Shown: in pieces, positions 1-64,000 of the stretch
Layout of the letters: each line of letters begins with the position of its first letter
Numbering within the stretch: the first letter of the stretch is position 1
Origin: an uncultured Chloroflexia bacterium
Lineage (GTDB): Bacteria > Chloroflexota > Limnocylindria > Limnocylindrales > CSP1-4
Reading direction: 5' to 3'
Assembly: GCA_963768655.1 (NCBI GenBank)
Contig: CAVYIM010000009.1
Location: 192,001-256,000, forward strand
Length of the DNA stretch: 64,000 nt
Translations under genes and position numbers: made by a program
The notes under the pieces: model-generated
Told to the model about the DNA's origin: nothing
Databases searched by the model: none
Seen by the model: only the letters and a program-made list of their open reading frames with translations

Positions 1-1278
1 GTGTACGGCAACTTCCTGCGGGCCAACGCCTCCGAATCCCTGTACTTCATGGGCCGCTGGCCCGAGTGCCGCCGTCTCTGTCTGGACGCTCTGAGCTGGA
101 ACCCGGTGGGCATCTGGTTCCTCTCGCCGCTCCTTAATCTCGCGACGGTCGAAGTCGCCATGAGCGCGGGCGAGTCTGCCGGCAGACTGCTCGGGCAGCT
201 CCTGCTGGCGCTCGAAACCGTCCAGGATCCGCAGTTCGCCGTGCCGGCCCAGCAGACGGCGGCTGCGTATGCGCTGTGGCAGGAGGACCTCGCGGATGCC
301 CGCCGGGCGGCGGAGCGTGGCTGGCAGAAGGTCAGCGACACCGAGGACTGGCTGCTGATGGCACGCATGGCATCGACCTGCCTCGAGGTCGACGCCACCA
401 TTGCCGAGGACGCCCACCGCCGCCGCGACTTCGCCTCACTCGCGGCTGCCCGCGAGCGAAGCCTCCCGATCGTTCTTCAGGCGGAGGCAGTCGTGAAGGG
501 CTGCGGCGTTCCGACGAGGTTCGGGTCTCGCCGGCAGGCGGATCTGGCGATCCGGGTGGCCAGGGCGTTCCGGGCGCGAATTGAGGGTCACGACGATCCG
601 GCTACGTGGACGCAGCTCGCCGCCGACTGGGCCGAGCTGGGAGATCCGTATGAAGCCGCCCGCGCCCACTGGCGGGAGGCCGAAGCTCTCCTCGATCGAG
701 CCCGCGGCCGCTCCACTCGGACCGCGGCTCGCGATCCGCTCAGCGCCGCCGCGGAAGGCGCCTACGGCCTGGGGGCGTGGCCGCTGCTAAGGGCCGTTGC
801 CGAGCTGTCGCGGCGGGCCATGCTGCCTCTCCCCAAGCACATCGAGGCGGCCCTGGAGGGTCGGCTCGAGCCCCTCGCCGCTCCCACCCGGTCGATCGCC
901 ACCCGGCCCGGAGCCCCTGCCCGGCCCGCGGTTCCGTCACTGGCAAGCCGTGGTGGCGCGACGGGACAGGGCGCCGGCCAGGGCGCGGGCGGATCGGCCG
1001 GCGCGGCCGCGCCCCGCTGGGAGTCGGGCTTCGTGGCCGACTTCGCCGCCTCGGCGGTCCAGCAGGCGCAACACGACTTCGGCCTCAGCAAGCGCGAGCT
1101 CGAGGTCCTGGCACTGATCGCCGAGGGGCGCAGCAATCCGGAGATCGGCCGGCAGCTGTACATCACGCGCAAGACGGTGGCCGTGCACGTGAGCAACATC
1201 CTGACCAAGCTCGGCGTGTCGGGACGGGTCGAGGCGGCCGCCGCCGCGATCAGGCTGGGACTGACCGAGAGCGCGTAG
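1..1278 (+). CDS. LuxR-family transcriptional regulator, C-terminal part (probably large ATPase/TPR-LuxR type; 5' end outside window)
   Basis: C-terminal LuxR HTH ([44 protein letters not shown]) after a helical TPR-like region. Confidence 0.9.
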
Positions 1279-1369
1279 GGCGGCGGCACCGAGGGCTCGC
1301 TTCGGTGGCCCGCGGGTCTCCCGCGATGTCGCTCAGCGCCTCCGCCGCCGGCGCCGTCCGACGGACACA

Positions 1370-1400
1370 AAGAAACCCGGACTCAGTGTCCGGGTTTCTT
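1370..1400. terminator. Bidirectional intrinsic terminator
   Basis: Perfect 13-bp stem AAGAAACCCGGAC-tcagt-GTCCGGGTTTCTT with T-rich tails on both strands, between convergent genes. Confidence 0.85.
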
Positions 1401-1414
1401 GCGGCGTATCCGAC

Positions 1415-1483
1415 CTACCAGCGCTTGCCCCAAATGATCACGACAAACGCCAGGAGGAACGGAGCCAGATCCGTGAAGTCCAC
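1415..1483 (-). CDS. Unannotated 22-aa hydrophobic small protein MDFTDLAPFLLAFVVIIWGKRW
   Basis: AAAGGAG Shine-Dalgarno 6 nt before GTG; TAG stop; terminator 14 nt downstream; single hydrophobic helix with basic C-terminus. Confidence 0.7.
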   Translation of the reverse strand: MDFTDLAPFLLAFVVIIWGKRW

Positions 1484-1799
1484 AGTCGACTCCTTTGTCT
1501 GCTCTCCCCCTTGGGAAGTTGCCACGCAGGCCGTGTGCAGCGTCGGTAACCATATCCCTTTCTGGCCAAGATTCTCAATCGCTCATCCGTACGGAGGGTA
1601 CCGACCGGACCCGGGGCCGGGTACTGCCAGGTCCCGAGCCGAATGGGGCAAGGGTTATTCCCTAGAGGTTCCGCGGGATCCTGGGCTTCTTCCCGATCTT
1701 CGGGTCGTCCGGCCGGTGAGCCTGACCCTACACTTCGGCCAGCGGACCAGAGCCGGCGCCGCGCGGCACGGCCCTGCTCGCACCTCGAGGTGACGTGGC

Positions 1800-2486
1800 G
1801 TGCCGACCGACGTCCAGTTCCAGCTCGACATCTCGACGCGGCTCCTCGTGGCCGCAGGCTTTGGGGCGATGATCGGCCTGGAGCGCGAGATCCACGGCCA
1901 CCAGGCGGGTGTGCGAACGCACATGCTCGTGTCGCTGGGCTCCGCGATATTCACCGTGCTATCTATCTACGGCTTCCACGCGGTCGCGGGAACCGGCAGC
2001 GTCGACCCGAGTCGCATCTCGGCCCAGATCGTGACCGGCATCGGCTTCCTGGGCGCGGGTGCGATCGTTAAGTTCGGGACCAACGTCCGCGGCCTGACCA
2101 CCGCTGCCAGCCTGTGGGTCGTGGCCGCCGTCGGTCTGGCCGCCGGAACCGGCTGGTACTTTGTGGCCGCGGTTGGCACCGCGCTGGCGATGCTGTCGCT
2201 GTGGCCCGTCCATCGTCTGGTTGCCAAACTCGAGCTGTCCGGTGGGCGCGTCGTCCGGGTTCGCCTCAATCTCAGGAAGCTGGACCTCTTCGCCGGCGTC
2301 TCGCAGATCCTTCTGTCCAACCGGGTGGAAATAGTGAGCGTCCAGAGCGAGAAGACGAAGGGGGGCCACTTCATGGACCTGGAGCTCCGGCTGCCGGTTG
2401 GGGGGCTGGACCACAAGATCCTTTCGGAGCTTGGACAGATGAGGGATGTCGAGGTGGAGACGATCGCGGCGGTCGAAGAGGCCTGA
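1800..2486 (+). CDS. MgtC/SapB family membrane protein with C-terminal ACT-like domain
   Basis: IGLERE...AGVRTH and DPSRISAQIVTGIGFLGAG, GLTTAASLW motifs. Confidence 0.92.
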   Translation: MPTDVQFQLDISTRLLVAAGFGAMIGLEREIHGHQAGVRTHMLVSLGSAIFTVLSIYGFHAVAGTGSVDPSRISAQIVTGIGFLGAGAIVKFGTNVRGLTTAASLWVVAAVGLAAGTGWYFVAAVGTALAMLSLWPVHRLVAKLELSGGRVVRVRLNLRKLDLFAGVSQILLSNRVEIVSVQSEKTKGGHFMDLELRLPVGGLDHKILSELGQMRDVEVETIAAVEEA

Positions 2487-2497
2487 GCCCGCGGCGG

Positions 2498-5400
2498 TCA
2501 GTCGGCCGATTTCTCCGATGCCGCGGGCTTCCCGGGCCGTGCAGCCAGAGCCGCATCCACGGCCGAGATCAGCGACTCGGACGTGAAGGGCTTGGCCAGG
2601 AAGTCTATCCCTGCGTCCAGGACGCCGTCGCGGACGATGCCCTTGTCCGTGTGGCCCGACATGTAGAGGACCCGGAGGCCGGGCTGGGAGGCGGAGAGCC
2701 GCGTGGCCACGTCGCGGCCGCTCATGCCGGGCATGATCACGTCGGTGAGGAGCAGCTCCACGGCGGTGTCGCGCGCCGCCTCGATGGCCGCCGAGCCGTC
2801 CTGGGCGGTCAGGACCCGGTAGCCGGCCGTCTCCAGGACGCGGCTCGCGAATCGTCTGACGCCGCTGTCGTCCTCGACGACGAGGATCGTGGCCGTCCTC
2901 GCGGCGCCGGTCGTCGCGGCCCGCGGTGCCTCCGGGCTGGCGGCGCTGGTCCTCTCGACGCGCGGCAGGTAGACGGTGAACGTCGACCCGTTGCCCGGTT
3001 TGCTTCGAGCGGAGACCGTTCCCCCGGACTGTTGAACGATGCCGTAGACCGTTGCCAGCCCGAGGCCCGTGCCCTTGCCCGGGCCCTTCGTAGTGAAGAA
3101 TGGCTCGAAGAGGTGGTCCAGGGTGTCGGCATCCATGCCCGTGCCCGTGTCCGTCACCGACAGCGTGGTCATTCTTGCCGGCAGCTCGGCGCCGGCCTGT
3201 GACTCGACGGTCGGGGTCGAGTCCAGGTCGGCGATCTCGATCGTCAACGTGCCGCCGTCGGGCATGGCGTCGCTGGCATTCACCGCAAGGTTGAGGATCA
3301 CCTGCTCGATCTGACCCGGGTCCGCCAGGACGCAGCCGGTGCCATCCGGGACGACTGTCAGCAGCCGGACGTCCTCGCCGATGAGTCGACCCAGCATCGG
3401 CTCCAAACGCCGGACGACCTCGCCCAGATCGACCACCTCCGGTTGCAGGACAGTCCTTCGAGCAAACGCCAGGAGCTGGCGGGTCAGCCTCGCGGCGCGA
3501 TCCGCGGCCTGCTCTATCTGCTCCAGGTCTTCGCGCGGCCCTTCGCCTGGCGGAAGCTCGGCCAGGGCGAGGCTGGCGCTGCCGCGGATGGCGGTCAGGA
3601 GGTTGTTGAAATCGTGGGCGATGCCGCCGGCGAGACGGCCGATGCCCTCCATCTTCTGGGCCTGGCGCAGCTGCTGCTCGAGTTCGGCTCGCTCGGCATC
3701 CGCCTGGCGCCGTTCGCTGACGTCGCGGGCGATGCTCAGGATGGCCTTGCGGCCGCCCAGGTCGATGACGGTGGCGCTGACCTCGACCGGGATGGCGACC
3801 CCGTCTCGTCGAACGTGCGCCGTTTCGAAGAAGGCCGAGTGCTGGCTGGTGAGCGCTTGTTCGCGGATCGGGACGAGGGCGGCGAACTCCGGCGCATCTA
3901 TGTCGGTCGGCCCCATGGCCAGGAGCTCTTCGCGGCTGTAGCCGAGCCGCTCACAGGCGGTGCGATTGACCTCTACGAACTTGCCGCCGATGTCGTGGAT
4001 GAAGATCGCGTCGTTGGCGAAGTCGAAGAGCGACCGGAAACGCTCCTCCGACTGCCGGAGGGCCTGCTCCGCGCCATAGCGGTCGGAGATATCCAGGCCG
4101 GCGGTGACCAATCCGATGATCTCCCCGCCCTTGGATCGGAGTGGGGCTTTGGTCAGTAGCTGGCGCCGCACAGTCCCGTCGGGGAAGGCCATGTCGGCCT
4201 CGTACGTGTGCGCCGTCCCGTCCGCCAGGATCTCGCGGTCGCGGTCGGCGTGTACCGCCGCGTCGGGCTGGCCGAGCTCACCGATCGTCTTGCCGATGAT
4301 CTCTTCGCGGGGCCGGCCCGGACCGGCCGCGAACGCGGTGTTGCAGAGCTCCAGCCGGCCATCCACGTTCTTGGCGTTGATCGGGAAAGGCAGGGCGTCG
4401 AGCAGCTCCTGCATGAAACGCGCCTGCTCGCGCAGCGCCTCCTCGGACCGGCGGCGCTCGGTGATGTCGCGATGGACGGATAGGATCGCCGGCTCGCCGC
4501 GGTACTCTACTCGCCGCGCCACCACCTCGATGGGAACCTCTATGCCATCGCGCCGCAGGTGCGTGGTTTCGAACACGAGCAGCCCAACTTGCATCATTCG
4601 CTCGATGCGTTCGGGGATCAGAGACGCCATCTCAGCCGTATTGATGTCGCCGATGGTCATCCCCAGGAGCTGCTCGCGGGTGTAGCCGAGGCGCTCGCAC
4701 AGGACCCGGTTGACCTCCAGAAAGGGGCCGGCCGGGTTGTGGATTGCTGCGCCGTCGCCGATGCTGTCGAAGACGGTTCGGAACTCAGCTTCCGATCGGC
4801 GTGCGGCCTCGTCGATCTCGTGCCGCACCGATATGTCGCGCACCGACGAGACGACGCCCACGATCTCGCCACCGGCGTTCCGGTGCGGCCGGTTGGTCTG
4901 GACGACCCAGCCGCGTCGGCCCGTGCGAGAGATCACGTACTCGAACTCGCGCGACGTGGGCGACTCGCCGGCAAGGGCTCTCTCCAGGTCCTCGCCGACG
5001 CCCGTCGCCATGACTTCGGGGAACGCTTCACGGGCTTCTCTTCCGAGAACATGGTCAGCGGCCAGTCCCGTCAGCTCCTCCATGACCGGATTCCAGACGA
5101 CATACCGAAGGTCGCCGTCGTAGACGATGATCCCCTCGCCGGCGCTGGCAATGATCGTCTCGACGAACGCGTTCCGCTCGCGAGTGGCGGCCTCGGCGCG
5201 CCGGCTGGACGTGACGTCCTCGATCATCGCCATGATCCACGTTGGCCCCACGCGCGAGAGGCGGACGAGCACCGTGCGGTCGGTCGTCGCGTCGTGCCCC
5301 TCGAATTCCTCCGGTTGACCGCTCGATGTGACCCGGCGCGCCCGTTCGATCAGCTCCGGCCTGAGTTCGGGTCTGACCTCCAGAGCCCGCAGCCCGAGGA

Positions 5401-5605
5401 GCTGCTCGGCCTTCTGGCCGGTCAACCTCTCGAAGGCGGGGTTGACGTCGATTATGCGGTAGTCGGCCGGCATCCCGGCTTCGTCGCGCAGCGTCTCGGC
5501 GATGGCGACGGCGGTCGACATCTGTTCGAACAGCATCGAATGGATGTCCGCGGATGCGGGTGCGTCGTCCTCAGGGCACCCGTCGGAACGGTCTGCGTCC
5601 GCCAC
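2498..5605 (-). CDS. Multi-PAS hybrid sensor histidine kinase/response regulator
   Basis: About five PAS repeats, H-box [12 protein letters not shown], HATPase [14 protein letters not shown], receiver domain [10 protein letters not shown]. Confidence 0.93.
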
Positions 5606-5865
5606 GCTCGCCTCATTCTCCGGCTATGGGCTCTACCGCACCCTACCACCGCCGGTGCCGGGAACCCGCCGCGTGTGATCTCGGGGCAGAACCAGATACC
5701 GCCTGGCAGCGGCCGACAGCCCGGCCATCTTCTCACCGCGCCATGGCCGAGTCCATGCGGATTTCGGACCAGGTTGGCCACCTTGCGATCGGAGGCGGTG
5801 GCGCCTCAGAGACGGGCGCAGCCCGGGGAATTGGCGGGCGCGGCGGTGAGACCGGCGGCGCGGCC

Positions 5866-7353
5866 TCAGATCGGCGGCGCAGCTCGGGGCCCTACTGGGC
5901 CTTGACCGCCGCGATCAGATTCTGCGAGACCCTGCTTGGCGTCGGCGAAGTACATCCCGGTCTTCGGGTTCACGTACAGAGGGTTGTCGACGCCGGCGTA
6001 ACCGCGACCCATCGAGCGCTTCATGACGATGATCGACCGGGCGTGGTCCACGTCCAGGATCGGCATGCCGAAGATCGGGCTGGTGCGGTCCGTTCGGGCG
6101 GCGGGGTTGGTGACGTCGTTGGCGCCGATCACGAGGGCGACGTCCGTCCGCTCGAACTCGGGGTTGATATCGTCCATTTCTTTGAGCTGCGGGTACGGCA
6201 CGTTGGCCTCGGCGAGCAGCACATTCATGTGGCCGGGCATCCGGCCGGCAACCGGGTGGATGGCATAGGAGACGTCGATCCCGCGGGCCTCCAAGAGGTC
6301 GGCCAGCTCGCGGACGCCGTGCTGCGCCTGGGCGACCGCCAGGCCGTAGCCGGGGACAATGACGACCTTGCTGGCATAGGCGAGCTGGATCGCGGCGTCG
6401 TCGACCGACACCTCCCGGATCGTCCCGCCCTCGCTAGTCATCGCCGCCTGCGACCCCTCCGCGACGCCGAAGCCGCCGACCAGGATGTTGGCGATCGAAC
6501 GGTTCATCGCGTCGGCCATGAGCTTGGTCAGGATCGCCCCAGAAGCCCCCACGAGCGCCCCGGCGACGATGAGGATCACGTTGCCGACGACGAAGCCGGC
6601 CATGGCTACGGCGGTGCCCGTGAAGGCGTTGAGCATCGAGATCACGACCGGCATGTCCGCCCCGCCGATCGGCAGGACCATCGTCACGCCGAAGATGAGA
6701 GCGCCGACGAGGGCCGCGATGAGGAGCCCATTCAGGATCTCGGTGTCGTAGTTGAAGAGCCCGGCACCGGCCAATACGAGCACGATGGAGCAGCTGATCG
6801 ACACGATCAACGCGATGGCCGACAGGAAGCGCCCGCCCGGCAGAATGATCGGCTGGCCCTTGAGCCTGCCCATCAGCTTGGCCGTGGCGATCAGCGAGCC
6901 GGTGAACGTCACCGATCCGACGACGACATCGACGACGATGAAGAAGATCAGCCAGCCGTCCAGGCTCGCCAGCGCGCCTTCGGGAGTGCGTTGGCTGCCC
7001 AGGCGGACGAAGTCGTCGATGGCGAGCACGGCCGCGGCTCCGCCGCCCATGGCGTTGAAGAGAGAGACGAGCTGCGGCATCGCGGTCATGGCGACCGTCC
7101 GCGCCAGACGCAGGCCGGCGGCTCCACCCACCACCAGGCCGCCGACGATGATCGCCCAGTTCCCGATCCCAGGACTCGAGTTGGCGACGAAGACCAGTTC
7201 CGATATGACGGCGATGGTCATGCCGATCGCGGACAGGCGGTTGCCATTGCGCGCCGAGGCCGGCGAATTCATCAGGTGCAGGCCCATCGCGAAAAGCGAG
7301 GCCCCGACCAGGAACGCGAACTGCACCAGGTACCCGAGGTCGATGGGGTTCAT
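5866..7353 (-). CDS. pntB: NAD(P) transhydrogenase beta subunit (last codons probably frameshifted; expected stop at 5892)
   Basis: MTAMPQLVSLFN, GGADMPVVIS, PGYGLAVAQAQH, HPVAGRMPGHMNVLLAEA, GANDVTNP motifs. Confidence 0.95.
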   Translation of the reverse strand: MNPIDLGYLVQFAFLVGASLFAMGLHLMNSPASARNGNRLSAIGMTIAVISELVFVANSSPGIGNWAIIVGGLVVGGAAGLRLARTVAMTAMPQLVSLFNAMGGGAAAVLAIDDFVRLGSQRTPEGALASLDGWLIFFIVVDVVVGSVTFTGSLIATAKLMGRLKGQPIILPGGRFLSAIALIVSISCSIVLVLAGAGLFNYDTEILNGLLIAALVGALIFGVTMVLPIGGADMPVVISMLNAFTGTAVAMAGFVVGNVILIVAGALVGASGAILTKLMADAMNRSIANILVGGFGVAEGSQAAMTSEGGTIREVSVDDAAIQLAYASKVVIVPGYGLAVAQAQHGVRELADLLEARGIDVSYAIHPVAGRMPGHMNVLLAEANVPYPQLKEMDDINPEFERTDVALVIGANDVTNPAARTDRTSPIFGMPILDVDHARSIIVMKRSMGRGYAGVDNPLYVNPKTGMYFADAKQGLAESDRGGQGPVGPRAAPPI

Positions 7354-7366
7354 GGCCGGCTCCTCG

Positions 7367-7681
7367 TCATTCGGCGGACTTGTCGGCCTTGGGGACCGGG
7401 CGTCGTTTGAACATCTGCAGCATCCGGTCGGTGACCCAGTAGCCGCCCACGACATTCGCACTGGCGAAGACGACGGCCACGAAGGCGAGGACGCCGGTCA
7501 GCGTGTTGTCGGCCGTGCCCGCGAGAGCGATGGCGCCCACGAGAACGATGCCGTGGATCGAGTTGGTGCCCGACATCAGTGGCGTGTGCAACGTCGCCGG
7601 GACGCGGCTGATCACTTCGAAGCCGAGCAGTATCGCCAGGGCAAAGACCGTCAGGTCGTTGATCAGTGTGCCGACGTTCAT
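7367..7681 (-). CDS. pntAB: NAD(P) transhydrogenase alpha subunit, membrane part (split alpha-2)
   Basis: VPATLHTPLMSGTNSIHG, NVVGGYWVTDRMLQMFK. Confidence 0.95.
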   Translation of the reverse strand: MNVGTLINDLTVFALAILLGFEVISRVPATLHTPLMSGTNSIHGIVLVGAIALAGTADNTLTGVLAFVAVVFASANVVGGYWVTDRMLQMFKRRPVPKADKSAE

Positions 7682-8838
7682 GCCTGGTCGCCTCCCTTTG
7701 GAGCCGGCTGGAGCAGCTTCAGGGTCGCCGCCTGGACGACCTTGCCGCCGTGAGTGATCACCGTCGCAGCCGTCACCTCATCGTCGAAGTCGAGATGGAT
7801 GGCTCCGTCGACGACGAAATTCAGCAGCAGGTTGGAGATGTTGCGCGAATAGAAGATGCTGGCCCCGGTCGGCATCGATGCCGGCAGGTTGAGAGGGGCG
7901 TGGATCTCGACGCCGTTGGCGCTGGTCACGAGTTTGCCCGGCCGGGACAATTCGCAGTTGCCGCCCAGCTCGCTGGCGGCCATGTCGACGATCACCGAGC
8001 CGGTCTTCATACCCTCCACCGCGGCGCGAGTCACCAGGACGGGGGGACGGCGGCCGGGAACCTGGGCGGTGGTGATCACAATGTCGGAAGTGGCGATGAT
8101 GCCGTTCAGCTCGGCCTGCTGGGCGGCCTGCTCCTCGGCCGTGAGGGCGCGCGCGTAGCCGCCCTGGCCGGTGGCCTCGATCGCGGACTTCAGCGTGACG
8201 AATTGCGCGCCCAGGGACTCGGCCTGCTCCTTGGTGTCGCGGCGGACGTCGTAGGCCTTGACCATCGCCCCCAGCCGTCGGGCGGTGGCGATCGCCTGCA
8301 GACCGGCAACGCCGACGCCGAGCACGAGCACGTTGGCCGGCTTGGCGGTGCCGGCCGGGGTCGTGAGCAGCGGGAAGTAACGCCCGAAGGCATTCGCGGC
8401 GATCAGCACGGCCTTGTACCCGCCGACGTTGGCCTGCGACGAGAGGGCGTCCATGCTCTGCGAGCGGCTGAGCGTGCGAGGGATGGCGTCGAGGCTGATC
8501 GCGGTCACCTTCAGTCGAGCGAGACTGGCCATCGCCCGGGGATCGAGCAGCGGCGCGAGCAGGCCGATCACGACCTGGCCCTCGTGGAGCATTTTCGTCT
8601 CATCCGGAGTGGGGCGATGGATGCGCAGAATGATGTCGCCGGTCGAGTAGAGGGTCGCGGTGTTCACGACCTTCGCCCCCGCCTCGACGTAGCTCTGGTC
8701 CGGGAACGAGGCGGCGGCACCTGCGCCTCGTTCGACGAGCACGGTCATGCCCGCTTCCCGGAGCTTCCCGACCGCCTCGGGGACCAGCGCCACGCGCCGT
8801 TCCTCCGATGCGATCTCCCTGGCTACGCCAACTTTCAT
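7678..8838 (-). CDS. pntAA: NAD(P) transhydrogenase alpha subunit, soluble domain I (alpha-1)
   Basis: ERRVALVP, RSQSMDALSSQAN, GVGVAGLQA, GGYA, GGNCE motifs. Confidence 0.95.
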   Translation of the reverse strand: MKVGVAREIASEERRVALVPEAVGKLREAGMTVLVERGAGAAASFPDQSYVEAGAKVVNTATLYSTGDIILRIHRPTPDETKMLHEGQVVIGLLAPLLDPRAMASLARLKVTAISLDAIPRTLSRSQSMDALSSQANVGGYKAVLIAANAFGRYFPLLTTPAGTAKPANVLVLGVGVAGLQAIATARRLGAMVKAYDVRRDTKEQAESLGAQFVTLKSAIEATGQGGYARALTAEEQAAQQAELNGIIATSDIVITTAQVPGRRPPVLVTRAAVEGMKTGSVIVDMAASELGGNCELSRPGKLVTSANGVEIHAPLNLPASMPTGASIFYSRNISNLLLNFVVDGAIHLDFDDEVTAATVITHGGKVVQAATLKLLQPAPKGGDQA

Positions 8839-9226
8839 GGTGGTACCACCTGCTGCACGCATCTTGGACCAGCCGGCTCAAGGCAGGAGCGTCCAGCGAG
8901 GACGCGCCCGACAGTCTAGCCCGGCTTGCCGGGCCGTGCCGCGCCCAGCGGCACCGCCGCTCTTGCTCGATCGCCGGGCCGTTCCTGGGACACGACCGCC
9001 GGCCATCGTGCGGCCGGCATCGAGGTCAGCACGACCATCGCACATCTCACATTTCCGGGCGACGGAAACGGTCTCCTGTCTCGCCAGACCGACCACGCTC
9101 CCACACCTCGACCCATTCGAAGATGACCTCTGGTCACATTTCCACGAAGGCGTATAGTGATTCCGTAATCGCCGGCGCTGCCGGCGAGTTTCACCGAAAC
9201 GGGTCGTGGATCGGAGGAGGAAGACG

Positions 9227-9559
9227 ATGGTCACCGTACGCAAGGCCGACCCGGCTCTCATGGACAAAGCCGCCACACCAACGCGCGAGTTGAGCCCGGC
9301 CGCAAAGGAGCGGGATCAGCAACAGCGCCAGTTCAAGCGGCTCATCGCCCAGCTCAAAGGTCCCGAGCAGGTCTTCGTGGTTCGGCTCGATCCCACCGAA
9401 AAGCCGATAACGATTCGGCAGCGATTGTTGCGCGTAGCCGCCGAAGCCAACGTCGAGATCGCCGTCCGAAAGCACGGCGACGGTTTCCTCGTTGGTTTGC
9501 TCACACCTGAGCGTCGCACCAATCGTGGGCGCCGCGCTGCGGGCGCGCCTAAGGCCTGA
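9227..9559 (+). CDS. Small basic hypothetical protein (110 aa)
   Basis: Strong GGAGGAGG RBS before ATG; coding-like composition. Confidence 0.7.
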   Translation: MVTVRKADPALMDKAATPTRELSPAAKERDQQQRQFKRLIAQLKGPEQVFVVRLDPTEKPITIRQRLLRVAAEANVEIAVRKHGDGFLVGLLTPERRTNRGRRAAGAPKA

Positions 9560-9767
9560 CGTTCGGGCGCTAACGCACATAGCGGTCGTGTTCTGACGCC
9601 GTCGGCCACGTCAGGCGTCGCGGAAACGTCCAGCCTGTCGATGACCGGTCCTCAGCCCGGGGTCGCGAGACTGGGTGGTCTGCGTAACGTGCGCCGGTCG
9701 GCACCCGCGACCGTCAGTTCGCGCGACTCGTCGTACGCGGGCGTAACCTGCGGACGGGGAGGGCCAC

Positions 9768-11141
9768 GTGCAGGTCGATGACCAGGGCAGCCAGACAGGC
9801 GCCGATTCGCTCGATCTCGGGTCGAGCCGGAGCCGGCTGGTCGAGATACGTTGCAGTTTCGCCGAACTGGCGCGTCGTGAGGCGGAAGCTGCCGAGGTTC
9901 GCGTTGGCGAGACGCGAGCCCAGCTCGATGCCCAGCTGACGACGCTTGCTTCGGCTCAGACCGCGGTCGATCCGCGTGCCACTCGGGCCGCCAAGGAAGA
10001 GGCCCACCAGACCTTCCGCAAGGCGATCGGCAGGGCCACGTCCCACGATCAGGTCGAGGCGGCTGCCGTCACCTGGCTGGCCGAGATCAACCGCGTCAAC
10101 GGCGCGGTCCGGGCGGCGCAAACGAGGATCCAGAGGGAGCGCGATGCGACCGACGCGCTGGCAGCCGAGCTCGATCGCCTCACGGCAATCGCGGAGGCGA
10201 GCCGGGCCATGGCGGAGGCCGCTCTTGCGGCGTGCCGCGAGGCTCGGGAGGCGCTGGCCGCCACTCACGGCGCGGCGGTCGCCGGTGCAGCGGCCGGCAA
10301 GGCGAGCGAGTCGCCCCCGCAACCGATCCCGGCGCCCGAGGCTGCGCAGCCCGCCCCGGCGCAGGCGCAGCTGATCGTGGCGCCGACGGCCGCGCAGGCG
10401 CAGCCGGCTGCGACCCCGGCACAGGCGACCACCGCCCCGGCGCCCGCCTCGAGAACCCGCAAGGCCGGCGCCGGTGAGGCTGGAGCGCTACCCCTGTCGA
10501 CCGGCCCGTCGCGCGCAGGCGATGTGGCCGCGAGCGGCGCTCGTCCACAGGAAGAGCCAGGGCCGCCGGTCGACCTCCGCGGGCCGAAGCCGCCGACCAT
10601 CGTTCGACTCCTGCAGCAGGACGGCGCCACGATGAGTCGCCTGGTGGATTGGCTGGCCGGCCCGGATCCCGAGCAGCGACGTCGCTGGCAGTTCTGCCTC
10701 TCCAACTTCGTGGACGCGGTCGTGGCGACGGCGATCGACAACGGCTGCTTTGTTTTCCCGCGGGGCAACGCATTCTGGGATCAGCTCACCGTGGACGAGG
10801 CCAGTGAAGTTGCGCGCGGCCTGGCCGCGCTCGGTTTCCGTTACGACGGCATGGGCGAGTTCGCCGACGGACGCGTTCCCGGTCAGCGCGAGCTATCGAT
10901 GGCCCTCGGTCAGGCGGGACTGGTCACCGTCCGTGTCCGCAACTGGCCGCGGCCGGATGAGGCGGCCCAACTCTACCGCCACATCCGAGTAGACCCGATC
11001 GCGCTCCTGGCCGAGAAGGCCCCGTCGATCACCATGGGCGAGCTGGTCCTGATGCTCGGTCGTCGCGCCGAGGTCGTATCCGATCTCTGGAATGACTGGC
11101 CTCGCGCCCGGCCGCTGCTGCTGCTGCCCAGTCGCGATTAG
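9768..11141 (+). CDS. Hypothetical protein: coiled-coil N-terminus, Ala/Pro linker, globular C-terminus
   Basis: Long ORF with GGGAGG before GTG; heptad-rich N-terminus. Confidence 0.7.
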   Translation: MQVDDQGSQTGADSLDLGSSRSRLVEIRCSFAELARREAEAAEVRVGETRAQLDAQLTTLASAQTAVDPRATRAAKEEAHQTFRKAIGRATSHDQVEAAAVTWLAEINRVNGAVRAAQTRIQRERDATDALAAELDRLTAIAEASRAMAEAALAACREAREALAATHGAAVAGAAAGKASESPPQPIPAPEAAQPAPAQAQLIVAPTAAQAQPAATPAQATTAPAPASRTRKAGAGEAGALPLSTGPSRAGDVAASGARPQEEPGPPVDLRGPKPPTIVRLLQQDGATMSRLVDWLAGPDPEQRRRWQFCLSNFVDAVVATAIDNGCFVFPRGNAFWDQLTVDEASEVARGLAALGFRYDGMGEFADGRVPGQRELSMALGQAGLVTVRVRNWPRPDEAAQLYRHIRVDPIALLAEKAPSITMGELVLMLGRRAEVVSDLWNDWPRARPLLLLPSRD

Positions 11142-11165
11142 CTGCGCCCCCAGGTCCCAACAGAG

Positions 11166-11942
11166 CTATCGCGCCTTCGACGTATCGACCGCCGGCTCGG
11201 GTTCGGTGGGGTCCGGGTCCAGGACCACCACTCGGAAGCTCTCCGCAGCCGCGACGCCGACCGCGGCTCCCTGCTCGGCCATCCGGGCGCGCACCCGCTC
11301 GAACACCGCCTCGGGATCGTGGAGCTGGCTTGCGTGGGCCCGCAGGGCCTCGATCTTCCGCCCGGCCGTCGCGCTGACGTCGACCCAGACATCGGGCTGG
11401 TTCGACCACATCAGGTACAGCCGCCTGACCCGGTGAGCGGGCAATCCCTGGCGCTGGAGCCACGGGAAGCTCATCGGGTTGCGGGCAGCCGGGTAGACCG
11501 CATCCACGGCCGCCATGGCTGCCGCTCGATGGTCAGTGTGGTTGATGCCTCCACCGCGGTGGATCACTACTTCCGGATCGCCGGCCAGGACTGCGTCGGG
11601 TCTGAAGGTCCGGATCTCGCGGACGAGCATCTCGCGCAGGGGAAGATCGTTGACCAGGTTTCCATCGGGTTGATGGAGGAAGGTAACACCCTGGTAGCCG
11701 ACTATGCGGGCTGCCCCGCGCTGCTCCTCCTCGCGTGCCCGGGCCAGCTCGAGCGGATTCGCCTCGGGGTCTTCGCTGCCGGCGTCACCTGAAGTGCAGC
11801 ACACCAGCCAGCCCTCGGAACCGGCGTCGATCCAGGCCGAGGCCGTGCCGGCCGGACCGAAGTCGGCGTCGTCGGGGTGGCCGACGATGACCATGAAGCG
11901 CCGTGGTCGCCAGTTGTTGGGGGAAGGCGTTTCTTCGGTCAT
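11166..11942 (-). CDS. PIG-L/LmbE family deacetylase
   Basis: GHPDDAD metal motif, NHTDH, IEALRAHASQ. Confidence 0.92.
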   Translation of the reverse strand: MTEETPSPNNWRPRRFMVIVGHPDDADFGPAGTASAWIDAGSEGWLVCCTSGDAGSEDPEANPLELARAREEEQRGAARIVGYQGVTFLHQPDGNLVNDLPLREMLVREIRTFRPDAVLAGDPEVVIHRGGGINHTDHRAAAMAAVDAVYPAARNPMSFPWLQRQGLPAHRVRRLYLMWSNQPDVWVDVSATAGRKIEALRAHASQLHDPEAVFERVRARMAEQGAAVGVAAAESFRVVVLDPDPTEPEPAVDTSKAR

Positions 11943-12121
11943 GGTGCGTCCTGTCTCCGGGGCGTGAAAACTCACCGTTGTCCGACGGCAACAGACATGT
12001 TCTCAGTCCGCGTGAGCCGGCCGGAAATGCGACCCCGCGTCATGCGAACCCGAGGTATCATGCCGCCCGAGGCTTCGCTCGTCTCCCCCCACGGGCGAGG
12101 CCTCTGTTGCTGTCCGGGACT

Positions 12122-12664
12122 CTACACTCTCGCGTGCGCCGGGTCCGAACGCGACCGGCGATCTCCGGCGGGCGTGTTCAGACGAGCGCCGCAGCGGGCC
12201 TCTCGCAGCGCGGCCAGGACCTCGGATGCGTGATCTTCGGGTTTGACTTTCGTCCAAACGGTGACGATTCTCGCGTCCGGCCCCACCAGGAAGCTGTTCC
12301 GGGCCACGCCCCAGTAGGTCTTGCCGTAGTTCTGCTTCTCCACCCAGCTGCCGTACAGGTCGGCCACGGCGTGGTTCTCGTCGGCGAGGAGCGTGAAGGG
12401 CAGCCCGTACTTGGCGCGGAAGGCGGCCTTGCTGGCGGCTCCCTGCGGGCTGATGCCCCAGATCTCCGTGCGGGCGTCGTCGAACGAGGCGTGGGCATCG
12501 CGGAAGGCGCAGGCCTCCTTGGTGCATCCGGGGGTGTCGTCGGCCGGGTAGAAATAGACGACTGTGAACTGGCCTTGTCTCTCCGAGAGGCGGTGGGTCC
12601 GCCCCTGGTCGTCGTGAAGCTCGAAATCGGGGGCGAGCTCGCCCGCTTGTGGCATGTTGCTCAT
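12122..12664 (-). CDS. bcp: Peroxiredoxin BCP/PrxQ
   Basis: YFYPADDTPGCTKEACAFRD motif. Confidence 0.93.
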   Translation of the reverse strand: MSNMPQAGELAPDFELHDDQGRTHRLSERQGQFTVVYFYPADDTPGCTKEACAFRDAHASFDDARTEIWGISPQGAASKAAFRAKYGLPFTLLADENHAVADLYGSWVEKQNYGKTYWGVARNSFLVGPDARIVTVWTKVKPEDHASEVLAALREARCGARLNTPAGDRRSRSDPAHARV

Positions 12665-12698
12665 GCAATCAGATTAGCAGCGAACCCTCGGACGGCGA

Positions 12699-13484
12699 CT
12701 AGTGGGCAGTGAAAAGCGCGGCTGCCGCGACGGCGAAGGCCACGACGATCGTGAGCCAGTCGCGCCAGCTCGTCCGAAGCTCGCGGAAGTGGGTGCGCCG
12801 GACGCCGCTGTCGAAGCCGCGCGCGTCCATGGCCAGGGCCAGACGCTCCGCTCGCCGGATCGCGGACACGAGCATCACCAGGAGCCGGCCGCCTGCCTCT
12901 CGAACTCGTCCGACAGGGCCTCTGGGCGTGAGGCCGCGGATGCGACGCGCCGCGCCTATGGTGGCCCAGTCGCCTGCCATGAAAGGCGCCACTCGCAGTG
13001 CTGCCAGCGTGCCGTAGGCGAATCGATCCGGGACGTGCCACTGCTGAACGAGCGAATCGGCCATCCGCGTCGGGTCGGACGGACCGAAGACGAGCAGCGT
13101 CGTAAGGGCGATGACGACGACCCGGAGACCGACCGCCAGGCCGGCTGAGATGGCCGGGCCGGTGATGCGGGCCGGGCCTATCTGGGCGACGGCCGCCAGC
13201 GACGCGTCGCCGTTGGAACTCGACAGCAGGATCGAGAAGACGGTCAGGCTCAGGATGGCGAAGCCTATCGGGGCCAGCCGGCGGGGAATGCGCCGCAGCG
13301 GCAGACCCGACCAGAGCCACAGGGCGACGATCGCGGCGATGGACAGCAGGATCGGCACGATCGGGTCGAGGGTCACGATGCTGGCGACCAGCCAGGCCAG
13401 GCCGGCCACGAGGCGGGCCACGGGCGTGGTCCGGGTCAGAAACGCCGGTCGGGTCGGCGTGAGCGGGGCGGGGAGCACGCTCAT
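12699..13484 (-). CDS. ECF transporter transmembrane T component (YkoC/CbiQ-like)
   Basis: ARRIRG and LALAMDARGF motifs; operon position. Confidence 0.9.
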   Translation of the reverse strand: MSVLPAPLTPTRPAFLTRTTPVARLVAGLAWLVASIVTLDPIVPILLSIAAIVALWLWSGLPLRRIPRRLAPIGFAILSLTVFSILLSSSNGDASLAAVAQIGPARITGPAISAGLAVGLRVVVIALTTLLVFGPSDPTRMADSLVQQWHVPDRFAYGTLAALRVAPFMAGDWATIGAARRIRGLTPRGPVGRVREAGGRLLVMLVSAIRRAERLALAMDARGFDSGVRRTHFRELRTSWRDWLTIVVAFAVAAAALFTAH

Positions 13485-15220
13485 CGGGCGCCTTCCGCGG
13501 GCGCGTCCGATCGACCGGCGGCCTCCGCCCGACCGGCTGCGACGCCGTCCCGCCACGGCTCGGCGGGCTCGTACGGCGGAGCTGCGAGGAACGCGTCGAC
13601 CGACCCGTCGAAGACGACGTGGCCACCATCGAGGGCCACCACGCGGTCGCAGGCCGGCAGGAGCCGCGGGTCGTGAGTGGCCAGGATCTGACCCTGCCCG
13701 GCGGCGCGGCCGCCGTCCAGGAGCGCCAGCACTGCCGCCGTTCCGCGCCTGTCGAGTCCGAAGGTCGGCTCGTCGAGGAGCAGAAGGGCGGGGGGACGAA
13801 GCGCCAGGGCAGCCAGGCTCAGGCGGCGCTGTTCTCCCTCACTGAGCCGAAACGGGACCTCGCCGGCGAGGTGGCCGAGGCCGAATTGGACGAGCACGCC
13901 GTCTGCGGCCTGGCCGTCAGGAGCGCCGGCGGCGGAGCCTTCGCGACCGCGAATTGCGCGAGCGGTGGCACTCACCTCATCGCGCGCTGTCCCCGCCACA
14001 AAGCCGAGCTCCGGATCCTGGAAGACGAGGCCGACCCGGGCCGCGATCTCCGCCGCCGGCAACCGCGCTGGGTCCCGCATCGGTTCGGCCGTCTCAGCGT
14101 CAGCTGGCAACGCGCGCAGCCGCACGGATCCCGCCGCCGGCCGCAGCAGCCCCGCCAGTGCGAACAGCAGGCTCGACTTGCCGGCGCCGTTCGGCCCGAC
14201 GAGGGCGATGCGCTCGCCTGCCCGCACGGACATCGACACGCCGGCCAGGGCCACCCGCCTCCCGCTCGCGTCGGCGGGGTACTCGACGCAAACGCCGGTG
14301 GCCTCGAGCAGCGGCACGGCTTCCATCGCGCGACTGCCCGCAGGCGCCTGCTCGACTGCCGATTCGAAGGGCGGCTCCGCCGGCGGCGCTCCGGCTCGGG
14401 CATCGGCCAGATGCGCTCCTTGCCAGGACCGCGGTACCCAGGCGCCACTCCGCTCGAGCAACTCGACCGCCTGACGACCGACTGCGCCGGCCGGGGCGAA
14501 TGCCAGCTGGTGGCCCTCATCGTCGAGCAGGAGAACCTCGTCGGCCAGAGGCAAGGCCGCTTCGAGCCTGTGCTCGATCAGGACGATGGTGTGCTCGCGG
14601 CGCCGAGCCAGCCCGGCCAGCCGCTCGAAGACGCCATACATCCCCGGTGGGTCGAGATTCGCCGTTGGCTCGTCCAGGACCAGCAGCCCCGGGCGGGCCG
14701 CGAGCACGTCGGCGATCGCTAGGCGTTGCTTCTCGCCGCCAGAGAGAGTGACTGTGCCCCGCGGTTCGAAGCCTGCCAGGCCCACCTGCGCCAGCGCTTC
14801 GGGAACGCCCGACACCATCTGAGCCCGCGACCAGGCGCGGTTCTCCAGGCCGAAGGCGACCTCGTCGTCGACCCTGCTCATGACCAGCTGGCTGTCGGGG
14901 TCCTGGAAGACCAGGCCGATCCGCTCGCCCAGCAGCCGGGCCGGAGTCTCGGCGACTTCGACCCCTCCGACCCGGAGGCTGCCCCGCCAGCTGCCGGGAA
15001 GTACCTGTGGGACCAGCCCGGCGAGGGCGCGCGCCAGTGTGCTCTTGCCCGATCCCGAAGGGCCGAGAACGAGCAGCACGTGCCCAGGCTCGAGTCGGAA
15101 CGTCAGGCCCTCGATGGCAGGTCTGGATCTGCCGGCGTACGTCCAGCCGAGTCCGGCCGCCTCGATCGAAGGCGGGGCGGCCGGATTCGTTGCGGGCCGG
15201 CCAGCCGCGACTCCGGTCAC
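13481..15220 (-). CDS. ECF transporter duplicated ATPase (YkoD-like)
   Basis: Two Walker A motifs (GPSGSGKS, GPNGAGKS), LSGGEKQR/LSEGEQRR, VFQDP; GTGA overlap with upstream gene. Confidence 0.92.
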   Translation of the reverse strand: MTGVAAGRPATNPAAPPSIEAAGLGWTYAGRSRPAIEGLTFRLEPGHVLLVLGPSGSGKSTLARALAGLVPQVLPGSWRGSLRVGGVEVAETPARLLGERIGLVFQDPDSQLVMSRVDDEVAFGLENRAWSRAQMVSGVPEALAQVGLAGFEPRGTVTLSGGEKQRLAIADVLAARPGLLVLDEPTANLDPPGMYGVFERLAGLARRREHTIVLIEHRLEAALPLADEVLLLDDEGHQLAFAPAGAVGRQAVELLERSGAWVPRSWQGAHLADARAGAPPAEPPFESAVEQAPAGSRAMEAVPLLEATGVCVEYPADASGRRVALAGVSMSVRAGERIALVGPNGAGKSSLLFALAGLLRPAAGSVRLRALPADAETAEPMRDPARLPAAEIAARVGLVFQDPELGFVAGTARDEVSATARAIRGREGSAAGAPDGQAADGVLVQFGLGHLAGEVPFRLSEGEQRRLSLAALALRPPALLLLDEPTFGLDRRGTAAVLALLDGGRAAGQGQILATHDPRLLPACDRVVALDGGHVVFDGSVDAFLAAPPYEPAEPWRDGVAAGRAEAAGRSDAPAEGAR

Positions 15221-15793
15221 TCCCCGGATGGGAACGTCTGAAGCGCGCCCGTCTGTCGGAGCGCCCGGACGAGCAGCCAGCCGCCGATGCCGGCGACGAT
15301 CGCGCCCGACCCGATCTCGAGGACGGCTATTCCGGCCTGGAGTTGCGGCGTGTAGGTCGGGAAGTAGACCGGGATGTCGTGCAGAGCCTCGCCCACGCCC
15401 GCGCCCGCGCCGGCCAGCAGGGCCATCAGCGGGCCGAACGAGCGGTACATCACAAAGCCGAAGAGGATTTCGGCGCCTGCGCCCTGGACGAAGCCCGAGA
15501 GGAGAGTGTCGAGCCCCCACTGGCTGCCCAGGATGACCGACACGATCGCTGCCACCATTTCGGCGAAGAGGGCGGCGCCCGGCTTGCGCACGACCAGCGG
15601 AGCGACTACGGCCGGCATTACCCAGACACCGCTGATGACGTACTCCCACGGTTCGCCAAGGGGCTTCAGCCATATCCAGACGAAGGCGTTCCAGAACCAG
15701 AAGACAACGCCGAAGGCGACCGAGATCGCGGCCACGACGAGAATGTCGACCGTTCTCCAACGCGCAGAATTCGGCCGGCGATCCGCCGGTCAT
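15217..15793 (-). CDS. ECF S component, YkoE thiamine/HMP family (start appears out of frame)
   Basis: WRTVDILVVAAISVAFGVVF and RKPGAALFAE motifs; QGAGAE; within TPP operon. Confidence 0.85.
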
Positions 15794-15813
15794 CCTGGAT
15801 CCGAGGACGCTGT

Positions 15814-16527
15814 TCACATCTGATCTCCTGTTCCGGGTCGTTGGTACTCCGAGTCCGTTCTGGTTTCGACGATCAGCAATTGGCCGTGGCGGAGCGCCAC
15901 GCTCGCCTCGGCCCTAATGCGCACGTTCGAGAGCCCGCGTGCCGGGCCTGCTTGCAGGTTTTCGTTGAGGAGCGGGTACAGGAGCCCCGATGTCGAAACG
16001 CCCTCGGTCGGCTCGCCGAGCGGCAGCAGGGATACCAGGTCGCCGGCGGTCCCCGCGAGATCGAGCCGGACCGCGGCGCCGTCCCCCGCCGGAGCGCGCA
16101 GGAGGCGCACGCGCGTGGTCGCGTCGAGCAACTCCACCTCAGCAGTGCCAGGGTCCGGAAGAGCGAGCAGACCGACGTTCGCGAGGGCATGGTCGAAGCG
16201 CAGCCCGCCAAGGGCCCCCAGGATGGTCACGTGGGTCGCCCCCCGCCGGAGAGATGCCGTGAGTGCCAGCTCCGTATCGGATTCGTCCTTGGCTGTGGGT
16301 GAGCGCTCGATCGGGATGCCCTGCGCGGCCACTTCCCTGTAGCGAGTCTCGGGCAGCGAATCGGCGTCGCCGACGAGCAATGCCGGCCGCAGGCCGAGCG
16401 CCACGGCCTTGTCCCAGCCTCCGTCGGCGGCCACTACCAGATCGACGTCTCCGTCCCAGCAGGGCCAACCCGCGTCCAGAGCGGAGCGGCTCGGGACGTC
16501 ACCGTCGGCGACGATCAGCGCACGCAC
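15814..16527 (-). CDS. thiN: Thiamine diphosphokinase
   Basis: VVAADGG, LVGDADS, KDESDTELAL, GALGGLRFDHALAN, GLLYPL, GLSN motifs. Confidence 0.93.
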   Translation of the reverse strand: MRALIVADGDVPSRSALDAGWPCWDGDVDLVVAADGGWDKAVALGLRPALLVGDADSLPETRYREVAAQGIPIERSPTAKDESDTELALTASLRRGATHVTILGALGGLRFDHALANVGLLALPDPGTAEVELLDATTRVRLLRAPAGDGAAVRLDLAGTAGDLVSLLPLGEPTEGVSTSGLLYPLLNENLQAGPARGLSNVRIRAEASVALRHGQLLIVETRTDSEYQRPGTGDQM

Positions 16528-16682
16528 GGTCGTCCGTTCTCGGCCGCCGCGGCGAACGCTGCGGCGGCCGTCCCGGCAGTCGAAAAGGCAGTCGAAACCC
16601 GGCGCCCCAACGCGACGCGTTCGGCCGTCTGTTGGCGCATGGAAAACACCTCCATCGAGCTCGACAGAGGTGCTCCGTGCTT

Positions 16683-16775
16683 GACTCCCTTCGCCGGCAT
16701 GATCCGGATCAGGTTCCAAGGGTCTGCGGATGTGGCTCCGCACTCTCAGCGCCGCCCCGGCGCTCCCCTGTCTTT
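16683..16775 (-). promoter_or_regulatory. TPP riboswitch (THI element)
   Basis: Minus strand GGGGAGC...GCTGAGA...GACCCTTGGAACCTGATCCGGATCATGCCGGCGAAGGGA matches the TPP core; upstream of thiamine genes. Confidence 0.95.
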
Positions 16776-17038
16776 GTTCTGTTGTTTGGTGACTGTACAC
16801 CCGCGCGGAGGAGCCTCGCCAGCCGGTTGCGGGTTGCGCAGATGCCGTGCGAAGAACGATTCCGGCAGCTACGATCCAAAGCGGCGCATGCGACGAATTG
16901 ACTACAGAAAGTCTGGGAACCAAAGGTGCACGATTGGGGTCCTTAAGTTGAGGGACCGCGTCCTCCGACTGTTGGATTGCATCCCACTCGCCGATACTCT
17001 CAACGAAACCAAGTCGAACGCATGGTAGATTTCGAGCC

Positions 17039-17602
17039 GTGAGCGACCTGTCGCACCCAGCTATCCAGCGCGTTGTCCAGGCGGCGGCCCGCAAGGGCGT
17101 CAAGCTGGACATAACCATCTTCGATGACTCGACTCACACCGCCGAAGAGGCGGCTGCGGTCGTTGGCGCGGATCTTGGGCAGATCGTCAAGTCGCTCGTC
17201 TTCGTCGCGCCGAGGGCCGGCGGGCGCCTGGTCCCGATCGTGTGTCTGGTTTCCGGCCGCAACCGGGTCGACCTCGCGCAGCTGGCCGCGGTGACTGGCG
17301 AGGCCGCCATCCGGCGAGCCACTGCTCGTGAAGCGCGCGACCTTACCGGTTTCTCCATCGGCGGGATTCCGCCCTTCGGTCATGGCCACGACGTCCGCGT
17401 CGTGATGGATCCGGATCTGTGCCCCTACCCGGTGGTCTGGGCCTCGGCCGGCACCGATGCAGCCATCTTCCCGGTCCCGCCGGGCACGCTGAGGATCCTT
17501 GCCAACGCCCTGGTCGCGCCTATCGCCGAAGAGGCCTGGATCCCGGCCTCGATCGGGATCGACACGCGGTTGCGCTTCGAGACAGGCGGGTCGACGGCCT
17601 AG
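17039..17602 (+). CDS. YbaK/EbsC family aminoacyl-tRNA editing protein
   Basis: THTAEEAA, QIVKSLVF, TGFSIGGIPPFGH, VWASAG. Confidence 0.92.
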   Translation: MSDLSHPAIQRVVQAAARKGVKLDITIFDDSTHTAEEAAAVVGADLGQIVKSLVFVAPRAGGRLVPIVCLVSGRNRVDLAQLAAVTGEAAIRRATAREARDLTGFSIGGIPPFGHGHDVRVVMDPDLCPYPVVWASAGTDAAIFPVPPGTLRILANALVAPIAEEAWIPASIGIDTRLRFETGGSTA

Positions 17603-18096
17603 CCTGGAGCAGCGGCCGCGCTTCGCGGATCGTCGGTCCGGGGAGCGTGGTCCGAGTCGGCGACAGTTCGACAGCGACTGCACCTGTAGTTCCCCGGCAC
17701 ATGCGCGCGCCAGTGCCGGAATCCGGCGGCTGACTGAACGAGAGGCAAGGCTGCCGGAGCCGCGGCCGACGCCGATCCTGGACGTTTCGCGGCGGTGGTC
17801 TTCCACAGATTGGGCAGAGAGGGTGCATAAGGGGTGGATAAGTGGCCTGCCTCTGGTTGGATCTAGGTGTACAACCCGATTGAACGGGGCCACCCCCGCA
17901 TGTAGCGTACCGACCACGCCCGAAGGGGCTGAGCGACTGCTAGTGGCAGCGATGGCATCAAAGCCCACGCAGCGAGAAGGTTCCTTCGGGCGTTTTCTCT
18001 TGCCCGCACCAGCCGTCGGCGCTGCCTGTCGCGCCTTGTGGCGCCTTGGCTCTGGCTCCAACTCGACGCGCCTACCGCTGCCCAGAAGCGACGAAC

Positions 18097-18942
18097 CTAG
18101 CGGCGTCTGATGCGCAACCGGCGGTCCGCCTCGAGGCCGTATTCCTCGGCCGCACTCTGCAGGTTTACGGCCAGCGCCAGACGGCCGTATGAATCCAGGC
18201 AAATCAGCGGCTCGCCGGGCTCGGCGTCGCCGTACGTGAGTCGCCAGCGCAGGTCGATACCGTTTGGGCCGCCAAGCGCAGATCCGTCCGCGGCCTCGAC
18301 TCTCAGCTCGTCGCCATTCGACACTCGTCCGATGGCTGCCTCGAGATCCGCCGGCTCCGCCATCAGCTGTACGTTCCCCCATGTGTCGACGAAGACGACG
18401 CTGGCATCCAGGTATCCGGACGAATGCTCGGGCGCGGGAGTGTCCAGGTGGACGAGCGAAGCAGGGTCGAACGCCGGTCCGAATGCGTCCAGCGCCACCC
18501 CGCTGGCGAGATAGGCCGCGGCGGGCGCGAAGACGTCGCGGGCGTGGAATGTTCTGCTTACCGTGGCGAGCCGGTAGGCCCGAGCCTCGAGCAGGTTTGC
18601 CGCCACGATCCCGCCGAGCCGCTCGGCGGCGGGCAGCAACAGGCCGTTGTCCGGCCCTACGAGGTGGTCTCCGCGACCGGTTCGGAGCGCGATGGCGCGC
18701 CGTTCGGTCCCGACGCCGGGGTCCACGACGGCGAGATGGACGCCGGCGGGAAGGTATGGCAGCGCGGCCCACAGGATGGCGGCGCCATGGGCGACGCAGT
18801 GGCGCGCAATGCCGTGGCTGATGTCGATGAGCCGGAGATCGGGGTTGATGCGCAGAATGATGCCCTTGCAGGCCGCCACCGACGGATCGGCCAGTCCGAA
18901 ATCGGTCAGGAGCGAAACAAAGGGCGCAGACACTGGCAGCAT
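18097..18942 (-). CDS. SAM hydroxide adenosyltransferase (DUF62, chlorinase/fluorinase family)
   Basis: LLTDFG, VVDPGVGTERR, VGPDNGLL, SRTFHARDVFAPAAA, VDTWGN. Confidence 0.93.
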   Translation of the reverse strand: MLPVSAPFVSLLTDFGLADPSVAACKGIILRINPDLRLIDISHGIARHCVAHGAAILWAALPYLPAGVHLAVVDPGVGTERRAIALRTGRGDHLVGPDNGLLLPAAERLGGIVAANLLEARAYRLATVSRTFHARDVFAPAAAYLASGVALDAFGPAFDPASLVHLDTPAPEHSSGYLDASVVFVDTWGNVQLMAEPADLEAAIGRVSNGDELRVEAADGSALGGPNGIDLRWRLTYGDAEPGEPLICLDSYGRLALAVNLQSAAEEYGLEADRRLRIRRR

Positions 18943-19002
18943 CGTAGACCCCGCAGTGCGATGCCGCGAACCGCATGTGCCGAGAACCGCGCCCGACAAA
19001 CG

Positions 19003-19081
19003 TCGAGGCGGCGCCCCCGGGAGAGAGGGCGCCGCCTCGAGCGTTGCCCGTTTCGAGGTGGAGGAGGAGGCCTCGAAACGG
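19003..19081. terminator. Two tandem GC-rich hairpins, probable terminator region of the minus-strand gene ending at 19155
   Basis: 14-bp stem TCGAGGCGGCGCCC/GGGCGCCGCCTCGA and 11-bp stem CCGTTTCGAGG/CCTCGAAACGG. Confidence 0.5.
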
Positions 19082-19154
19082 CGGGCTCTCTTGAGTTGTC
19101 GTGGCGTGCCAGCGGGGCAGCCGGTCGCCGCCAGCCGATCGGGCGATCGATCGG

Positions 19155-19568
19155 TCAGTCGGCCGGCTTTCGCTCCTCTTCGCCCCACCTGGCGTCGTTG
19201 TACAGCGCTCGCAGGAACAGCAGTCGATTGATCTGGGAGATCGTCCAGGGCGAGACGTTCGTCGGCAAACCGGAGACGTAGCCGATCACGCCCGCCGCCT
19301 CGGCCCCCGTGAGCCCGCTCGAGACAAGCTGGCGATAAGACGCCTGGATCTTGATCGTTCGCGGTCGCACGTCTGGCGCCATGACAGATGCGACCGAGAC
19401 GGTGGTCTCGTCTGCGAGTGGATCGGGGATCGGCGTGGATGGGTCGATCCCGATGGGCACCGGCGTCGCCTGCGAGTTCCGTGCGGCACGCGGAGCGCGG
19501 GAGGGCGTCTGCCGTCCAGCCGTCTGTCCGGCGCCGTCTGCGCTCGGGTGATCTGCCTTGCCAGTCAT
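19155..19568 (-). CDS. Hypothetical protein with disordered N-terminus and compact helical C-terminal domain
   Basis: AAGG-type RBS before ATG; ordered segment YRQLVSSGLTGAEAAGVIGY...WTISQINRLLFLRALY. Confidence 0.6.
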   Translation of the reverse strand: MTGKADHPSADGAGQTAGRQTPSRAPRAARNSQATPVPIGIDPSTPIPDPLADETTVSVASVMAPDVRPRTIKIQASYRQLVSSGLTGAEAAGVIGYVSGLPTNVSPWTISQINRLLFLRALYNDARWGEEERKPAD

Positions 19569-19919
19569 CTCGCTAACCTTTCGACCCTTTGCTGTGGTAT
19601 CGGTGACGAGAGCCCTTGCCCAAACCTGGGGGATCGCCGCTCGACCGATGGATTCGGTCCGGCTCCTGCCGTCCGTACCGGAAGGGTCGGTGCCGGGGCG
19701 GCCCGGCACGATACCCCGCACGGCTGAAGGTCCCAGGTACTTGCGGTCCATCAATGGTTCGTTCGGATTAGCCGGTTCGGTGAGCGCCACCCACGGTGGT
19801 GGGGTGGACCGCGCCTCGGGCCCGCTGCCCCGGCGAGCTCGCCTCGCTGCCGGGCCCGGAGCCGCCCGGCCGAGCAAGATGCCGGCAGCGATCCGGCCGA
19901 TCCGGGCTAGACTGCCCGG

Positions 19920-21110
19920 GTGCGCGTCCGCCTCTTCGAACTGCGGCTTCTGGCCGTCGCCCTCACCGTCCTCTGGGCCGCGGGCGGAGGCATCGTTCTG
20001 ATCGGCTACCGACCGGGCGGTCCATGGGATCTGCTCGTGGGCGTGACCGCCGCGTTGCCGCTCTTCGTGGCCGTGGCCCCGATCGTGTGGCCGCCGCTGG
20101 TGACGAGCGATCGCGGCTCCGCCGGGGTCTTCTGGATCGGCCTGGTGGCAGGGCTGCTGCTGGTCCCTTCGATCGTCAGTGTCACCGCGCAGGTTCTGGC
20201 GCGAACTTCCGAGCCGCTGCTGCCGTCCGCCGAGGTCGTCTACCCATGGGCTGTCGCACTGCTCGCCACCAGCCTCTTCGCCGGCCTGGGAGTGAGTCGC
20301 CAGCTGATCACCGAAACCGGCATCGGGCGCAAGCGCCTGGCCGCCGCGATCGGCTTCGCGCTTGTGACGACCACGATCATCGGAGGCGCCTTCGCCGGCG
20401 TCAGCCTGGCCGACAACGCAGCGTTGAGCAACATGCCGGCCGCATACTCGCGGTTCGGCCCGACCGCCGCCGATCTCACGCCTCCCCAGTGCGACCAGGC
20501 GTTCCAGCCGGCGGCCACGGCACAGCTTGCGCTCGACGTCTGGGGCGACGTCGACACGCGCTCCATCGGCACCGTGGAGCTGACCGGGCAGCGCTCCGGC
20601 AGCGACGTCGCCTGGACGGCGCAGGTCGTACGCAGCGACCTCTTCGGCGAGTTCGGTGCCATTCGGGTCGGCTCCCAGGCATGGCTGCTGGCACCCGGAC
20701 AGGGCTGGAACAGCGTTCCCTACGCCTCGCTCGATTCGGACATGGTCGATGCCACGGCCACCGCCGAAGCTCTCTCGTCCGGGAACCGCGCGACGGCCGA
20801 GGATCGCGGGCTCGAGTACGTCGAGGGGGCGCGCGCCCGCCATTGCCGCGTGGCGATCGACGGGACGACCTTCGGGGCGTCGTTCCCGCAGGTCGTGTGG
20901 CTGGTCGCCGACGCGAGTCTGGCGACGTGGCGGGGTGAGATCGACTACTGGGTCTTCGGCGACGGCGAGATCGGCCAGATCACCGGCTCGGTGAACGGGA
21001 ACGCGCAGGAGATCCTGCCTCACGGCTTGCTGGCGACGGTCCAGATCAAGCTCACGGCGACCGACCGCGGCCAGCCCGTCAGCATCTCGCCGCCGACGTC
21101 CGGGCAATGA
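19920..21110 (+). CDS. Membrane protein (about 5 TM helices) with extracytoplasmic beta-rich domain, LppX/LolA-like by inference
   Basis: Hydrophobic N-terminal half; C-terminal DRGLEYVEGARARHC pattern; ATGA overlap with WYL gene. Confidence 0.65.
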   Translation: MRVRLFELRLLAVALTVLWAAGGGIVLIGYRPGGPWDLLVGVTAALPLFVAVAPIVWPPLVTSDRGSAGVFWIGLVAGLLLVPSIVSVTAQVLARTSEPLLPSAEVVYPWAVALLATSLFAGLGVSRQLITETGIGRKRLAAAIGFALVTTTIIGGAFAGVSLADNAALSNMPAAYSRFGPTAADLTPPQCDQAFQPAATAQLALDVWGDVDTRSIGTVELTGQRSGSDVAWTAQVVRSDLFGEFGAIRVGSQAWLLAPGQGWNSVPYASLDSDMVDATATAEALSSGNRATAEDRGLEYVEGARARHCRVAIDGTTFGASFPQVVWLVADASLATWRGEIDYWVFGDGEIGQITGSVNGNAQEILPHGLLATVQIKLTATDRGQPVSISPPTSGQ

Positions 21111-22267
21111 CGCCGACGGCGCCACGCGACCCCGACCGAGCCAGCGGCCCGGCTCCGCAGCGACCGGCGCCCGAGCCCGCCTCTGCCGCCGCGCCGGTTT
21201 CCGCGGCCGCGGCCGAGGCGGCGCCCCCCGCGGTCCCCAAGCCCGCCGCGGCCCCCGCGCCGGCACCGGAACGAGCCTTCGATCGTGGAACCGATCGCGC
21301 CTCGGCCAAGCACGATCGGCTGGCCCGGTTCTACCGCGTCGTCCGCTACCTGGCGGCCCACCCCGAGGGTGCCACGCCCGACGCGATCGCCGGTTTCGTG
21401 GGCATGTCCAGGCGGACCGTCTACCGGGACCTGCAGGCCCTGGAAATCGAGATCGAGATCCCGCTGTGGAGCGAGGGCGGCAGGTGGGGGATCGTCGAAG
21501 GGGCGTTCCTGCCGCCGCTGCGCCTCACCCTGGATGAGGCCGTGGCCTTCTTCTTCGCGGCGCGGCTGACGGCCCAGTTTGCCGACCGCTACGAGCCCGA
21601 CATGGGCGCCGCATTCCAGAAGCTGGCGGAGATCCTGCCGCCCGTCGTGGCACGGCACCTGGAGCGGACGATCGACGTCCTGGCGAGCCGGCCCGCGGAC
21701 GAGCAGCTGACCCGCAATCTCCGGACTCTCGCCCGCGCCTGGGCCGAGCGGCGGGTCGTCGAGCTGGTCTACGACGCCGCAACCTACAGTCCCGGCCGAC
21801 CGCCGAGACGGTCGCGCGTCCGGCCCTACCTGCTGGAGGCGTCGGCAACGACGCGGGCGCTGTACTTGATGGGTTTCGACGAGTCGCGCGAGGCGATTCG
21901 CACCTTCAAGCTGCAGCGGATCCTGGAGCTCTCGCTGACGCCCGACACTTTCGAGCCGCCCGAACCGCGCCTCGCCCAGGAGAGCCTGGGTCGGGCCTGG
22001 GGCGTCATCGCCGACCAGGAGGAAGTCGAAGTCGTGCTTCGCTTCGACCCCGCGATCGCCAGCCTCGTGACGGAGACGACCTGGCATCCGACGGAACAGG
22101 TCACGCGCGAGGCCGACGGCGGCGTGGTGTGGCGCGGGCGCGTACCCGGCACGCTGGAGATCCGGCGCTGGATCCTGGAGTGGGGCGCGCAAGTAGAAGT
22201 CCTGGCGCCTCCGGAGCTGCGGGCCGAGGTCGCGGCTACTTACCGAGCGGCGGCGGCGCGGTACTGA
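21107..22267 (+). CDS. WYL-domain transcriptional regulator (HTH-WYL-WCX, PafB/PafC/YafY-like)
   Basis: HTH MSRRTVYRDLQAL, PPLRLTLDEA, RVRPY, LYLMG, RTFKLQRI, WILEWGAQVEVLAPPELR. Confidence 0.93.
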   Translation: MTPTAPRDPDRASGPAPQRPAPEPASAAAPVSAAAAEAAPPAVPKPAAAPAPAPERAFDRGTDRASAKHDRLARFYRVVRYLAAHPEGATPDAIAGFVGMSRRTVYRDLQALEIEIEIPLWSEGGRWGIVEGAFLPPLRLTLDEAVAFFFAARLTAQFADRYEPDMGAAFQKLAEILPPVVARHLERTIDVLASRPADEQLTRNLRTLARAWAERRVVELVYDAATYSPGRPPRRSRVRPYLLEASATTRALYLMGFDESREAIRTFKLQRILELSLTPDTFEPPEPRLAQESLGRAWGVIADQEEVEVVLRFDPAIASLVTETTWHPTEQVTREADGGVVWRGRVPGTLEIRRWILEWGAQVEVLAPPELRAEVAATYRAAAARY

Positions 22268-22398
22268 GACGGCGCGGCATCGGCGAAGGCGCGGCGTCGC
22301 GCGGCCGGAGATGGCTGTGTTTCCGCAGACCGGGCGCCCGCGCTCCGGGCATGGCAAGTTGGGCGGTAGTCCGGCTCGCGGGAGGCTACGCTTGTGCG

Positions 22399-23877
22399 AT
22401 GGAGTCGAAGCCTGACGCCGCGCGAGCCACCGAACGTGATGAGCGCCCTATGGATGGCCAGGTCCACCCGCAAATGTGGGCCGTCAACCTCGTCAGCGAC
22501 CCCATCCATGGCTACATCGAGCTGACCAAGCGCCTCACGCCCGAGCACGCGCGCGCCCTCGGCCTGGCGCCTGAAGAGGCGGCTGAAGGCGACATGCTCG
22601 ACTCGGCCTGGCTGCAACGGATGCGCCGCATCAGCCAGCTGCAGAGCGCCCGCTGGGTGTTCCCTACGGCCGAGCACAGCCGTTTCACCCACGGCCTGGG
22701 CGTGATGCACGAGGCCGGGTTATGGGCCCGCCACCTGTATCCCAGCCTCAGGACGGCGCTGGCCGCCGTGGAGCCAGGGCGGCCGGCCCCGTCCGAGGGC
22801 CTGGTCGTGGAGACCCTTCGGCTGGCCGGGTTGCTGCACGACGTCGGGCACGGGCCGTTCGCCCACTTCTTCGACGAGCACGTGCTTTGCCACTTCCCGG
22901 CTCCCGCCGATCCGCGTCGAGGCGAGGGCAAGAGCCTGACTCACGAGGATCTCTCGGCGCTGATCATCGAGCGCGAGCTGGGCGAGACGATCGCCGCGAT
23001 CCGGCGCGCGCCCGGCGTCGTGCCCGAGCGAGATGCGCTGGCGCCGGACGAACGCATCGATCCGCGCTGGGTTTCGTTCCTGATCTCGAAGCCGGCCCTG
23101 GCGGATGCATCGATGCCGCTCTGGCTACGCTGGTTGCAGCCGTTGCTCTCGGGCGTTTTCACGGTCGACAACCTCGACTACGTCCGGCGCGACTCGTACA
23201 TGATCGGCGTCTCCACCGGCCCGGTGGACGTGGAGCGGCTGCGCCGCTACAGCTTCGTCGGGCCGCGCGGGCTGTCGCTGTACGAGCCCGGGCTGGGAGC
23301 CCTGGAGATGTTCCTCAGCGCCCGACTCTTCATGTATCAGCAGATCTACTTCCACCGGTCCGTCCGGGCGATCGACCTCGATCTCGCCGAGGTCTTCCGG
23401 CCGAGCATTCTGGCGATCTTTGGCGAGTCTTCTCCGGCCGAGGCCCTGAGCCATTACGCGGACCTGGACGAGTACGCCCTGCTGCACCAGGCCGCTCTCT
23501 GGGCGCGAGGCGAGGCCCTCGCCGACGAACCGGCACCGGGCGACGGGACGGTCACTCCCGCGGTCGGCCGGGTCTGGCAGGCGATCCTGCTGCGGCGGTC
23601 GCGCTGGCGTGCCGAGTCCGAGCTGCGCCGCGACTACGAGGAGCCGGAACGCGAGGCGACGCGAGCTGCGGCGCGCCTCCAGCTCGGCGGGGCGACGCCG
23701 TGGCTGGTGAGCATCGACCTGGCCGAGATCGACGCCCGCCCGGCCGACGCCACGGCCACCGATTCGCTGCTCGCCATCGTGGGTCGTGACGGCGCCCCGG
23801 CGGCGCCGCTCAGCCAGTCGCTCGGTCGATTGCCCGCCTACTCGCTGGTGGCGAGGCGGTACCGCCGCACCGGTTGA
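22399..23877 (+). CDS. HD-domain phosphohydrolase, SAMHD1/YdhJ-like (putative dNTP triphosphohydrolase)
   Basis: DPIHGYI, QRMRRISQL, FPTAEHSRFTHGLG, LLHDVGHGPFAH, DNLDYVRRD, RLFMYQQIYFH. Confidence 0.9.
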   Translation: MESKPDAARATERDERPMDGQVHPQMWAVNLVSDPIHGYIELTKRLTPEHARALGLAPEEAAEGDMLDSAWLQRMRRISQLQSARWVFPTAEHSRFTHGLGVMHEAGLWARHLYPSLRTALAAVEPGRPAPSEGLVVETLRLAGLLHDVGHGPFAHFFDEHVLCHFPAPADPRRGEGKSLTHEDLSALIIERELGETIAAIRRAPGVVPERDALAPDERIDPRWVSFLISKPALADASMPLWLRWLQPLLSGVFTVDNLDYVRRDSYMIGVSTGPVDVERLRRYSFVGPRGLSLYEPGLGALEMFLSARLFMYQQIYFHRSVRAIDLDLAEVFRPSILAIFGESSPAEALSHYADLDEYALLHQAALWARGEALADEPAPGDGTVTPAVGRVWQAILLRRSRWRAESELRRDYEEPEREATRAAARLQLGGATPWLVSIDLAEIDARPADATATDSLLAIVGRDGAPAAPLSQSLGRLPAYSLVARRYRRTG

Positions 23878-23946
23878 CGACCGCGGCAACGGCGGGCCGG
23901 CCGCCAGAGGCGCGCCCCGGCCGCCCCCCTTGCCGCCTCACCGGCT

Positions 23947-24888
23947 CTAGCTTTGGGGGCTCGCCGACGGGCTCGCGGAGGGGTGAGCCGCTGCCCAGGC
24001 GGCGGCGTCGGCGGGCCGAAGCGTCTGCATCTCCGTGACGTCGTTCCGATACGGCAGCACCAGCAACGGGTCTATACGGGCGATTTCGGTGGCCGGGAGG
24101 TGGTAGTCCTTGATGTACTGCGGCAGGTTCGCGAAGGTCGCCGTCTCGAGGGGGCTGTACAGGCCGAAGTGGACGTGGCAGCCGGTGGCGTCGCCGGTTG
24201 CGCCCTCGTAGCCGATGATCTGGCCGGCTTTGACGTGCTGTCCGGCCTTGACCAGGACCCCGGGCCACTCGTGAGCGTAGATGCTGCGATAGCCGTCCCC
24301 GTCGTCGATGACGATGACGACCGGCAACGACGCCTTCAGGGCCGGCGACGAGAACTTCTTCTTGTAGAGGGTCAGATCGCCGATCCAGCCCATGTAGTCG
24401 ACGTAGTCACGCCCGGCCGTCAGGACGACTCCGTCGTGGGCCGCCATGACGTTGTCGCCGCAATGGGTGGCCATGTCCACGCCGTCGTGGAACAGCTGGC
24501 CGTTCACCAGGAAATCGCCATAGCTGCTCGGCCCGAAAGGTAGCGTCACTCGGGCGTCGACGAGCGGCCAGACGTAGCCGGTCAGCTCCGAGGCCGGGGT
24601 CGGCGTGGGCGGGCCCGGGAACGGCGTCGGGGCCGGAGTGGCTGTGGGAGACGGTGTCGGCGAAGGAGTGGGCGTGGGAGACGGTGTCGGCGAAGGAGTG
24701 GGCGTGGGGCTCGAGGTGGGCAGCGGCGCGATCGCCGGGCGCGACATGAGGACCGACCCCGCCACCAGGGCCACGACGGCGGCGACTGCCACGAGCGCGA
24801 AGGCGAAACCCGGGATGACCACGCGAGTCCAGCGCGAGCCACGCGAAGCTCGTCGGTGAGCGCCGGCTCTTGGAAACTCCGATGACAT
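23947..24888 (-). CDS. M23 family metallopeptidase with TM anchor and Pro/Thr linker
   Basis: HDGVD, YAHE, GATGDATGCHVHF motifs; PT repeats. Confidence 0.9.
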   Translation of the reverse strand: MSSEFPRAGAHRRASRGSRWTRVVIPGFAFALVAVAAVVALVAGSVLMSRPAIAPLPTSSPTPTPSPTPSPTPTPSPTPSPTATPAPTPFPGPPTPTPASELTGYVWPLVDARVTLPFGPSSYGDFLVNGQLFHDGVDMATHCGDNVMAAHDGVVLTAGRDYVDYMGWIGDLTLYKKKFSSPALKASLPVVIVIDDGDGYRSIYAHEWPGVLVKAGQHVKAGQIIGYEGATGDATGCHVHFGLYSPLETATFANLPQYIKDYHLPATEIARIDPLLVLPYRNDVTEMQTLRPADAAAWAAAHPSASPSASPQS

Positions 24889-25200
24889 GTCGTGGAAGCT
24901 GCCCATCATCGATCCTTGTAGCACGGAACGGCCGCGGGCGCCACCGTTTGGCATGGTGACGCGCGCGGCGGCTGCCGCCTCACGTTCGCGACGCCGCACC
25001 CCGGGTTGCGCGATCAGGCGCTGTGGCGGCACACTGCACTCGCACCGACCCGATCGCCGGCGGCGATCTGCACGCAGCGGTGACACAGAACGGAGTTCGC
25101 TTCCACCACGGCGGACTCTTCAGTCGGGCGGCGCCCGTCAGCGGGCCCGTCGAACGGGCCGGTAACAGCCGTCGAAGGCCCAGAGATCGGAGGCAGACAG

Positions 25201-27531
25201 TTGCGCCGAGCCACCACCCTCTGCCGGGTTGCCGCCGCCTTCGCCCTGATGGGCTTGACCGCGATCGGGACCGCATCGACGGCCGCCGCCGCCTCGACGC
25301 CGGGTGTGTGGACCGTCACGGGCAGCCTGCCGCAGGCGACGGGCTTCGCGCCCGCCGTGCTGCTGAAGGACGGCACTGTCATCACGGCCGGTGGGACCGA
25401 CGGTACCTCGTTCACGGCTGCCGCCGAGCGATTCTCCGGCGGAACCTGGACCAGCGCCGGATCGATCGGGCAGGCCGTAGCCGGCCAGGTTGCCGCAAGA
25501 CTGCCCGACGGCGACGCTCTCTTCGCGGGCGGAGCCGATGCCATGAGCTACTACACGGACGGCGACCTCTTCAACCCGGCGGACGGCGGTACCTGGAACC
25601 AGACGCCGGCGATGACCCACGCTCATGCGTACGGCGTCGCCGCTTCCCTGGCGAACGGCGACGTGATGGTCATCGGCGGATACGACGGTGGAGCCAGCTT
25701 CACGACAGGCGCGGTCGACATCTACTCAGCGGCCGGCGGGACGTGGAGCGCCGGGCCGACACTCCCCGGCGGCCGGTACGCTTTCACGGCCACGACCCTG
25801 AGCGATGGCCGCGTGCTGGTCGCGGGGGGCGACGACGGCTCGCTCATGCCCGGCTCGGCCCTCTCCTCAGTCGAGATCTACCAGCCGGGGTCCGGCGGGT
25901 CCGCCGGCAAGTGGTCCGCTGCCGAATCGATGAAGAAGGTCCGCCTCGACGCGGCTGCCGTCCTGCTCAACGACGGCCGGGTTCTCGTCGCCGGCGGGGT
26001 CGATGCCAGCGGAACGGCCCTCAATACGGCCGAGGTCTTCGATCCGACGACCGGCCACTGGACGCTCACCGGCACGATGTCGTACGCCCGGGCCGGGTTC
26101 ACGATGACGGTTCTCCCCGACGGTCGAGTAGTTGCGGCGGGCGGCTACGCGACCAGCCCGAGCCAGGCCCTGACCACCGCCGACCTGTTCGACCCGACGA
26201 CGGGCGGCTGGACGGCCACGGGGTCGCTCACCACCGGGCGCCGATACCAGGCCGCCACATCGCTGGCCAACGGCAGCGTGCTCGTGATCGGTGGCCATGG
26301 CGCCTCGGCCGACTACCTGGCGTCGTGTGAGATCTTCACGCCGCCGCCGGCGCGGGTGACGTATCCGGCCACGACCTTCCATCCGCTCGTCCCGGCCCGA
26401 ATCCTCGACACTCGCGTTGGCAACGGCCTGAGCGGCCTCCTCTCCAACAGGGTGCCCCGCCAGTTCCAGGTGACCGGCCGGGGCAACGTGCCCAGCGGCG
26501 CGGTCGCGGTGACGGGCATCCTGACCACAACCGGGTCGACGGCCGGGGGTTACATGACGCTCGGGCCCGTCTTCACCGGCGCGCCGACGTTCTCCTCACT
26601 CAACTTCCCGAAAGGCGACAACAGGGCCAACAACGTCGTGGTCGCCCTCGACGCGAACGGGATGCTGTCCGTGGTCTACGTGGGCACCGGCCGGACTCAA
26701 GCCATCTTCGACGTCACCGGCTACTTCACCGCGGACAACACCGGGGCGACCTTCTTTCCGCTCAATCCGGCGCGCGTCCTCGACAGCCGAAATGGCACGG
26801 GCTTGAGCGGCAAGTTCGCGACGAAGGTCGCTCGCAGCTTCGCGGTTGCCAACAACGCCGCCAACGACGGCGTGCCGAAAGGGGCACTGGCTGTGACCGG
26901 CAACCTGACCCTGGTCGGTCCGACCAGCAAGGGATGGGCTTTCGTGGGCCCGTCGGTCCCGTCGGACCCCACCACCTTGAACTGTTCGACCGTCAACGCG
27001 CCGGCGGGTGACACTCGGGCCGACGGAGTCACGGTCATGCTCGGCGCCAGCGGCACCCTGACGGCCGTCTGGGTGGGTACGGCCGGGTCCACCGCCGATC
27101 TCGTGTTCGACGTCACGGGCTACTTCGCGGCGGGCACGAGCGGCTCCAAGTTCGTGCCGATCGAGCCGACCCGGCTCGTCGATACCCGCTACAACTTGCC
27201 GTTCACCGGCCCGGTGGCGAAGGCTACGCCGGTCCAGCTGGCCATCGCGGGTCACGCCACGGTTCCGCTGAACGCAACCGGAATCAGCGGCAACCTGACC
27301 GTGACCCAACAGACCTACGCCGGCTACCTGACGGTCGCGCCGACTCTCGCACCCGGAGTCGCGCCGTCGTTCTCGACCGTCAACTTCCCCAAGGGCGACA
27401 ACAGGGCGAACGGTTTCTACGTGCGTTTGAACAGCGACGGATCGCTGGCGGTGGTGTACGAGGCGACGCGCGCCGGCTCGACGACGCAGTTCATCATCGA
27501 CATCACCGGCTACTTCCTGCCCGCACCGTAG
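25201..27531 (+). CDS. Secreted Kelch-repeat protein with three C-terminal PxRxxD(T/S)R repeats
   Basis: Signal peptide; repeated LxDGRVLVAGG...E.FDP.TG.W; three ~120-aa repeats ending DVTGYF/DITGYF. Confidence 0.85.
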   Translation: MRRATTLCRVAAAFALMGLTAIGTASTAAAASTPGVWTVTGSLPQATGFAPAVLLKDGTVITAGGTDGTSFTAAAERFSGGTWTSAGSIGQAVAGQVAARLPDGDALFAGGADAMSYYTDGDLFNPADGGTWNQTPAMTHAHAYGVAASLANGDVMVIGGYDGGASFTTGAVDIYSAAGGTWSAGPTLPGGRYAFTATTLSDGRVLVAGGDDGSLMPGSALSSVEIYQPGSGGSAGKWSAAESMKKVRLDAAAVLLNDGRVLVAGGVDASGTALNTAEVFDPTTGHWTLTGTMSYARAGFTMTVLPDGRVVAAGGYATSPSQALTTADLFDPTTGGWTATGSLTTGRRYQAATSLANGSVLVIGGHGASADYLASCEIFTPPPARVTYPATTFHPLVPARILDTRVGNGLSGLLSNRVPRQFQVTGRGNVPSGAVAVTGILTTTGSTAGGYMTLGPVFTGAPTFSSLNFPKGDNRANNVVVALDANGMLSVVYVGTGRTQAIFDVTGYFTADNTGATFFPLNPARVLDSRNGTGLSGKFATKVARSFAVANNAANDGVPKGALAVTGNLTLVGPTSKGWAFVGPSVPSDPTTLNCSTVNAPAGDTRADGVTVMLGASGTLTAVWVGTAGSTADLVFDVTGYFAAGTSGSKFVPIEPTRLVDTRYNLPFTGPVAKATPVQLAIAGHATVPLNATGISGNLTVTQQTYAGYLTVAPTLAPGVAPSFSTVNFPKGDNRANGFYVRLNSDGSLAVVYEATRAGSTTQFIIDITGYFLPAP

Positions 27532-27660
27532 CTCCGAGGAGTGGGCTGGTCGTAGACCCGCGACCGGACCCTATCCATAATGTGAGCAGTACGGTCCAGG
27601 TGCAGGCGCCTGGCAACCGCCGTCGCCGGCGTTCCGCCCATCTGCCAGAGGAGAGAGCCT

Positions 27661-29061
27661 GTGGACGTCGTCCAGCTGTCGCGTCTCCAGTTCGCCCTGA
27701 CGATCAGCTTTCACTTCATCTTTCCATCGATCACGATCGGGCTCGCCGGCCTGATTGCGATCACGGAGACGCTGCGCTGGCGCACGAGGCGCGAAGTCTA
27801 CGATCGGATGGCCGTCTTCCTGACGAAGTTGTTCGCCGTAACCTTCGTCATCGGCGTCGTGAGCGGTGTGGTGATGGAGTTCCAGTTCGGCACGAACTGG
27901 TCCACCTTCTCCGGCTACGTCGGCGACATCTTCGGGGCGCCGCTTGCGGCCGAAGGCGTATTCGCCTTCTTCCTCGAATCGGCGTTCGTCGGCCTCATTC
28001 TCTTCGGCCGCGACCGAATCTCGTCGACGGTCCGTTGGGTCGCCGGCCTGCTGGTCGCCTTCGGCACTCTCCTTTCGGCCTTCTGGATTCTTGTGGCCAA
28101 CTCGTTCATGCAGACGCCGGCCGGCTACACCTGCTCTCCGGATCCGGCCTGCGGACCCACGACCACGAAGCTCGTCCTGACCAACTTCTGGGCGGCCGTG
28201 TTCAACCCCTCGACGCTGCCGCGCTTCTTCCACACGGTTGCCGCCTGCTACGTCGCCGGCGCCTTCTTCCTGGTCGGCGTTGCCGCCTGGTATCTGCTGC
28301 GCGGGCGCCACCTCGACGTCGCGCGGCTCTCGCTGCGCCTCGGCATCGTCGTGGCGTTCATCGGGTCTGGGCTGATGTTCGTGAGCGGCGATCTCCAGAC
28401 TCGTGAGGTGGCCAACTACCAGCCACTCAAGTTCGCGGCCATGGAGGGCGTCTGCAAAACCGACACGAATGTCGAGCTGGCGATCTTCGGGATCCCGCCG
28501 AGCCAGGACTGCAGCGCCGCGGCCGAAGCGCTGGCCGTCCCCGACGGCCTCAGCCTGATGATGAACTTCAATCCCAACAGCCAGATCAAGGGCCTGGATC
28601 AGCAACCCGACCAGTCACTCTGGCCGCCCGTCGCGATCCCGTTCGTCGGCTTTCACACCATGGTCGGCATCGGCGCGCTGATGCTGCTCCTCATGGCGCT
28701 GGGCGCTCTGTTCCTGTGGCGGCGGTCGGTGGAATCGCACCGCTGGTGGCTGAAGCTGGCGGTAGTCGCCATTCCGCTGCCGATCCTGGCCATCGAGATC
28801 GGCTGGATGGTCGCCGAGGTGGGCCGCCAGCCCTGGATCGTCTACGGCCTGATGAAGACTTCCGCCGGCGTCTCGCCCGGAGTCTCGAGCACGGACGTCG
28901 CGATCTCGATCACCGGGATCGTGCTGCTCTACACGCTCCTGTTCTTCCTGTGGCTGTATTCGCTCGTGAAGGAGATCAGTCGCGGCCCCGAAGCGGCGCC
29001 CGGTAAAGCCGGAGCCGGCGCTTCGGGCGCGGCCACGGCCGCGAGCGCGGGAGGCCGCTGA
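27661..29061 (+). CDS. cydA: Cytochrome bd ubiquinol oxidase subunit I
   Basis: LSRLQFALTISFHFIF, EFQFGTNW, QPLKFAAMEG, EVGRQPW. Confidence 0.97.
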   Translation: MDVVQLSRLQFALTISFHFIFPSITIGLAGLIAITETLRWRTRREVYDRMAVFLTKLFAVTFVIGVVSGVVMEFQFGTNWSTFSGYVGDIFGAPLAAEGVFAFFLESAFVGLILFGRDRISSTVRWVAGLLVAFGTLLSAFWILVANSFMQTPAGYTCSPDPACGPTTTKLVLTNFWAAVFNPSTLPRFFHTVAACYVAGAFFLVGVAAWYLLRGRHLDVARLSLRLGIVVAFIGSGLMFVSGDLQTREVANYQPLKFAAMEGVCKTDTNVELAIFGIPPSQDCSAAAEALAVPDGLSLMMNFNPNSQIKGLDQQPDQSLWPPVAIPFVGFHTMVGIGALMLLLMALGALFLWRRSVESHRWWLKLAVVAIPLPILAIEIGWMVAEVGRQPWIVYGLMKTSAGVSPGVSSTDVAISITGIVLLYTLLFFLWLYSLVKEISRGPEAAPGKAGAGASGAATAASAGGR

Positions 29062-29062
29062 C

Positions 29063-30082
29063 ATGCCGGGTCTATCGACTGTCTGGTTCGTGCTCCTGGG
29101 CGTCCTCTTCGGCGGCTATGCGGTGCTCGACGGCTTCGATCTCGGTGCCGGCATCGTCCACCTGTATGTCGCCCGGACCGACCTCGAGCGGCGGCAGGTG
29201 CTCAACTCGATCGGCCCGGTCTGGGACGGCAACGAAGTCTGGCTCATCACCGCCGGCGGCGCGCTCTTCGCCGCTTTCCCGATCGTCTACGCGACCGTCT
29301 TATCGGGCTTCTACCTGGCGATGATGCTCGTCCTCGCGAGCCTGATCCTGCGCGCGATCTCGATCGAGTACCGAGGCAAGGAAACGGCGACCTGGTGGCG
29401 GACCGGCTGGGACGTGGGCTTCTCGGTTGGGTCCGCGCTCGCGGCGCTGCTTCTGGGCGTGGCGCTCGGCAACCTGCTGAACGGCGTCGCGCTCGGCGCC
29501 GACGGAGTCTATCGGGGCGGCTTCGTCGGCCTGCTCAGCCCGATCTCGCTGGTCGTGGGCGTCCTGACTCTCGCCCTCGCCACCCAGCAAGGCTCGGCCT
29601 GGCTCGTTCTCAAGACCGAGGGCGATCTGGCGGAGCGGGCCCGCCGAGTCCAGATGGGAGCCCAGATCGTGGTCGTCGTCGCCTGGCTCGCGGCCACGGC
29701 CCTGGCCTTCGCCGGTTCGCTGCCGGCGGTCGACAACTTCAAGACCAACCTGGCCGCCTGGATCGGGCCGGTGCTGGTGGTGAACGCGATCTTCTTCGGT
29801 TTCCGGGCGACGCTCATCGGCCAGGCGTTCCGGGCGTTCATCTGCTCTTGCCTGACGATCCTCTTCCTGGCCATCACCGCGGCGACGGCGCTCTACCCGA
29901 ACCTGGTTCCGGCCGTTGTGCGGGCTCGCAGCCTGACGGTCGACAACGCCCACTCCTCGGACCTGACCATGCAGGTCATGTTGATCGTGGCCGTGATCGG
30001 AATGCCGATCGTCCTCGCCTACACGTCCTATATCTACTGGAAGTTCAAGGGCAAGGTGCGGCTGGGCGAGGCGAGCTACTGA
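29063..30082 (+). CDS. cydB: Cytochrome bd ubiquinol oxidase subunit II
   Basis: LDGFDLGAG, IGPVWDGNEVWLITAGGALFAAFP. Confidence 0.97.
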   Translation: MPGLSTVWFVLLGVLFGGYAVLDGFDLGAGIVHLYVARTDLERRQVLNSIGPVWDGNEVWLITAGGALFAAFPIVYATVLSGFYLAMMLVLASLILRAISIEYRGKETATWWRTGWDVGFSVGSALAALLLGVALGNLLNGVALGADGVYRGGFVGLLSPISLVVGVLTLALATQQGSAWLVLKTEGDLAERARRVQMGAQIVVVVAWLAATALAFAGSLPAVDNFKTNLAAWIGPVLVVNAIFFGFRATLIGQAFRAFICSCLTILFLAITAATALYPNLVPAVVRARSLTVDNAHSSDLTMQVMLIVAVIGMPIVLAYTSYIYWKFKGKVRLGEASY

Positions 30083-30098
30083 CAACGAGCGGCGGCGC

Positions 30099-30136
30099 TC
30101 GCCCAATCGCCCAATCGCCCAATCGCCGAATCGCCA
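30099..30136. repeat. Short 8-bp tandem repeat TCGCCCAA (3 perfect + 2 degenerate copies)
   Basis: Read directly from the sequence. Confidence 0.85.
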
Positions 30137-30140
30137 TAGC

Positions 30141-30490
30141 GCCGCCGCGGGAACGGCACCTCCGCCGCCGCGGGAACGGCACCTCCGCCGCCGCGGGAAC
30201 GGCACCTCCGCCGCCGCGGGAACGGCACCTCCGCCGCCGCGGGAACGGCACCTCCGCCGCCGCGGGAACGGCACCTCCGCCGCCTCGGGAACGGCACCTC
30301 CGCCGCCGCGGGAACGGCACCTCCGCCGCCGCGGGAACGGCACCTCCGCCGCCGCGGGAACGGCACCTCCGCCGCCGCGGGAACGGCACCTCCGCCGCCG
30401 CGGGAACGGCACCTCCGCCGCCGCGGGAACGGCACCTCCGCCGCCGCGGGAACGGCACCTCCGCCGCCGCGGGAACGGCACCTCCGCCGC
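30141..30490. repeat. 23-bp tandem repeat GCCGCCGCGGGAACGGCACCTCC, 15 full copies + 5 nt
   Basis: Head-to-tail copies without spacers; one G>T variant at 30285. Confidence 0.97.
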
Positions 30491-30780
30491 TCGCCAAATT
30501 CCTCAATACGCATCGGGCGAGTGCTGAGTTGGGCGCCGCGGTGCAGCCGATCCATGACCCGGATCGGTGGCGTCATGGATACCCGTTGGCGGCTACCCGC
30601 CCGGTCTTCGTCGGTCGAATCCGGGCCCGCGAACCCGAATCCTCGACGCCGGAAGGCGCGGGTGGTGCGCAGTACTCACACCATGCGTGTCAGGGAATTC
30701 GGTGCGCCGCAACGCCGAGCGCGGCCTCGCTTCGGGCTTCGCTCCGGGCGGCGCTCCAGACGGCGCAGCCCGCTCGGCGG

Positions 30781-32277
30781 CTACCAGCGCGGGGCGATCT
30801 GTCCGTCGAGGAGGTCGCGGGGCGACACGCGCGGCCGGATGAGACAGGCATGGCCGCCGCGGACCGCCACCTCGACGGCGGTCGGATGCGATAGGAAGAA
30901 CGGCATCGACTCGGTGAAGCCGTAGGCGCCCGCGTCAAGGACGGCGACCAGATCGCCGACCTGGGGGCGTGGCAGCTTCGCCTGGAGTGAGAAGACGTCG
31001 ATGCCGGTACACAGCGGCCCGGCGACGGTCGTGGGAACGAGGTCGCGCGTGTCGGCGTCCGGAGCGAGGACCGCCAGGCGATGTTCCTGGCGCACGAGCG
31101 CGGGCCTGACGAGGTGGTGGATGCCACCGTCCAGGATCGCGACCGGTGCGTCCGGCGTGCCCTTGACGTCCACGACCCGGGCCAGGTACGCGCCCGCTGG
31201 ACCTACGAGGAATCGGCCCGGCTCCAGCAGCACTTCCATCTCGCGCAGGGCGGGGTCGCGATCCCAGCGGCCTCGCAACTCCTCCAGCCGCGAGCCCAGC
31301 AGGGCCAGGTCGAGCGGCTGCTCCCCGTCGGCGTAGGGGATCCCGAGACCGCCCCCAGCGTCGACCAGGCGGAGAGGGACGCCCGACGCTCCGGCCACTT
31401 CCTCGCCTACCGACACGAGCGCCGCCACGTGATCCGCGATGCGGCCGGCGTCGAGCACGTTGGAGGCGCCGAAAGCGTGGATGCCGAGCAGCTCCAGGTT
31501 CGGCGATTTCGCCGCGGCCGCGGCGGCTTCCTTCAGGACCGGCAGCGGCATGCCGAACTTTCCCGCGGCGCCGCCGATGAGGCGGACGCGCTCGAACTTC
31601 GCGTCGTCGGCGACGGACAGGCGGAGCATGATCGGCTGGCGGCGGCGAAGGCGCGCGGCGATCGCGTCGAGGCGGGTGAGCTCGCCGGGCGACTCGACGG
31701 TGACGACGCCGATGCAGGCCGTGACGGCGGCGGCGAGTTCGTCGTCGCGCTTGCCGGGGCCGGTCATGGCAATCGACACGGGGGCGAAGCCGGCTCGCAG
31801 AACTGCCTCCAGCTCACCGCCCGAGGCGACGTCCGCGCTTATGCCGGAGCCGGCGACGTGGGTCAGGACTCCGAGCGCGGGATTGGCCTTGACCGCGAAG
31901 GCGAGGCGGAAGCCGAACGGGAGGACGGCACCCAGGGCGTCGATGCGGCGGCCGATCAGGTCCAGGTCGTAGACGTAGAGAGGAGTGCCGAAGTCGGTGG
32001 CGAGCATGTGAGGCGCGAGGCCGGCCAGCAGGCCGTTGCGCAGCAAGTCGTCGATCGGAGGCGCCTCGGGCTCCGCCTTCGGTTCGACCGCCTGGGCCGC
32101 CGCCTTGGCCTCGACCGCCTGGGCCGCCGCCTGGGCCTCGACCGCCTGGGCCGCCGCGGGTTCGACCGCCTCGGGCTCCGCCTTCGGTTCGACCGCCTGG
32201 GCCGCCGCGGGTTCGACCGTCGGTTCGACTGCCTGCTCGACCGGCTTGGGTTCGACTGGCTCGTCCTCCGAAGTCAC
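30781..32277 (-). CDS. lysA: Diaminopimelate decarboxylase with repetitive N-terminal extension
   Basis: FGTPLYVYD, FAVKAN (PLP lysine), DVASGGE, KFG, GGGLG, EPGRFLV, GPLCT, AGAYG; last gene of dap operon. Confidence 0.88.
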   Translation of the reverse strand: MTSEDEPVEPKPVEQAVEPTVEPAAAQAVEPKAEPEAVEPAAAQAVEAQAAAQAVEAKAAAQAVEPKAEPEAPPIDDLLRNGLLAGLAPHMLATDFGTPLYVYDLDLIGRRIDALGAVLPFGFRLAFAVKANPALGVLTHVAGSGISADVASGGELEAVLRAGFAPVSIAMTGPGKRDDELAAAVTACIGVVTVESPGELTRLDAIAARLRRRQPIMLRLSVADDAKFERVRLIGGAAGKFGMPLPVLKEAAAAAAKSPNLELLGIHAFGASNVLDAGRIADHVAALVSVGEEVAGASGVPLRLVDAGGGLGIPYADGEQPLDLALLGSRLEELRGRWDRDPALREMEVLLEPGRFLVGPAGAYLARVVDVKGTPDAPVAILDGGIHHLVRPALVRQEHRLAVLAPDADTRDLVPTTVAGPLCTGIDVFSLQAKLPRPQVGDLVAVLDAGAYGFTESMPFFLSHPTAVEVAVRGGHACLIRPRVSPRDLLDGQIAPRW

Positions 32278-33098
32278 CGCAATGCCTCCTGCAGCGCGAC
32301 TCGCGCATCCGTGCGCACGTCCCGGTATTTCACCACGACCGCGGCCGAGAGGCCGATGCCGTTGCTCTCCGCGAACTGGCCCCGGGCCTGCCGCACTCCC
32401 GGAGCGACGACCGCGCCGGCGGGCACGACCAGCGGCTCGTCCAGCGTCCCGATCAGAACGCGGCCGTGGACCAGGTCGTAGAGGCGGCTCGTGCCCGTCA
32501 GGATGACCCCGGCCGCGATCACCGCGCCGCGCTTGACGAGCACGCCCTCGAGCAGCGCCGACTGGGCGCCGACGAAGACCTCGTCCTCGACGATGACCGG
32601 GCGGCGGCCGGCCGGCTCCAGCACGCCGCCGATCTGGACCGCGGCCGAAAGGTGGACGCGCGACCCGATCTGGGCGCACGAGCCGACCAGAACGTGGGAG
32701 TCGACCATCGTGCCCTCGCCGACCCAGGCCCCGACGTTGATGTAGGAGGGCGGCATTATCGTCACGCCGGGTCCGAGGTAGACGCCGCCACGGACCGTGG
32801 TGCCGCCGGGAACGACGCGCCACGGCTTGCCGGCCGCCGCCGCCGCGCGGGCCTCCGCGGAGTCGAGCAGGTCCTTCACCGGCAGCCCCACGCGGTCGCG
32901 GAACTGGAACGCGCCATCGAGGTCCCACGTTCGAGTCTCGCGGTTGGCGAAAAGACCCAGGATGGCCGACTGCACGGCCGGGTCGACGCGCCAGCCGCCG
33001 GGCGCGTCCGGGTCGGGGCAGGCCACCCGGATTCGGCCGGAGTCGAGGTCGGACAGGATCTGGGATGGAGTTCGGTCCTGCTCGGTTCGTTCGTTCAC
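32274..33098 (-). CDS. dapD: Tetrahydrodipicolinate N-succinyltransferase
   Basis: RVVPGG, MPPSYINVGAWV..GTMVDSHVLVGSCAQIG, IGGVLEP. Confidence 0.93.
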   Translation of the reverse strand: MNERTEQDRTPSQILSDLDSGRIRVACPDPDAPGGWRVDPAVQSAILGLFANRETRTWDLDGAFQFRDRVGLPVKDLLDSAEARAAAAAGKPWRVVPGGTTVRGGVYLGPGVTIMPPSYINVGAWVGEGTMVDSHVLVGSCAQIGSRVHLSAAVQIGGVLEPAGRRPVIVEDEVFVGAQSALLEGVLVKRGAVIAAGVILTGTSRLYDLVHGRVLIGTLDEPLVVPAGAVVAPGVRQARGQFAESNGIGLSAAVVVKYRDVRTDARVALQEALR

Positions 33099-33140
33099 GG
33101 CACCATCATCGCGCGGATCGACCGCTCGTTTCGGTCGAAG

Positions 33141-34190
33141 TCACGCGTGTGCCGTCGCAGTCGCCCGCACGATTGCCAGTCGCGCCGTCGAACGCTTCCG
33201 CGCACTCGGTCCGATCGAGCCGGCCGAGCTGCCGTCACCGCCGGCCCCGCTCTCGGCTCGGGCGCCGGCCGTTCCGTCGAGATCCAGGGCGCCGGTCGTC
33301 TCGAGGATCAGGCGCAGGCGGTTCCGATGCGCCTCCTCGAGCGGCAGCAGCGGCGGACGCACCATGTCCGTCGTCAGGCCCATCAGCGCCAGGGCCGCCT
33401 TGACCGGGACCGGGTTCGGCCCGCCGACGAAGTTGGCCTTCATCAGCGGCAGCCAGCGCTCGTGGATCCGGCGTGCCGTGTCCCAGTCGCCGGCGAACGC
33501 CGCGGCGCACATGGCCGCCATCTCACCGGGGATCTCGTTGGCGCAGGTGCAGATCACGCCGTCGCCGCCCATCGCCAGCATCGGCAGGGTCCAGACGTCG
33601 TCGCCGGCCATGACCGAGAAGCCGGCCGGCCGCTCGCGCAGGATGCCCGCGATCTGGTCCATGCTGGCCGAGGCTTCCTTGACGGCCACGATCCTGGGGT
33701 GCTCGGCCAGACGCATCAGGGTCGCCGGCTCGACGTTGACGCCGGTCCGGCTCGGGACGTTGTAGACGACGATCGGCAGGGCTCCGTCGTCGGCGATGGC
33801 CCGGAAGTGGGCCTCGATCATGCGCTGATCCGGTTTGTTGTAGTACGGGGCGACGCACATCGCCGCGTCGGCGCCGAGGCCCGCGGCGCGCCGAGTGGCG
33901 AGGATCGTGGCCGCGGTGTCGTTTAGCCCGGTGTTGGCGACGATCTTGACGCGGCATCGCGACGGGCGCTCGGAGGCGATCTCGGCGGCGGTGCCGACCA
34001 GCCACTCTCGCTCTTCGGGGCTGAGCGTCGGGCTTTCGCCGGTGCTGGCGGCCAGGACGAGGCCGTCGATGCAGGCGTCGAGCTGGCGGCGGACCAGCGC
34101 GTCGAATGCCGGCTTGTCGACGGCGCCGTCGAGCGTGAAGGGTGTGACGAGGGCCGTGAAGGCTCCTCGGATGTGTCGTGCTGGTGGCAT
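33141..34190 (-). CDS. dapA: 4-hydroxy-tetrahydrodipicolinate synthase
   Basis: TALVTPF, STGESPTL, PYYNKP, YNVPSRTG, VKEAS, PNPVPVK. Confidence 0.95.
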   Translation of the reverse strand: MPPARHIRGAFTALVTPFTLDGAVDKPAFDALVRRQLDACIDGLVLAASTGESPTLSPEEREWLVGTAAEIASERPSRCRVKIVANTGLNDTAATILATRRAAGLGADAAMCVAPYYNKPDQRMIEAHFRAIADDGALPIVVYNVPSRTGVNVEPATLMRLAEHPRIVAVKEASASMDQIAGILRERPAGFSVMAGDDVWTLPMLAMGGDGVICTCANEIPGEMAAMCAAAFAGDWDTARRIHERWLPLMKANFVGGPNPVPVKAALALMGLTTDMVRPPLLPLEEAHRNRLRLILETTGALDLDGTAGARAESGAGGDGSSAGSIGPSARKRSTARLAIVRATATAHA

Positions 34191-34224
34191 CGAGTCGCTC
34201 CTTGCTGGTGGCGCGTGTCTGGGG

Positions 34225-35019
34225 CTATCTGGGAGGGGCGGCGGCCGCGGCCGGCTGGGCTTTGGTGGCCGCGATCATGTCGTCGACGACTTCATCGAAT
34301 GTATGGAAGCCTGGCGAGCGCGGTTCGGCCCGCAGCCATTCGGCGGCCGTGACGGCGCCCGAGGCGTAGGCCGAGCGATCTCTTGCGGTGAGCCGCATCT
34401 CCAGGCTCTCGCCCGGTGCGTCGAAGCCGACGAGGTGCATTCCCGGAGCGGCTCCGGCCCGGATCACAGCCACGTCCAGCTCCTCGGGCGCGGGGGCGCC
34501 GTGGGCGAGCTGCTGGGCCACGCGCGTCTTGCGGGGGTGGGCGGCGATGAGCCGCCGCGACAGCTCGATGGCTGTTCCCGACGGGCGGTCCGCTTTGGTG
34601 CGGCGGTGCCACTCGACGATGTAAGGGTCGTAGTCCGCGAACGGGCCGAAGAGCCGGGCGGCCTCTTCGACGAGGCGGGCGAAGAGCATCACGCCCAGGC
34701 TGAAGTTGGCCGAGCCGACCGCGCTGGCCTCGCAGTCGGCCAGCAGATCGGCCACCGCGGCGCGATCGTCCGCCCAGCCGGTGGTGCCGATGACGAACTG
34801 GCGAATGCCTCCGGCCAGCGCTGCGCGAACGTTGGCCAGGACGGCATCGCCCTGGCTGAACTCGAACAGCACCTGGGCTCCGAGGAAGCGGCCAGGCTCG
34901 TGGCCGGCGGTCTGATCGACGGGCATGCCCAGGATCGCGCTCGGTGGCGTGCCGCGACCGGCGAGCACAGCCGCGACCGCTCGACCCATTCCGCCATCCC
35001 CGGCGACGATGCTCAACAT
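34225..35019 (-). CDS. dapB: 4-hydroxy-tetrahydrodipicolinate reductase
   Basis: GDGGMG, IGTTGW, NFSLGV, EWHRRTKADRPSGTA; GGAGG RBS. Confidence 0.93.
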   Translation of the reverse strand: MLSIVAGDGGMGRAVAAVLAGRGTPPSAILGMPVDQTAGHEPGRFLGAQVLFEFSQGDAVLANVRAALAGGIRQFVIGTTGWADDRAAVADLLADCEASAVGSANFSLGVMLFARLVEEAARLFGPFADYDPYIVEWHRRTKADRPSGTAIELSRRLIAAHPRKTRVAQQLAHGAPAPEELDVAVIRAGAAPGMHLVGFDAPGESLEMRLTARDRSAYASGAVTAAEWLRAEPRSPGFHTFDEVVDDMIAATKAQPAAAAAPPR

Positions 35020-35071
35020 TCCGGTGCCTCCAGTGTCGTCCCCCGACGGACCGCCCAGTCCGCGGACCGAT

Positions 35072-35116
35072 GAAAACAAGAGGGCCGCGGCACCAGCCCT
35101 CGGTGTCGCGGCCCTC
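35072..35116 (-). terminator. Intrinsic terminator (attenuator) in the dap operon leader
   Basis: Minus strand GAGGGCCGCGACACC-gagggct-GGTGCCGCGGCCCTC-TTGTTTT. Confidence 0.85.
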
Positions 35117-35162
35117 GGAGCCTTGCCCTGGCTCCGCGGTTCGTCTCGAACTCAGCAGAGCC

Positions 35163-35231
35163 TCAGGGCCGAGCCTCCCGGCTGGGCCGCCGACGCTTGG
35201 ACTTGGGCTTGGCGAGGATCTGAACGAACAT
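35163..35231 (-). CDS. Putative lysine-sensing leader peptide MFVQILAKPKSKRRRPSREARP (22 aa)
   Basis: Three clustered AAG codons; ATG 9 nt after a -10 box; followed by terminator and dapB. Confidence 0.72.
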   Translation of the reverse strand: MFVQILAKPKSKRRRPSREARP

Positions 35232-35240
35232 AGCCCGCGG

Positions 35241-35270
35241 ATTATGCACTACCGTCGCGACGATGCGCAA
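35241..35270 (-). promoter_or_regulatory. Sigma70-type promoter TTGCGC-N18-CATAAT of dap operon
   Basis: Motif match with TG near the -10; same geometry as met leader promoter. Confidence 0.65.
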
Positions 35271-35377
35271 GTGTTGCGGACACTATGCAGGCTGCATGGA
35301 GCGGTTATGCACCAGGGCATCCAGGGCGGATAGGACGTTCGAATCCAATCCCGGCCGGCCGGCCCGCCTGTCACTCG

Positions 35378-36328
35378 CTACAGAGGGCGCCGGCGTCGCA
35401 CCACGAGAGCCGTCAGGATCAGCAGACCGGCTGAGGCGGCCATCATTCCGGCCGAGTCGACCGCCTCGGCGAACGGGTGACACGATCCCGGAACGAGGCG
35501 ATTGACGATGGTCGATCCTGCGGGCGGCCAGATGCTGTTGCCGTTCGCGTCGACCTCGAATGGGCGTTCCAGGACCGACACGAGATCCCCCGACGGGAGG
35601 CGGACGAACTGGTCGAGTAGGATCGCGCCGTCGTAGTTCCCCGATGTCTCGTCCACCATCACCGCCTGGCTCGGGATCCAGGTCGCCTCGGCGACGAACG
35701 AAGTCACGGTCAAGACAAGCCCGAGCGCCGCGGCGACTATCAGCGCCGGCAGGACACGGCCCATGATCGCGCCGACCAGCACCGCGGCGGCGAAGACCAT
35801 GAACCCGATGGCGACCACATCGAGGCCGCGGCTGCTCTCGTCGTAGAAGGAGAGCAGAGGGTCCACATACGGTTGCCGAGCCCGCTGCAGCTCGGTCGCG
35901 GCGACGGCTGAGATCGAGAACAGGATCAACAGGATCACGGCCACGGGTCCGACCCGGCAGACGAGCCAGCGCGTTCGCGAGGGAGCGAGAGACCAGGCGA
36001 TGGCTGCGGTGCGTTCCTCGATCTCACGGGCAACGAGCGACACGCCGGCGAAGAGGCCGGCGACGGGGGCGATGCCACCGAAGATGCCCATGAGTGGGCT
36101 GGCCCACGTGGCGTCGATCTGGCGGAACCGGTCTTCTTGCGCCTGGCATGCAGCGAGAGCCGATCCGCCGACCGCAGCGCCCGGCAACGAGTCGAAGCAG
36201 GGCGCGGAGGCGGCGCGGAGGTTCGCCTCGATGATGAATGCCGCGATGGATGCCGCGGCGACCATTGCGGCCACTGCCAGCAGCGTGAAGCGATGGAGGC
36301 GGAGAGTCAGGTGAACCTGGGTCAGCAT
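35378..36328 (-). CDS. ABC-2 type exporter permease
   Basis: GVSLVAREIEERT..AWSLAPSRTRWL motif; multiple TM helices. Confidence 0.85.
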   Translation of the reverse strand: MLTQVHLTLRLHRFTLLAVAAMVAAASIAAFIIEANLRAASAPCFDSLPGAAVGGSALAACQAQEDRFRQIDATWASPLMGIFGGIAPVAGLFAGVSLVAREIEERTAAIAWSLAPSRTRWLVCRVGPVAVILLILFSISAVAATELQRARQPYVDPLLSFYDESSRGLDVVAIGFMVFAAAVLVGAIMGRVLPALIVAAALGLVLTVTSFVAEATWIPSQAVMVDETSGNYDGAILLDQFVRLPSGDLVSVLERPFEVDANGNSIWPPAGSTIVNRLVPGSCHPFAEAVDSAGMMAASAGLLILTALVVRRRRPL

Positions 36329-37260
36329 CAGTGCGGCCTTTCGGGGCCTGAGGCGGCGGGAGCGACGGCGGGGTCGGGCGTGGCGGCCCTCGCGGAGTCA
36401 GCGCGGGGGCGCCGGCCGCTGGCCAGATAGCCCAGGACGACTTCGTCGAGCGTGGCCGGCCGACCCCCCTCAGGAGCGCGCCACAGCGCCATCAGCTCGC
36501 CGGCCGGTTCGGGAAAGGTGGAGACGAGGCCGCCACCCAGGCGCTCGGCGGCGGCCGTGATCCGGTGGTACGCCACCGCCGCGGCCAGCGTGTCGTCGAG
36601 GAGAATGCGGCCGCAGCCCAGGACCACGAGCCGATCGCAGGCCGCCTCGATGTCGGTGATGACGTGCGACGACAGCAGCGCCGTCGATCCCTCGGCGCGA
36701 ACCGCGCTGACCAGGACGCCCAGGAACTCGCGCCGCGCCAGCGGGTCCAGAGCCGCCAGCGGCTCGTCGAGGAGCAGGACCTCGGGCCGCGTCCCGAGGG
36801 CGAGCGCCAGGCCGACCTGGGCCTGCTGGCCGCCGGATAGCTCGTCGGCGCGACGGTCGAGCGGGATGCCCAGTTCGTCCAGCCGGCGGCGGGCGACTGC
36901 GCGGTCGAAGCGCGGTCGCAGACTGGCCGCCATGTCGAGGTGGTGGTTGACGGTCAGCGAGCGGTAGAGAGACGCGTTCTGCGGAACGTAACCGATGTGT
37001 GCGATCGCCCTTCCGCGGTCACGCTGGGGATCGATGCCCATGACCGTCATGCGGCCGCTCGTCGGTCGCTCGAAGCCGACGAAGCCGCGGATCAGGGTCG
37101 ACTTGCCGGCGCCGTTCGGCCCGACGAGCGCCGTGATCGAGCCGGCGGGGATTGCCAGGTCCACGTCCCGCAGCGCCTCGGTCTGTCTCCCGAAGCGTCG
37201 CCGGTAGGTCTTGCCCAGCGCGAAGGCCTGCAGGCGCGGCGAGTCGATGGTAGTTGTCAC
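36328..37260 (-). CDS. ABC exporter ATP-binding protein
   Basis: GPNGAGKST, LSGGQQ, LLDEP; GGAGGAGG RBS before GTG. Confidence 0.93.
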   Translation of the reverse strand: MTTTIDSPRLQAFALGKTYRRRFGRQTEALRDVDLAIPAGSITALVGPNGAGKSTLIRGFVGFERPTSGRMTVMGIDPQRDRGRAIAHIGYVPQNASLYRSLTVNHHLDMAASLRPRFDRAVARRRLDELGIPLDRRADELSGGQQAQVGLALALGTRPEVLLLDEPLAALDPLARREFLGVLVSAVRAEGSTALLSSHVITDIEAACDRLVVLGCGRILLDDTLAAAVAYHRITAAAERLGGGLVSTFPEPAGELMALWRAPEGGRPATLDEVVLGYLASGRRPRADSARAATPDPAVAPAASGPERPH

Positions 37261-37391
37261 GGGTCCTCCTCCGACGAACGCGGCAACCGTATCGGCGCGA
37301 TCGTGCGGCGCCCATTGGGGAGAGCCCGAGGGGGCCATTGAGGGATTTCCCGCCATCATGGGCGCAGTCCCCGGTGCTACCGTTCGGCGCG

Positions 37392-39275
37392 ATGAAGTGG
37401 CTCCGACCCTCGCTCGCCCGAGCTCTCGTCCCGATCGCGCTGGCTCTCGTCGCCGTGGCCGCGTCGGCCGCCGTCAGGTTGTCTCCGGCCCCGGTTCAGG
37501 GCCTTCACCTCGGCTACAAGAATGGCCAGGTCGTTGTCGCGTCGGTCGACTACGGCACGCCGGCCCAGCAATCCGGGATGCGACCCGGCGACGTCGTGGT
37601 GGAGCTCGCCCGCTCCGACCAGCCGGTGACAGGGAACGAAGAGCCTCAGGACCTCCTCTGGGCCTCGAATCAGACCAGGCGCGACCTGGCTCGATCGAAT
37701 GGACCGTGGGACGTCGTGGTCACAGTCCCTCCCGACCAGGTCGCGGCCTACGCCGTCGCCCAATACGAATGGGCCATGGTCGATGTCTGGCAAGAGGTCC
37801 GGTGGGATCTGCTGCCTGTGGACGCCAACGGCATGTGGATCGACTACCCGGCGTACCCTGGGGCGCTCCCGACTTCACCCGAACGAGACTACGTACTGGA
37901 CACCAGCGTGCCGTGGGAGCCCGGCCCGACCGCGTTCGGGCTGGCGATCCTGATCGTTGGCTGGTGGTGGGTCGGCAGCGGTCGGGCGGGAGCGACGCTC
38001 CGGCGCTGTGCCGTGACCCTGCCCGTCGCCACGGCCATGCCTCTGCTCGTCGTGCCGATCCTTCGCTACCAATCGGCCCTCGAAGTGGTGGTCGGCTCGG
38101 TGCTCGTGCCGCTGGCTATGCTCCCCCTCGCGATCGACTTCCTCGGCCGAGTCGAGGGCCGGTGGGCGCGCCGGCTGGCCGGCTCGGCCGCGTTCGCGCT
38201 CGCCGTTGGCTCGGCCGCGGCCAGCCTCCTCATCCCCAGCGGCACCAGCGTACACACCTGGGGCGCCATCCTGGCCGCCGGAGTGGCGTTCGTTCCCGGG
38301 TTCTTCGCCGCGCGGCCGTTGCGCTGGCGCGGCTCCGGCGCGGGGGTTGAGACGGGAGCCACGCCCCGGGCCCTGATCGAGTCGACCGACGTCGCGCTGG
38401 CCGCCGTAACACCGGGGATCGCCTGCATCACACTCACGTTCACTTCCGTGCCGTACTCCTACACCGTCTGGCCAATCCTGGTTTGGCTTGCGGCGGTCTG
38501 GGTGGCGAGGCGGTTCACGCTGCGACCGCTGGCCCGGCTCGCGGCGCGGGCCACCCGCCAGCGCGACCTCGAGGTGGCCGCCGCCGAGGCGGAGCGAGCC
38601 CGCATCGCGGCCGACATCCATGACGACCCGCTGCAGGAGCTGACGATGCTGGTCCGCCGGCTCGACGTCGCCGGCGACCACGAAAACGCCGACGCGGCTC
38701 GGGCGATAGCCGCGCGTCTGCGGGCCATATGCGGCGACCTGCGGTTGCCGATACTGGACGATCTGGGCGTGGGCCCGTCTCTGGAGTGGCTCGTCGACCG
38801 CCTCGACCATCTGGGCGGCCCGGTCCGCCTGGAGCGCGAAGGCGAGGAACGCCGTCTCCCCAACGACGTCGAGCTGGCCGTCTACCGCGTCACCCAGGAA
38901 GCGCTGACCAACGCCATCAAGCACGGCGCGCCGCCCATCGTCGTCCGCTATCGCCAGACCGCGTTTGGCGTGGAACTGGAGGTCGATGACGCTGGCCCGG
39001 GTTTCGCTCCCGGCGCCGCCGAGCTGGCCGAACATTCCGGGCGCCTCGGGCTGGTGGGCATGGCGCAGCGTGCCGAAGCCATGGGAGGCGTCCTCACGGT
39101 CGGGCTGCGGCCCGGCGGAGGAACGCGGGTCAGGCTGGTCTGGGACGATCCGCGAGTCGGAGTGGCGGCGGGAACGCCCGCCGCCTCAGCAGCGGCCCCG
39201 GCCGCGACCGCGGCACCGGCCGCGACCGCGACGCCGGCCGCGACCGCGGTGACGCCGGCCATGGAGTCTCGATGA
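37392..39275 (+). CDS. Membrane sensor histidine kinase (HisKA_3 type) with extracytoplasmic PDZ-like domain
   Basis: ERARIAADIHD, YRVTQEALTNAIKH, DDAGPGF, LGLVGM; V..GTPAQQSGMRPGDVVV PDZ signature. Confidence 0.88.
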   Translation: MKWLRPSLARALVPIALALVAVAASAAVRLSPAPVQGLHLGYKNGQVVVASVDYGTPAQQSGMRPGDVVVELARSDQPVTGNEEPQDLLWASNQTRRDLARSNGPWDVVVTVPPDQVAAYAVAQYEWAMVDVWQEVRWDLLPVDANGMWIDYPAYPGALPTSPERDYVLDTSVPWEPGPTAFGLAILIVGWWWVGSGRAGATLRRCAVTLPVATAMPLLVVPILRYQSALEVVVGSVLVPLAMLPLAIDFLGRVEGRWARRLAGSAAFALAVGSAAASLLIPSGTSVHTWGAILAAGVAFVPGFFAARPLRWRGSGAGVETGATPRALIESTDVALAAVTPGIACITLTFTSVPYSYTVWPILVWLAAVWVARRFTLRPLARLAARATRQRDLEVAAAEAERARIAADIHDDPLQELTMLVRRLDVAGDHENADAARAIAARLRAICGDLRLPILDDLGVGPSLEWLVDRLDHLGGPVRLEREGEERRLPNDVELAVYRVTQEALTNAIKHGAPPIVVRYRQTAFGVELEVDDAGPGFAPGAAELAEHSGRLGLVGMAQRAEAMGGVLTVGLRPGGGTRVRLVWDDPRVGVAAGTPAASAAAPAATAAPAATATPAATAVTPAMESR

Positions 39276-39884
39276 CCGACAGCCCGGCCCCGATTCGAGT
39301 AGCGATCGTTGACGATCACCCGGTCGTTCGAGAGGGAACCGCGGCGCTGCTGGATGGGCAGCCCGGGCTTCGAATGGTCGGGACGGCCGCGTCGCTCGAC
39401 GAGGCCGTCCCGCTACTCGCTCCCTCCCTCGTTGACGTGCTGCTGCTGGACATTCGGCTTGGGCCCGAGAACGGGCTCTCCGTCCTTCGGGGCGGCGCGC
39501 CCAGGCCGGCAATCGTCGTCCTGACCGCCTACGACTACCCGCAGTACGCGGCCGCGGCGCTGCGACTCGGCGCCTCCGGCTTCGTGGTCAAGACGGCGCC
39601 GATCGCCGAGCTGGTGGACGCGATTTCGAAGGGCGGCCTCGGGCGGACTCGCCTTCGGCTGCAAGCCCGACCTGTCGGCTCCGGCCCCGTTGACTCGTCG
39701 CGAGGTCGACGTCGTCCGGCTGGTCGTCGACGGCCGCAGCAACGATGAGATCGGCGCGGAGCTCGGCATCGCCTCGAAGACGGTCGAGGCGCATCTGCGC
39801 CGCATGTTCGATCGGCTCGGGCTGCAGTCGCGGACGGAGCTGGCTACGCGGGCCCTGCGCGAGGGCTGGCTCGAGGTGCCGTAG
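39272..39884 (+). CDS. NarL/LuxR-type response regulator, frameshifted near 39625
   Basis: Receiver (IVDDHPVVREG, LLLDIRL) in one frame, HTH (LTRREVDVV..GRSNDEIG) in next; removing one T joins them. Confidence 0.88.
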
Positions 39885-40192
39885 GCCCCGGGGCGGCGCT
39901 TGGTGCGGGGGTTTGCCCAATACCGCTGGGGGCGATGCTACGCGACCAGCCTGCTCCCGATCGAGCGGCGAAAGGCCGAGTCCGGCCGATCGGCGCCCGT
40001 CTGAGCGCGGGAGTAAGCCGCGGAAGGCTAACCAGCCTAAGATCCTGTGGATGGAGCCGGAGACCGCGTCCCTGGTACCGCCCGGGGCCCTATTGGGCAA
40101 GAAGGAGCCGTGCGGCCGCCCTCCGCGCGGCGGCCGTGCGCGGCAAGGGCGCCGCGCCGCCCCGCGCCGTGGGCCCGCTCTCGCGCCGTTCG

Positions 40193-41218
40193 CTACTTGA
40201 GCGCCTCGGCCAGAAGTGCCGTCAGCTGATCCCACTCCACCAGGAACGCGTCGTGGCCCTTCGTGGAGTGGATCTCGCGGTAGGCGGCGTCCATGCCCGC
40301 CGCCGTCGCGGCCTTCACCATCTCCTGCACCTGGGTCGTGCCGTAGAGGATGTCGCCTTCGATGCCGACGCCGGTCAAGCGCGTCCCGTAGGCGGCCAGC
40401 CGCTGCAGAGCGGCAACCGCACCGCCGCGGTCGCGGCCGATGTCGTGCGTGTCCATCGCCCACACGAGCGTGCGGTACGTGTCCTCGTCGAAGCGCTCGA
40501 GCAGCTTTCGGCCCTGGTGGCGAAGATAGCTGACAATCGAGGGCGTGCCGTCGGGCTCGACGCGCCCGGCGAAGCGCTGCTCGAAGTCGATCTCGCTGCG
40601 GTAGGTCGTGATGGCCAGCTGCCGGGCCAGGTCCAGGCCCTCCAGGCCGAGCTTGTCGATGATCTCGAGCTGGATGTTGTCCCAGCCCACCGCGAGCTGG
40701 CCGATCCGAGCGGGCGCGGCGATCGGCACGACGCGACTGACCTCGCCGGGCCGCTCGAGGGCAACCTCCAGCGCGACCATGCCCCCGAGCGACCCGCCCA
40801 CCGCCAGAGCGAGCTTGCCGATCCCCAGCGCGTCGAGCAGCCGCCACTGGGCGCGGGCTTGATCCCGGACCGTGACCCTGGGAAAGGCCCGACCGTAGGG
40901 CTTGCCGGTCACGGCGTTCCGTGAGATCGGGCCGCTGGTGCCGTACCGGCTGCCCAGCAGGTTCATGCAGATGACGCCGAACTTGTCCGTATCGAGCACC
41001 TGGCCGGGGCCGATGAGCGGCGCCCACCAGTCGCCGGCGGCGTCCGCCGAGCCGGTGAGGGCGTGGACGACCAGGATCTGGCGCCCTTCGCCGATCGGGA
41101 CGCCGTCGTGGCGGTAGGCCGCGACCAGGTCCGGCAGGACCGCACCGGACTCGAGCGCGAAACGGCCCAGCCAGCGAGAGACGATCTTGCCGGTCTGCGG
41201 GTCGCTCGATTTGTCCAC
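40193..41218 (-). CDS. metX: Homoserine O-acetyltransferase (start uncertain)
   Basis: VHALTGSA, GGSLGGM nucleophile, GHDAFL; downstream of metY. Confidence 0.9.
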   Translation of the reverse strand: MDKSSDPQTGKIVSRWLGRFALESGAVLPDLVAAYRHDGVPIGEGRQILVVHALTGSADAAGDWWAPLIGPGQVLDTDKFGVICMNLLGSRYGTSGPISRNAVTGKPYGRAFPRVTVRDQARAQWRLLDALGIGKLALAVGGSLGGMVALEVALERPGEVSRVVPIAAPARIGQLAVGWDNIQLEIIDKLGLEGLDLARQLAITTYRSEIDFEQRFAGRVEPDGTPSIVSYLRHQGRKLLERFDEDTYRTLVWAMDTHDIGRDRGGAVAALQRLAAYGTRLTGVGIEGDILYGTTQVQEMVKAATAAGMDAAYREIHSTKGHDAFLVEWDQLTALLAEALK

Positions 41219-41481
41219 GTCGTTCAGGCTACGAAAACCGGGGTCGGCGCGTGCGGTCGAAACGCCGGGATCGGCGGCGATGAAACCCGATTCGCCGCGC
41301 CGATTGCCCTCGTCGCCCGCAGCCGAGACTGGCGACTCGGGCGCGCCGAGCCCCGCGGGGGACCCGGCGCGCGTAGATTCGACTCCGATGGCGGCTCCGG
41401 TGGGCGCGGGCCGGCCGCGCACCTCCGAGATCCATCGAATTGCCGGTTTCGATTTCATGGGGCTACTTGACGCTGCCACGC

Positions 41482-42984
<1,503 letters not shown>

Positions 42985-43015
42985 TCAGCTCAGTGGCGCG
43001 TCCAACGCCGGAGCC

Positions 43016-43126
43016 TCAGACCCCGTCCTCCGCACTTCGGGGCCGCCCGGGCATGGACATCATGGAACCGCGCAGGCACGAGGCCTGGCGCGAGTTCTCC
43101 CGGTGGCGCGAAGTGCGGGCGTTCAT
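43016..43126 (-). CDS. Putative methionine-sensing leader peptide MNARTSRHRENSRQASCLRGSMMSMPGRPRSAEDGV (36 aa)
   Basis: ATG ATG TCC ATG cluster; ATG 9 nt after a -10 box; followed by terminator and metY. Confidence 0.75.
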   Translation of the reverse strand: MNARTSRHRENSRQASCLRGSMMSMPGRPRSAEDGV

Positions 43127-43135
43127 TGGCCGCGA

Positions 43136-43165
43136 AGCATAGGGGCTCCGCGGCCAATTGCGCAA
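43136..43165 (-). promoter_or_regulatory. Sigma70-type promoter TTGCGC-N18-TATGCT of met operon
   Basis: Motif match; same geometry as dap leader promoter. Confidence 0.65.
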
Positions 43166-43195
43166 GCTGTTCGGTTGCGAGCGCCGCGCCGCGGT

Positions 43196-44401
43196 CTACT
43201 CGTATCGAAGAGCGACGACGGGGTCGAGCCGGGCGGCCTGGCTGGCAGGCCAGACACCGAAGACGACGCCCACGAGAAGGCTGAAGCCGACCGCGGCCAC
43301 GACCGTGATCGGATTGAAGACGAAGCCCCAGCCGGCGTAGATGCCGATGCCGAATGAGGCCAGGACCCCGAAGAAGATGCCGATCACGCCGCCGGCGAGC
43401 GAGAGCGCCAGGGCCTCGACCAGGAACTGGGAAAGGATGTCGCGACCGCGGGCCCCGATGGCCTTTCGGATGCCGATCTCGCGGGTCCGCTCGCGGACCG
43501 AGACGAGCATGATGTTCATGATCCCGATGCCGCCCACGAGAAGCGAGATCGAGGCGATGCCCGCCAGGAGCAGCGTCAGGACGTCGCTGACAGAGCTGAC
43601 CGTGCCCAACAGCTGGGCCTGGGTCGTGATCGAGAAGTCGGCCGTCTCGGCCGCGGTGATGCCGTGGCGCTGGTCGAGCAAGGCCGTGATCTCGGCCGAG
43701 ACGGTGTTGATGTCGTCCTGGCTCGCGGCACTGACGCCGATCGTCGACACGCTGGAGCTGCCCACGAACAGCTCCTGCATGGTCGAGAGCGGCACGATGA
43801 CCTCGTCGTCCTGGGTGCCGGTCCCGCCCTTGGACTGCATGATCCCGATGAGATCGAACGGCAGGCCGCCGATGTAGATGGTCGAGCCTATCGAGGAGCT
43901 GGTGAGATCGAGGTTGTCGGCCGTCGCGCCGCCGATGACCGCGACCCGCAGGTTGGCATCGACCGAGGCCTGGTTGAGGAAGGCGCCGGTCCACATGTCG
44001 TAGGCGAAGACCGAGAGATAGCCCGGGGTCGTGCCGATGATGCGGGCGGTCTCGTTCTGGGTGCCCGCGATCACGAGCTTGGAGGTGGTCAGCTCGGGGG
44101 CGACGTATTGGACCCCCGACAGGCCGGCGATGGCGGATCCGTCGTCGATGGTGAGGGTCGTGGCCGAGCCGAAGGAGCCGCGCGTGGCCGAGCCACGCGA
44201 GAAGCCCGGGCTGACCGTGAGCAGGTTGGTGCCCAGGGCGTTGAGCTGGTTGCTGATGCCCTTGGTGGCACCCTGGGCGACGCTGACCAGGGCGACGACG
44301 CTGGCCACGCCGATGATGATGCCGAGCATCGTGAGCGCGGTCCGCAGCTTGCCGGTGCCCAATCGGCCGATGGCCAGGCGGAGCAGGTCGATGAGCCTCA
44401 T
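43196..44401 (-). CDS. MacB/FtsX-family ABC permease
   Basis: RTALTMLGIIIGVASV, GGIGIMNIMLVSVRERTREIGIRKAIGA, LDPVVALRYE. Confidence 0.95.
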   Translation of the reverse strand: MRLIDLLRLAIGRLGTGKLRTALTMLGIIIGVASVVALVSVAQGATKGISNQLNALGTNLLTVSPGFSRGSATRGSFGSATTLTIDDGSAIAGLSGVQYVAPELTTSKLVIAGTQNETARIIGTTPGYLSVFAYDMWTGAFLNQASVDANLRVAVIGGATADNLDLTSSSIGSTIYIGGLPFDLIGIMQSKGGTGTQDDEVIVPLSTMQELFVGSSSVSTIGVSAASQDDINTVSAEITALLDQRHGITAAETADFSITTQAQLLGTVSSVSDVLTLLLAGIASISLLVGGIGIMNIMLVSVRERTREIGIRKAIGARGRDILSQFLVEALALSLAGGVIGIFFGVLASFGIGIYAGWGFVFNPITVVAAVGFSLLVGVVFGVWPASQAARLDPVVALRYE

Positions 44402-45096
44402 TGCAGCACCGCCTCGGCGAGCTGGCCGTCGCGGATGTGGACGCCGCGATCGGCCGCCGTGGCGACGTCGATGTCGTGGGTGATGAGCACGATCGTGCGA
44501 CCCAGGGCATGGAGATCCTTGAAGAGCGAGAGCACCTCGGCCCCGGAGTGGGAGTCGAGGTTGCCGGTCGGCTCGTCGGCGAGGATCAACGCCGGCTCGG
44601 TCACGAGGGCCCGGGCGATGCCGACGCGCTGCTGCTGGCCGCCCGAGAGCTCGGAGGGCTCGTGGCCGAGGCGATCGCCCAGACCGAGACGCTCCAGGGC
44701 CGCCTGGGCCTTTCGGAGCCGCTCGCGGCGGCCGACGCCCTGGTACATCAGGGGCGCGGCCACGTTCTCCAGAGCGCTCGTGCGCGGCAGCAGGTTGTAG
44801 CTCTGGAACACGAACCCGATGGAGCGGCTCCGGACAAAGGCGAGACCGTCGTCGGATAGCTCGTCGACGGGCTGGCCGTCGAGAACGTAGCGACCGCTGG
44901 TCGGCCGGTCGAGACATCCGAGGATGTTCATCATGGTCGACTTGCCAGAGCCCGAGGGGCCGATGATGGCCATGAACTCACCCCTGGCGACCGTCAGGTT
45001 GACGTCCACCAGGGCCGGCACCTGGACCTTGCCGGTGTCGTATATGCGGCTGATGCCTTCGAGTTCGATGATCGGCTCGACCGCGTTGGCGCTCAT
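44398..45096 (-). CDS. MacB/LolD-type ABC ATP-binding protein
   Basis: GPSGSGKST, LSGGQQQR, LADEPTGNLD. Confidence 0.95.
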   Translation of the reverse strand: MSANAVEPIIELEGISRIYDTGKVQVPALVDVNLTVARGEFMAIIGPSGSGKSTMMNILGCLDRPTSGRYVLDGQPVDELSDDGLAFVRSRSIGFVFQSYNLLPRTSALENVAAPLMYQGVGRRERLRKAQAALERLGLGDRLGHEPSELSGGQQQRVGIARALVTEPALILADEPTGNLDSHSGAEVLSLFKDLHALGRTIVLITHDIDVATAADRGVHIRDGQLAEAVLQ

Positions 45097-46589
45097 GGCA
45101 CGAACCCGCCGGGGCCGCCGCCGGTCAACGCATTGAGATTGACTCCGCCGCTGGTTGTCGTCGTGGTTCCGCTTCGGGTGGAGGACGACCCGACGACCAC
45201 GGTGTCACCCTCGCTCAGGCCGCTCGTGATCTGGACGTAGGAAGTCGTAACGACGCCGACCTGAACCGCGACGCTACTTGTGCTTCCATCGGCATTCACG
45301 AGCTCGACGGTGTAGCCGCTCGCGGCGGAGCCCGACAGGGCCGTCGCGGGCACGCGCAGGGCGTTGTCGACAGAGGCTGTCGTGACCGTTACGGTCGCGC
45401 TCATGCCCGCCAGAACCGTGGCGGGCGGATCGGTGAGGGTGACCGTGACCGCGTAGGTCGCCACGCTGCTACCGCTGCCGCCGCTCGAAGACGAGGAAGA
45501 CGCCACGGGCACGATCTGGGTCAGGGTTCCGGGCACCGTCACGTCGGGACCGGTGATCAAGGCGGTCGCGGTTTGCCCGACCGCGAGGCCGGTGATGGCC
45601 GACTCGGCGAAGCTGGCCGTGGCCACCATGGGCCCGACGGACTCCTCGATGGCATAGCCGCTCGGGGCGCTGACGCCGGGCAGGATGTTGACCGCGGTGA
45701 TGAGGCCATCTGCCGGGGCCACCAGCGTGGCGTCGGTCACGGCCAGCTGAGCGGCATTGACGGCCGCCTGGTCCGAGGCTACCTGGGCCTGGTCGGCCGT
45801 GATCGTGGCGCTGGCTGTGGCAGCGGTGCTGTTCTGGTACTGCAGCTTGGCCGCGGCTTCGCTGAGCGATGCGCTCGTGACTTGCTGGGCGGCCTGCTGG
45901 TTCGATTGGCTGACCTTGAGCCTGGTCGTAGTCAGGTTCGACTGCGCTTGCGCGAGAGACGCCTGGTTCTGGGACGTGGGAGCGGCTTTGTATGCCGCCT
46001 GTGCGGCCGTGACCGCTGCCTCTGCCTGGCTCAGGGTCAGCGAGTTCTGCTGACTCGTGATCTTCTGGTTGGCGACCGCCTGGCTGTAGCTGTTCTCCGA
46101 CTGGCTGAGCTGGTTACTCGCCTGGGCCTTGGTCAGTGCGGTCGGACCGGCCTGGTCTGTCGTCAGCTTGGACTGGGCGGAGGCGAGCGTGGCCTGAGCC
46201 GATGCCAGCGCGAGCTGCGCCGCCGTGGAGTCCGCCGTCGCCAGGGTCGTACCCTTGGTCACGCTCTGACCAACCGTCACCGCCACGGTCAGCACGGGCC
46301 AGGTCAGGGATCCCGACGAAGCGCTGCTACTGCCGGTCGAGCCGCCCACGCCGGACGTGGTGGCGACCGAACTCGCGATGACCGGCGCAACGCCGAAGCT
46401 GAGCCCGTAGACCGTGCTGGCCGAGATCGTCCCGGTGGCGACGGAAGTGGCGCTAACCGTGCCGGTCGTGACCGTGGATGTGGTGTATGCAGAGCTTGAC
46501 GATCCTCCGAAGGCGGGGCCGACAACCGTCAGGACGACGGCTCCCACTCCCACGAGGATCAGTGCTATTGATGCCAGTCTCAGCTTCAT
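45093..46589 (-). CDS. Efflux periplasmic adaptor (MacA/HlyD-like)
   Basis: N-terminal TM, lipoyl-like halves, long coiled coil, GMSATV, GLSEGDTVV. Confidence 0.88.
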   Translation of the reverse strand: MKLRLASIALILVGVGAVVLTVVGPAFGGSSSSAYTTSTVTTGTVSATSVATGTISASTVYGLSFGVAPVIASSVATTSGVGGSTGSSSASSGSLTWPVLTVAVTVGQSVTKGTTLATADSTAAQLALASAQATLASAQSKLTTDQAGPTALTKAQASNQLSQSENSYSQAVANQKITSQQNSLTLSQAEAAVTAAQAAYKAAPTSQNQASLAQAQSNLTTTRLKVSQSNQQAAQQVTSASLSEAAAKLQYQNSTAATASATITADQAQVASDQAAVNAAQLAVTDATLVAPADGLITAVNILPGVSAPSGYAIEESVGPMVATASFAESAITGLAVGQTATALITGPDVTVPGTLTQIVPVASSSSSSGGSGSSVATYAVTVTLTDPPATVLAGMSATVTVTTASVDNALRVPATALSGSAASGYTVELVNADGSTSSVAVQVGVVTTSYVQITSGLSEGDTVVVGSSSTRSGTTTTTSGGVNLNALTGGGPGGFVP

Positions 46590-46871
46590 TCATTCATGCC
46601 TCTCGTGTCTCGTCTAGTCGCCTGTGCCCGTGGTGAAACCGCGGGAGCCACCGGCCGACCAGACTCGCTCGTCGCCAGCGTCGATCCGCAGCTTCCTTCG
46701 CCGATGCTGTCGAATTGGTTACGGCGCCGAGTTGGCGCGCGACCCGTTGCTCGTGCGCGCGCGGCCCGCGCGGCCCGCCCGACGGCGCGGCTCGCCCGCA
46801 CGCGCGGCTATGCGGCAGCGGGCTCGACGGCCGTCAGAGCCGACCCGCCGAGAACTCGTCTGGGTGGCCGA

Positions 46872-47501
46872 TCAGGTCTGCCGGCCCGCTGGCGTCTCGT
46901 CCCGGATCGTGCCGAGAAGATCGAGCGCACGACGGATCCGCCACTCGTGGCCGGCCCGTTCGCGAGCCGCCGGATCCTCCTGCGACTGGGCATGCTGCTC
47001 GAGCTCGAAGGCGTCGGACCAGATCCGCTCCCACGCCGGGCGATGCTTCGGGGGCACGAGGTCAGTCGCTCTCTCGTGCCAGTGCTCGATACGGCCGAGC
47101 AAGTCTTTCGAACGACTGCCGGAGGCGGAAGCCTGGGAGTCCTTCGGTTCCGTGAGGGCCGCGGCGAGATCGTCCCCGTCCCGCCGAACCCCCTCCAGCC
47201 GAGCCGCCACGTCCCCGAAAAGCCCGCTCCGAGCTACTCGCGGGTCGCGCACCCACCGGCGCAGGATGACTGCCGCGACCAGCATCGCGACGACGCCGAC
47301 GGCGATGAGCACCGCGGCCGCGACGCCGCCGATCGCCGGTCGCGCCGCAGCCACAAATCCGGCCACGGCACTCACGAACCCGCCCGAACCGCCGGCAACC
47401 AGGATGAACACGAGGGCGACGCCCCGTATCTGGGCGAGCAGGACGAGAAGGTCCCAGATCGGCCTGACCCTGACCGGTAGTCGCCGTCGCATCGATCCCA
47501 T
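46872..47501 (-). CDS. Hypothetical membrane protein
   Basis: GGAGG RBS, two hydrophobic segments, soluble C-terminus. Confidence 0.5.
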   Translation of the reverse strand: MGSMRRRLPVRVRPIWDLLVLLAQIRGVALVFILVAGGSGGFVSAVAGFVAAARPAIGGVAAAVLIAVGVVAMLVAAVILRRWVRDPRVARSGLFGDVAARLEGVRRDGDDLAAALTEPKDSQASASGSRSKDLLGRIEHWHERATDLVPPKHRPAWERIWSDAFELEQHAQSQEDPAARERAGHEWRIRRALDLLGTIRDETPAGRQT

Positions 47502-47559
47502 GCCGCCTCCTGTAGACGGTCATGCTAGCGTCCCTGGGCCGCGCGCCCTCAGGGCGCCC

Positions 47560-48045
47560 TCAGCGTCCCTGAACCGCGGGACCGCCGTTCTCAGTTGCGG
47601 GGCCCAGTTCCATGCCGGGCGCCTCATCCGGCCGCGCCCGGAAGCCGAGTGCCTCGTAGAACGGCCGCTTCCCCGTGGCGCAGAAGAGCTGGATCTGATC
47701 GATGCCCGCGTCGCGGCAGCGCCGCACGAGGCGACGCACGACCTCGCTGCCGATACCGCGGCCCTGCCAGGCTGGATCGACGATGACCTCGACGATCAGG
47801 GCGTGGAGAGCCCCGTCCGAGATGGTCCGGCCCATGCCGACGAGCAGAGTCCCGTCGTAGGCGCAGACGGCGTGCCAGGTCGACGCCAGCGCGCCGGCCA
47901 GCTGGTCGTCCGTGAGCGCCGTCTCCCAGCCGGTCGAGGCGTACAGCCGGAGGAAGCCCTCCCTCGACGGAGTCGCCTCGCGATACTCGATCGACCGCTC
48001 GGCGCCGTCCGTCGGACCTGTGGGCGTCACGACCGCGACGTCCAT
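47560..48045 (-). CDS. GNAT family N-acetyltransferase
   Basis: LVGMGR, VIVDPAWQGRGIG, FYEALGF. Confidence 0.92.
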   Translation of the reverse strand: MDVAVVTPTGPTDGAERSIEYREATPSREGFLRLYASTGWETALTDDQLAGALASTWHAVCAYDGTLLVGMGRTISDGALHALIVEVIVDPAWQGRGIGSEVVRRLVRRCRDAGIDQIQLFCATGKRPFYEALGFRARPDEAPGMELGPATENGGPAVQGR

Positions 48046-48270
48046 GCGAATGGCGCGACGCTACCGTCCACTTCCACGAACTGCCTGGAGCTCACCGCAA
48101 CCTCCATCCAGTCGGGCGACCCACCGCCGAGTCCGCCGCCGTCTTCGGCCCTCGCCGCCTGTGGCCTCGACGCCCGACCCGGCGGAAGGCGCCTCGGCCG
48201 TTTGCGGTTAGTATCGAGCAGTCGGTATGCGTGCGAAGGAACCAATGAGCAGACCCATGCCGCCGTACCG

Positions 48271-49079
48271 ATGGCCGCCCACGTCGGCACCCGCAGCGGA
48301 GCAGTTCACGCCGTGGAGCGCGCCAGGCCGGCCATCAGGAAAGTTCCGGAGGTCACGGTCTACTTCTGGGTGATCAAGGTGTTGACCACCGCGATGGGCG
48401 AGGCGACTTCGGACTACCGGTCCACAGGTTCGATCCCGTGATCGTGGTTCCCCTGGTTGGCATCGCCCTGACAGCCGCGCTGCTCCTGCAGCTGGTGGCG
48501 CCACGGTACGTGGCCCCGATCTACTGGCTGGCCGTGGTAATGGTCGCCATGTTCGGAACGATGGCTGCCGATACGCTGCATGTCGGGCTGGGCATCCCGT
48601 ATCTCGTGTCGACAACGCTCTTCGCCGTTTCCCTGGCGGTCATCTTCATGGCCTGGCACGGGACCGAGAAGACCCTGTCGATCCACAGCATCAACACCCA
48701 CCGCCGCGAGACTTTCTACTGAGCAGCCGTCCTGGCGACGTTGGCGCTCGGCACGGCCGCCGGCGACATGACCGCCACGACCGTCGGCTTGGGTTACTTC
48801 GGCTCGGGCGTGATGTTCGCCGTGCCGTTCGTGCTGCCGGCGCTGGCCTACGGGCTGCTCGACCTCATCGCGATCCTCGCCTTCTGGATCGCCTACATCC
48901 TGACCCGGCCGCTCGGCGCTTCGTTCGCGGATTGGGTGGGGAGAGCGCGGAACCTGAGCGGCCTCGGGCTGGGCACGGGAGAGGTCGGCGTCGCCCTGAC
49001 GATCGTGATCGTCCTCCTCCTCGGCTACCTCACGATCACCCGCAAGGACGTCAGGGGCGAGGACGGCACGCTCGGCTGA
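48271..49079 (+). pseudogene. Disrupted DUF347/COG4705 membrane-anchored protein
   Basis: KVPEVTVYFWVIKVLTTAMGEATSD, ALGTAAGD, FWIAYILTRPLGASFAD; frameshift near 48419 and TGA at 48720-48722 where Trp is expected. Confidence 0.85.
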
Positions 49080-49241
49080 CCGGGTCGATTGCGAGTGCCA
49101 CGGCCAAGGCGCCGGCAACGGTCGCGCGTGGGACGGCAGCCGGGCTGGCCCGACGAGTGGGCAGTTGAGCTCGGAGGCTCTACTCCCAACCGACCTCCGA
49201 CCTCGCTCGCGGGGCCGCCTCGAATCCGGATGCACGGGACC

Positions 49242-50648
49242 TCACGGCTGGTACAGCTCCGCTGACGGGAGCGCCAGAGCAGTTACCATTCCGGGTCCCG
49301 GCGGGGTTGTCCCGTCGGCGCCGCCGGCGATAAGGACGCGACCGTCGGGGAGCAGAGTCGCCGTCTGGAGTTGACGCGCGCTTGCCATTGAGCCGCCTGG
49401 GCTAAACGTCCCGGTCTTCGGGTCATACAGCTCGGCAGAGGCCAGGATGTTGGCCGCGAGAGAGTCGTCCGCGGCATCGGCGCCGCCAGCGATGAGGACC
49501 CGGCCGTCGGGTAGGAGCGTGGCGGTGTGGCCATCACGGACCGTCGCCATCGAGCCTGTCGGGCTGAACGTGCCGGTCTGCGGGTCATACAACTCGGCCG
49601 AGGCGAGGATGTTGCCGTTGCTACCGAAGCCGCCGGCGATGAGCACGCGACCGTCGGGTAGCAGCGTGGCGGTGTGGCCTGCCCGAGCCGTGGTCATGGA
49701 GCCAGTCAACGTGAATTTGCCGGTTGCCGGGTCGTACAGCTCGGCCGATGCGAGCGGCGTCGAGCCGTGCTGCGTCGGGACAGAGCCTCCGGCAACAAGA
49801 ACGCGGCCGTCCGGTAGCAGAGTGGCGGTGGGGCCGTCGCGGGCGGTTCTCATCGAGCCGGTCAGGCTGAACTTGCCCGTCTTGGGGTCATACAGCTCCG
49901 CTGTGGCGATGGCCTTCGAGCCAAGGTCGTAGACCGATCCGCCGACGAGGAGGACGCGGCCGTCGGGCAGCAGCGTCGCGGCCTGGTCGTAGCGTCTGAC
50001 TTTCATCGAGCCGGTCAGGCTGAACCTGCCCGTCTGGGGGTCGTACAGCTCGGCCGAGTAGCCACGCTCTAAGACGTCCCCTATGCCGCTCCCGCCGGCG
50101 ACAAGAACGCGGCCGTCAGCGAGCAGCGTGGCGGTCGGGCTGATGTGCGGGTAGACCATCGGGCCCGTCGGGCTGAACGTGCCGGTTGCGGGGTCATATA
50201 GCTCGGCAGAAGCCGACTCCCCGCCCGAGGCATCCTGGCCCCCGGCGATGAGGACGCGGCCGTCGGCGAGCAGCGTCGCCGAATGATCGAATCGCCCGGT
50301 GGTCATCGAGCTTGTTGGACGGAAGCGAGATGCGGCTGTCGGTGACTGCGCGAGAAGCGTAGGAGTCGGACCGGCTGTCGGTGATTCGCCACGCGAGCCC
50401 CCAGGCGGCACGGTGTTGAGTCGCGGCAACGCCCCCACGAAGAAGGTTGCCGCAGCCACGACTGCAAGGAGTGTCGCCGCCGTAACTGCGAGGCGCAGGC
50501 TCCCGCCGAACCGGCGGCTGCGGCGGACACGATGAGGGTGCTCGGTCGGCACAGCCGCTACCCATGAGCGAAGCGTCGAGGGCGCCGGGTGATCGGCAAT
50601 TCGTCGCGCCGCCTCGCGCACCTCGCGCTCGAACTGCTCGTCGTTCAT
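49242..50648 (-). CDS. Putative anti-sigma factor with TM helix and extracytoplasmic Kelch propeller
   Basis: ATGA overlap with ECF sigma; short cytoplasmic N-terminus, TM, repeats ATLLPDGRVLIAGG...SAELYDP. Confidence 0.8.
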   Translation of the reverse strand: MNDEQFEREVREAARRIADHPAPSTLRSWVAAVPTEHPHRVRRSRRFGGSLRLAVTAATLLAVVAAATFFVGALPRLNTVPPGGSRGESPTAGPTPTLLAQSPTAASRFRPTSSMTTGRFDHSATLLADGRVLIAGGQDASGGESASAELYDPATGTFSPTGPMVYPHISPTATLLADGRVLVAGGSGIGDVLERGYSAELYDPQTGRFSLTGSMKVRRYDQAATLLPDGRVLLVGGSVYDLGSKAIATAELYDPKTGKFSLTGSMRTARDGPTATLLPDGRVLVAGGSVPTQHGSTPLASAELYDPATGKFTLTGSMTTARAGHTATLLPDGRVLIAGGFGSNGNILASAELYDPQTGTFSPTGSMATVRDGHTATLLPDGRVLIAGGADAADDSLAANILASAELYDPKTGTFSPGGSMASARQLQTATLLPDGRVLIAGGADGTTPPGPGMVTALALPSAELYQP

Positions 50649-51211
50649 GGGACCCGCTCCCGCGCCTCGGCATCGAGGGTCGCGCGCAGGGCACGCAGCG
50701 CGTAGTGGAGCCGGCTCTTCACGGTGCCCGGCCTCTCGCCGGTCCGGGCGGCGATGTCGTCGAGCGAGTAGTCGCCGACGTAGCGCAGGGCAACCACGAT
50801 GCGGTGCTTCGGCGATAGCGCCTGCATCGCCCGCTCCAGGGCATCGGTGCGCGCGAGGGCCTCGGCGTGGTCGGGTGCCGCGCCGGGGATCGGATCGGCG
50901 AAGGCAATCGGACGGATCCGGCGCTCGCCAAGCCGATCACGGCACGTGTTCACCAGGATCCGAGTGAACCAGGCGTCGAAGGAGGCGAGATCGCGCAGGT
51001 CGCCGAAGTGCTCCCAGGCCCGCAGGACTGCGTCGCTTACCGCGTCCTCGGCCTCTGATCGATCCCCGCTAAAGATGAACGTGGCGAGGCGGTAGGCCCC
51101 ATCGAGGCGGGCATCCGCGAGGCGCGCGAAGTCCACGGCCGGGTCACCGCCGGCGGCATCGCGGTCTCGGACGCCCATGCCTTGAGTCCCCCACGTGGTG
51201 ATCCCGTCCAT
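50645..51211 (-). CDS. ECF RNA polymerase sigma factor (start uncertain)
   Basis: AEDAVSDA, FDAWFTRILVNTCRD, GTVKSRLHYA. Confidence 0.92.
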   Translation of the reverse strand: MDGITTWGTQGMGVRDRDAAGGDPAVDFARLADARLDGAYRLATFIFSGDRSEAEDAVSDAVLRAWEHFGDLRDLASFDAWFTRILVNTCRDRLGERRIRPIAFADPIPGAAPDHAEALARTDALERAMQALSPKHRIVVALRYVGDYSLDDIAARTGERPGTVKSRLHYALRALRATLDAEARERVP

Positions 51212-51452
51212 CGTGCCCGACAAGACTGCCACGGATGTCCGAAGGTTCAATCTTCCCAAATGCCCGCGCGACCGCCTCTACAGTCCAGGCTGTGGGCTCG
51301 TGTTGCTGCACTCGGCCGGTCGCTGGCTAGCTTGTCATCTTTGCCTCACGTCCTCCCTCCCCGACCAAACAGACCTTGACGGCCGCGGCCACCGACGGCA
51401 TCGTCTCCATGGGGCCGATCCGTCACCTGGCTCCGTGCGGGAGGGAAAAGCG

Positions 51453-51716
51453 ATGCCTTCGAGTCAACCAAACGGTGCTCCGGAGCAGGACGGCGTTGCT
51501 CCGACCGAGCCTCGCGAGGCCGGCGACCGGCGTCCGGCCGATCCGGAGACCGACCGCGCGCTGGCCTTGCAGCCCACCTTTGGCACTCTCCGACGCCGCC
51601 GAGCCGGCCCGACAGGACCGGGCGCCTCGTCCCGGCCGCTGATCCTGCATCCGATCATCGCCGTCGTCGTGGCCATCGTGGCCATTGTCGCCGCGCTGCT
51701 CCTCACCGGTCGCTGA
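51453..51716 (+). CDS. Small hypothetical tail-anchored membrane protein
   Basis: GGAGG RBS; C-terminal hydrophobic helix IIAVVVAIVAIVAALLL. Confidence 0.55.
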   Translation: MPSSQPNGAPEQDGVAPTEPREAGDRRPADPETDRALALQPTFGTLRRRRAGPTGPGASSRPLILHPIIAVVVAIVAIVAALLLTGR

Positions 51717-51821
51717 TCGAGCCCCGGAGCCAGGCCGCGAGGTCGTTCATGGCGCCGCGGCTCGGCCTAAGCTAGTCGGGCGTCCGCCCCACGTTGCCCG
51801 CCAGCCAGTACCGCCGGAGAG

Positions 51822-53132
<1,311 letters not shown>

Positions 53133-53208
53133 CGCGAACCGGCCGACCGCGGATCGGGGGCCGGGCCGGGACGGGGCGCGGTCGCGAGCTCGGGTCGGTG
53201 GGCGTCCC

Positions 53209-55227
53209 TCAGCGCGAGCGGCGGCGCGGGGTCATCTGCGCAACGTGCGCGTCCGCCCGCCTGGTAAGCCCGTTGTCGGGGCCCAGCGTGCGGCGGAACA
53301 CCTCGGCTACATAGCGGGCCTGGTTCCGGCCCGCGACCTTGCGTCCCAGCGCCGCCATGGCGTCGGCGTCGTGGCGCAGGACCTCGAGCGTGTCCGGATC
53401 CGCAGGGCCGGGGAACTTGCGGAGCAGAGCGAGCGCATCGGCATAGCGAGCCCGGGCGCCCGCCGGATCGCCCAGCTTGAGCAGGACGTCGCCGATGTGA
53501 GCGTACATGTCCGCCACCTTACGGTCTCGAGGGCCGAGGTTGCGGAGGTACGCGTCCAGAACTGTCTGGTACATGGCGCGGGCGGCATCGAGCTGGCCCA
53601 GCTTCTCCATCACCATGCTCAGGTTGTGGCCCAGGTGAAGCGTTCGAGGATCGTCCGGTCCGGCCGTGTCACGGCTCTCGGCATGGATCGGGCCGTAGGG
53701 TCCGGCGATGCGCTCATAAACGGCTCGAGCGGCCCTCTGCTCGTCCAGCTTCTCGTGCGTTTCGGCCAGCCAGAGCAGGCACTCGAGCGTGCGCTCGCTC
53801 CTGGGCCCCTTGTTTCGTTCGTAGGCGTTGGCCAGCTCCTGCCAGCGGGCGCGGGCCTTCTCCAGCTCGCCGACCTTGCCCAGCTCCCAGGCGTAGGCCT
53901 CCAGGGCCGTCAGGGCATCGTCCCCCTCGGGGCCCACGATCCCGACCTGCGTTTCGTACAGGACGCGGTAGGCCTCAAGGGCGGCGGCGTGCGATTCCGC
54001 GCGCGCCAGGACGCGGGCAAGGCCCGTGAGAGCCCAGATCGTGTCGGGCGCCTCGGGACCGAGGGTCACAAGCCGCCCTTCGGCGAGCTCGCGGTAGCGG
54101 GCCGCGGAGTTGGTCAGGTCACCGAGCTGCTCGAGGTTCCAGGCCAGATCGCCCAGGACCCATTGCGTGGCCACGTGGTCCTGGCCCAGAACCCGCCGCC
54201 GCGCTTCCAGCAGCTGCTCGTCGAGCTTGCGCGCCCGGACATGCTCGCCGCAACGGCCGAGTGAGTCGGCGAGACCGGCCAGGGCGTCGAGCGTGGCGGT
54301 CTCCTCGGGGCCGACCTTGCGCCGCAGACGGCGGTACAGGTCTTCGTAGACCTGCGCGGCGGCGGCCGGGTCGCCGACGCGGAGCAGCAGCCGGCCGTGC
54401 TGGCCGCGGGCGGCGAGGGTCGCCGGGTTGTCCGGCCCCAGCGTGGAGATCGTGGCGGCGAGAGTCTGCTCCGAAAGCGCACGGCCCGACGTGCTGTGGC
54501 CCGCCCCCACCTGCGCCCGCGCCAGGCTGAGCATCGCCTCGAGAGTATCGGGGTGGGTCGCCCCCAGGAGGCGGCGGCTGCGCTCGACGCGCTCGGCGAG
54601 CACTTCGCTGGCGCGGGCGTAGTCCTCGATCGAGATCAGGATGCTGCCCAGGTTCGCCAGCGTGCGGATGACGGCCAGGCTGTCCGGGCCCAGCGTCTTG
54701 CGCTGCACCTCCAGGAGGGCCTCGAAGGTTCCACGTGCCGAGAGGTCGTCGGCGACGGCTCGTTGCGTCAGGCCCAGGTTGTGCAGGGCGCTGAGGGTGG
54801 CCGGATCCTCGGGGCCGAGCGAGTTGCGGCGGCCCGCGACCACGCGTTCGTAGATCGGGCGGGCCTCCTCGGGTCTGTCCAGATACGAGAGGGCCACGGC
54901 CAGGCCGTGAGCCGCGGAGAGAGTATCGAGGTGGCGCGGTCCGAAGACACGATCGCAGCGCTCCAGCAGGATGGTGTACTGGTCACGGGCGGTCGAGTAG
55001 TCGTCGAGCTCGAGCCCGATAGCCGCGACTCGAGCTTCGGCCTCGAGCGTCGCCGGGTGCTCGGGACCGAGGAGCTTGCGGCGCGCATCCATGACCTGAC
55101 GGCAAAGCGAACGCTTGACTCGCAGGTCCGGGAACCCTTCCAGAAGGACGTCCAGATCCTGTAGAGCCGCAAGGCCGGAGACAGACGGGACGTCCGAAGT
55201 GTCGGCGCCCGATGAGCCGCGATCCAT
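53209..55227 (-). CDS. Tetratricopeptide repeat protein (~42-aa kinesin-light-chain-type repeats)
   Basis: Many LGPEHPATL/LGPEDPATL-like repeats. Confidence 0.88.
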   Translation of the reverse strand: MDRGSSGADTSDVPSVSGLAALQDLDVLLEGFPDLRVKRSLCRQVMDARRKLLGPEHPATLEAEARVAAIGLELDDYSTARDQYTILLERCDRVFGPRHLDTLSAAHGLAVALSYLDRPEEARPIYERVVAGRRNSLGPEDPATLSALHNLGLTQRAVADDLSARGTFEALLEVQRKTLGPDSLAVIRTLANLGSILISIEDYARASEVLAERVERSRRLLGATHPDTLEAMLSLARAQVGAGHSTSGRALSEQTLAATISTLGPDNPATLAARGQHGRLLLRVGDPAAAAQVYEDLYRRLRRKVGPEETATLDALAGLADSLGRCGEHVRARKLDEQLLEARRRVLGQDHVATQWVLGDLAWNLEQLGDLTNSAARYRELAEGRLVTLGPEAPDTIWALTGLARVLARAESHAAALEAYRVLYETQVGIVGPEGDDALTALEAYAWELGKVGELEKARARWQELANAYERNKGPRSERTLECLLWLAETHEKLDEQRAARAVYERIAGPYGPIHAESRDTAGPDDPRTLHLGHNLSMVMEKLGQLDAARAMYQTVLDAYLRNLGPRDRKVADMYAHIGDVLLKLGDPAGARARYADALALLRKFPGPADPDTLEVLRHDADAMAALGRKVAGRNQARYVAEVFRRTLGPDNGLTRRADAHVAQMTPRRRSR

Positions 55228-55552
55228 CGACAGAGCAGATTCTCCCGCCTGAGCCCCCGTGGCCACTCATGATGCCAGGTTCGGCAGAGTTCGAGGGCGC
55301 GGCGGTTACGATAACGGAGCGCCCCGAATGGTGCCGTGGCACCTCGTCGAACGCCGGGAGATCGCCTTCAAGTCGGTCGAAATCGAGATTCCTGGTCGGC
55401 CTGGGCGTGGACGAGCTGTCGGCGGACGCTGCGTCGCCGGACGGGATCCGGGCGGCGCTTGCGGGAGTTGCGTCTGCGGAGCTGCGCGGTCTGGCGACCC
55501 GGGCTCATGATCGCGGCGGAACTGACTGCGCGCGGTCAGGCGCGCCTGCCCT

Positions 55553-56080
55553 CTACGCAGCGCCGGACATTCCGCCGGGGCTTGCAACCGTGCGCAGCGA
55601 GATCGCCAGCTCGCGGTTCACCAGCAACGTGCGGAACCACTGCGAAACGGGCTCGCTGCAGAACTCGTACTCGAGCACCGCGTCCGTGATCGCGACCATG
55701 GCGGGCCTGCGGTCGAAGCTGCGGACCGGGTTCGCCGTCGGCGGGGCGTGCATGAAGCCTTCGGCACAGTAGGGGCCGAGCTTGACGGTCACGCCGTTCG
55801 GCTTGGTCGCGAGGCGTCGCTTGGGGTCGCCGCGAGGGCCGCTGGCCACGACGATGTCGAGCTCGTCACGGGAGATATCGAGCTTGTCGAATTCCTGGGT
55901 GTGGCCGTCCAGCGTGCTCACCAGGGTGACGTCGTGGACGGTGATGGTCTTGCGGCGGTTGAGCAGGTCGGCCAGGCGCGAGTCCTCGAGGTCCACGCGT
56001 CCTTCGACGCGACAGTCCTCGGAAAAACCTACGAAGTCGATGTCCGTTCCCATCTCGTCCCCTGATGATTGCTGGGGCAT
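55553..56080 (-). CDS. Hypothetical protein
   Basis: Coding-like beta-rich ORF with two similar halves (RLADLLN / VAITDA). Confidence 0.6.
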   Translation of the reverse strand: MPQQSSGDEMGTDIDFVGFSEDCRVEGRVDLEDSRLADLLNRRKTITVHDVTLVSTLDGHTQEFDKLDISRDELDIVVASGPRGDPKRRLATKPNGVTVKLGPYCAEGFMHAPPTANPVRSFDRRPAMVAITDAVLEYEFCSEPVSQWFRTLLVNRELAISLRTVASPGGMSGAA

Positions 56081-56270
56081 TGAAATGAATTTCCTACGGG
56101 TGGGATCGGACGAGTAGTCCCGATGAAGATACGCCGAACGGGGAGGTACTCCGTCCGCAGCCCGCAGGATGAAACGCGGCCCGTCAGATGGGACGGACGG
56201 GGCCGGCGGCCCGCGTCGGGCCGACTGCGGATGTGGGAGCCGGACCCCGCCGCGGAGCCGCGCCTTCGGG

Positions 56271-56945
56271 TTACGGCCTCGGGTCAGCGCGACCCGCCGG
56301 CGCCTGGCCCGCGCTCGGTCCAGGCTTGCCCGAGGGGCCAACTCGCCTCTCCTGGCCGGAGAGCAGACGCTGGATGTTGTCGATGTGGAAGAGCCAGATG
56401 AGCCCCGGGACGCCGACGCCGTAGACGAAGTAGATCGGTGGCAGGGGGGCGACCGCGGTCCAGACGACCATGGCGATGCCGCCGATCAGCGTTGCGGTGA
56501 GCGACCCCAGTGACGAGATACGCGTGACCGCGATCACGATCACGAAGACGGGGAAGATGATCGCCAGAATGACCGGCGCGATGATCAGGGCGCCCCCGGT
56601 GGCCGGCGCCACGCCGCGGCCGCCGTGGAAGCCGATGAACGGCGAGCGACTGTGGCCGACGACGGCGGCCAGCGCGGCCGCGACCTGCGCCACCTGGTCG
56701 CCGCCGATGGCGATTACGAAGAGAACGGCGACGACTGCCTTGGCCACGTCGAGCAGTCCGGAGATGGCGGCCCAGCGGAAGCCGACCGCGCGCGACACGT
56801 TGGCGCCGCCGGTGCGGCCGCTACCCACGGTGCGCGGATCGGGCCCGCCGATCAACCGCGGAACGATGATGCCGAAAGGAATGCCCCCAAGGAGATAGCC
56901 GGCGACCAGGGCGACGGCCACCCGGACGAGGTCGATGGTCTGCAT
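56271..56945 (-). CDS. plsY: Glycerol-3-phosphate acyltransferase
   Basis: GYLLGGIPFG, GSGRTGGAN, LDVAK, GHS..F..FHGGRGVA, HIDNIQRL. Confidence 0.93.
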   Translation of the reverse strand: MQTIDLVRVAVALVAGYLLGGIPFGIIVPRLIGGPDPRTVGSGRTGGANVSRAVGFRWAAISGLLDVAKAVVAVLFVIAIGGDQVAQVAAALAAVVGHSRSPFIGFHGGRGVAPATGGALIIAPVILAIIFPVFVIVIAVTRISSLGSLTATLIGGIAMVVWTAVAPLPPIYFVYGVGVPGLIWLFHIDNIQRLLSGQERRVGPSGKPGPSAGQAPAGRADPRP

Positions 56946-56991
56946 CGCCGCGAAGTATAGGGCGGCGAGTTGATGCCGAATTGGGTCGCCG

Positions 56992-58071
56992 CTAGCCGGC
57001 GCCTTCCTCCAGCTCGGCCAGGAAGCGCTCCGGGTTGTGGCGCAGCCACAACCGGCGGTCCGGGTGAGCGGCCACGTCCTCGACGAGATCCGCGAGGCGG
57101 GCGTTCACCGGCGTTGCGACCCCGATCTGTAGCCCGAAGCGAGCGACCGCGCCGTGCATCCAGGCCACTTCCGTCTGCTCGGGCGACGGCCCCTCGCCGG
57201 CCATCTGGACGTGGAGCCGCAGCGAGGGCAGTTTGCCGGCGCGCGCCCCACCCACGATTCGTCGCAGGATCGGGCGGCCCAGCCAGGACGGAAGCCTGAC
57301 GGCGCGAGCCAGCCACGGGACGGCCGCGCCGGGCAGCCTGACCGGCCTGAGCCCGAGCGCGGTCATCACCGCCATTGTCTCCAGGAGCTGCCGCCGCTCG
57401 ACCTCGAACAGCCGCTTGTCGGCGTAGATCGCGGCCGGATCCATGTCGAGGATCGCCCCGGTGGCGTTGGCGATCAGGTTGGTCAGCAGCTTCGACCACT
57501 TCATCGCCTTCGCGTCGGACAGTTCCGCGGTGCGCAGGCCCGCGGGCGCGAAGTCGGCCAGCAGCGGCGCAATGAGCGGTTCCGCCGCAGGATTGGCTGC
57601 GGCCAGTGCGATCCCGCCGCGCCCGAGCCAGACGACCTCGTCCTCCGATACGAGGCGGATCGGGGCAGTCATCGAGCCGGCGATCTGCGGCGCCGACGGC
57701 CGGATCTCCGTGGCGGTCTCCTCTGCGCCGATGCCGTTCTCGACGGTCAGGGTTGGCACGTCCGGCCAGGCCAGCGTGGGCGCCAGCGCCTCGCGCAGGA
57801 CGGGCATCTTCACCGCCACCAGGATCAGGTCCGGGCGGGTCGCGTCCTCCGTCCGCATGACCCGATGGACCGGCACGACCGCGCGCGTGCCGTCCGGCCG
57901 AACCAGCGTCACCGGCCGCTCCGACGGCCCCTCGAAGATTTGGACGAGGGTGACGTCGTAGCCGGCGCTGCCCAGCAGCGTCCCGAGGAACGACCCGACG
58001 GCTCCCGCGCCCACGACCAGAACTCGTCGGGGGTTCCTGCTGTCGCAGTCCGATGGGGGCGCGGTCGGCAT
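56992..58071 (-). CDS. 2-dehydropantoate 2-reductase family protein
   Basis: VVGAGAVG, VAVK, ENGIG, KWSKLLTN, TEV..MHGAV..TPVN. Confidence 0.88.
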   Translation of the reverse strand: MPTAPPSDCDSRNPRRVLVVGAGAVGSFLGTLLGSAGYDVTLVQIFEGPSERPVTLVRPDGTRAVVPVHRVMRTEDATRPDLILVAVKMPVLREALAPTLAWPDVPTLTVENGIGAEETATEIRPSAPQIAGSMTAPIRLVSEDEVVWLGRGGIALAAANPAAEPLIAPLLADFAPAGLRTAELSDAKAMKWSKLLTNLIANATGAILDMDPAAIYADKRLFEVERRQLLETMAVMTALGLRPVRLPGAAVPWLARAVRLPSWLGRPILRRIVGGARAGKLPSLRLHVQMAGEGPSPEQTEVAWMHGAVARFGLQIGVATPVNARLADLVEDVAAHPDRRLWLRHNPERFLAELEEGAG

Positions 58072-58273
58072 CTCGGCACCTGTTGATCGAGGGTCGGTCG
58101 GTCGCCTGCTAGCCTAGCCGGACGGACCCGGCCGTGCCGGGTCCTGCGTCGCCGCGAGCGCGCCACCAGTCTGCCGAGGACGATTGCCAACACCCGCGCA
58201 GCGGCGCGCCTCGATTGCGCCCGCCAGCCGGGCCACTCTGGACTGCTACCCGATCAGGCGGCAGGATTAGCCC

Positions 58274-59743
58274 ATGAAGACTCGTCAAGCGCTTCTGTCC
58301 ATCGTCGTTGCCGTCATCGTCGCCGGCTGTGGTTCGACGACGCCCTCGCCGACCGGGCCGGTCGCCACTCCGACGCCCACCGCCGGGGCCAGCGCCACGC
58401 CTCTAGTCGGGCCCAGCCTCACACTGGCGGCTACGCCCTCTGCCGCCATTCCTACACCCTCGACCGCCACGCCCTCTGCGACCCCGGCGGCGCAAGCCGC
58501 GGCCGACTGGCCGGTCTACCACCTCGATGCCCAGCGCACCGGCTTCGTTACCGGCTTCCCGGCTACGAGCGGCACGCTGACCAAGGTCTGGTCGGCGGCG
58601 CTCGACGGTGCCGTCTACGCCGAGCCTCTCGTCATCGGCGGGCACATCCTCGCCGTGACCGAGAACGACACCGCCTACTCCCTGGATCCCAAGACCGGCG
58701 CCATCCTCTGGCACACGCATCTCGGCACGCCGGTCCGTTTGTCCACGCTCCCGTGCGGGGACATCGATCCGCTCGGGATCACCGGCACGCCCGCCTACGA
58801 CGCCGCGACCGGATCGGTCTTCATGGTCGCCGAGGAAGCCGGGCCGCATCACATTCTCTACGCCCTTGATGCCTCGACCGGCGCCGTTCGGTGGTCGCGC
58901 AACGTCGATCTGTCCGGCGATAGCCCGATCACCCATCAGCAGCGGCCCGCTCTCGCCGTCGTCAACGGCTACGTGTACATCGGCTTCGGCGGACTGGCCG
59001 GCGACTGCGGCCAGTACAAGGGCGAAGTCGTAGGCGTGCCGACCAGAGGCACGGGCAGCACCATCTCGTACCGCGTTCCGGTTGCGCGCGAAGGCGCTGT
59101 CTGGGCGACCGGCGGACCGGTGATCGACAGTTCCGGCAACCTCTACGTCTCGACCGGCAACGGCAGCTCGACGACCAGCTACGACGGCAGCGACTCCGTC
59201 ATCGAGCTTTCGCCGACGCTCAAGATGATCGGCCGGTTCGCTCCGTCGACCTGGGCCTACGACAACGCCCACGACCTGGACCTCGGTTCCACGAACCCGG
59301 TGCTCGTGCCCGGTGGGTGGGTGTTCCAGGTCGGGAAGAGCGGTACCGGATACGTGATGCACCAGGGGGCACTGGGCGGAATCGGTGGACAGGTGTCCAG
59401 CGCCTCGGTCTGCGGGGCGTACGGCGGAATGGCTCAGGACGGCTCCACGATCTACGTGCCCTGCCGGACCGCGATCCGTCAGGTCACGATCGGCTCCGAC
59501 GGCAAGCTCACCGTGGGCTGGGAGTCGAAGAGCGGGGTGGGCGGCGGACCGGCCGTGATCGGCGGCGGAGCCGTCTGGAGCGCCAACTGGTCCAACAACC
59601 ACCTGTATGCGCTCGACCCGGCCACCGGCGCCGCGCTGGCCAGCATCTCAGTCGGCACGCTGCCCCACTTCGCCTCCCCGACGCTGTGGGGCGGGCAGGT
59701 TCTGATCGGGACGATGAGCGGCGTACTGGCGATCGCGCCGTAG
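58274..59743 (+). CDS. Lipoprotein with PQQ-like beta-propeller repeats
   Basis: Lipobox VAGC, Pro/Thr linker, repeats ALDxxTGxxxW, DLDLGS. Confidence 0.85.
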   Translation: MKTRQALLSIVVAVIVAGCGSTTPSPTGPVATPTPTAGASATPLVGPSLTLAATPSAAIPTPSTATPSATPAAQAAADWPVYHLDAQRTGFVTGFPATSGTLTKVWSAALDGAVYAEPLVIGGHILAVTENDTAYSLDPKTGAILWHTHLGTPVRLSTLPCGDIDPLGITGTPAYDAATGSVFMVAEEAGPHHILYALDASTGAVRWSRNVDLSGDSPITHQQRPALAVVNGYVYIGFGGLAGDCGQYKGEVVGVPTRGTGSTISYRVPVAREGAVWATGGPVIDSSGNLYVSTGNGSSTTSYDGSDSVIELSPTLKMIGRFAPSTWAYDNAHDLDLGSTNPVLVPGGWVFQVGKSGTGYVMHQGALGGIGGQVSSASVCGAYGGMAQDGSTIYVPCRTAIRQVTIGSDGKLTVGWESKSGVGGGPAVIGGGAVWSANWSNNHLYALDPATGAALASISVGTLPHFASPTLWGGQVLIGTMSGVLAIAP

Positions 59744-59781
59744 GCCGGCGACAGACGCGGCGCGACGGGAGGAGTGGCTCG

Positions 59782-60309
59782 ATGGCTCGACTGACAGAGG
59801 CGGACGTGCTGGAGTACCGCCGGCCCGTGCTCGACCTGCTTGCGGACGACGATCCGCTCGACGTCCAGGCGGCCGAAGTGGCGGCCTGGCGCGAGCTGAT
59901 CGATCGGGCCGACGGCGACCTCCGAACCAGGCCGGCGGCCGGCGAGTGGTCTGTCATCGAATGCCTCGGCCATATGGCCGACTCGGAGCTGGTGACGTCG
60001 GCCCGCTACCGCTGGGTCCTGGCCGAAGACGAGCCGCCGTTGCAGAGCTGGGATCAAGAGGCCTGGGCCGCTCGCTTCGACCACACCCACGACGACCCGG
60101 CGACGCTCCTCGATCTGTTCGCCGCCCTCCGCCACGCCAACGTTGCGCTGTGGCAGCGCACTCCGGCCGCCGATCGCGCTCGATCCGGCATCCACGCCGA
60201 ACGTGGCCCGGAATCAATGGACCTGCTGTTCCGCCTGCAGGCCGGCCACGGCCGGCTACACCGCGCCCAGGCCGAACGGGCGCTGGCGGAGGCGCGGCGC
60301 AGCCGGTAG
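59782..60309 (+). CDS. DinB family protein
   Basis: RPAAGEWSVIECLGHMADSE, GIHAERG, AGHGRLH; GGAGGAG RBS. Confidence 0.9.
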   Translation: MARLTEADVLEYRRPVLDLLADDDPLDVQAAEVAAWRELIDRADGDLRTRPAAGEWSVIECLGHMADSELVTSARYRWVLAEDEPPLQSWDQEAWAARFDHTHDDPATLLDLFAALRHANVALWQRTPAADRARSGIHAERGPESMDLLFRLQAGHGRLHRAQAERALAEARRSR

Positions 60310-60314
60310 CCCTA

Positions 60315-61450
60315 GTGTCCCGTTGCGCAACTAGCTGACTACGTATGGCGCTGGCAGCTACGATTGCGCCATGGCACAACTTCCTGCTCCAGCACTGGCG
60401 CTCTCGGAAGCCGACCGCGCAGCCCTGAGGGCGATCGCTCGCGCGTCGACGAGTCAGCAGCGAGCGGTGACGCGGGCGCGCATCCTCCTTCGGGCGGCCG
60501 ACGGCATGGCCAACGAACACATCGCGGCCGAGCTCCACGTCAGTCCGACGACCGTGAAGCTGTGGCGGCGTCGGTATGGTGCCTCGGGCCTTGCCGGTCT
60601 GGCCGACGGGCATCGCAGCGGACGTCCGGCTCGCTACACCCGAGAGGATCGAGATCGGGTGATCGCCCTGACCCTTGAGCCTCCGCCCGACGGGGTGACG
60701 CACTGGAGCGTTCGGCGTCTGGCGGCCCGGCTCACGATGAGCGAGACGACGGTTTGGCGAATCTGGCGGGAGGCCGGCGTCAAGCCGCATCGGACGGAAA
60801 CGTTCAAGTTCTCGACCGATCCAGAGCTACAGGCCAAGGTCCGCGACGTCGTCGGGCTCTATCTGGACCCGCCCGACGGAGCCATCGTGCTCTCTATCGA
60901 CGAGAAGACCCAGATCCAGGCCCTCGATCGAACAGCGCCGATGCTGCCGATGAAGCCCGGCCAGATCGAGCGCCACACCCACGACTACAAACGACACGGA
61001 ACGACCTGCCTGTTCGCGGCCCTCGAGGTCGGCACCGGCGCGGTCACCGGCCAGACTCGTGCCCGTCACCGAGGCGAGGACTTCCTCGCGTTCCTGCGCC
61101 AGGTCGAGGCCGCCTATCCAGAGGGCGAGCTCCACGTTGTCCTCGACAACGTCAGCACCCACAAGACCCCCGCGGTTCGAGAGTGGCTCGCCGATCGGCC
61201 CCGGATCACATTTCACTTCACGCCCACATCCGCATCCTGGATGAACCAGGTCGAGACGTGGTTCGGCATCCTCTCCCGTCAGGCCATCCGGCGCGGCAGC
61301 TTCGGGAGCGTGAAGGAACTCATCGCCAAGATCCGCGCCTTCATCGACAGCTGGAATGCCGGTTCGACGCCCTTTGTCTGGGTCAAGACTGCCGACGAGA
61401 TCCTCGCCAAAGCCGTTCGGAAGTCCTCAGCGACTTCCGAATCGGGACAC
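60315..61450 (+). mobile_element. IS630-family insertion sequence
   Basis: Imperfect terminal IRs starting GTGTCCCG / ending CGGGACAC; TA on both sides in CTAG context. Confidence 0.93.
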
Positions 61451-61453
61451 TAG
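60371..61453 (+). CDS. IS630 family transposase
   Basis: HTH, RSGRP, DEKTQIQAL, YKRHGT, VLDNVSTHK, SWMNQVETWF. Confidence 0.96.
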   Translation: MAQLPAPALALSEADRAALRAIARASTSQQRAVTRARILLRAADGMANEHIAAELHVSPTTVKLWRRRYGASGLAGLADGHRSGRPARYTREDRDRVIALTLEPPPDGVTHWSVRRLAARLTMSETTVWRIWREAGVKPHRTETFKFSTDPELQAKVRDVVGLYLDPPDGAIVLSIDEKTQIQALDRTAPMLPMKPGQIERHTHDYKRHGTTCLFAALEVGTGAVTGQTRARHRGEDFLAFLRQVEAAYPEGELHVVLDNVSTHKTPAVREWLADRPRITFHFTPTSASWMNQVETWFGILSRQAIRRGSFGSVKELIAKIRAFIDSWNAGSTPFVWVKTADEILAKAVRKSSATSESGH

Positions 61454-62439
61454 CGCCCCAGGATGCGGTCGATCTCGGCCATCTGGGCGGGCGTCAGCGG
61501 CCCGAATTCCATGGCTCGGGCGTTCTCCTGCACCTGGGCGACCGTCCGGAAGCCGGGCAGCGGGACCGTGGCAGGGCTGCGTCCCCAGATCCAGGCGAGG
61601 GCGCCCTGGGCGAGGGTCCGGCCGTTAGTGGTCAGGATCTCGCGGATCGACGCGAGCGAGTCGAGCCAGGCCTGGTTCGCCCGGCCGCCCTTGATGCCCG
61701 CGAACCACTCGACCTTCTGGCGGATGTCGTCGTCGCAGAACCTGGTCTCCGGCGTGATCTTCCCGGTCAGCACGCCCATGCCCAGCGGGGCGCGATTCAT
61801 GCTGGCCAGGTTCATCCGCTCGGCCAGGGCGAGCAGCTCGGCGCTGCCGGTCAGGACGTTGAGCTCCTGCTCGATGACGCCGCAACCGGGTGCGGTCGAG
61901 AAGGCTTCGATCGCATCCGGCCGATCCGTGCTCCAGCCGTAGGTGCGGACTTTTCCCTCGGCCACGAGCTGCTCTAGGACGTCGCGGACGGCCAGGGCCC
62001 GGGGCAGCTCGAGCCCCCAAACGTGGAGCAGGTACACGTCGACGTGGTCCGTGTCGAGGCGCCGCAGGCTGCCCTCCAGGTTCTCCCGCACGTGGCCGGC
62101 GACATCGCTCGCTTCCTCCGTCGAATCGTACGGGTTCACTGTGCGGGCCGCCTCGTCGAGCTCGTAGCCGAACTTGGTGGCGATGACGGCCCGATCGCGG
62201 CGGCCTTTGAGGGCCGCGCCCAGCACGCGCTCGCTATGGCCGGCGCCGTAGTTGGCGGCCGTGTCGAAGAAGCTGGCGCCCAGCTCCAGGGCGGCATGGA
62301 TGGCGCGAGTCGATTCGACGTCGTCGACGACGCCCCAGCCGGCCTGGGCGCCCATCATGGTCCATGGCCCGCCGATCGCCCAGCAGCCCATGCCGACCGC
62401 CGATACCTCGATGCCGCTGCGTCCGAGTGTTCGCTTCAC
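61450..62439 (-). CDS. Aldo/keto reductase
   Basis: GMGCWAIGG, FFDTAANYG, IATKFG, SLRRLDTDHVD. Confidence 0.94.
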   Translation of the reverse strand: MKRTLGRSGIEVSAVGMGCWAIGGPWTMMGAQAGWGVVDDVESTRAIHAALELGASFFDTAANYGAGHSERVLGAALKGRRDRAVIATKFGYELDEAARTVNPYDSTEEASDVAGHVRENLEGSLRRLDTDHVDVYLLHVWGLELPRALAVRDVLEQLVAEGKVRTYGWSTDRPDAIEAFSTAPGCGVIEQELNVLTGSAELLALAERMNLASMNRAPLGMGVLTGKITPETRFCDDDIRQKVEWFAGIKGGRANQAWLDSLASIREILTTNGRTLAQGALAWIWGRSPATVPLPGFRTVAQVQENARAMEFGPLTPAQMAEIDRILGR

Positions 62440-62478
62440 GGTGTTTCTCCTCGATCCCGCGCTTGCCGCGGCGCCTCG

Positions 62479-63651
62479 CTAGCCCCGGACGACCCGCAGG
62501 TCCAGGCTCGAGCGGTTCAGGACGGCCGCGCCGCCGGGCGCGCACATGACGATGTTCTCCAGGCGCACGCCCCACCGGCCGGGGAAGTAGATGCCGGGTT
62601 CGACGCTGAATGCCATCCCCGGCGCCAGCGGCGTGGCGTTGCCGGCGACCATGTACGGGTCTTCGTGTACCTCGAGGCCGATGCCGTGGCCGACGCGATG
62701 GGTGAAGAACTCGCCGTAGCCGCCGGCGGCGATGACGCCCCGAGCGACGGCGTCGATCTGCTCGGCCGGGACGCCGGGTCGAACCGCGGCGGTGGCCTTC
62801 GCCTGCGCCTCGCGGACCAGCTCGAAGACGCGCACGAATTCGGGCTCGGGCGCGCTGCCGGCATCGCCGCCGACCCAGATGGTCCGGGTCGTGTCGCTGC
62901 AGTAGCCCGCCAGCGTGCCACCGATGTCGAGCACGATCGGCTCGCCGGCCGCGATGACTCGATCGCCGGCGTCGTGGTGGGACGAGGCGCTGTTGGGCCC
63001 GGAGCCGACGATGGCGAAGTCGGCGACGTCGTGGCCCTCGTCGATGAGCCGCCCCCGGACCTCGCGGGCGACTTCCGCCTCGGTTCGGCCGACCAGCCGC
63101 CCGGAAGCGATCGCGTCCACGGTGCGGTCCGCGGCCGCCGCGGCAAGGGCGAGGAGCCGCGCCTCGTCGGCGTCCTTGACCTGGCGCAGGTCGCGCATGA
63201 CGGTGCTCGCCGGCTCAAACCTGCGGCCGGGCAGGACAGCCTGCAGGGCGAGCACGTGCATGGCCCAAAGCCGATCCGAGAGGCCGATGGGCTCCCACGC
63301 GGCGTCGCCGGCGGCCATCTGCCGGGGCGCGAACAGGTCGGCGACCAGCGCGGCCGCGTCGTCGGTCTCCTCGAACGGGATGATCTCGGCATGGCCGGCA
63401 CCTACGAGCGGCGTGGCGCTCGCCTTCTGGGCCTCCAGGTGAGGCACCACGAAAGAGACCGGACCCTCGCGCGGGACGACCAGCAGCGTGATGCGCTCCA
63501 TCGGCTCGCCGGCGAAACCGGTCAGGTAGCGCAGGTCCGGACCGACGCCGAGAAGCAGGGCGGCGAAACGGCGCTCGACGATCGCCTCCCGACAGGCGGC
63601 CAGGCGGGCGGCGTATCGGTCGGCTGGAATCTGGCGGGCGGACTCACTCAT
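62479..63651 (-). CDS. Xaa-Pro peptidase (M24 family)
   Basis: DIGG..GYCSDTTRT, HRVGHGIGLEVHE, VEPGIY, GVRLEN. Confidence 0.94.
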   Translation of the reverse strand: MSESARQIPADRYAARLAACREAIVERRFAALLLGVGPDLRYLTGFAGEPMERITLLVVPREGPVSFVVPHLEAQKASATPLVGAGHAEIIPFEETDDAAALVADLFAPRQMAAGDAAWEPIGLSDRLWAMHVLALQAVLPGRRFEPASTVMRDLRQVKDADEARLLALAAAAADRTVDAIASGRLVGRTEAEVAREVRGRLIDEGHDVADFAIVGSGPNSASSHHDAGDRVIAAGEPIVLDIGGTLAGYCSDTTRTIWVGGDAGSAPEPEFVRVFELVREAQAKATAAVRPGVPAEQIDAVARGVIAAGGYGEFFTHRVGHGIGLEVHEDPYMVAGNATPLAPGMAFSVEPGIYFPGRWGVRLENIVMCAPGGAAVLNRSSLDLRVVRG

Positions 63652-63703
63652 GCGTGGAGAGTAGCCCCGGATCGGCCCGGGTGCCAGGGCGCCCGGCAGG
63701 GGG

Positions 63704-64000
63704 CTACTTGCCCGCCAGTGTCTCGACCAGCGGCGCCATCGACTCCATGGCGTGGCCTGGGATCGTGTAGTAGCTGATACCGAGCCTGTCGCGGCGTCGC
63801 AGTAGCTGTTCGCGGGTGGATCTCAACGTGCCGTACAGGACGTAGGGGCTGCCGTACAGCGCCGTGGGCGCCCAGCGCGCCGCTGCCCAGCCGGAGCCGA
63901 GCAGCGAGTTGCCGCTCCCCACCAGACCGGCGTCGCCGAGCCAGAGGTTGAGCTCGAGGTTCGGGAACCGATCGCCGGCCGCCGCCTTGACCAGGGCCAC
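63704..64000 (-). CDS. C-terminal fragment, probably LLM-class (F420-dependent) oxidoreductase
   Basis: AAAGDRF..LELN, SPYVLYGT, RRRDRLGISY, APLVETLAG ending. Confidence 0.7.
   Translation of the reverse strand: MALVKAAAGDRFPNLELNLWLGDAGLVGSGNSLLGSGWAAARWAPTALYGSPYVLYGTLRSTREQLLRRRDRLGISYYTIPGHAMESMAPLVETLAGK

Follow-up and report, generated by a model that had tools for sequence, protein, structure and literature searches.

Transcription attenuation by leader peptides is classically known from the enterobacterial attenuators trpL, hisL, thrL, leuL, pheL and ilvL. Textbooks describe lysine genes as controlled by riboswitches or regulatory proteins, and the lysine riboswitch (L-box, RF00168) is an aptamer of ~180 nt that senses free lysine and needs no ribosome. 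The lysine (aminoadipate) cluster of Thermus thermophilus is reportedly controlled by leader-peptide attenuation through a short ORF with Lys codons. In mycobacteria, leaderless short ORFs with polycysteine tracts have been described, at which stalling of the ribosome makes a previously masked ribosome-binding site accessible (Canestrari et al., bioRxiv 10.1101/834739), and a Thr/Lys leader peptide has been suggested in Sinorhizobium (PMC10117765). In the literature that was searched, neither attenuation of dap genes by a lysine leader peptide nor any attenuator from Chloroflexota was described.

In the window, the stretch of 64,000 nucleotides of an uncultured Limnocylindria bacterium analysed here, a leader on the minus strand was found to be followed by lysine biosynthesis genes in the order dapB-dapA-dapD-lysA. 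The DNA here has a G+C content of 70%. On that strand, dapB (34225-35019, ATG at 35019, with GGAGG at 35027-35031) was assigned by Pfam DapB_C and DapB_N, its product falling just short of NCBIfam dapB (121 bits, cut-off 122); dapA (33141-34190) by Pfam DHDPS; dapD (32274-33098) by Pfam Hexapep/THDPS_N_2 and an NCBIfam dapD match above cut-off; and lysA (ending at 30781, start not fixed) by Pfam Orn_DAP_Arg_deC, with an NCBIfam score of 274.8 against a cut-off of 297.9. The leader itself reads TTGCGC-N18-CATAAT-N9-ATG, a 22-codon ORF, hairpins and a U-tailed terminator ahead of dapB, and on re-reading the sequence every element that an earlier note had named at this place was present on the minus strand. 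The note had interpreted these elements as an attenuator, a reading supported by the sequence comparisons given below; the dapB leader is most likely a transcription attenuator that works through a leader peptide and its ribosome and is specific for lysine.

The -10 hexamer CATAAT (35241-35246, minus strand), which lies inside the conserved GTGCATAAT, is separated by 9 nt from the leader ATG (35231-35229) and by an 18-nt spacer from the -35-like hexamer TTGCGC (35265-35270, minus strand). A promoter scan of the locus called no promoter because no more than 3 of the 6 bases of TTGCGC agree with TTGACA. Across 24 relatives of the same genus, GCATA[AC]T was found 6-9 nt 5' of the leader ATG in every case (21 at 9 nt, one at 8 and two at 6), and most of them carried the -35 block CTTGCGCAT, or a close variant, with unchanged spacing. 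With the -10 box 6-9 nt before the ATG, the transcript should therefore start at the ATG or within about 3 nt of it, and the dapB leader mRNA thus appears to be leaderless. Two wetland metatranscriptome libraries (each containing 4% of the sampled words) gave contigs of relatives, 85-99% alike, which cover 35140-35301 and parts of dapB but, being contigs, cannot show starts, ends or strand; one of the metatranscriptome contigs continues upstream of the leader promoter.

The leader ORF, MFVQILAKPKSKRRRPSREARP, consists of 22 codons and a TGA (35163-35231, TGA at 35165-35163, minus strand) and carries the putative regulatory codons AAG CCC AAG TCC AAG (35196-35210, minus strand), in which K8, K10 and K12 are encoded by AAG at 35210-35208, 35204-35202 and 35198-35196. 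Short open frames are common at 70% G+C, and the ORF might be supposed to have arisen by chance beside an ordinary terminator, but AAG and AAA together account for 0.97% of the window's triplets, giving P = 0.0012 for at least three Lys codons in 22 at this single locus. The element is, moreover, conserved over 102 distinct leaders and can be aligned among relatives where its flanks cannot; this conservation is a stronger argument than the chance calculation, and a chance ORF is scarcely credible.

Among the 24 genus relatives the leader ATG, frame and stop were kept without exception and the peptide had 22 amino acids in 21; the ORF also recurs in other genera. K10 and K12 were present in all 24 (K-x-K, two with AAA instead of AAG) and K8 in 19. 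A wider census by nhmmer comprised 102 distinct leaders, six of which failed the frame parser (three of these six read KPKSK in the genus alignment). Where DapB was encoded next (84 distinct leaders from Limnocylindria MAGs), 81 leaders were K-x-K, two were K-K, and the remaining one, which the parser misread, gave K-S-K on separate inspection; in 81 of the 84 the Lys pair lay four and two codons 5' of a UGG/CGG codon. The earlier note had proposed looking for Lys codons in orthologous dapB leaders, and they were thus found in both the genus set and the census. The N-terminal residues of the leader peptide vary freely, as do the middle codon and K8. All of the relatives compared are uncultured MAGs. 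Of the genomes sampled, 30 of 44 from the same family and 3 of 50 from another contained the element. A conserved arrest peptide (RWRPCREARP) was considered and rejected, as both the window and the Cys leaders have R in place of its W, positions 17-18 differ between leaders and the substitutions track the RNA pairing. Codons 2-11 showed no excess of third-position change (0.32, 0.29 and 0.31 differences per site for the three positions), giving no support for translation; with this and with so few regulatory codons (two or three), the case for translation therefore rests on start, frame, stop and codon identity.

The region from the ORF to the terminator was highly conserved and structured, and the leader was predicted to fold more stably than its shuffled versions (z = -2.5, equalled by 1 of 200). 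Hairpin P1 (segments 1:2; 35159-35197, minus strand; -26.1 kcal/mol) begins at the last Lys codon, ends shortly beyond the stop and is in the RNAalifold consensus. Directly after the stop codon comes hairpin P2 (35130-35162, minus strand; -18.7 kcal/mol), which in the folds is the tip of a predicted long rod that also holds the antiterminator. The terminator hairpin (segments 3:4; 35080-35116, minus strand; -29.3 kcal/mol) was detected by a terminator scan, in which the locus gave one site against 0.2 expected, and is followed by the U-rich tail UUGUUUUC (35072-35079, minus strand), recognised by reading the sequence and by the scan; a U-rich tract 3' of the hairpin is also present in the aligned relatives. 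The distance from terminator to dapB ATG is 52 nt, in agreement with the strong U-tailed terminator that the earlier note had placed about 50 nt before dapB.

The 5' arm of the terminator (35102-35116) is shared with the predicted antiterminator, whose 5' strand, segment 1, is GTCGGCGGCCC in ORF codons 13-16 (35184-35194, minus strand, pairing with 35105-35114). In this helix (1:3), GTCGGCGGCCC (35194-35184) lies against GGGCCGCGAC (35114-35105) with 10 pairs and one bulged G. Paired cells amounted to 98.4% in 24 sequences and 97.7% in 61, with three pairs changed on both sides in the latter; one pair was C-G in 56, U-A in one, A-U in one and U-G in one, another switched from C-G to U-A, and the next pair outward was U-A in 27, C-G in 15, U-G in nine, A-U in one and G-C in one, with non-pairs in 8 of 61. 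For P1 and terminator together, 97.7% of cells were paired and four pairs had changed on both sides, and for the terminator alone 98.6% were paired in 61 sequences; 0 of 500 shuffles matched the observed value in either case. A compensatory pair in P1 joins the third base of Arg13 (CGC/CGU) to the stop (UAG/UAA), being C-G in 16 and U-A in five, and in the P1 of the window Arg13 CGG pairs with the UGA stop. Covarying stems, which had been suggested as a check, were thus seen in P1, terminator and antiterminator alike. An alternative antiterminator 2:3, formed by the P1 3' strand and stop against the terminator 5' arm, was 89.4% paired with no pair changed on both sides, was equalled by 500 of 500 shuffles and was predicted in no fold, and was dropped for 1:3; the pairing backed by compensatory changes is the very one that the earlier note had specified. 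Judged from the alignments, the conserved 1:3 helix is the alternative pairing that would exclude the terminator.

From the folding models we infer that a shortage of Lys-tRNA would lead to read-through. Transcription would start at, or a few bases before, the leader ATG and a ribosome would load on the leaderless mRNA. If Lys-tRNA were plentiful, the ribosome would pass codons 13-22 to the stop, covering segment 1 and then segment 2, and after its release P1 would close, for which we propose the role of an anti-antiterminator; segment 3 would then be free for segment 4, the 3:4 terminator would form and transcription would stop 52 nt 5' of dapB. If Lys-tRNA were scarce, the ribosome would wait at Lys codons 10-12, its front edge keeping the foot of P1 open and GCGGCCC of segment 1 exposed. 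Segment 2 would be captured by downstream sequence, lengthening P2 into the long rod, and segment 1 would pair with the terminator 5' arm (1:3), allowing RNA polymerase to continue into dapB-dapA-dapD-lysA. We infer four parts of this scheme, namely the leaderless start, where the front edge of the stalled ribosome lies, the sequence in which the helices fold and the response to lysine.

The earlier note had also proposed folding under ribosome masks, and this gave a divided result in folds that represent equilibrium with assumed ribosome footprints. When the RNA stopped short of segment 4 and the ribosome edge stood at the foot of P1, the antiterminator was predicted in 24/24 genus leaders and, in the wider set, in 82/82 Lys, 10/11 Met and 2/2 Cys leaders. 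Its formation depended on the footprint, being favoured for a ribosome front edge at columns 39-41; if the footprint is long, with a front edge that reaches 15 nt beyond the first P-site base, segment 1 is covered by a ribosome waiting at K12 and the antiterminator was predicted in 0/24, so the outcome hinges on the footprint assumed. The antiterminator also formed where an 'off' state was expected: in the transcripts ending before segment 4 it was predicted in 15/24 genus and 58/82 Lys leaders with no ribosome, and, where a ribosome sat on the stop, in 12-18/24 genus leaders, depending on the mask, and in 74/82 Lys leaders. The off state would therefore depend on kinetics beyond equilibrium folds. 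At full length the terminator won nearly everywhere at equilibrium; the mean antiterminator probability of the genus leaders reached a maximum of 0.43 with the ribosome edge at column 41, collapsed from column 43 on, and was 0.06 without a ribosome and 0.04-0.06 with one on the stop codon, while that of full-length Met and Cys leaders was near 0 under every mask.

The leader could also be translated and yet follow another logic, sensing general translation capacity or coupling, or having its outcome set by a ribosome that lingers at the Pro-stop end of the ORF instead of one waiting at Lys codons. Pro-stop is a slow termination context. The genus ORFs end in Pro-stop, and the pre-segment-4 antiterminator predicted with a ribosome on the stop would fit, but with the stop masked in full-length RNA the terminator probability was 0.91-0.93, the C-terminal part of the peptide lacks conservation at the amino-acid level (W/R, variable positions 17-18, changes following RNA pairing), and such a logic leaves unexplained why exactly two codons change with the operon, as described next for the paralogues; we regard it as unlikely.

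Paralogous copies of the leader bear on the proposed lysine-specific attenuation by the ribosome. Three copies, the dapB leader among them, were matched in the genome by model R2 (E 4e-28, 4.5e-14 and 1e-4), recovered even though the model had a poor RNAalifold consensus of 13 pairs. A Met paralogue precedes metY-metX within the window, at about 42945-43146 (R2 match 43126-43016), with the codons SMMSM, and a Cys paralogue elsewhere in the genome lies 5' of cysE-like and cysK genes with C-L-C. In the census all nine MetY leaders were M-x-M (eight MCM, one MSM), and orthologues of the Cys leader read C-F-C and C-S-C, making three cysE leaders in all with C-x-C. The two codons were the only systematic difference among the Lys, Met and Cys scaffolds. 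This tracking of the operon by codon identity amounts to a natural codon swap and, as far as comparison of sequences can tell, argues strongly for sensing by the ribosome and against a riboswitch.

Other matches were also inspected. Model R1, run on the own genome at E up to 1, gave seven matches: the leader, its terminator on the opposite strand, the Met paralogue (E 0.03) and four others that are not leaders (L027, the Lys/Ala/Pro-rich end of a protein; L030; L032; and L031, a partial match of 26 nt). The R2 match L160 lies inside coding sequence with no leader, and a further R2 match, L162, is weak (E 0.43). A DNA search of 61 family genomes for Cys-type orthologues was convincing only in the two other genomes of the same genus within that sample; the candidates L166, L168 and L169 are coding sequence.

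An Rfam scan of the locus (34800-35600, E up to 10) returned 14 weak matches, none at gathering score, and these included no Lysine (RF00168), T-box (RF00230) or leader family (Trp, His, Leu, Thr and others), which upholds the earlier statement that neither a lysine riboswitch nor a T-box is recognisable. RF00168 was absent from the whole genome (88.6% complete), while it was detected in control genomes, and no SAM riboswitch was found in that genome at the same completeness. A riboswitch that binds lysine or a pathway intermediate, with the small ORF incidental, would suit the strong conservation and structure of the region from ORF to terminator (z = -2.5 against shuffles), but no RF00168 or other Rfam family matched, ATG, frame and stop are kept, Lys is kept through the synonymous change of AAG to AAA, and the same scaffold stands before Met and Cys operons with the two codons as the sole systematic change; we consider it highly improbable. 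Slightly less so, but still very unlikely, is a device in which the codons act as untranslated specifiers read by an uncharged tRNA, as in a T-box, or in which an RNA-binding protein recognises the AAG repeats. The identity of the codons fits the amino acid of the operon as a T-box specifier would, and the genome contains three sub-threshold T-box-like matches, all on other contigs, but no T-box matched at the locus at E up to 10, and a spaced pair of in-frame codons, an ATG 6-9 nt after the -10 and an in-frame stop within P1 are not T-box features. For a protein site, the variable middle codon and K8 and the use of AAA for AAG fit decoding better than a fixed site.

Attenuation by a translating ribosome may extend beyond lysine. 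It seems fairly likely that in Limnocylindria one modular leaderless scaffold was re-coded for at least three amino acids by two spaced codons (K-x-K for dap/lysA, M-x-M for metY-metX and C-x-C for cysE-cysK), replacing lysine and SAM riboswitches, with the stalled ribosome wedging open the foot of P1 and the ribosome-adjacent strand, held in a long rod, as antiterminator. A whole class of uncultured soil and wetland Chloroflexota appears to read its supply of lysine, methionine and cysteine via the ribosome, and the element is a hint that leaderless translation occurs in this phylum. The three paralogues, differing essentially in two codons, offer a ready-made test of codon number and of the distance from codon to switch, and an RNA family without a match in Rfam 15 could be built from the roughly 100 distinct leaders.

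Compared with the polycysteine short ORFs described in mycobacteria, the likeness lies in leaderless sensory ORFs 5' of biosynthetic operons with pausing at codons for the end product, and in the use of one device at several loci, which its authors term a 'ribulon'; there, control is translational and uses poly-Cys tracts, whereas here a U-tailed terminator and two spaced codons are found (bioRxiv 10.1101/834739). The two systems also belong to different phyla, Actinobacteria there and Chloroflexota here. With the L-box the dapB leader shares the kinds of gene controlled (lysC, dapA, dapB and lysA) and the frequent use of a terminator, but RF00168 was found neither at the dapB locus nor in the genome (88.6% complete). 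The Thermus thermophilus leader, likened here by its reported description, serves the aminoadipate pathway in another phylum, whereas the present one serves the diaminopimelate pathway.

With the enterobacterial attenuators the dapB leader shares a short ORF rich in end-product codons, hairpins that exclude one another and a terminator before the first structural gene, and, as proposed here, an outcome decided by the position of the ribosome. It differs from them in being apparently leaderless and without a Shine-Dalgarno sequence, its ATG lying 6-9 nt past the -10, in having just two regulatory codons, separated by a single codon and always equally far from the switch, and in its amino acid, lysine, with no Rfam leader match. 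Its pairings are 1:2, 1:3 and 3:4 where theirs are 1:2, 2:3 and 3:4, and its antiterminator would use the ribosome-adjacent strand, embedded in a long rod. As the principle of attenuation is classical, the gain is therefore one of breadth and design rules and not a new mechanism; what is new relative to classical attenuation is the combination of a leaderless ORF, two spaced codons and 1:2/1:3/3:4 pairing.

The leader of dapB was found on the minus strand, where a -35-like hexamer TTGCGC (35270-35265) is followed after 18 nt by a -10 hexamer CATAAT (35246-35241) and, 9 nt further on, by the ATG (35231) of a 22-codon open reading frame, MFVQILAKPKSKRRRPSREARP, which ends in TGA at 35165-35163 and carries AAG codons at 35210-35208, 35204-35202 and 35198-35196, exactly as the earlier note had read the promoter and the lysine-codon repeat. 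The -10 box is so close to the ATG that a leaderless or almost leaderless mRNA is expected, and no Shine-Dalgarno sequence was seen before this ATG. A hairpin (P1, segments 1:2; 35197-35159, -26.1 kcal/mol) spans the last lysine codon to just past the stop, and a G+C-rich terminator hairpin (segments 3:4; 35116-35080, -29.3 kcal/mol) with the tail UUGUUUUC (35079-35072) lies 52 nt before the dapB ATG (35019), where a U-tailed terminator had been placed at about 50 nt. In a terminator scan this hairpin was the only site found, where shuffles gave an expectation of 0.2. The antiterminator would pair segment 1 (35194-35184) with the 5' arm of the terminator, segment 3 (35114-35105). The operon downstream comprises dapB, dapA, dapD and lysA (Pfam, NCBIfam).

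A promoter scan gave no call at the leader because the -35 hexamer fits the consensus at only three of six positions. The -10 region reads TGCATAAT, and several TGCATA/TATGCA-like motifs upstream of the -35 (about 35283-35335, minus strand), conserved across the genus, may be tandem promoter-like sites or the operator of a regulatory protein. At the far end of the operon, the lysA open frame (30781-32928, minus strand, 715 codons) overlaps dapD; the LysA match covers residues 307-709 only, so the true start should lie much further downstream.

With AAG and AAA making up 0.97% of all triplets in the window (70% G+C), at least three lysine codons in 22 would arise with P = 0.0012, but conservation is the more telling argument against chance. 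A DapB search of 41 related genomes located the gene in 23 of the 24 other genomes of the same genus and in none of the 16 small genomes of a sister family. All 24 dapB leaders, that of the window included, could be aligned from promoter to terminator, their flanks not being alignable, and each carried GCATA[AC]T 6-9 nt before the ATG (9 nt in 21, 8 nt in one, 6 nt in two) as well as the frame and an in-frame stop, with a peptide of 22 residues in 21 of the 24. The lysine codons, on which the earlier note had rested its sensor, proved to be conserved, with lysine at positions 10 and 12 in 24/24 and at position 8 in 19/24 (AAA replacing AAG at position 10 in two), and the codons between them are variable (position 9 Pro or Ser; position 11 Ser, Thr, Ala, Phe or Ile). 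The seven N-terminal residues vary freely, with 0.32, 0.29 and 0.31 differences per site at the three codon positions and hence no third-position excess, so selection acts on the start, length and lysine codons of the leader and not on the peptide itself. Two leaders carry local rearrangements: in L007 the -10 box and first bases of the frame are tandemly duplicated upstream of the ATG (TTGATGCATAATCCGCGGACCATGTT twice), and in L019 roughly 200 nt of repeated GGCCACTCGGCCC-like units are inserted between terminator and dapB.

RNAalifold, given the 24 genus leaders, returned two helices, P1 and the terminator. Over the two together 97.7% of cells were paired, and in four pairs both partners had changed; this pairing was matched by 0/500 shuffles and reached at most 54% in slid registers, so that the anticipated covarying stems were recovered. 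In P1 the wobble base of the Arg13 codon (CGC or CGU) changes in step with the stop codon, which is UAG or UAA, and the window's own leader has CGG opposite UGA. An arrest peptide, acting through its residues, is unlikely, since the conserved C-terminal codons change with the RNA pairing and not so as to preserve residues. The proposed antiterminator 1:3 was also borne out, being 98.4% paired in the 24 leaders (one pair being C-G in 21 and U-A, A-U and U-G in one each) and 97.7% paired in 61 leaders from several genera, where three of its pairs had changes in both partners and the next pair outward was U-A in 27, C-G in 15, U-G in nine, A-U in one, G-C in one and a non-pair in eight. The terminator was 98.6% paired in the same 61, a value matched by 0/500 shuffles. 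An alternative antiterminator, formed by the 3' strand of P1 and the 5' arm of the terminator, displayed no compensatory change and was never predicted in folds. Support for 1:3 and not for this alternative points to a pairing scheme of 1:2, 1:3 and 3:4.

A covariance model built on the genus leaders (R1), run on 151 sampled genomes of the class, detected the element in 35, with matches in 30/44 genomes of the own family, 3/50 of a second, 1/49 of a third and 0/6 of the small-genome sister family. In other genera the leader peptide reads ...SKKKLWRPCREARALGL, with shorter forms carrying K-A-K, K-S-K, K-Q-K or K-R-K. Records of the DapB relatives, all metagenome-assembled genomes, were assigned to Chloroflexota, Candidatus Limnocylindria or Limnocylindrales. 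Two wetland metatranscriptome libraries each contained 4% of the sampled words; their RNA sequences are contigs of relatives, silent on ends and strand, one of which extends past the promoter. One R1 match in the window's own genome, L027 (G000:C3:631616-631738, minus strand), was rejected as the C-terminal end of a protein with AAKP/EKPAAKP-like Lys/Ala/Pro repeats followed by a terminator.

Some weaker R1 matches had the same scaffold, with ...N-M-C-M-R-W-R-P..., before a Cys/Met PLP enzyme. The window itself holds such an element (42945-43146, minus strand), with a -10 box TATGCT (43141-43136) 9 nt before the ATG (43126) of a 36-codon frame that ends ...S-M-M-S-M-P-G-R-P... / ...SMMSMPGRPRSAEDGV at TGA 43018-43016, and a U-tailed terminator hairpin ending near 42945; metY (41485-42819, TIGR01326 above cut-off) and then metX (40196-41479) follow. 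A broader model (R2) added a third copy of the scaffold in the genome, L159 (G000:C3:579095-582231), whose Cys leader MDSHNHNCLCPWRRPRRRR (contig 580595-580790, minus strand) starts 6 nt after CATGAT with TTGACG upstream, and precedes two genes: one resembles serine acetyltransferase and passes the 150-bit cut-off of NF041874 with 157 bits while staying below that of the cysE model, and the other is a cysK fragment. Its orthologues in the two other genomes of the genus in the family sample (L164, L165) carry C-F-C and C-S-C in this position. An nhmmer census of 162 loci gave 102 distinct leaders, from related genomes that are not independent samples. With DapB downstream (84 leaders), 81 read K-x-K, two K-K and one, misparsed, K-S-K; all nine with MetY downstream read M-x-M; three before other genes read M-C-M; and of six not parsed, three were KPKSK and three unread. 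For codons that switch with the operon on a common scaffold, there is hardly an explanation other than decoding. In three leaders of M-C-M type (L063, L065, L069) metY is not the next gene: that of L063 is SCO4226-like, that of L065 resembles it by eye, and that of L069 is OsmC-like.

Reuse of one scaffold for three amino acids, together with conservation of the frame, contradicts a riboswitch at the dapB leader. The absence of a recognisable lysine riboswitch or T-box there was confirmed by scanning 34800-35600 against Rfam (E up to 10), which gave 14 weak matches, none at its gathering score and none to the Lysine riboswitch, a T-box or a leader family; neither Lysine nor SAM riboswitches were found in this genome (88.6% complete). 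Reading by tRNA in the manner of a T-box would have the codon logic in common with the leader, but a T-box does not have two codons in frame with a conserved start on one side and a conserved stop on the other, and the same scan gave no T-box match at the locus. Elsewhere in the genome, T-box matches at G000:C5:495568-495877, C7:239039-239285 and C5:25695-25815 scored 53.5, 41.4 and 27.5 bits respectively against a gathering score of 93.

Segment 1 opens with the UGG/CGG codon, and the two regulatory codons sit at fixed places four and two codons ahead of it. Leaders were folded with the ribosome-covered stretch forced single-stranded, transcripts ending before segment 4 representing the moment of decision. 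With the front edge of the ribosome at the P1 foot (alignment columns 29-41), these transcripts formed the antiterminator in 24/24 genus leaders and overall in 82/82 Lys, 10/11 Met and 2/2 Cys leaders; with the edge at least four bases further on, covering segment 1, it formed in 0/24, 0/82, 0/11 and 0/2. In these folds a single long rod was predicted, with the antiterminator as its outer helix and segment 2 paired with sequence downstream of P2, the hairpin after the stop codon; the window's rod reached -57.2 kcal/mol, whereas the stretch folded at best to -45.3 when segment 3 was left out. In full-length genus leaders the mean antiterminator probability was 0.06 without a ribosome, 0.04-0.06 with one on the stop codon, and 0.29, 0.43 and 0.08 with the front edge at columns 39, 41 and 43; the terminator won in most full-length equilibrium folds, and under every mask in Met and Cys leaders. 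Column 41 would correspond to Lys12 in the A site if base pairing can persist to within some 11 nt of the first P-site base, a figure that comes from the ribosomal helicase and from frameshift spacers, or to Lys10 with a 15-nt edge; a ribosome that waits at Lys12 and has a long footprint would keep the antiterminator from forming. Pre-segment-4 transcripts were still predicted to form the antiterminator without a ribosome (15/24 genus, 58/82 Lys leaders) or with one on the stop codon (12-18/24 genus, depending on the mask; 74/82 Lys), so the 'off' state must have one of three other bases: the ribosome might lie over segment 1 or 2 just when the decision falls, P1 might close fast after ribosome release, or the bare antiterminator might be easily displaced from the free loop-side half of the terminator arm. 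The existence of a switch is well supported; its direction we infer from the biosynthetic operon and the folds.

Attenuation by a leader peptide was reportedly described for the lysine cluster of Thermus thermophilus in the Journal of Biological Chemistry in 2005, which, if correct, would mean that lysine attenuation is not in itself new; our literature search found neither that paper nor any account of an attenuator for dap operons or in Chloroflexota. The nearest published parallel found is the leaderless polycysteine short ORFs of mycobacteria, which are reported to control how the following gene is translated (10.1101/834739). The dapB leader has its principle in common with trp, his, thr, leu and phe attenuation, but enterobacterial attenuators pair 1:2, 2:3 and 3:4, whereas here the pairings would be 1:2, 1:3 and 3:4. 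Its distinguishing features are a start that is probably leaderless, a sensor of two codons (X-n-X) whose distance from the switch is fixed, an antiterminator (1:3) predicted to sit inside a rod, and the presence of three re-coded paralogues within one genome.
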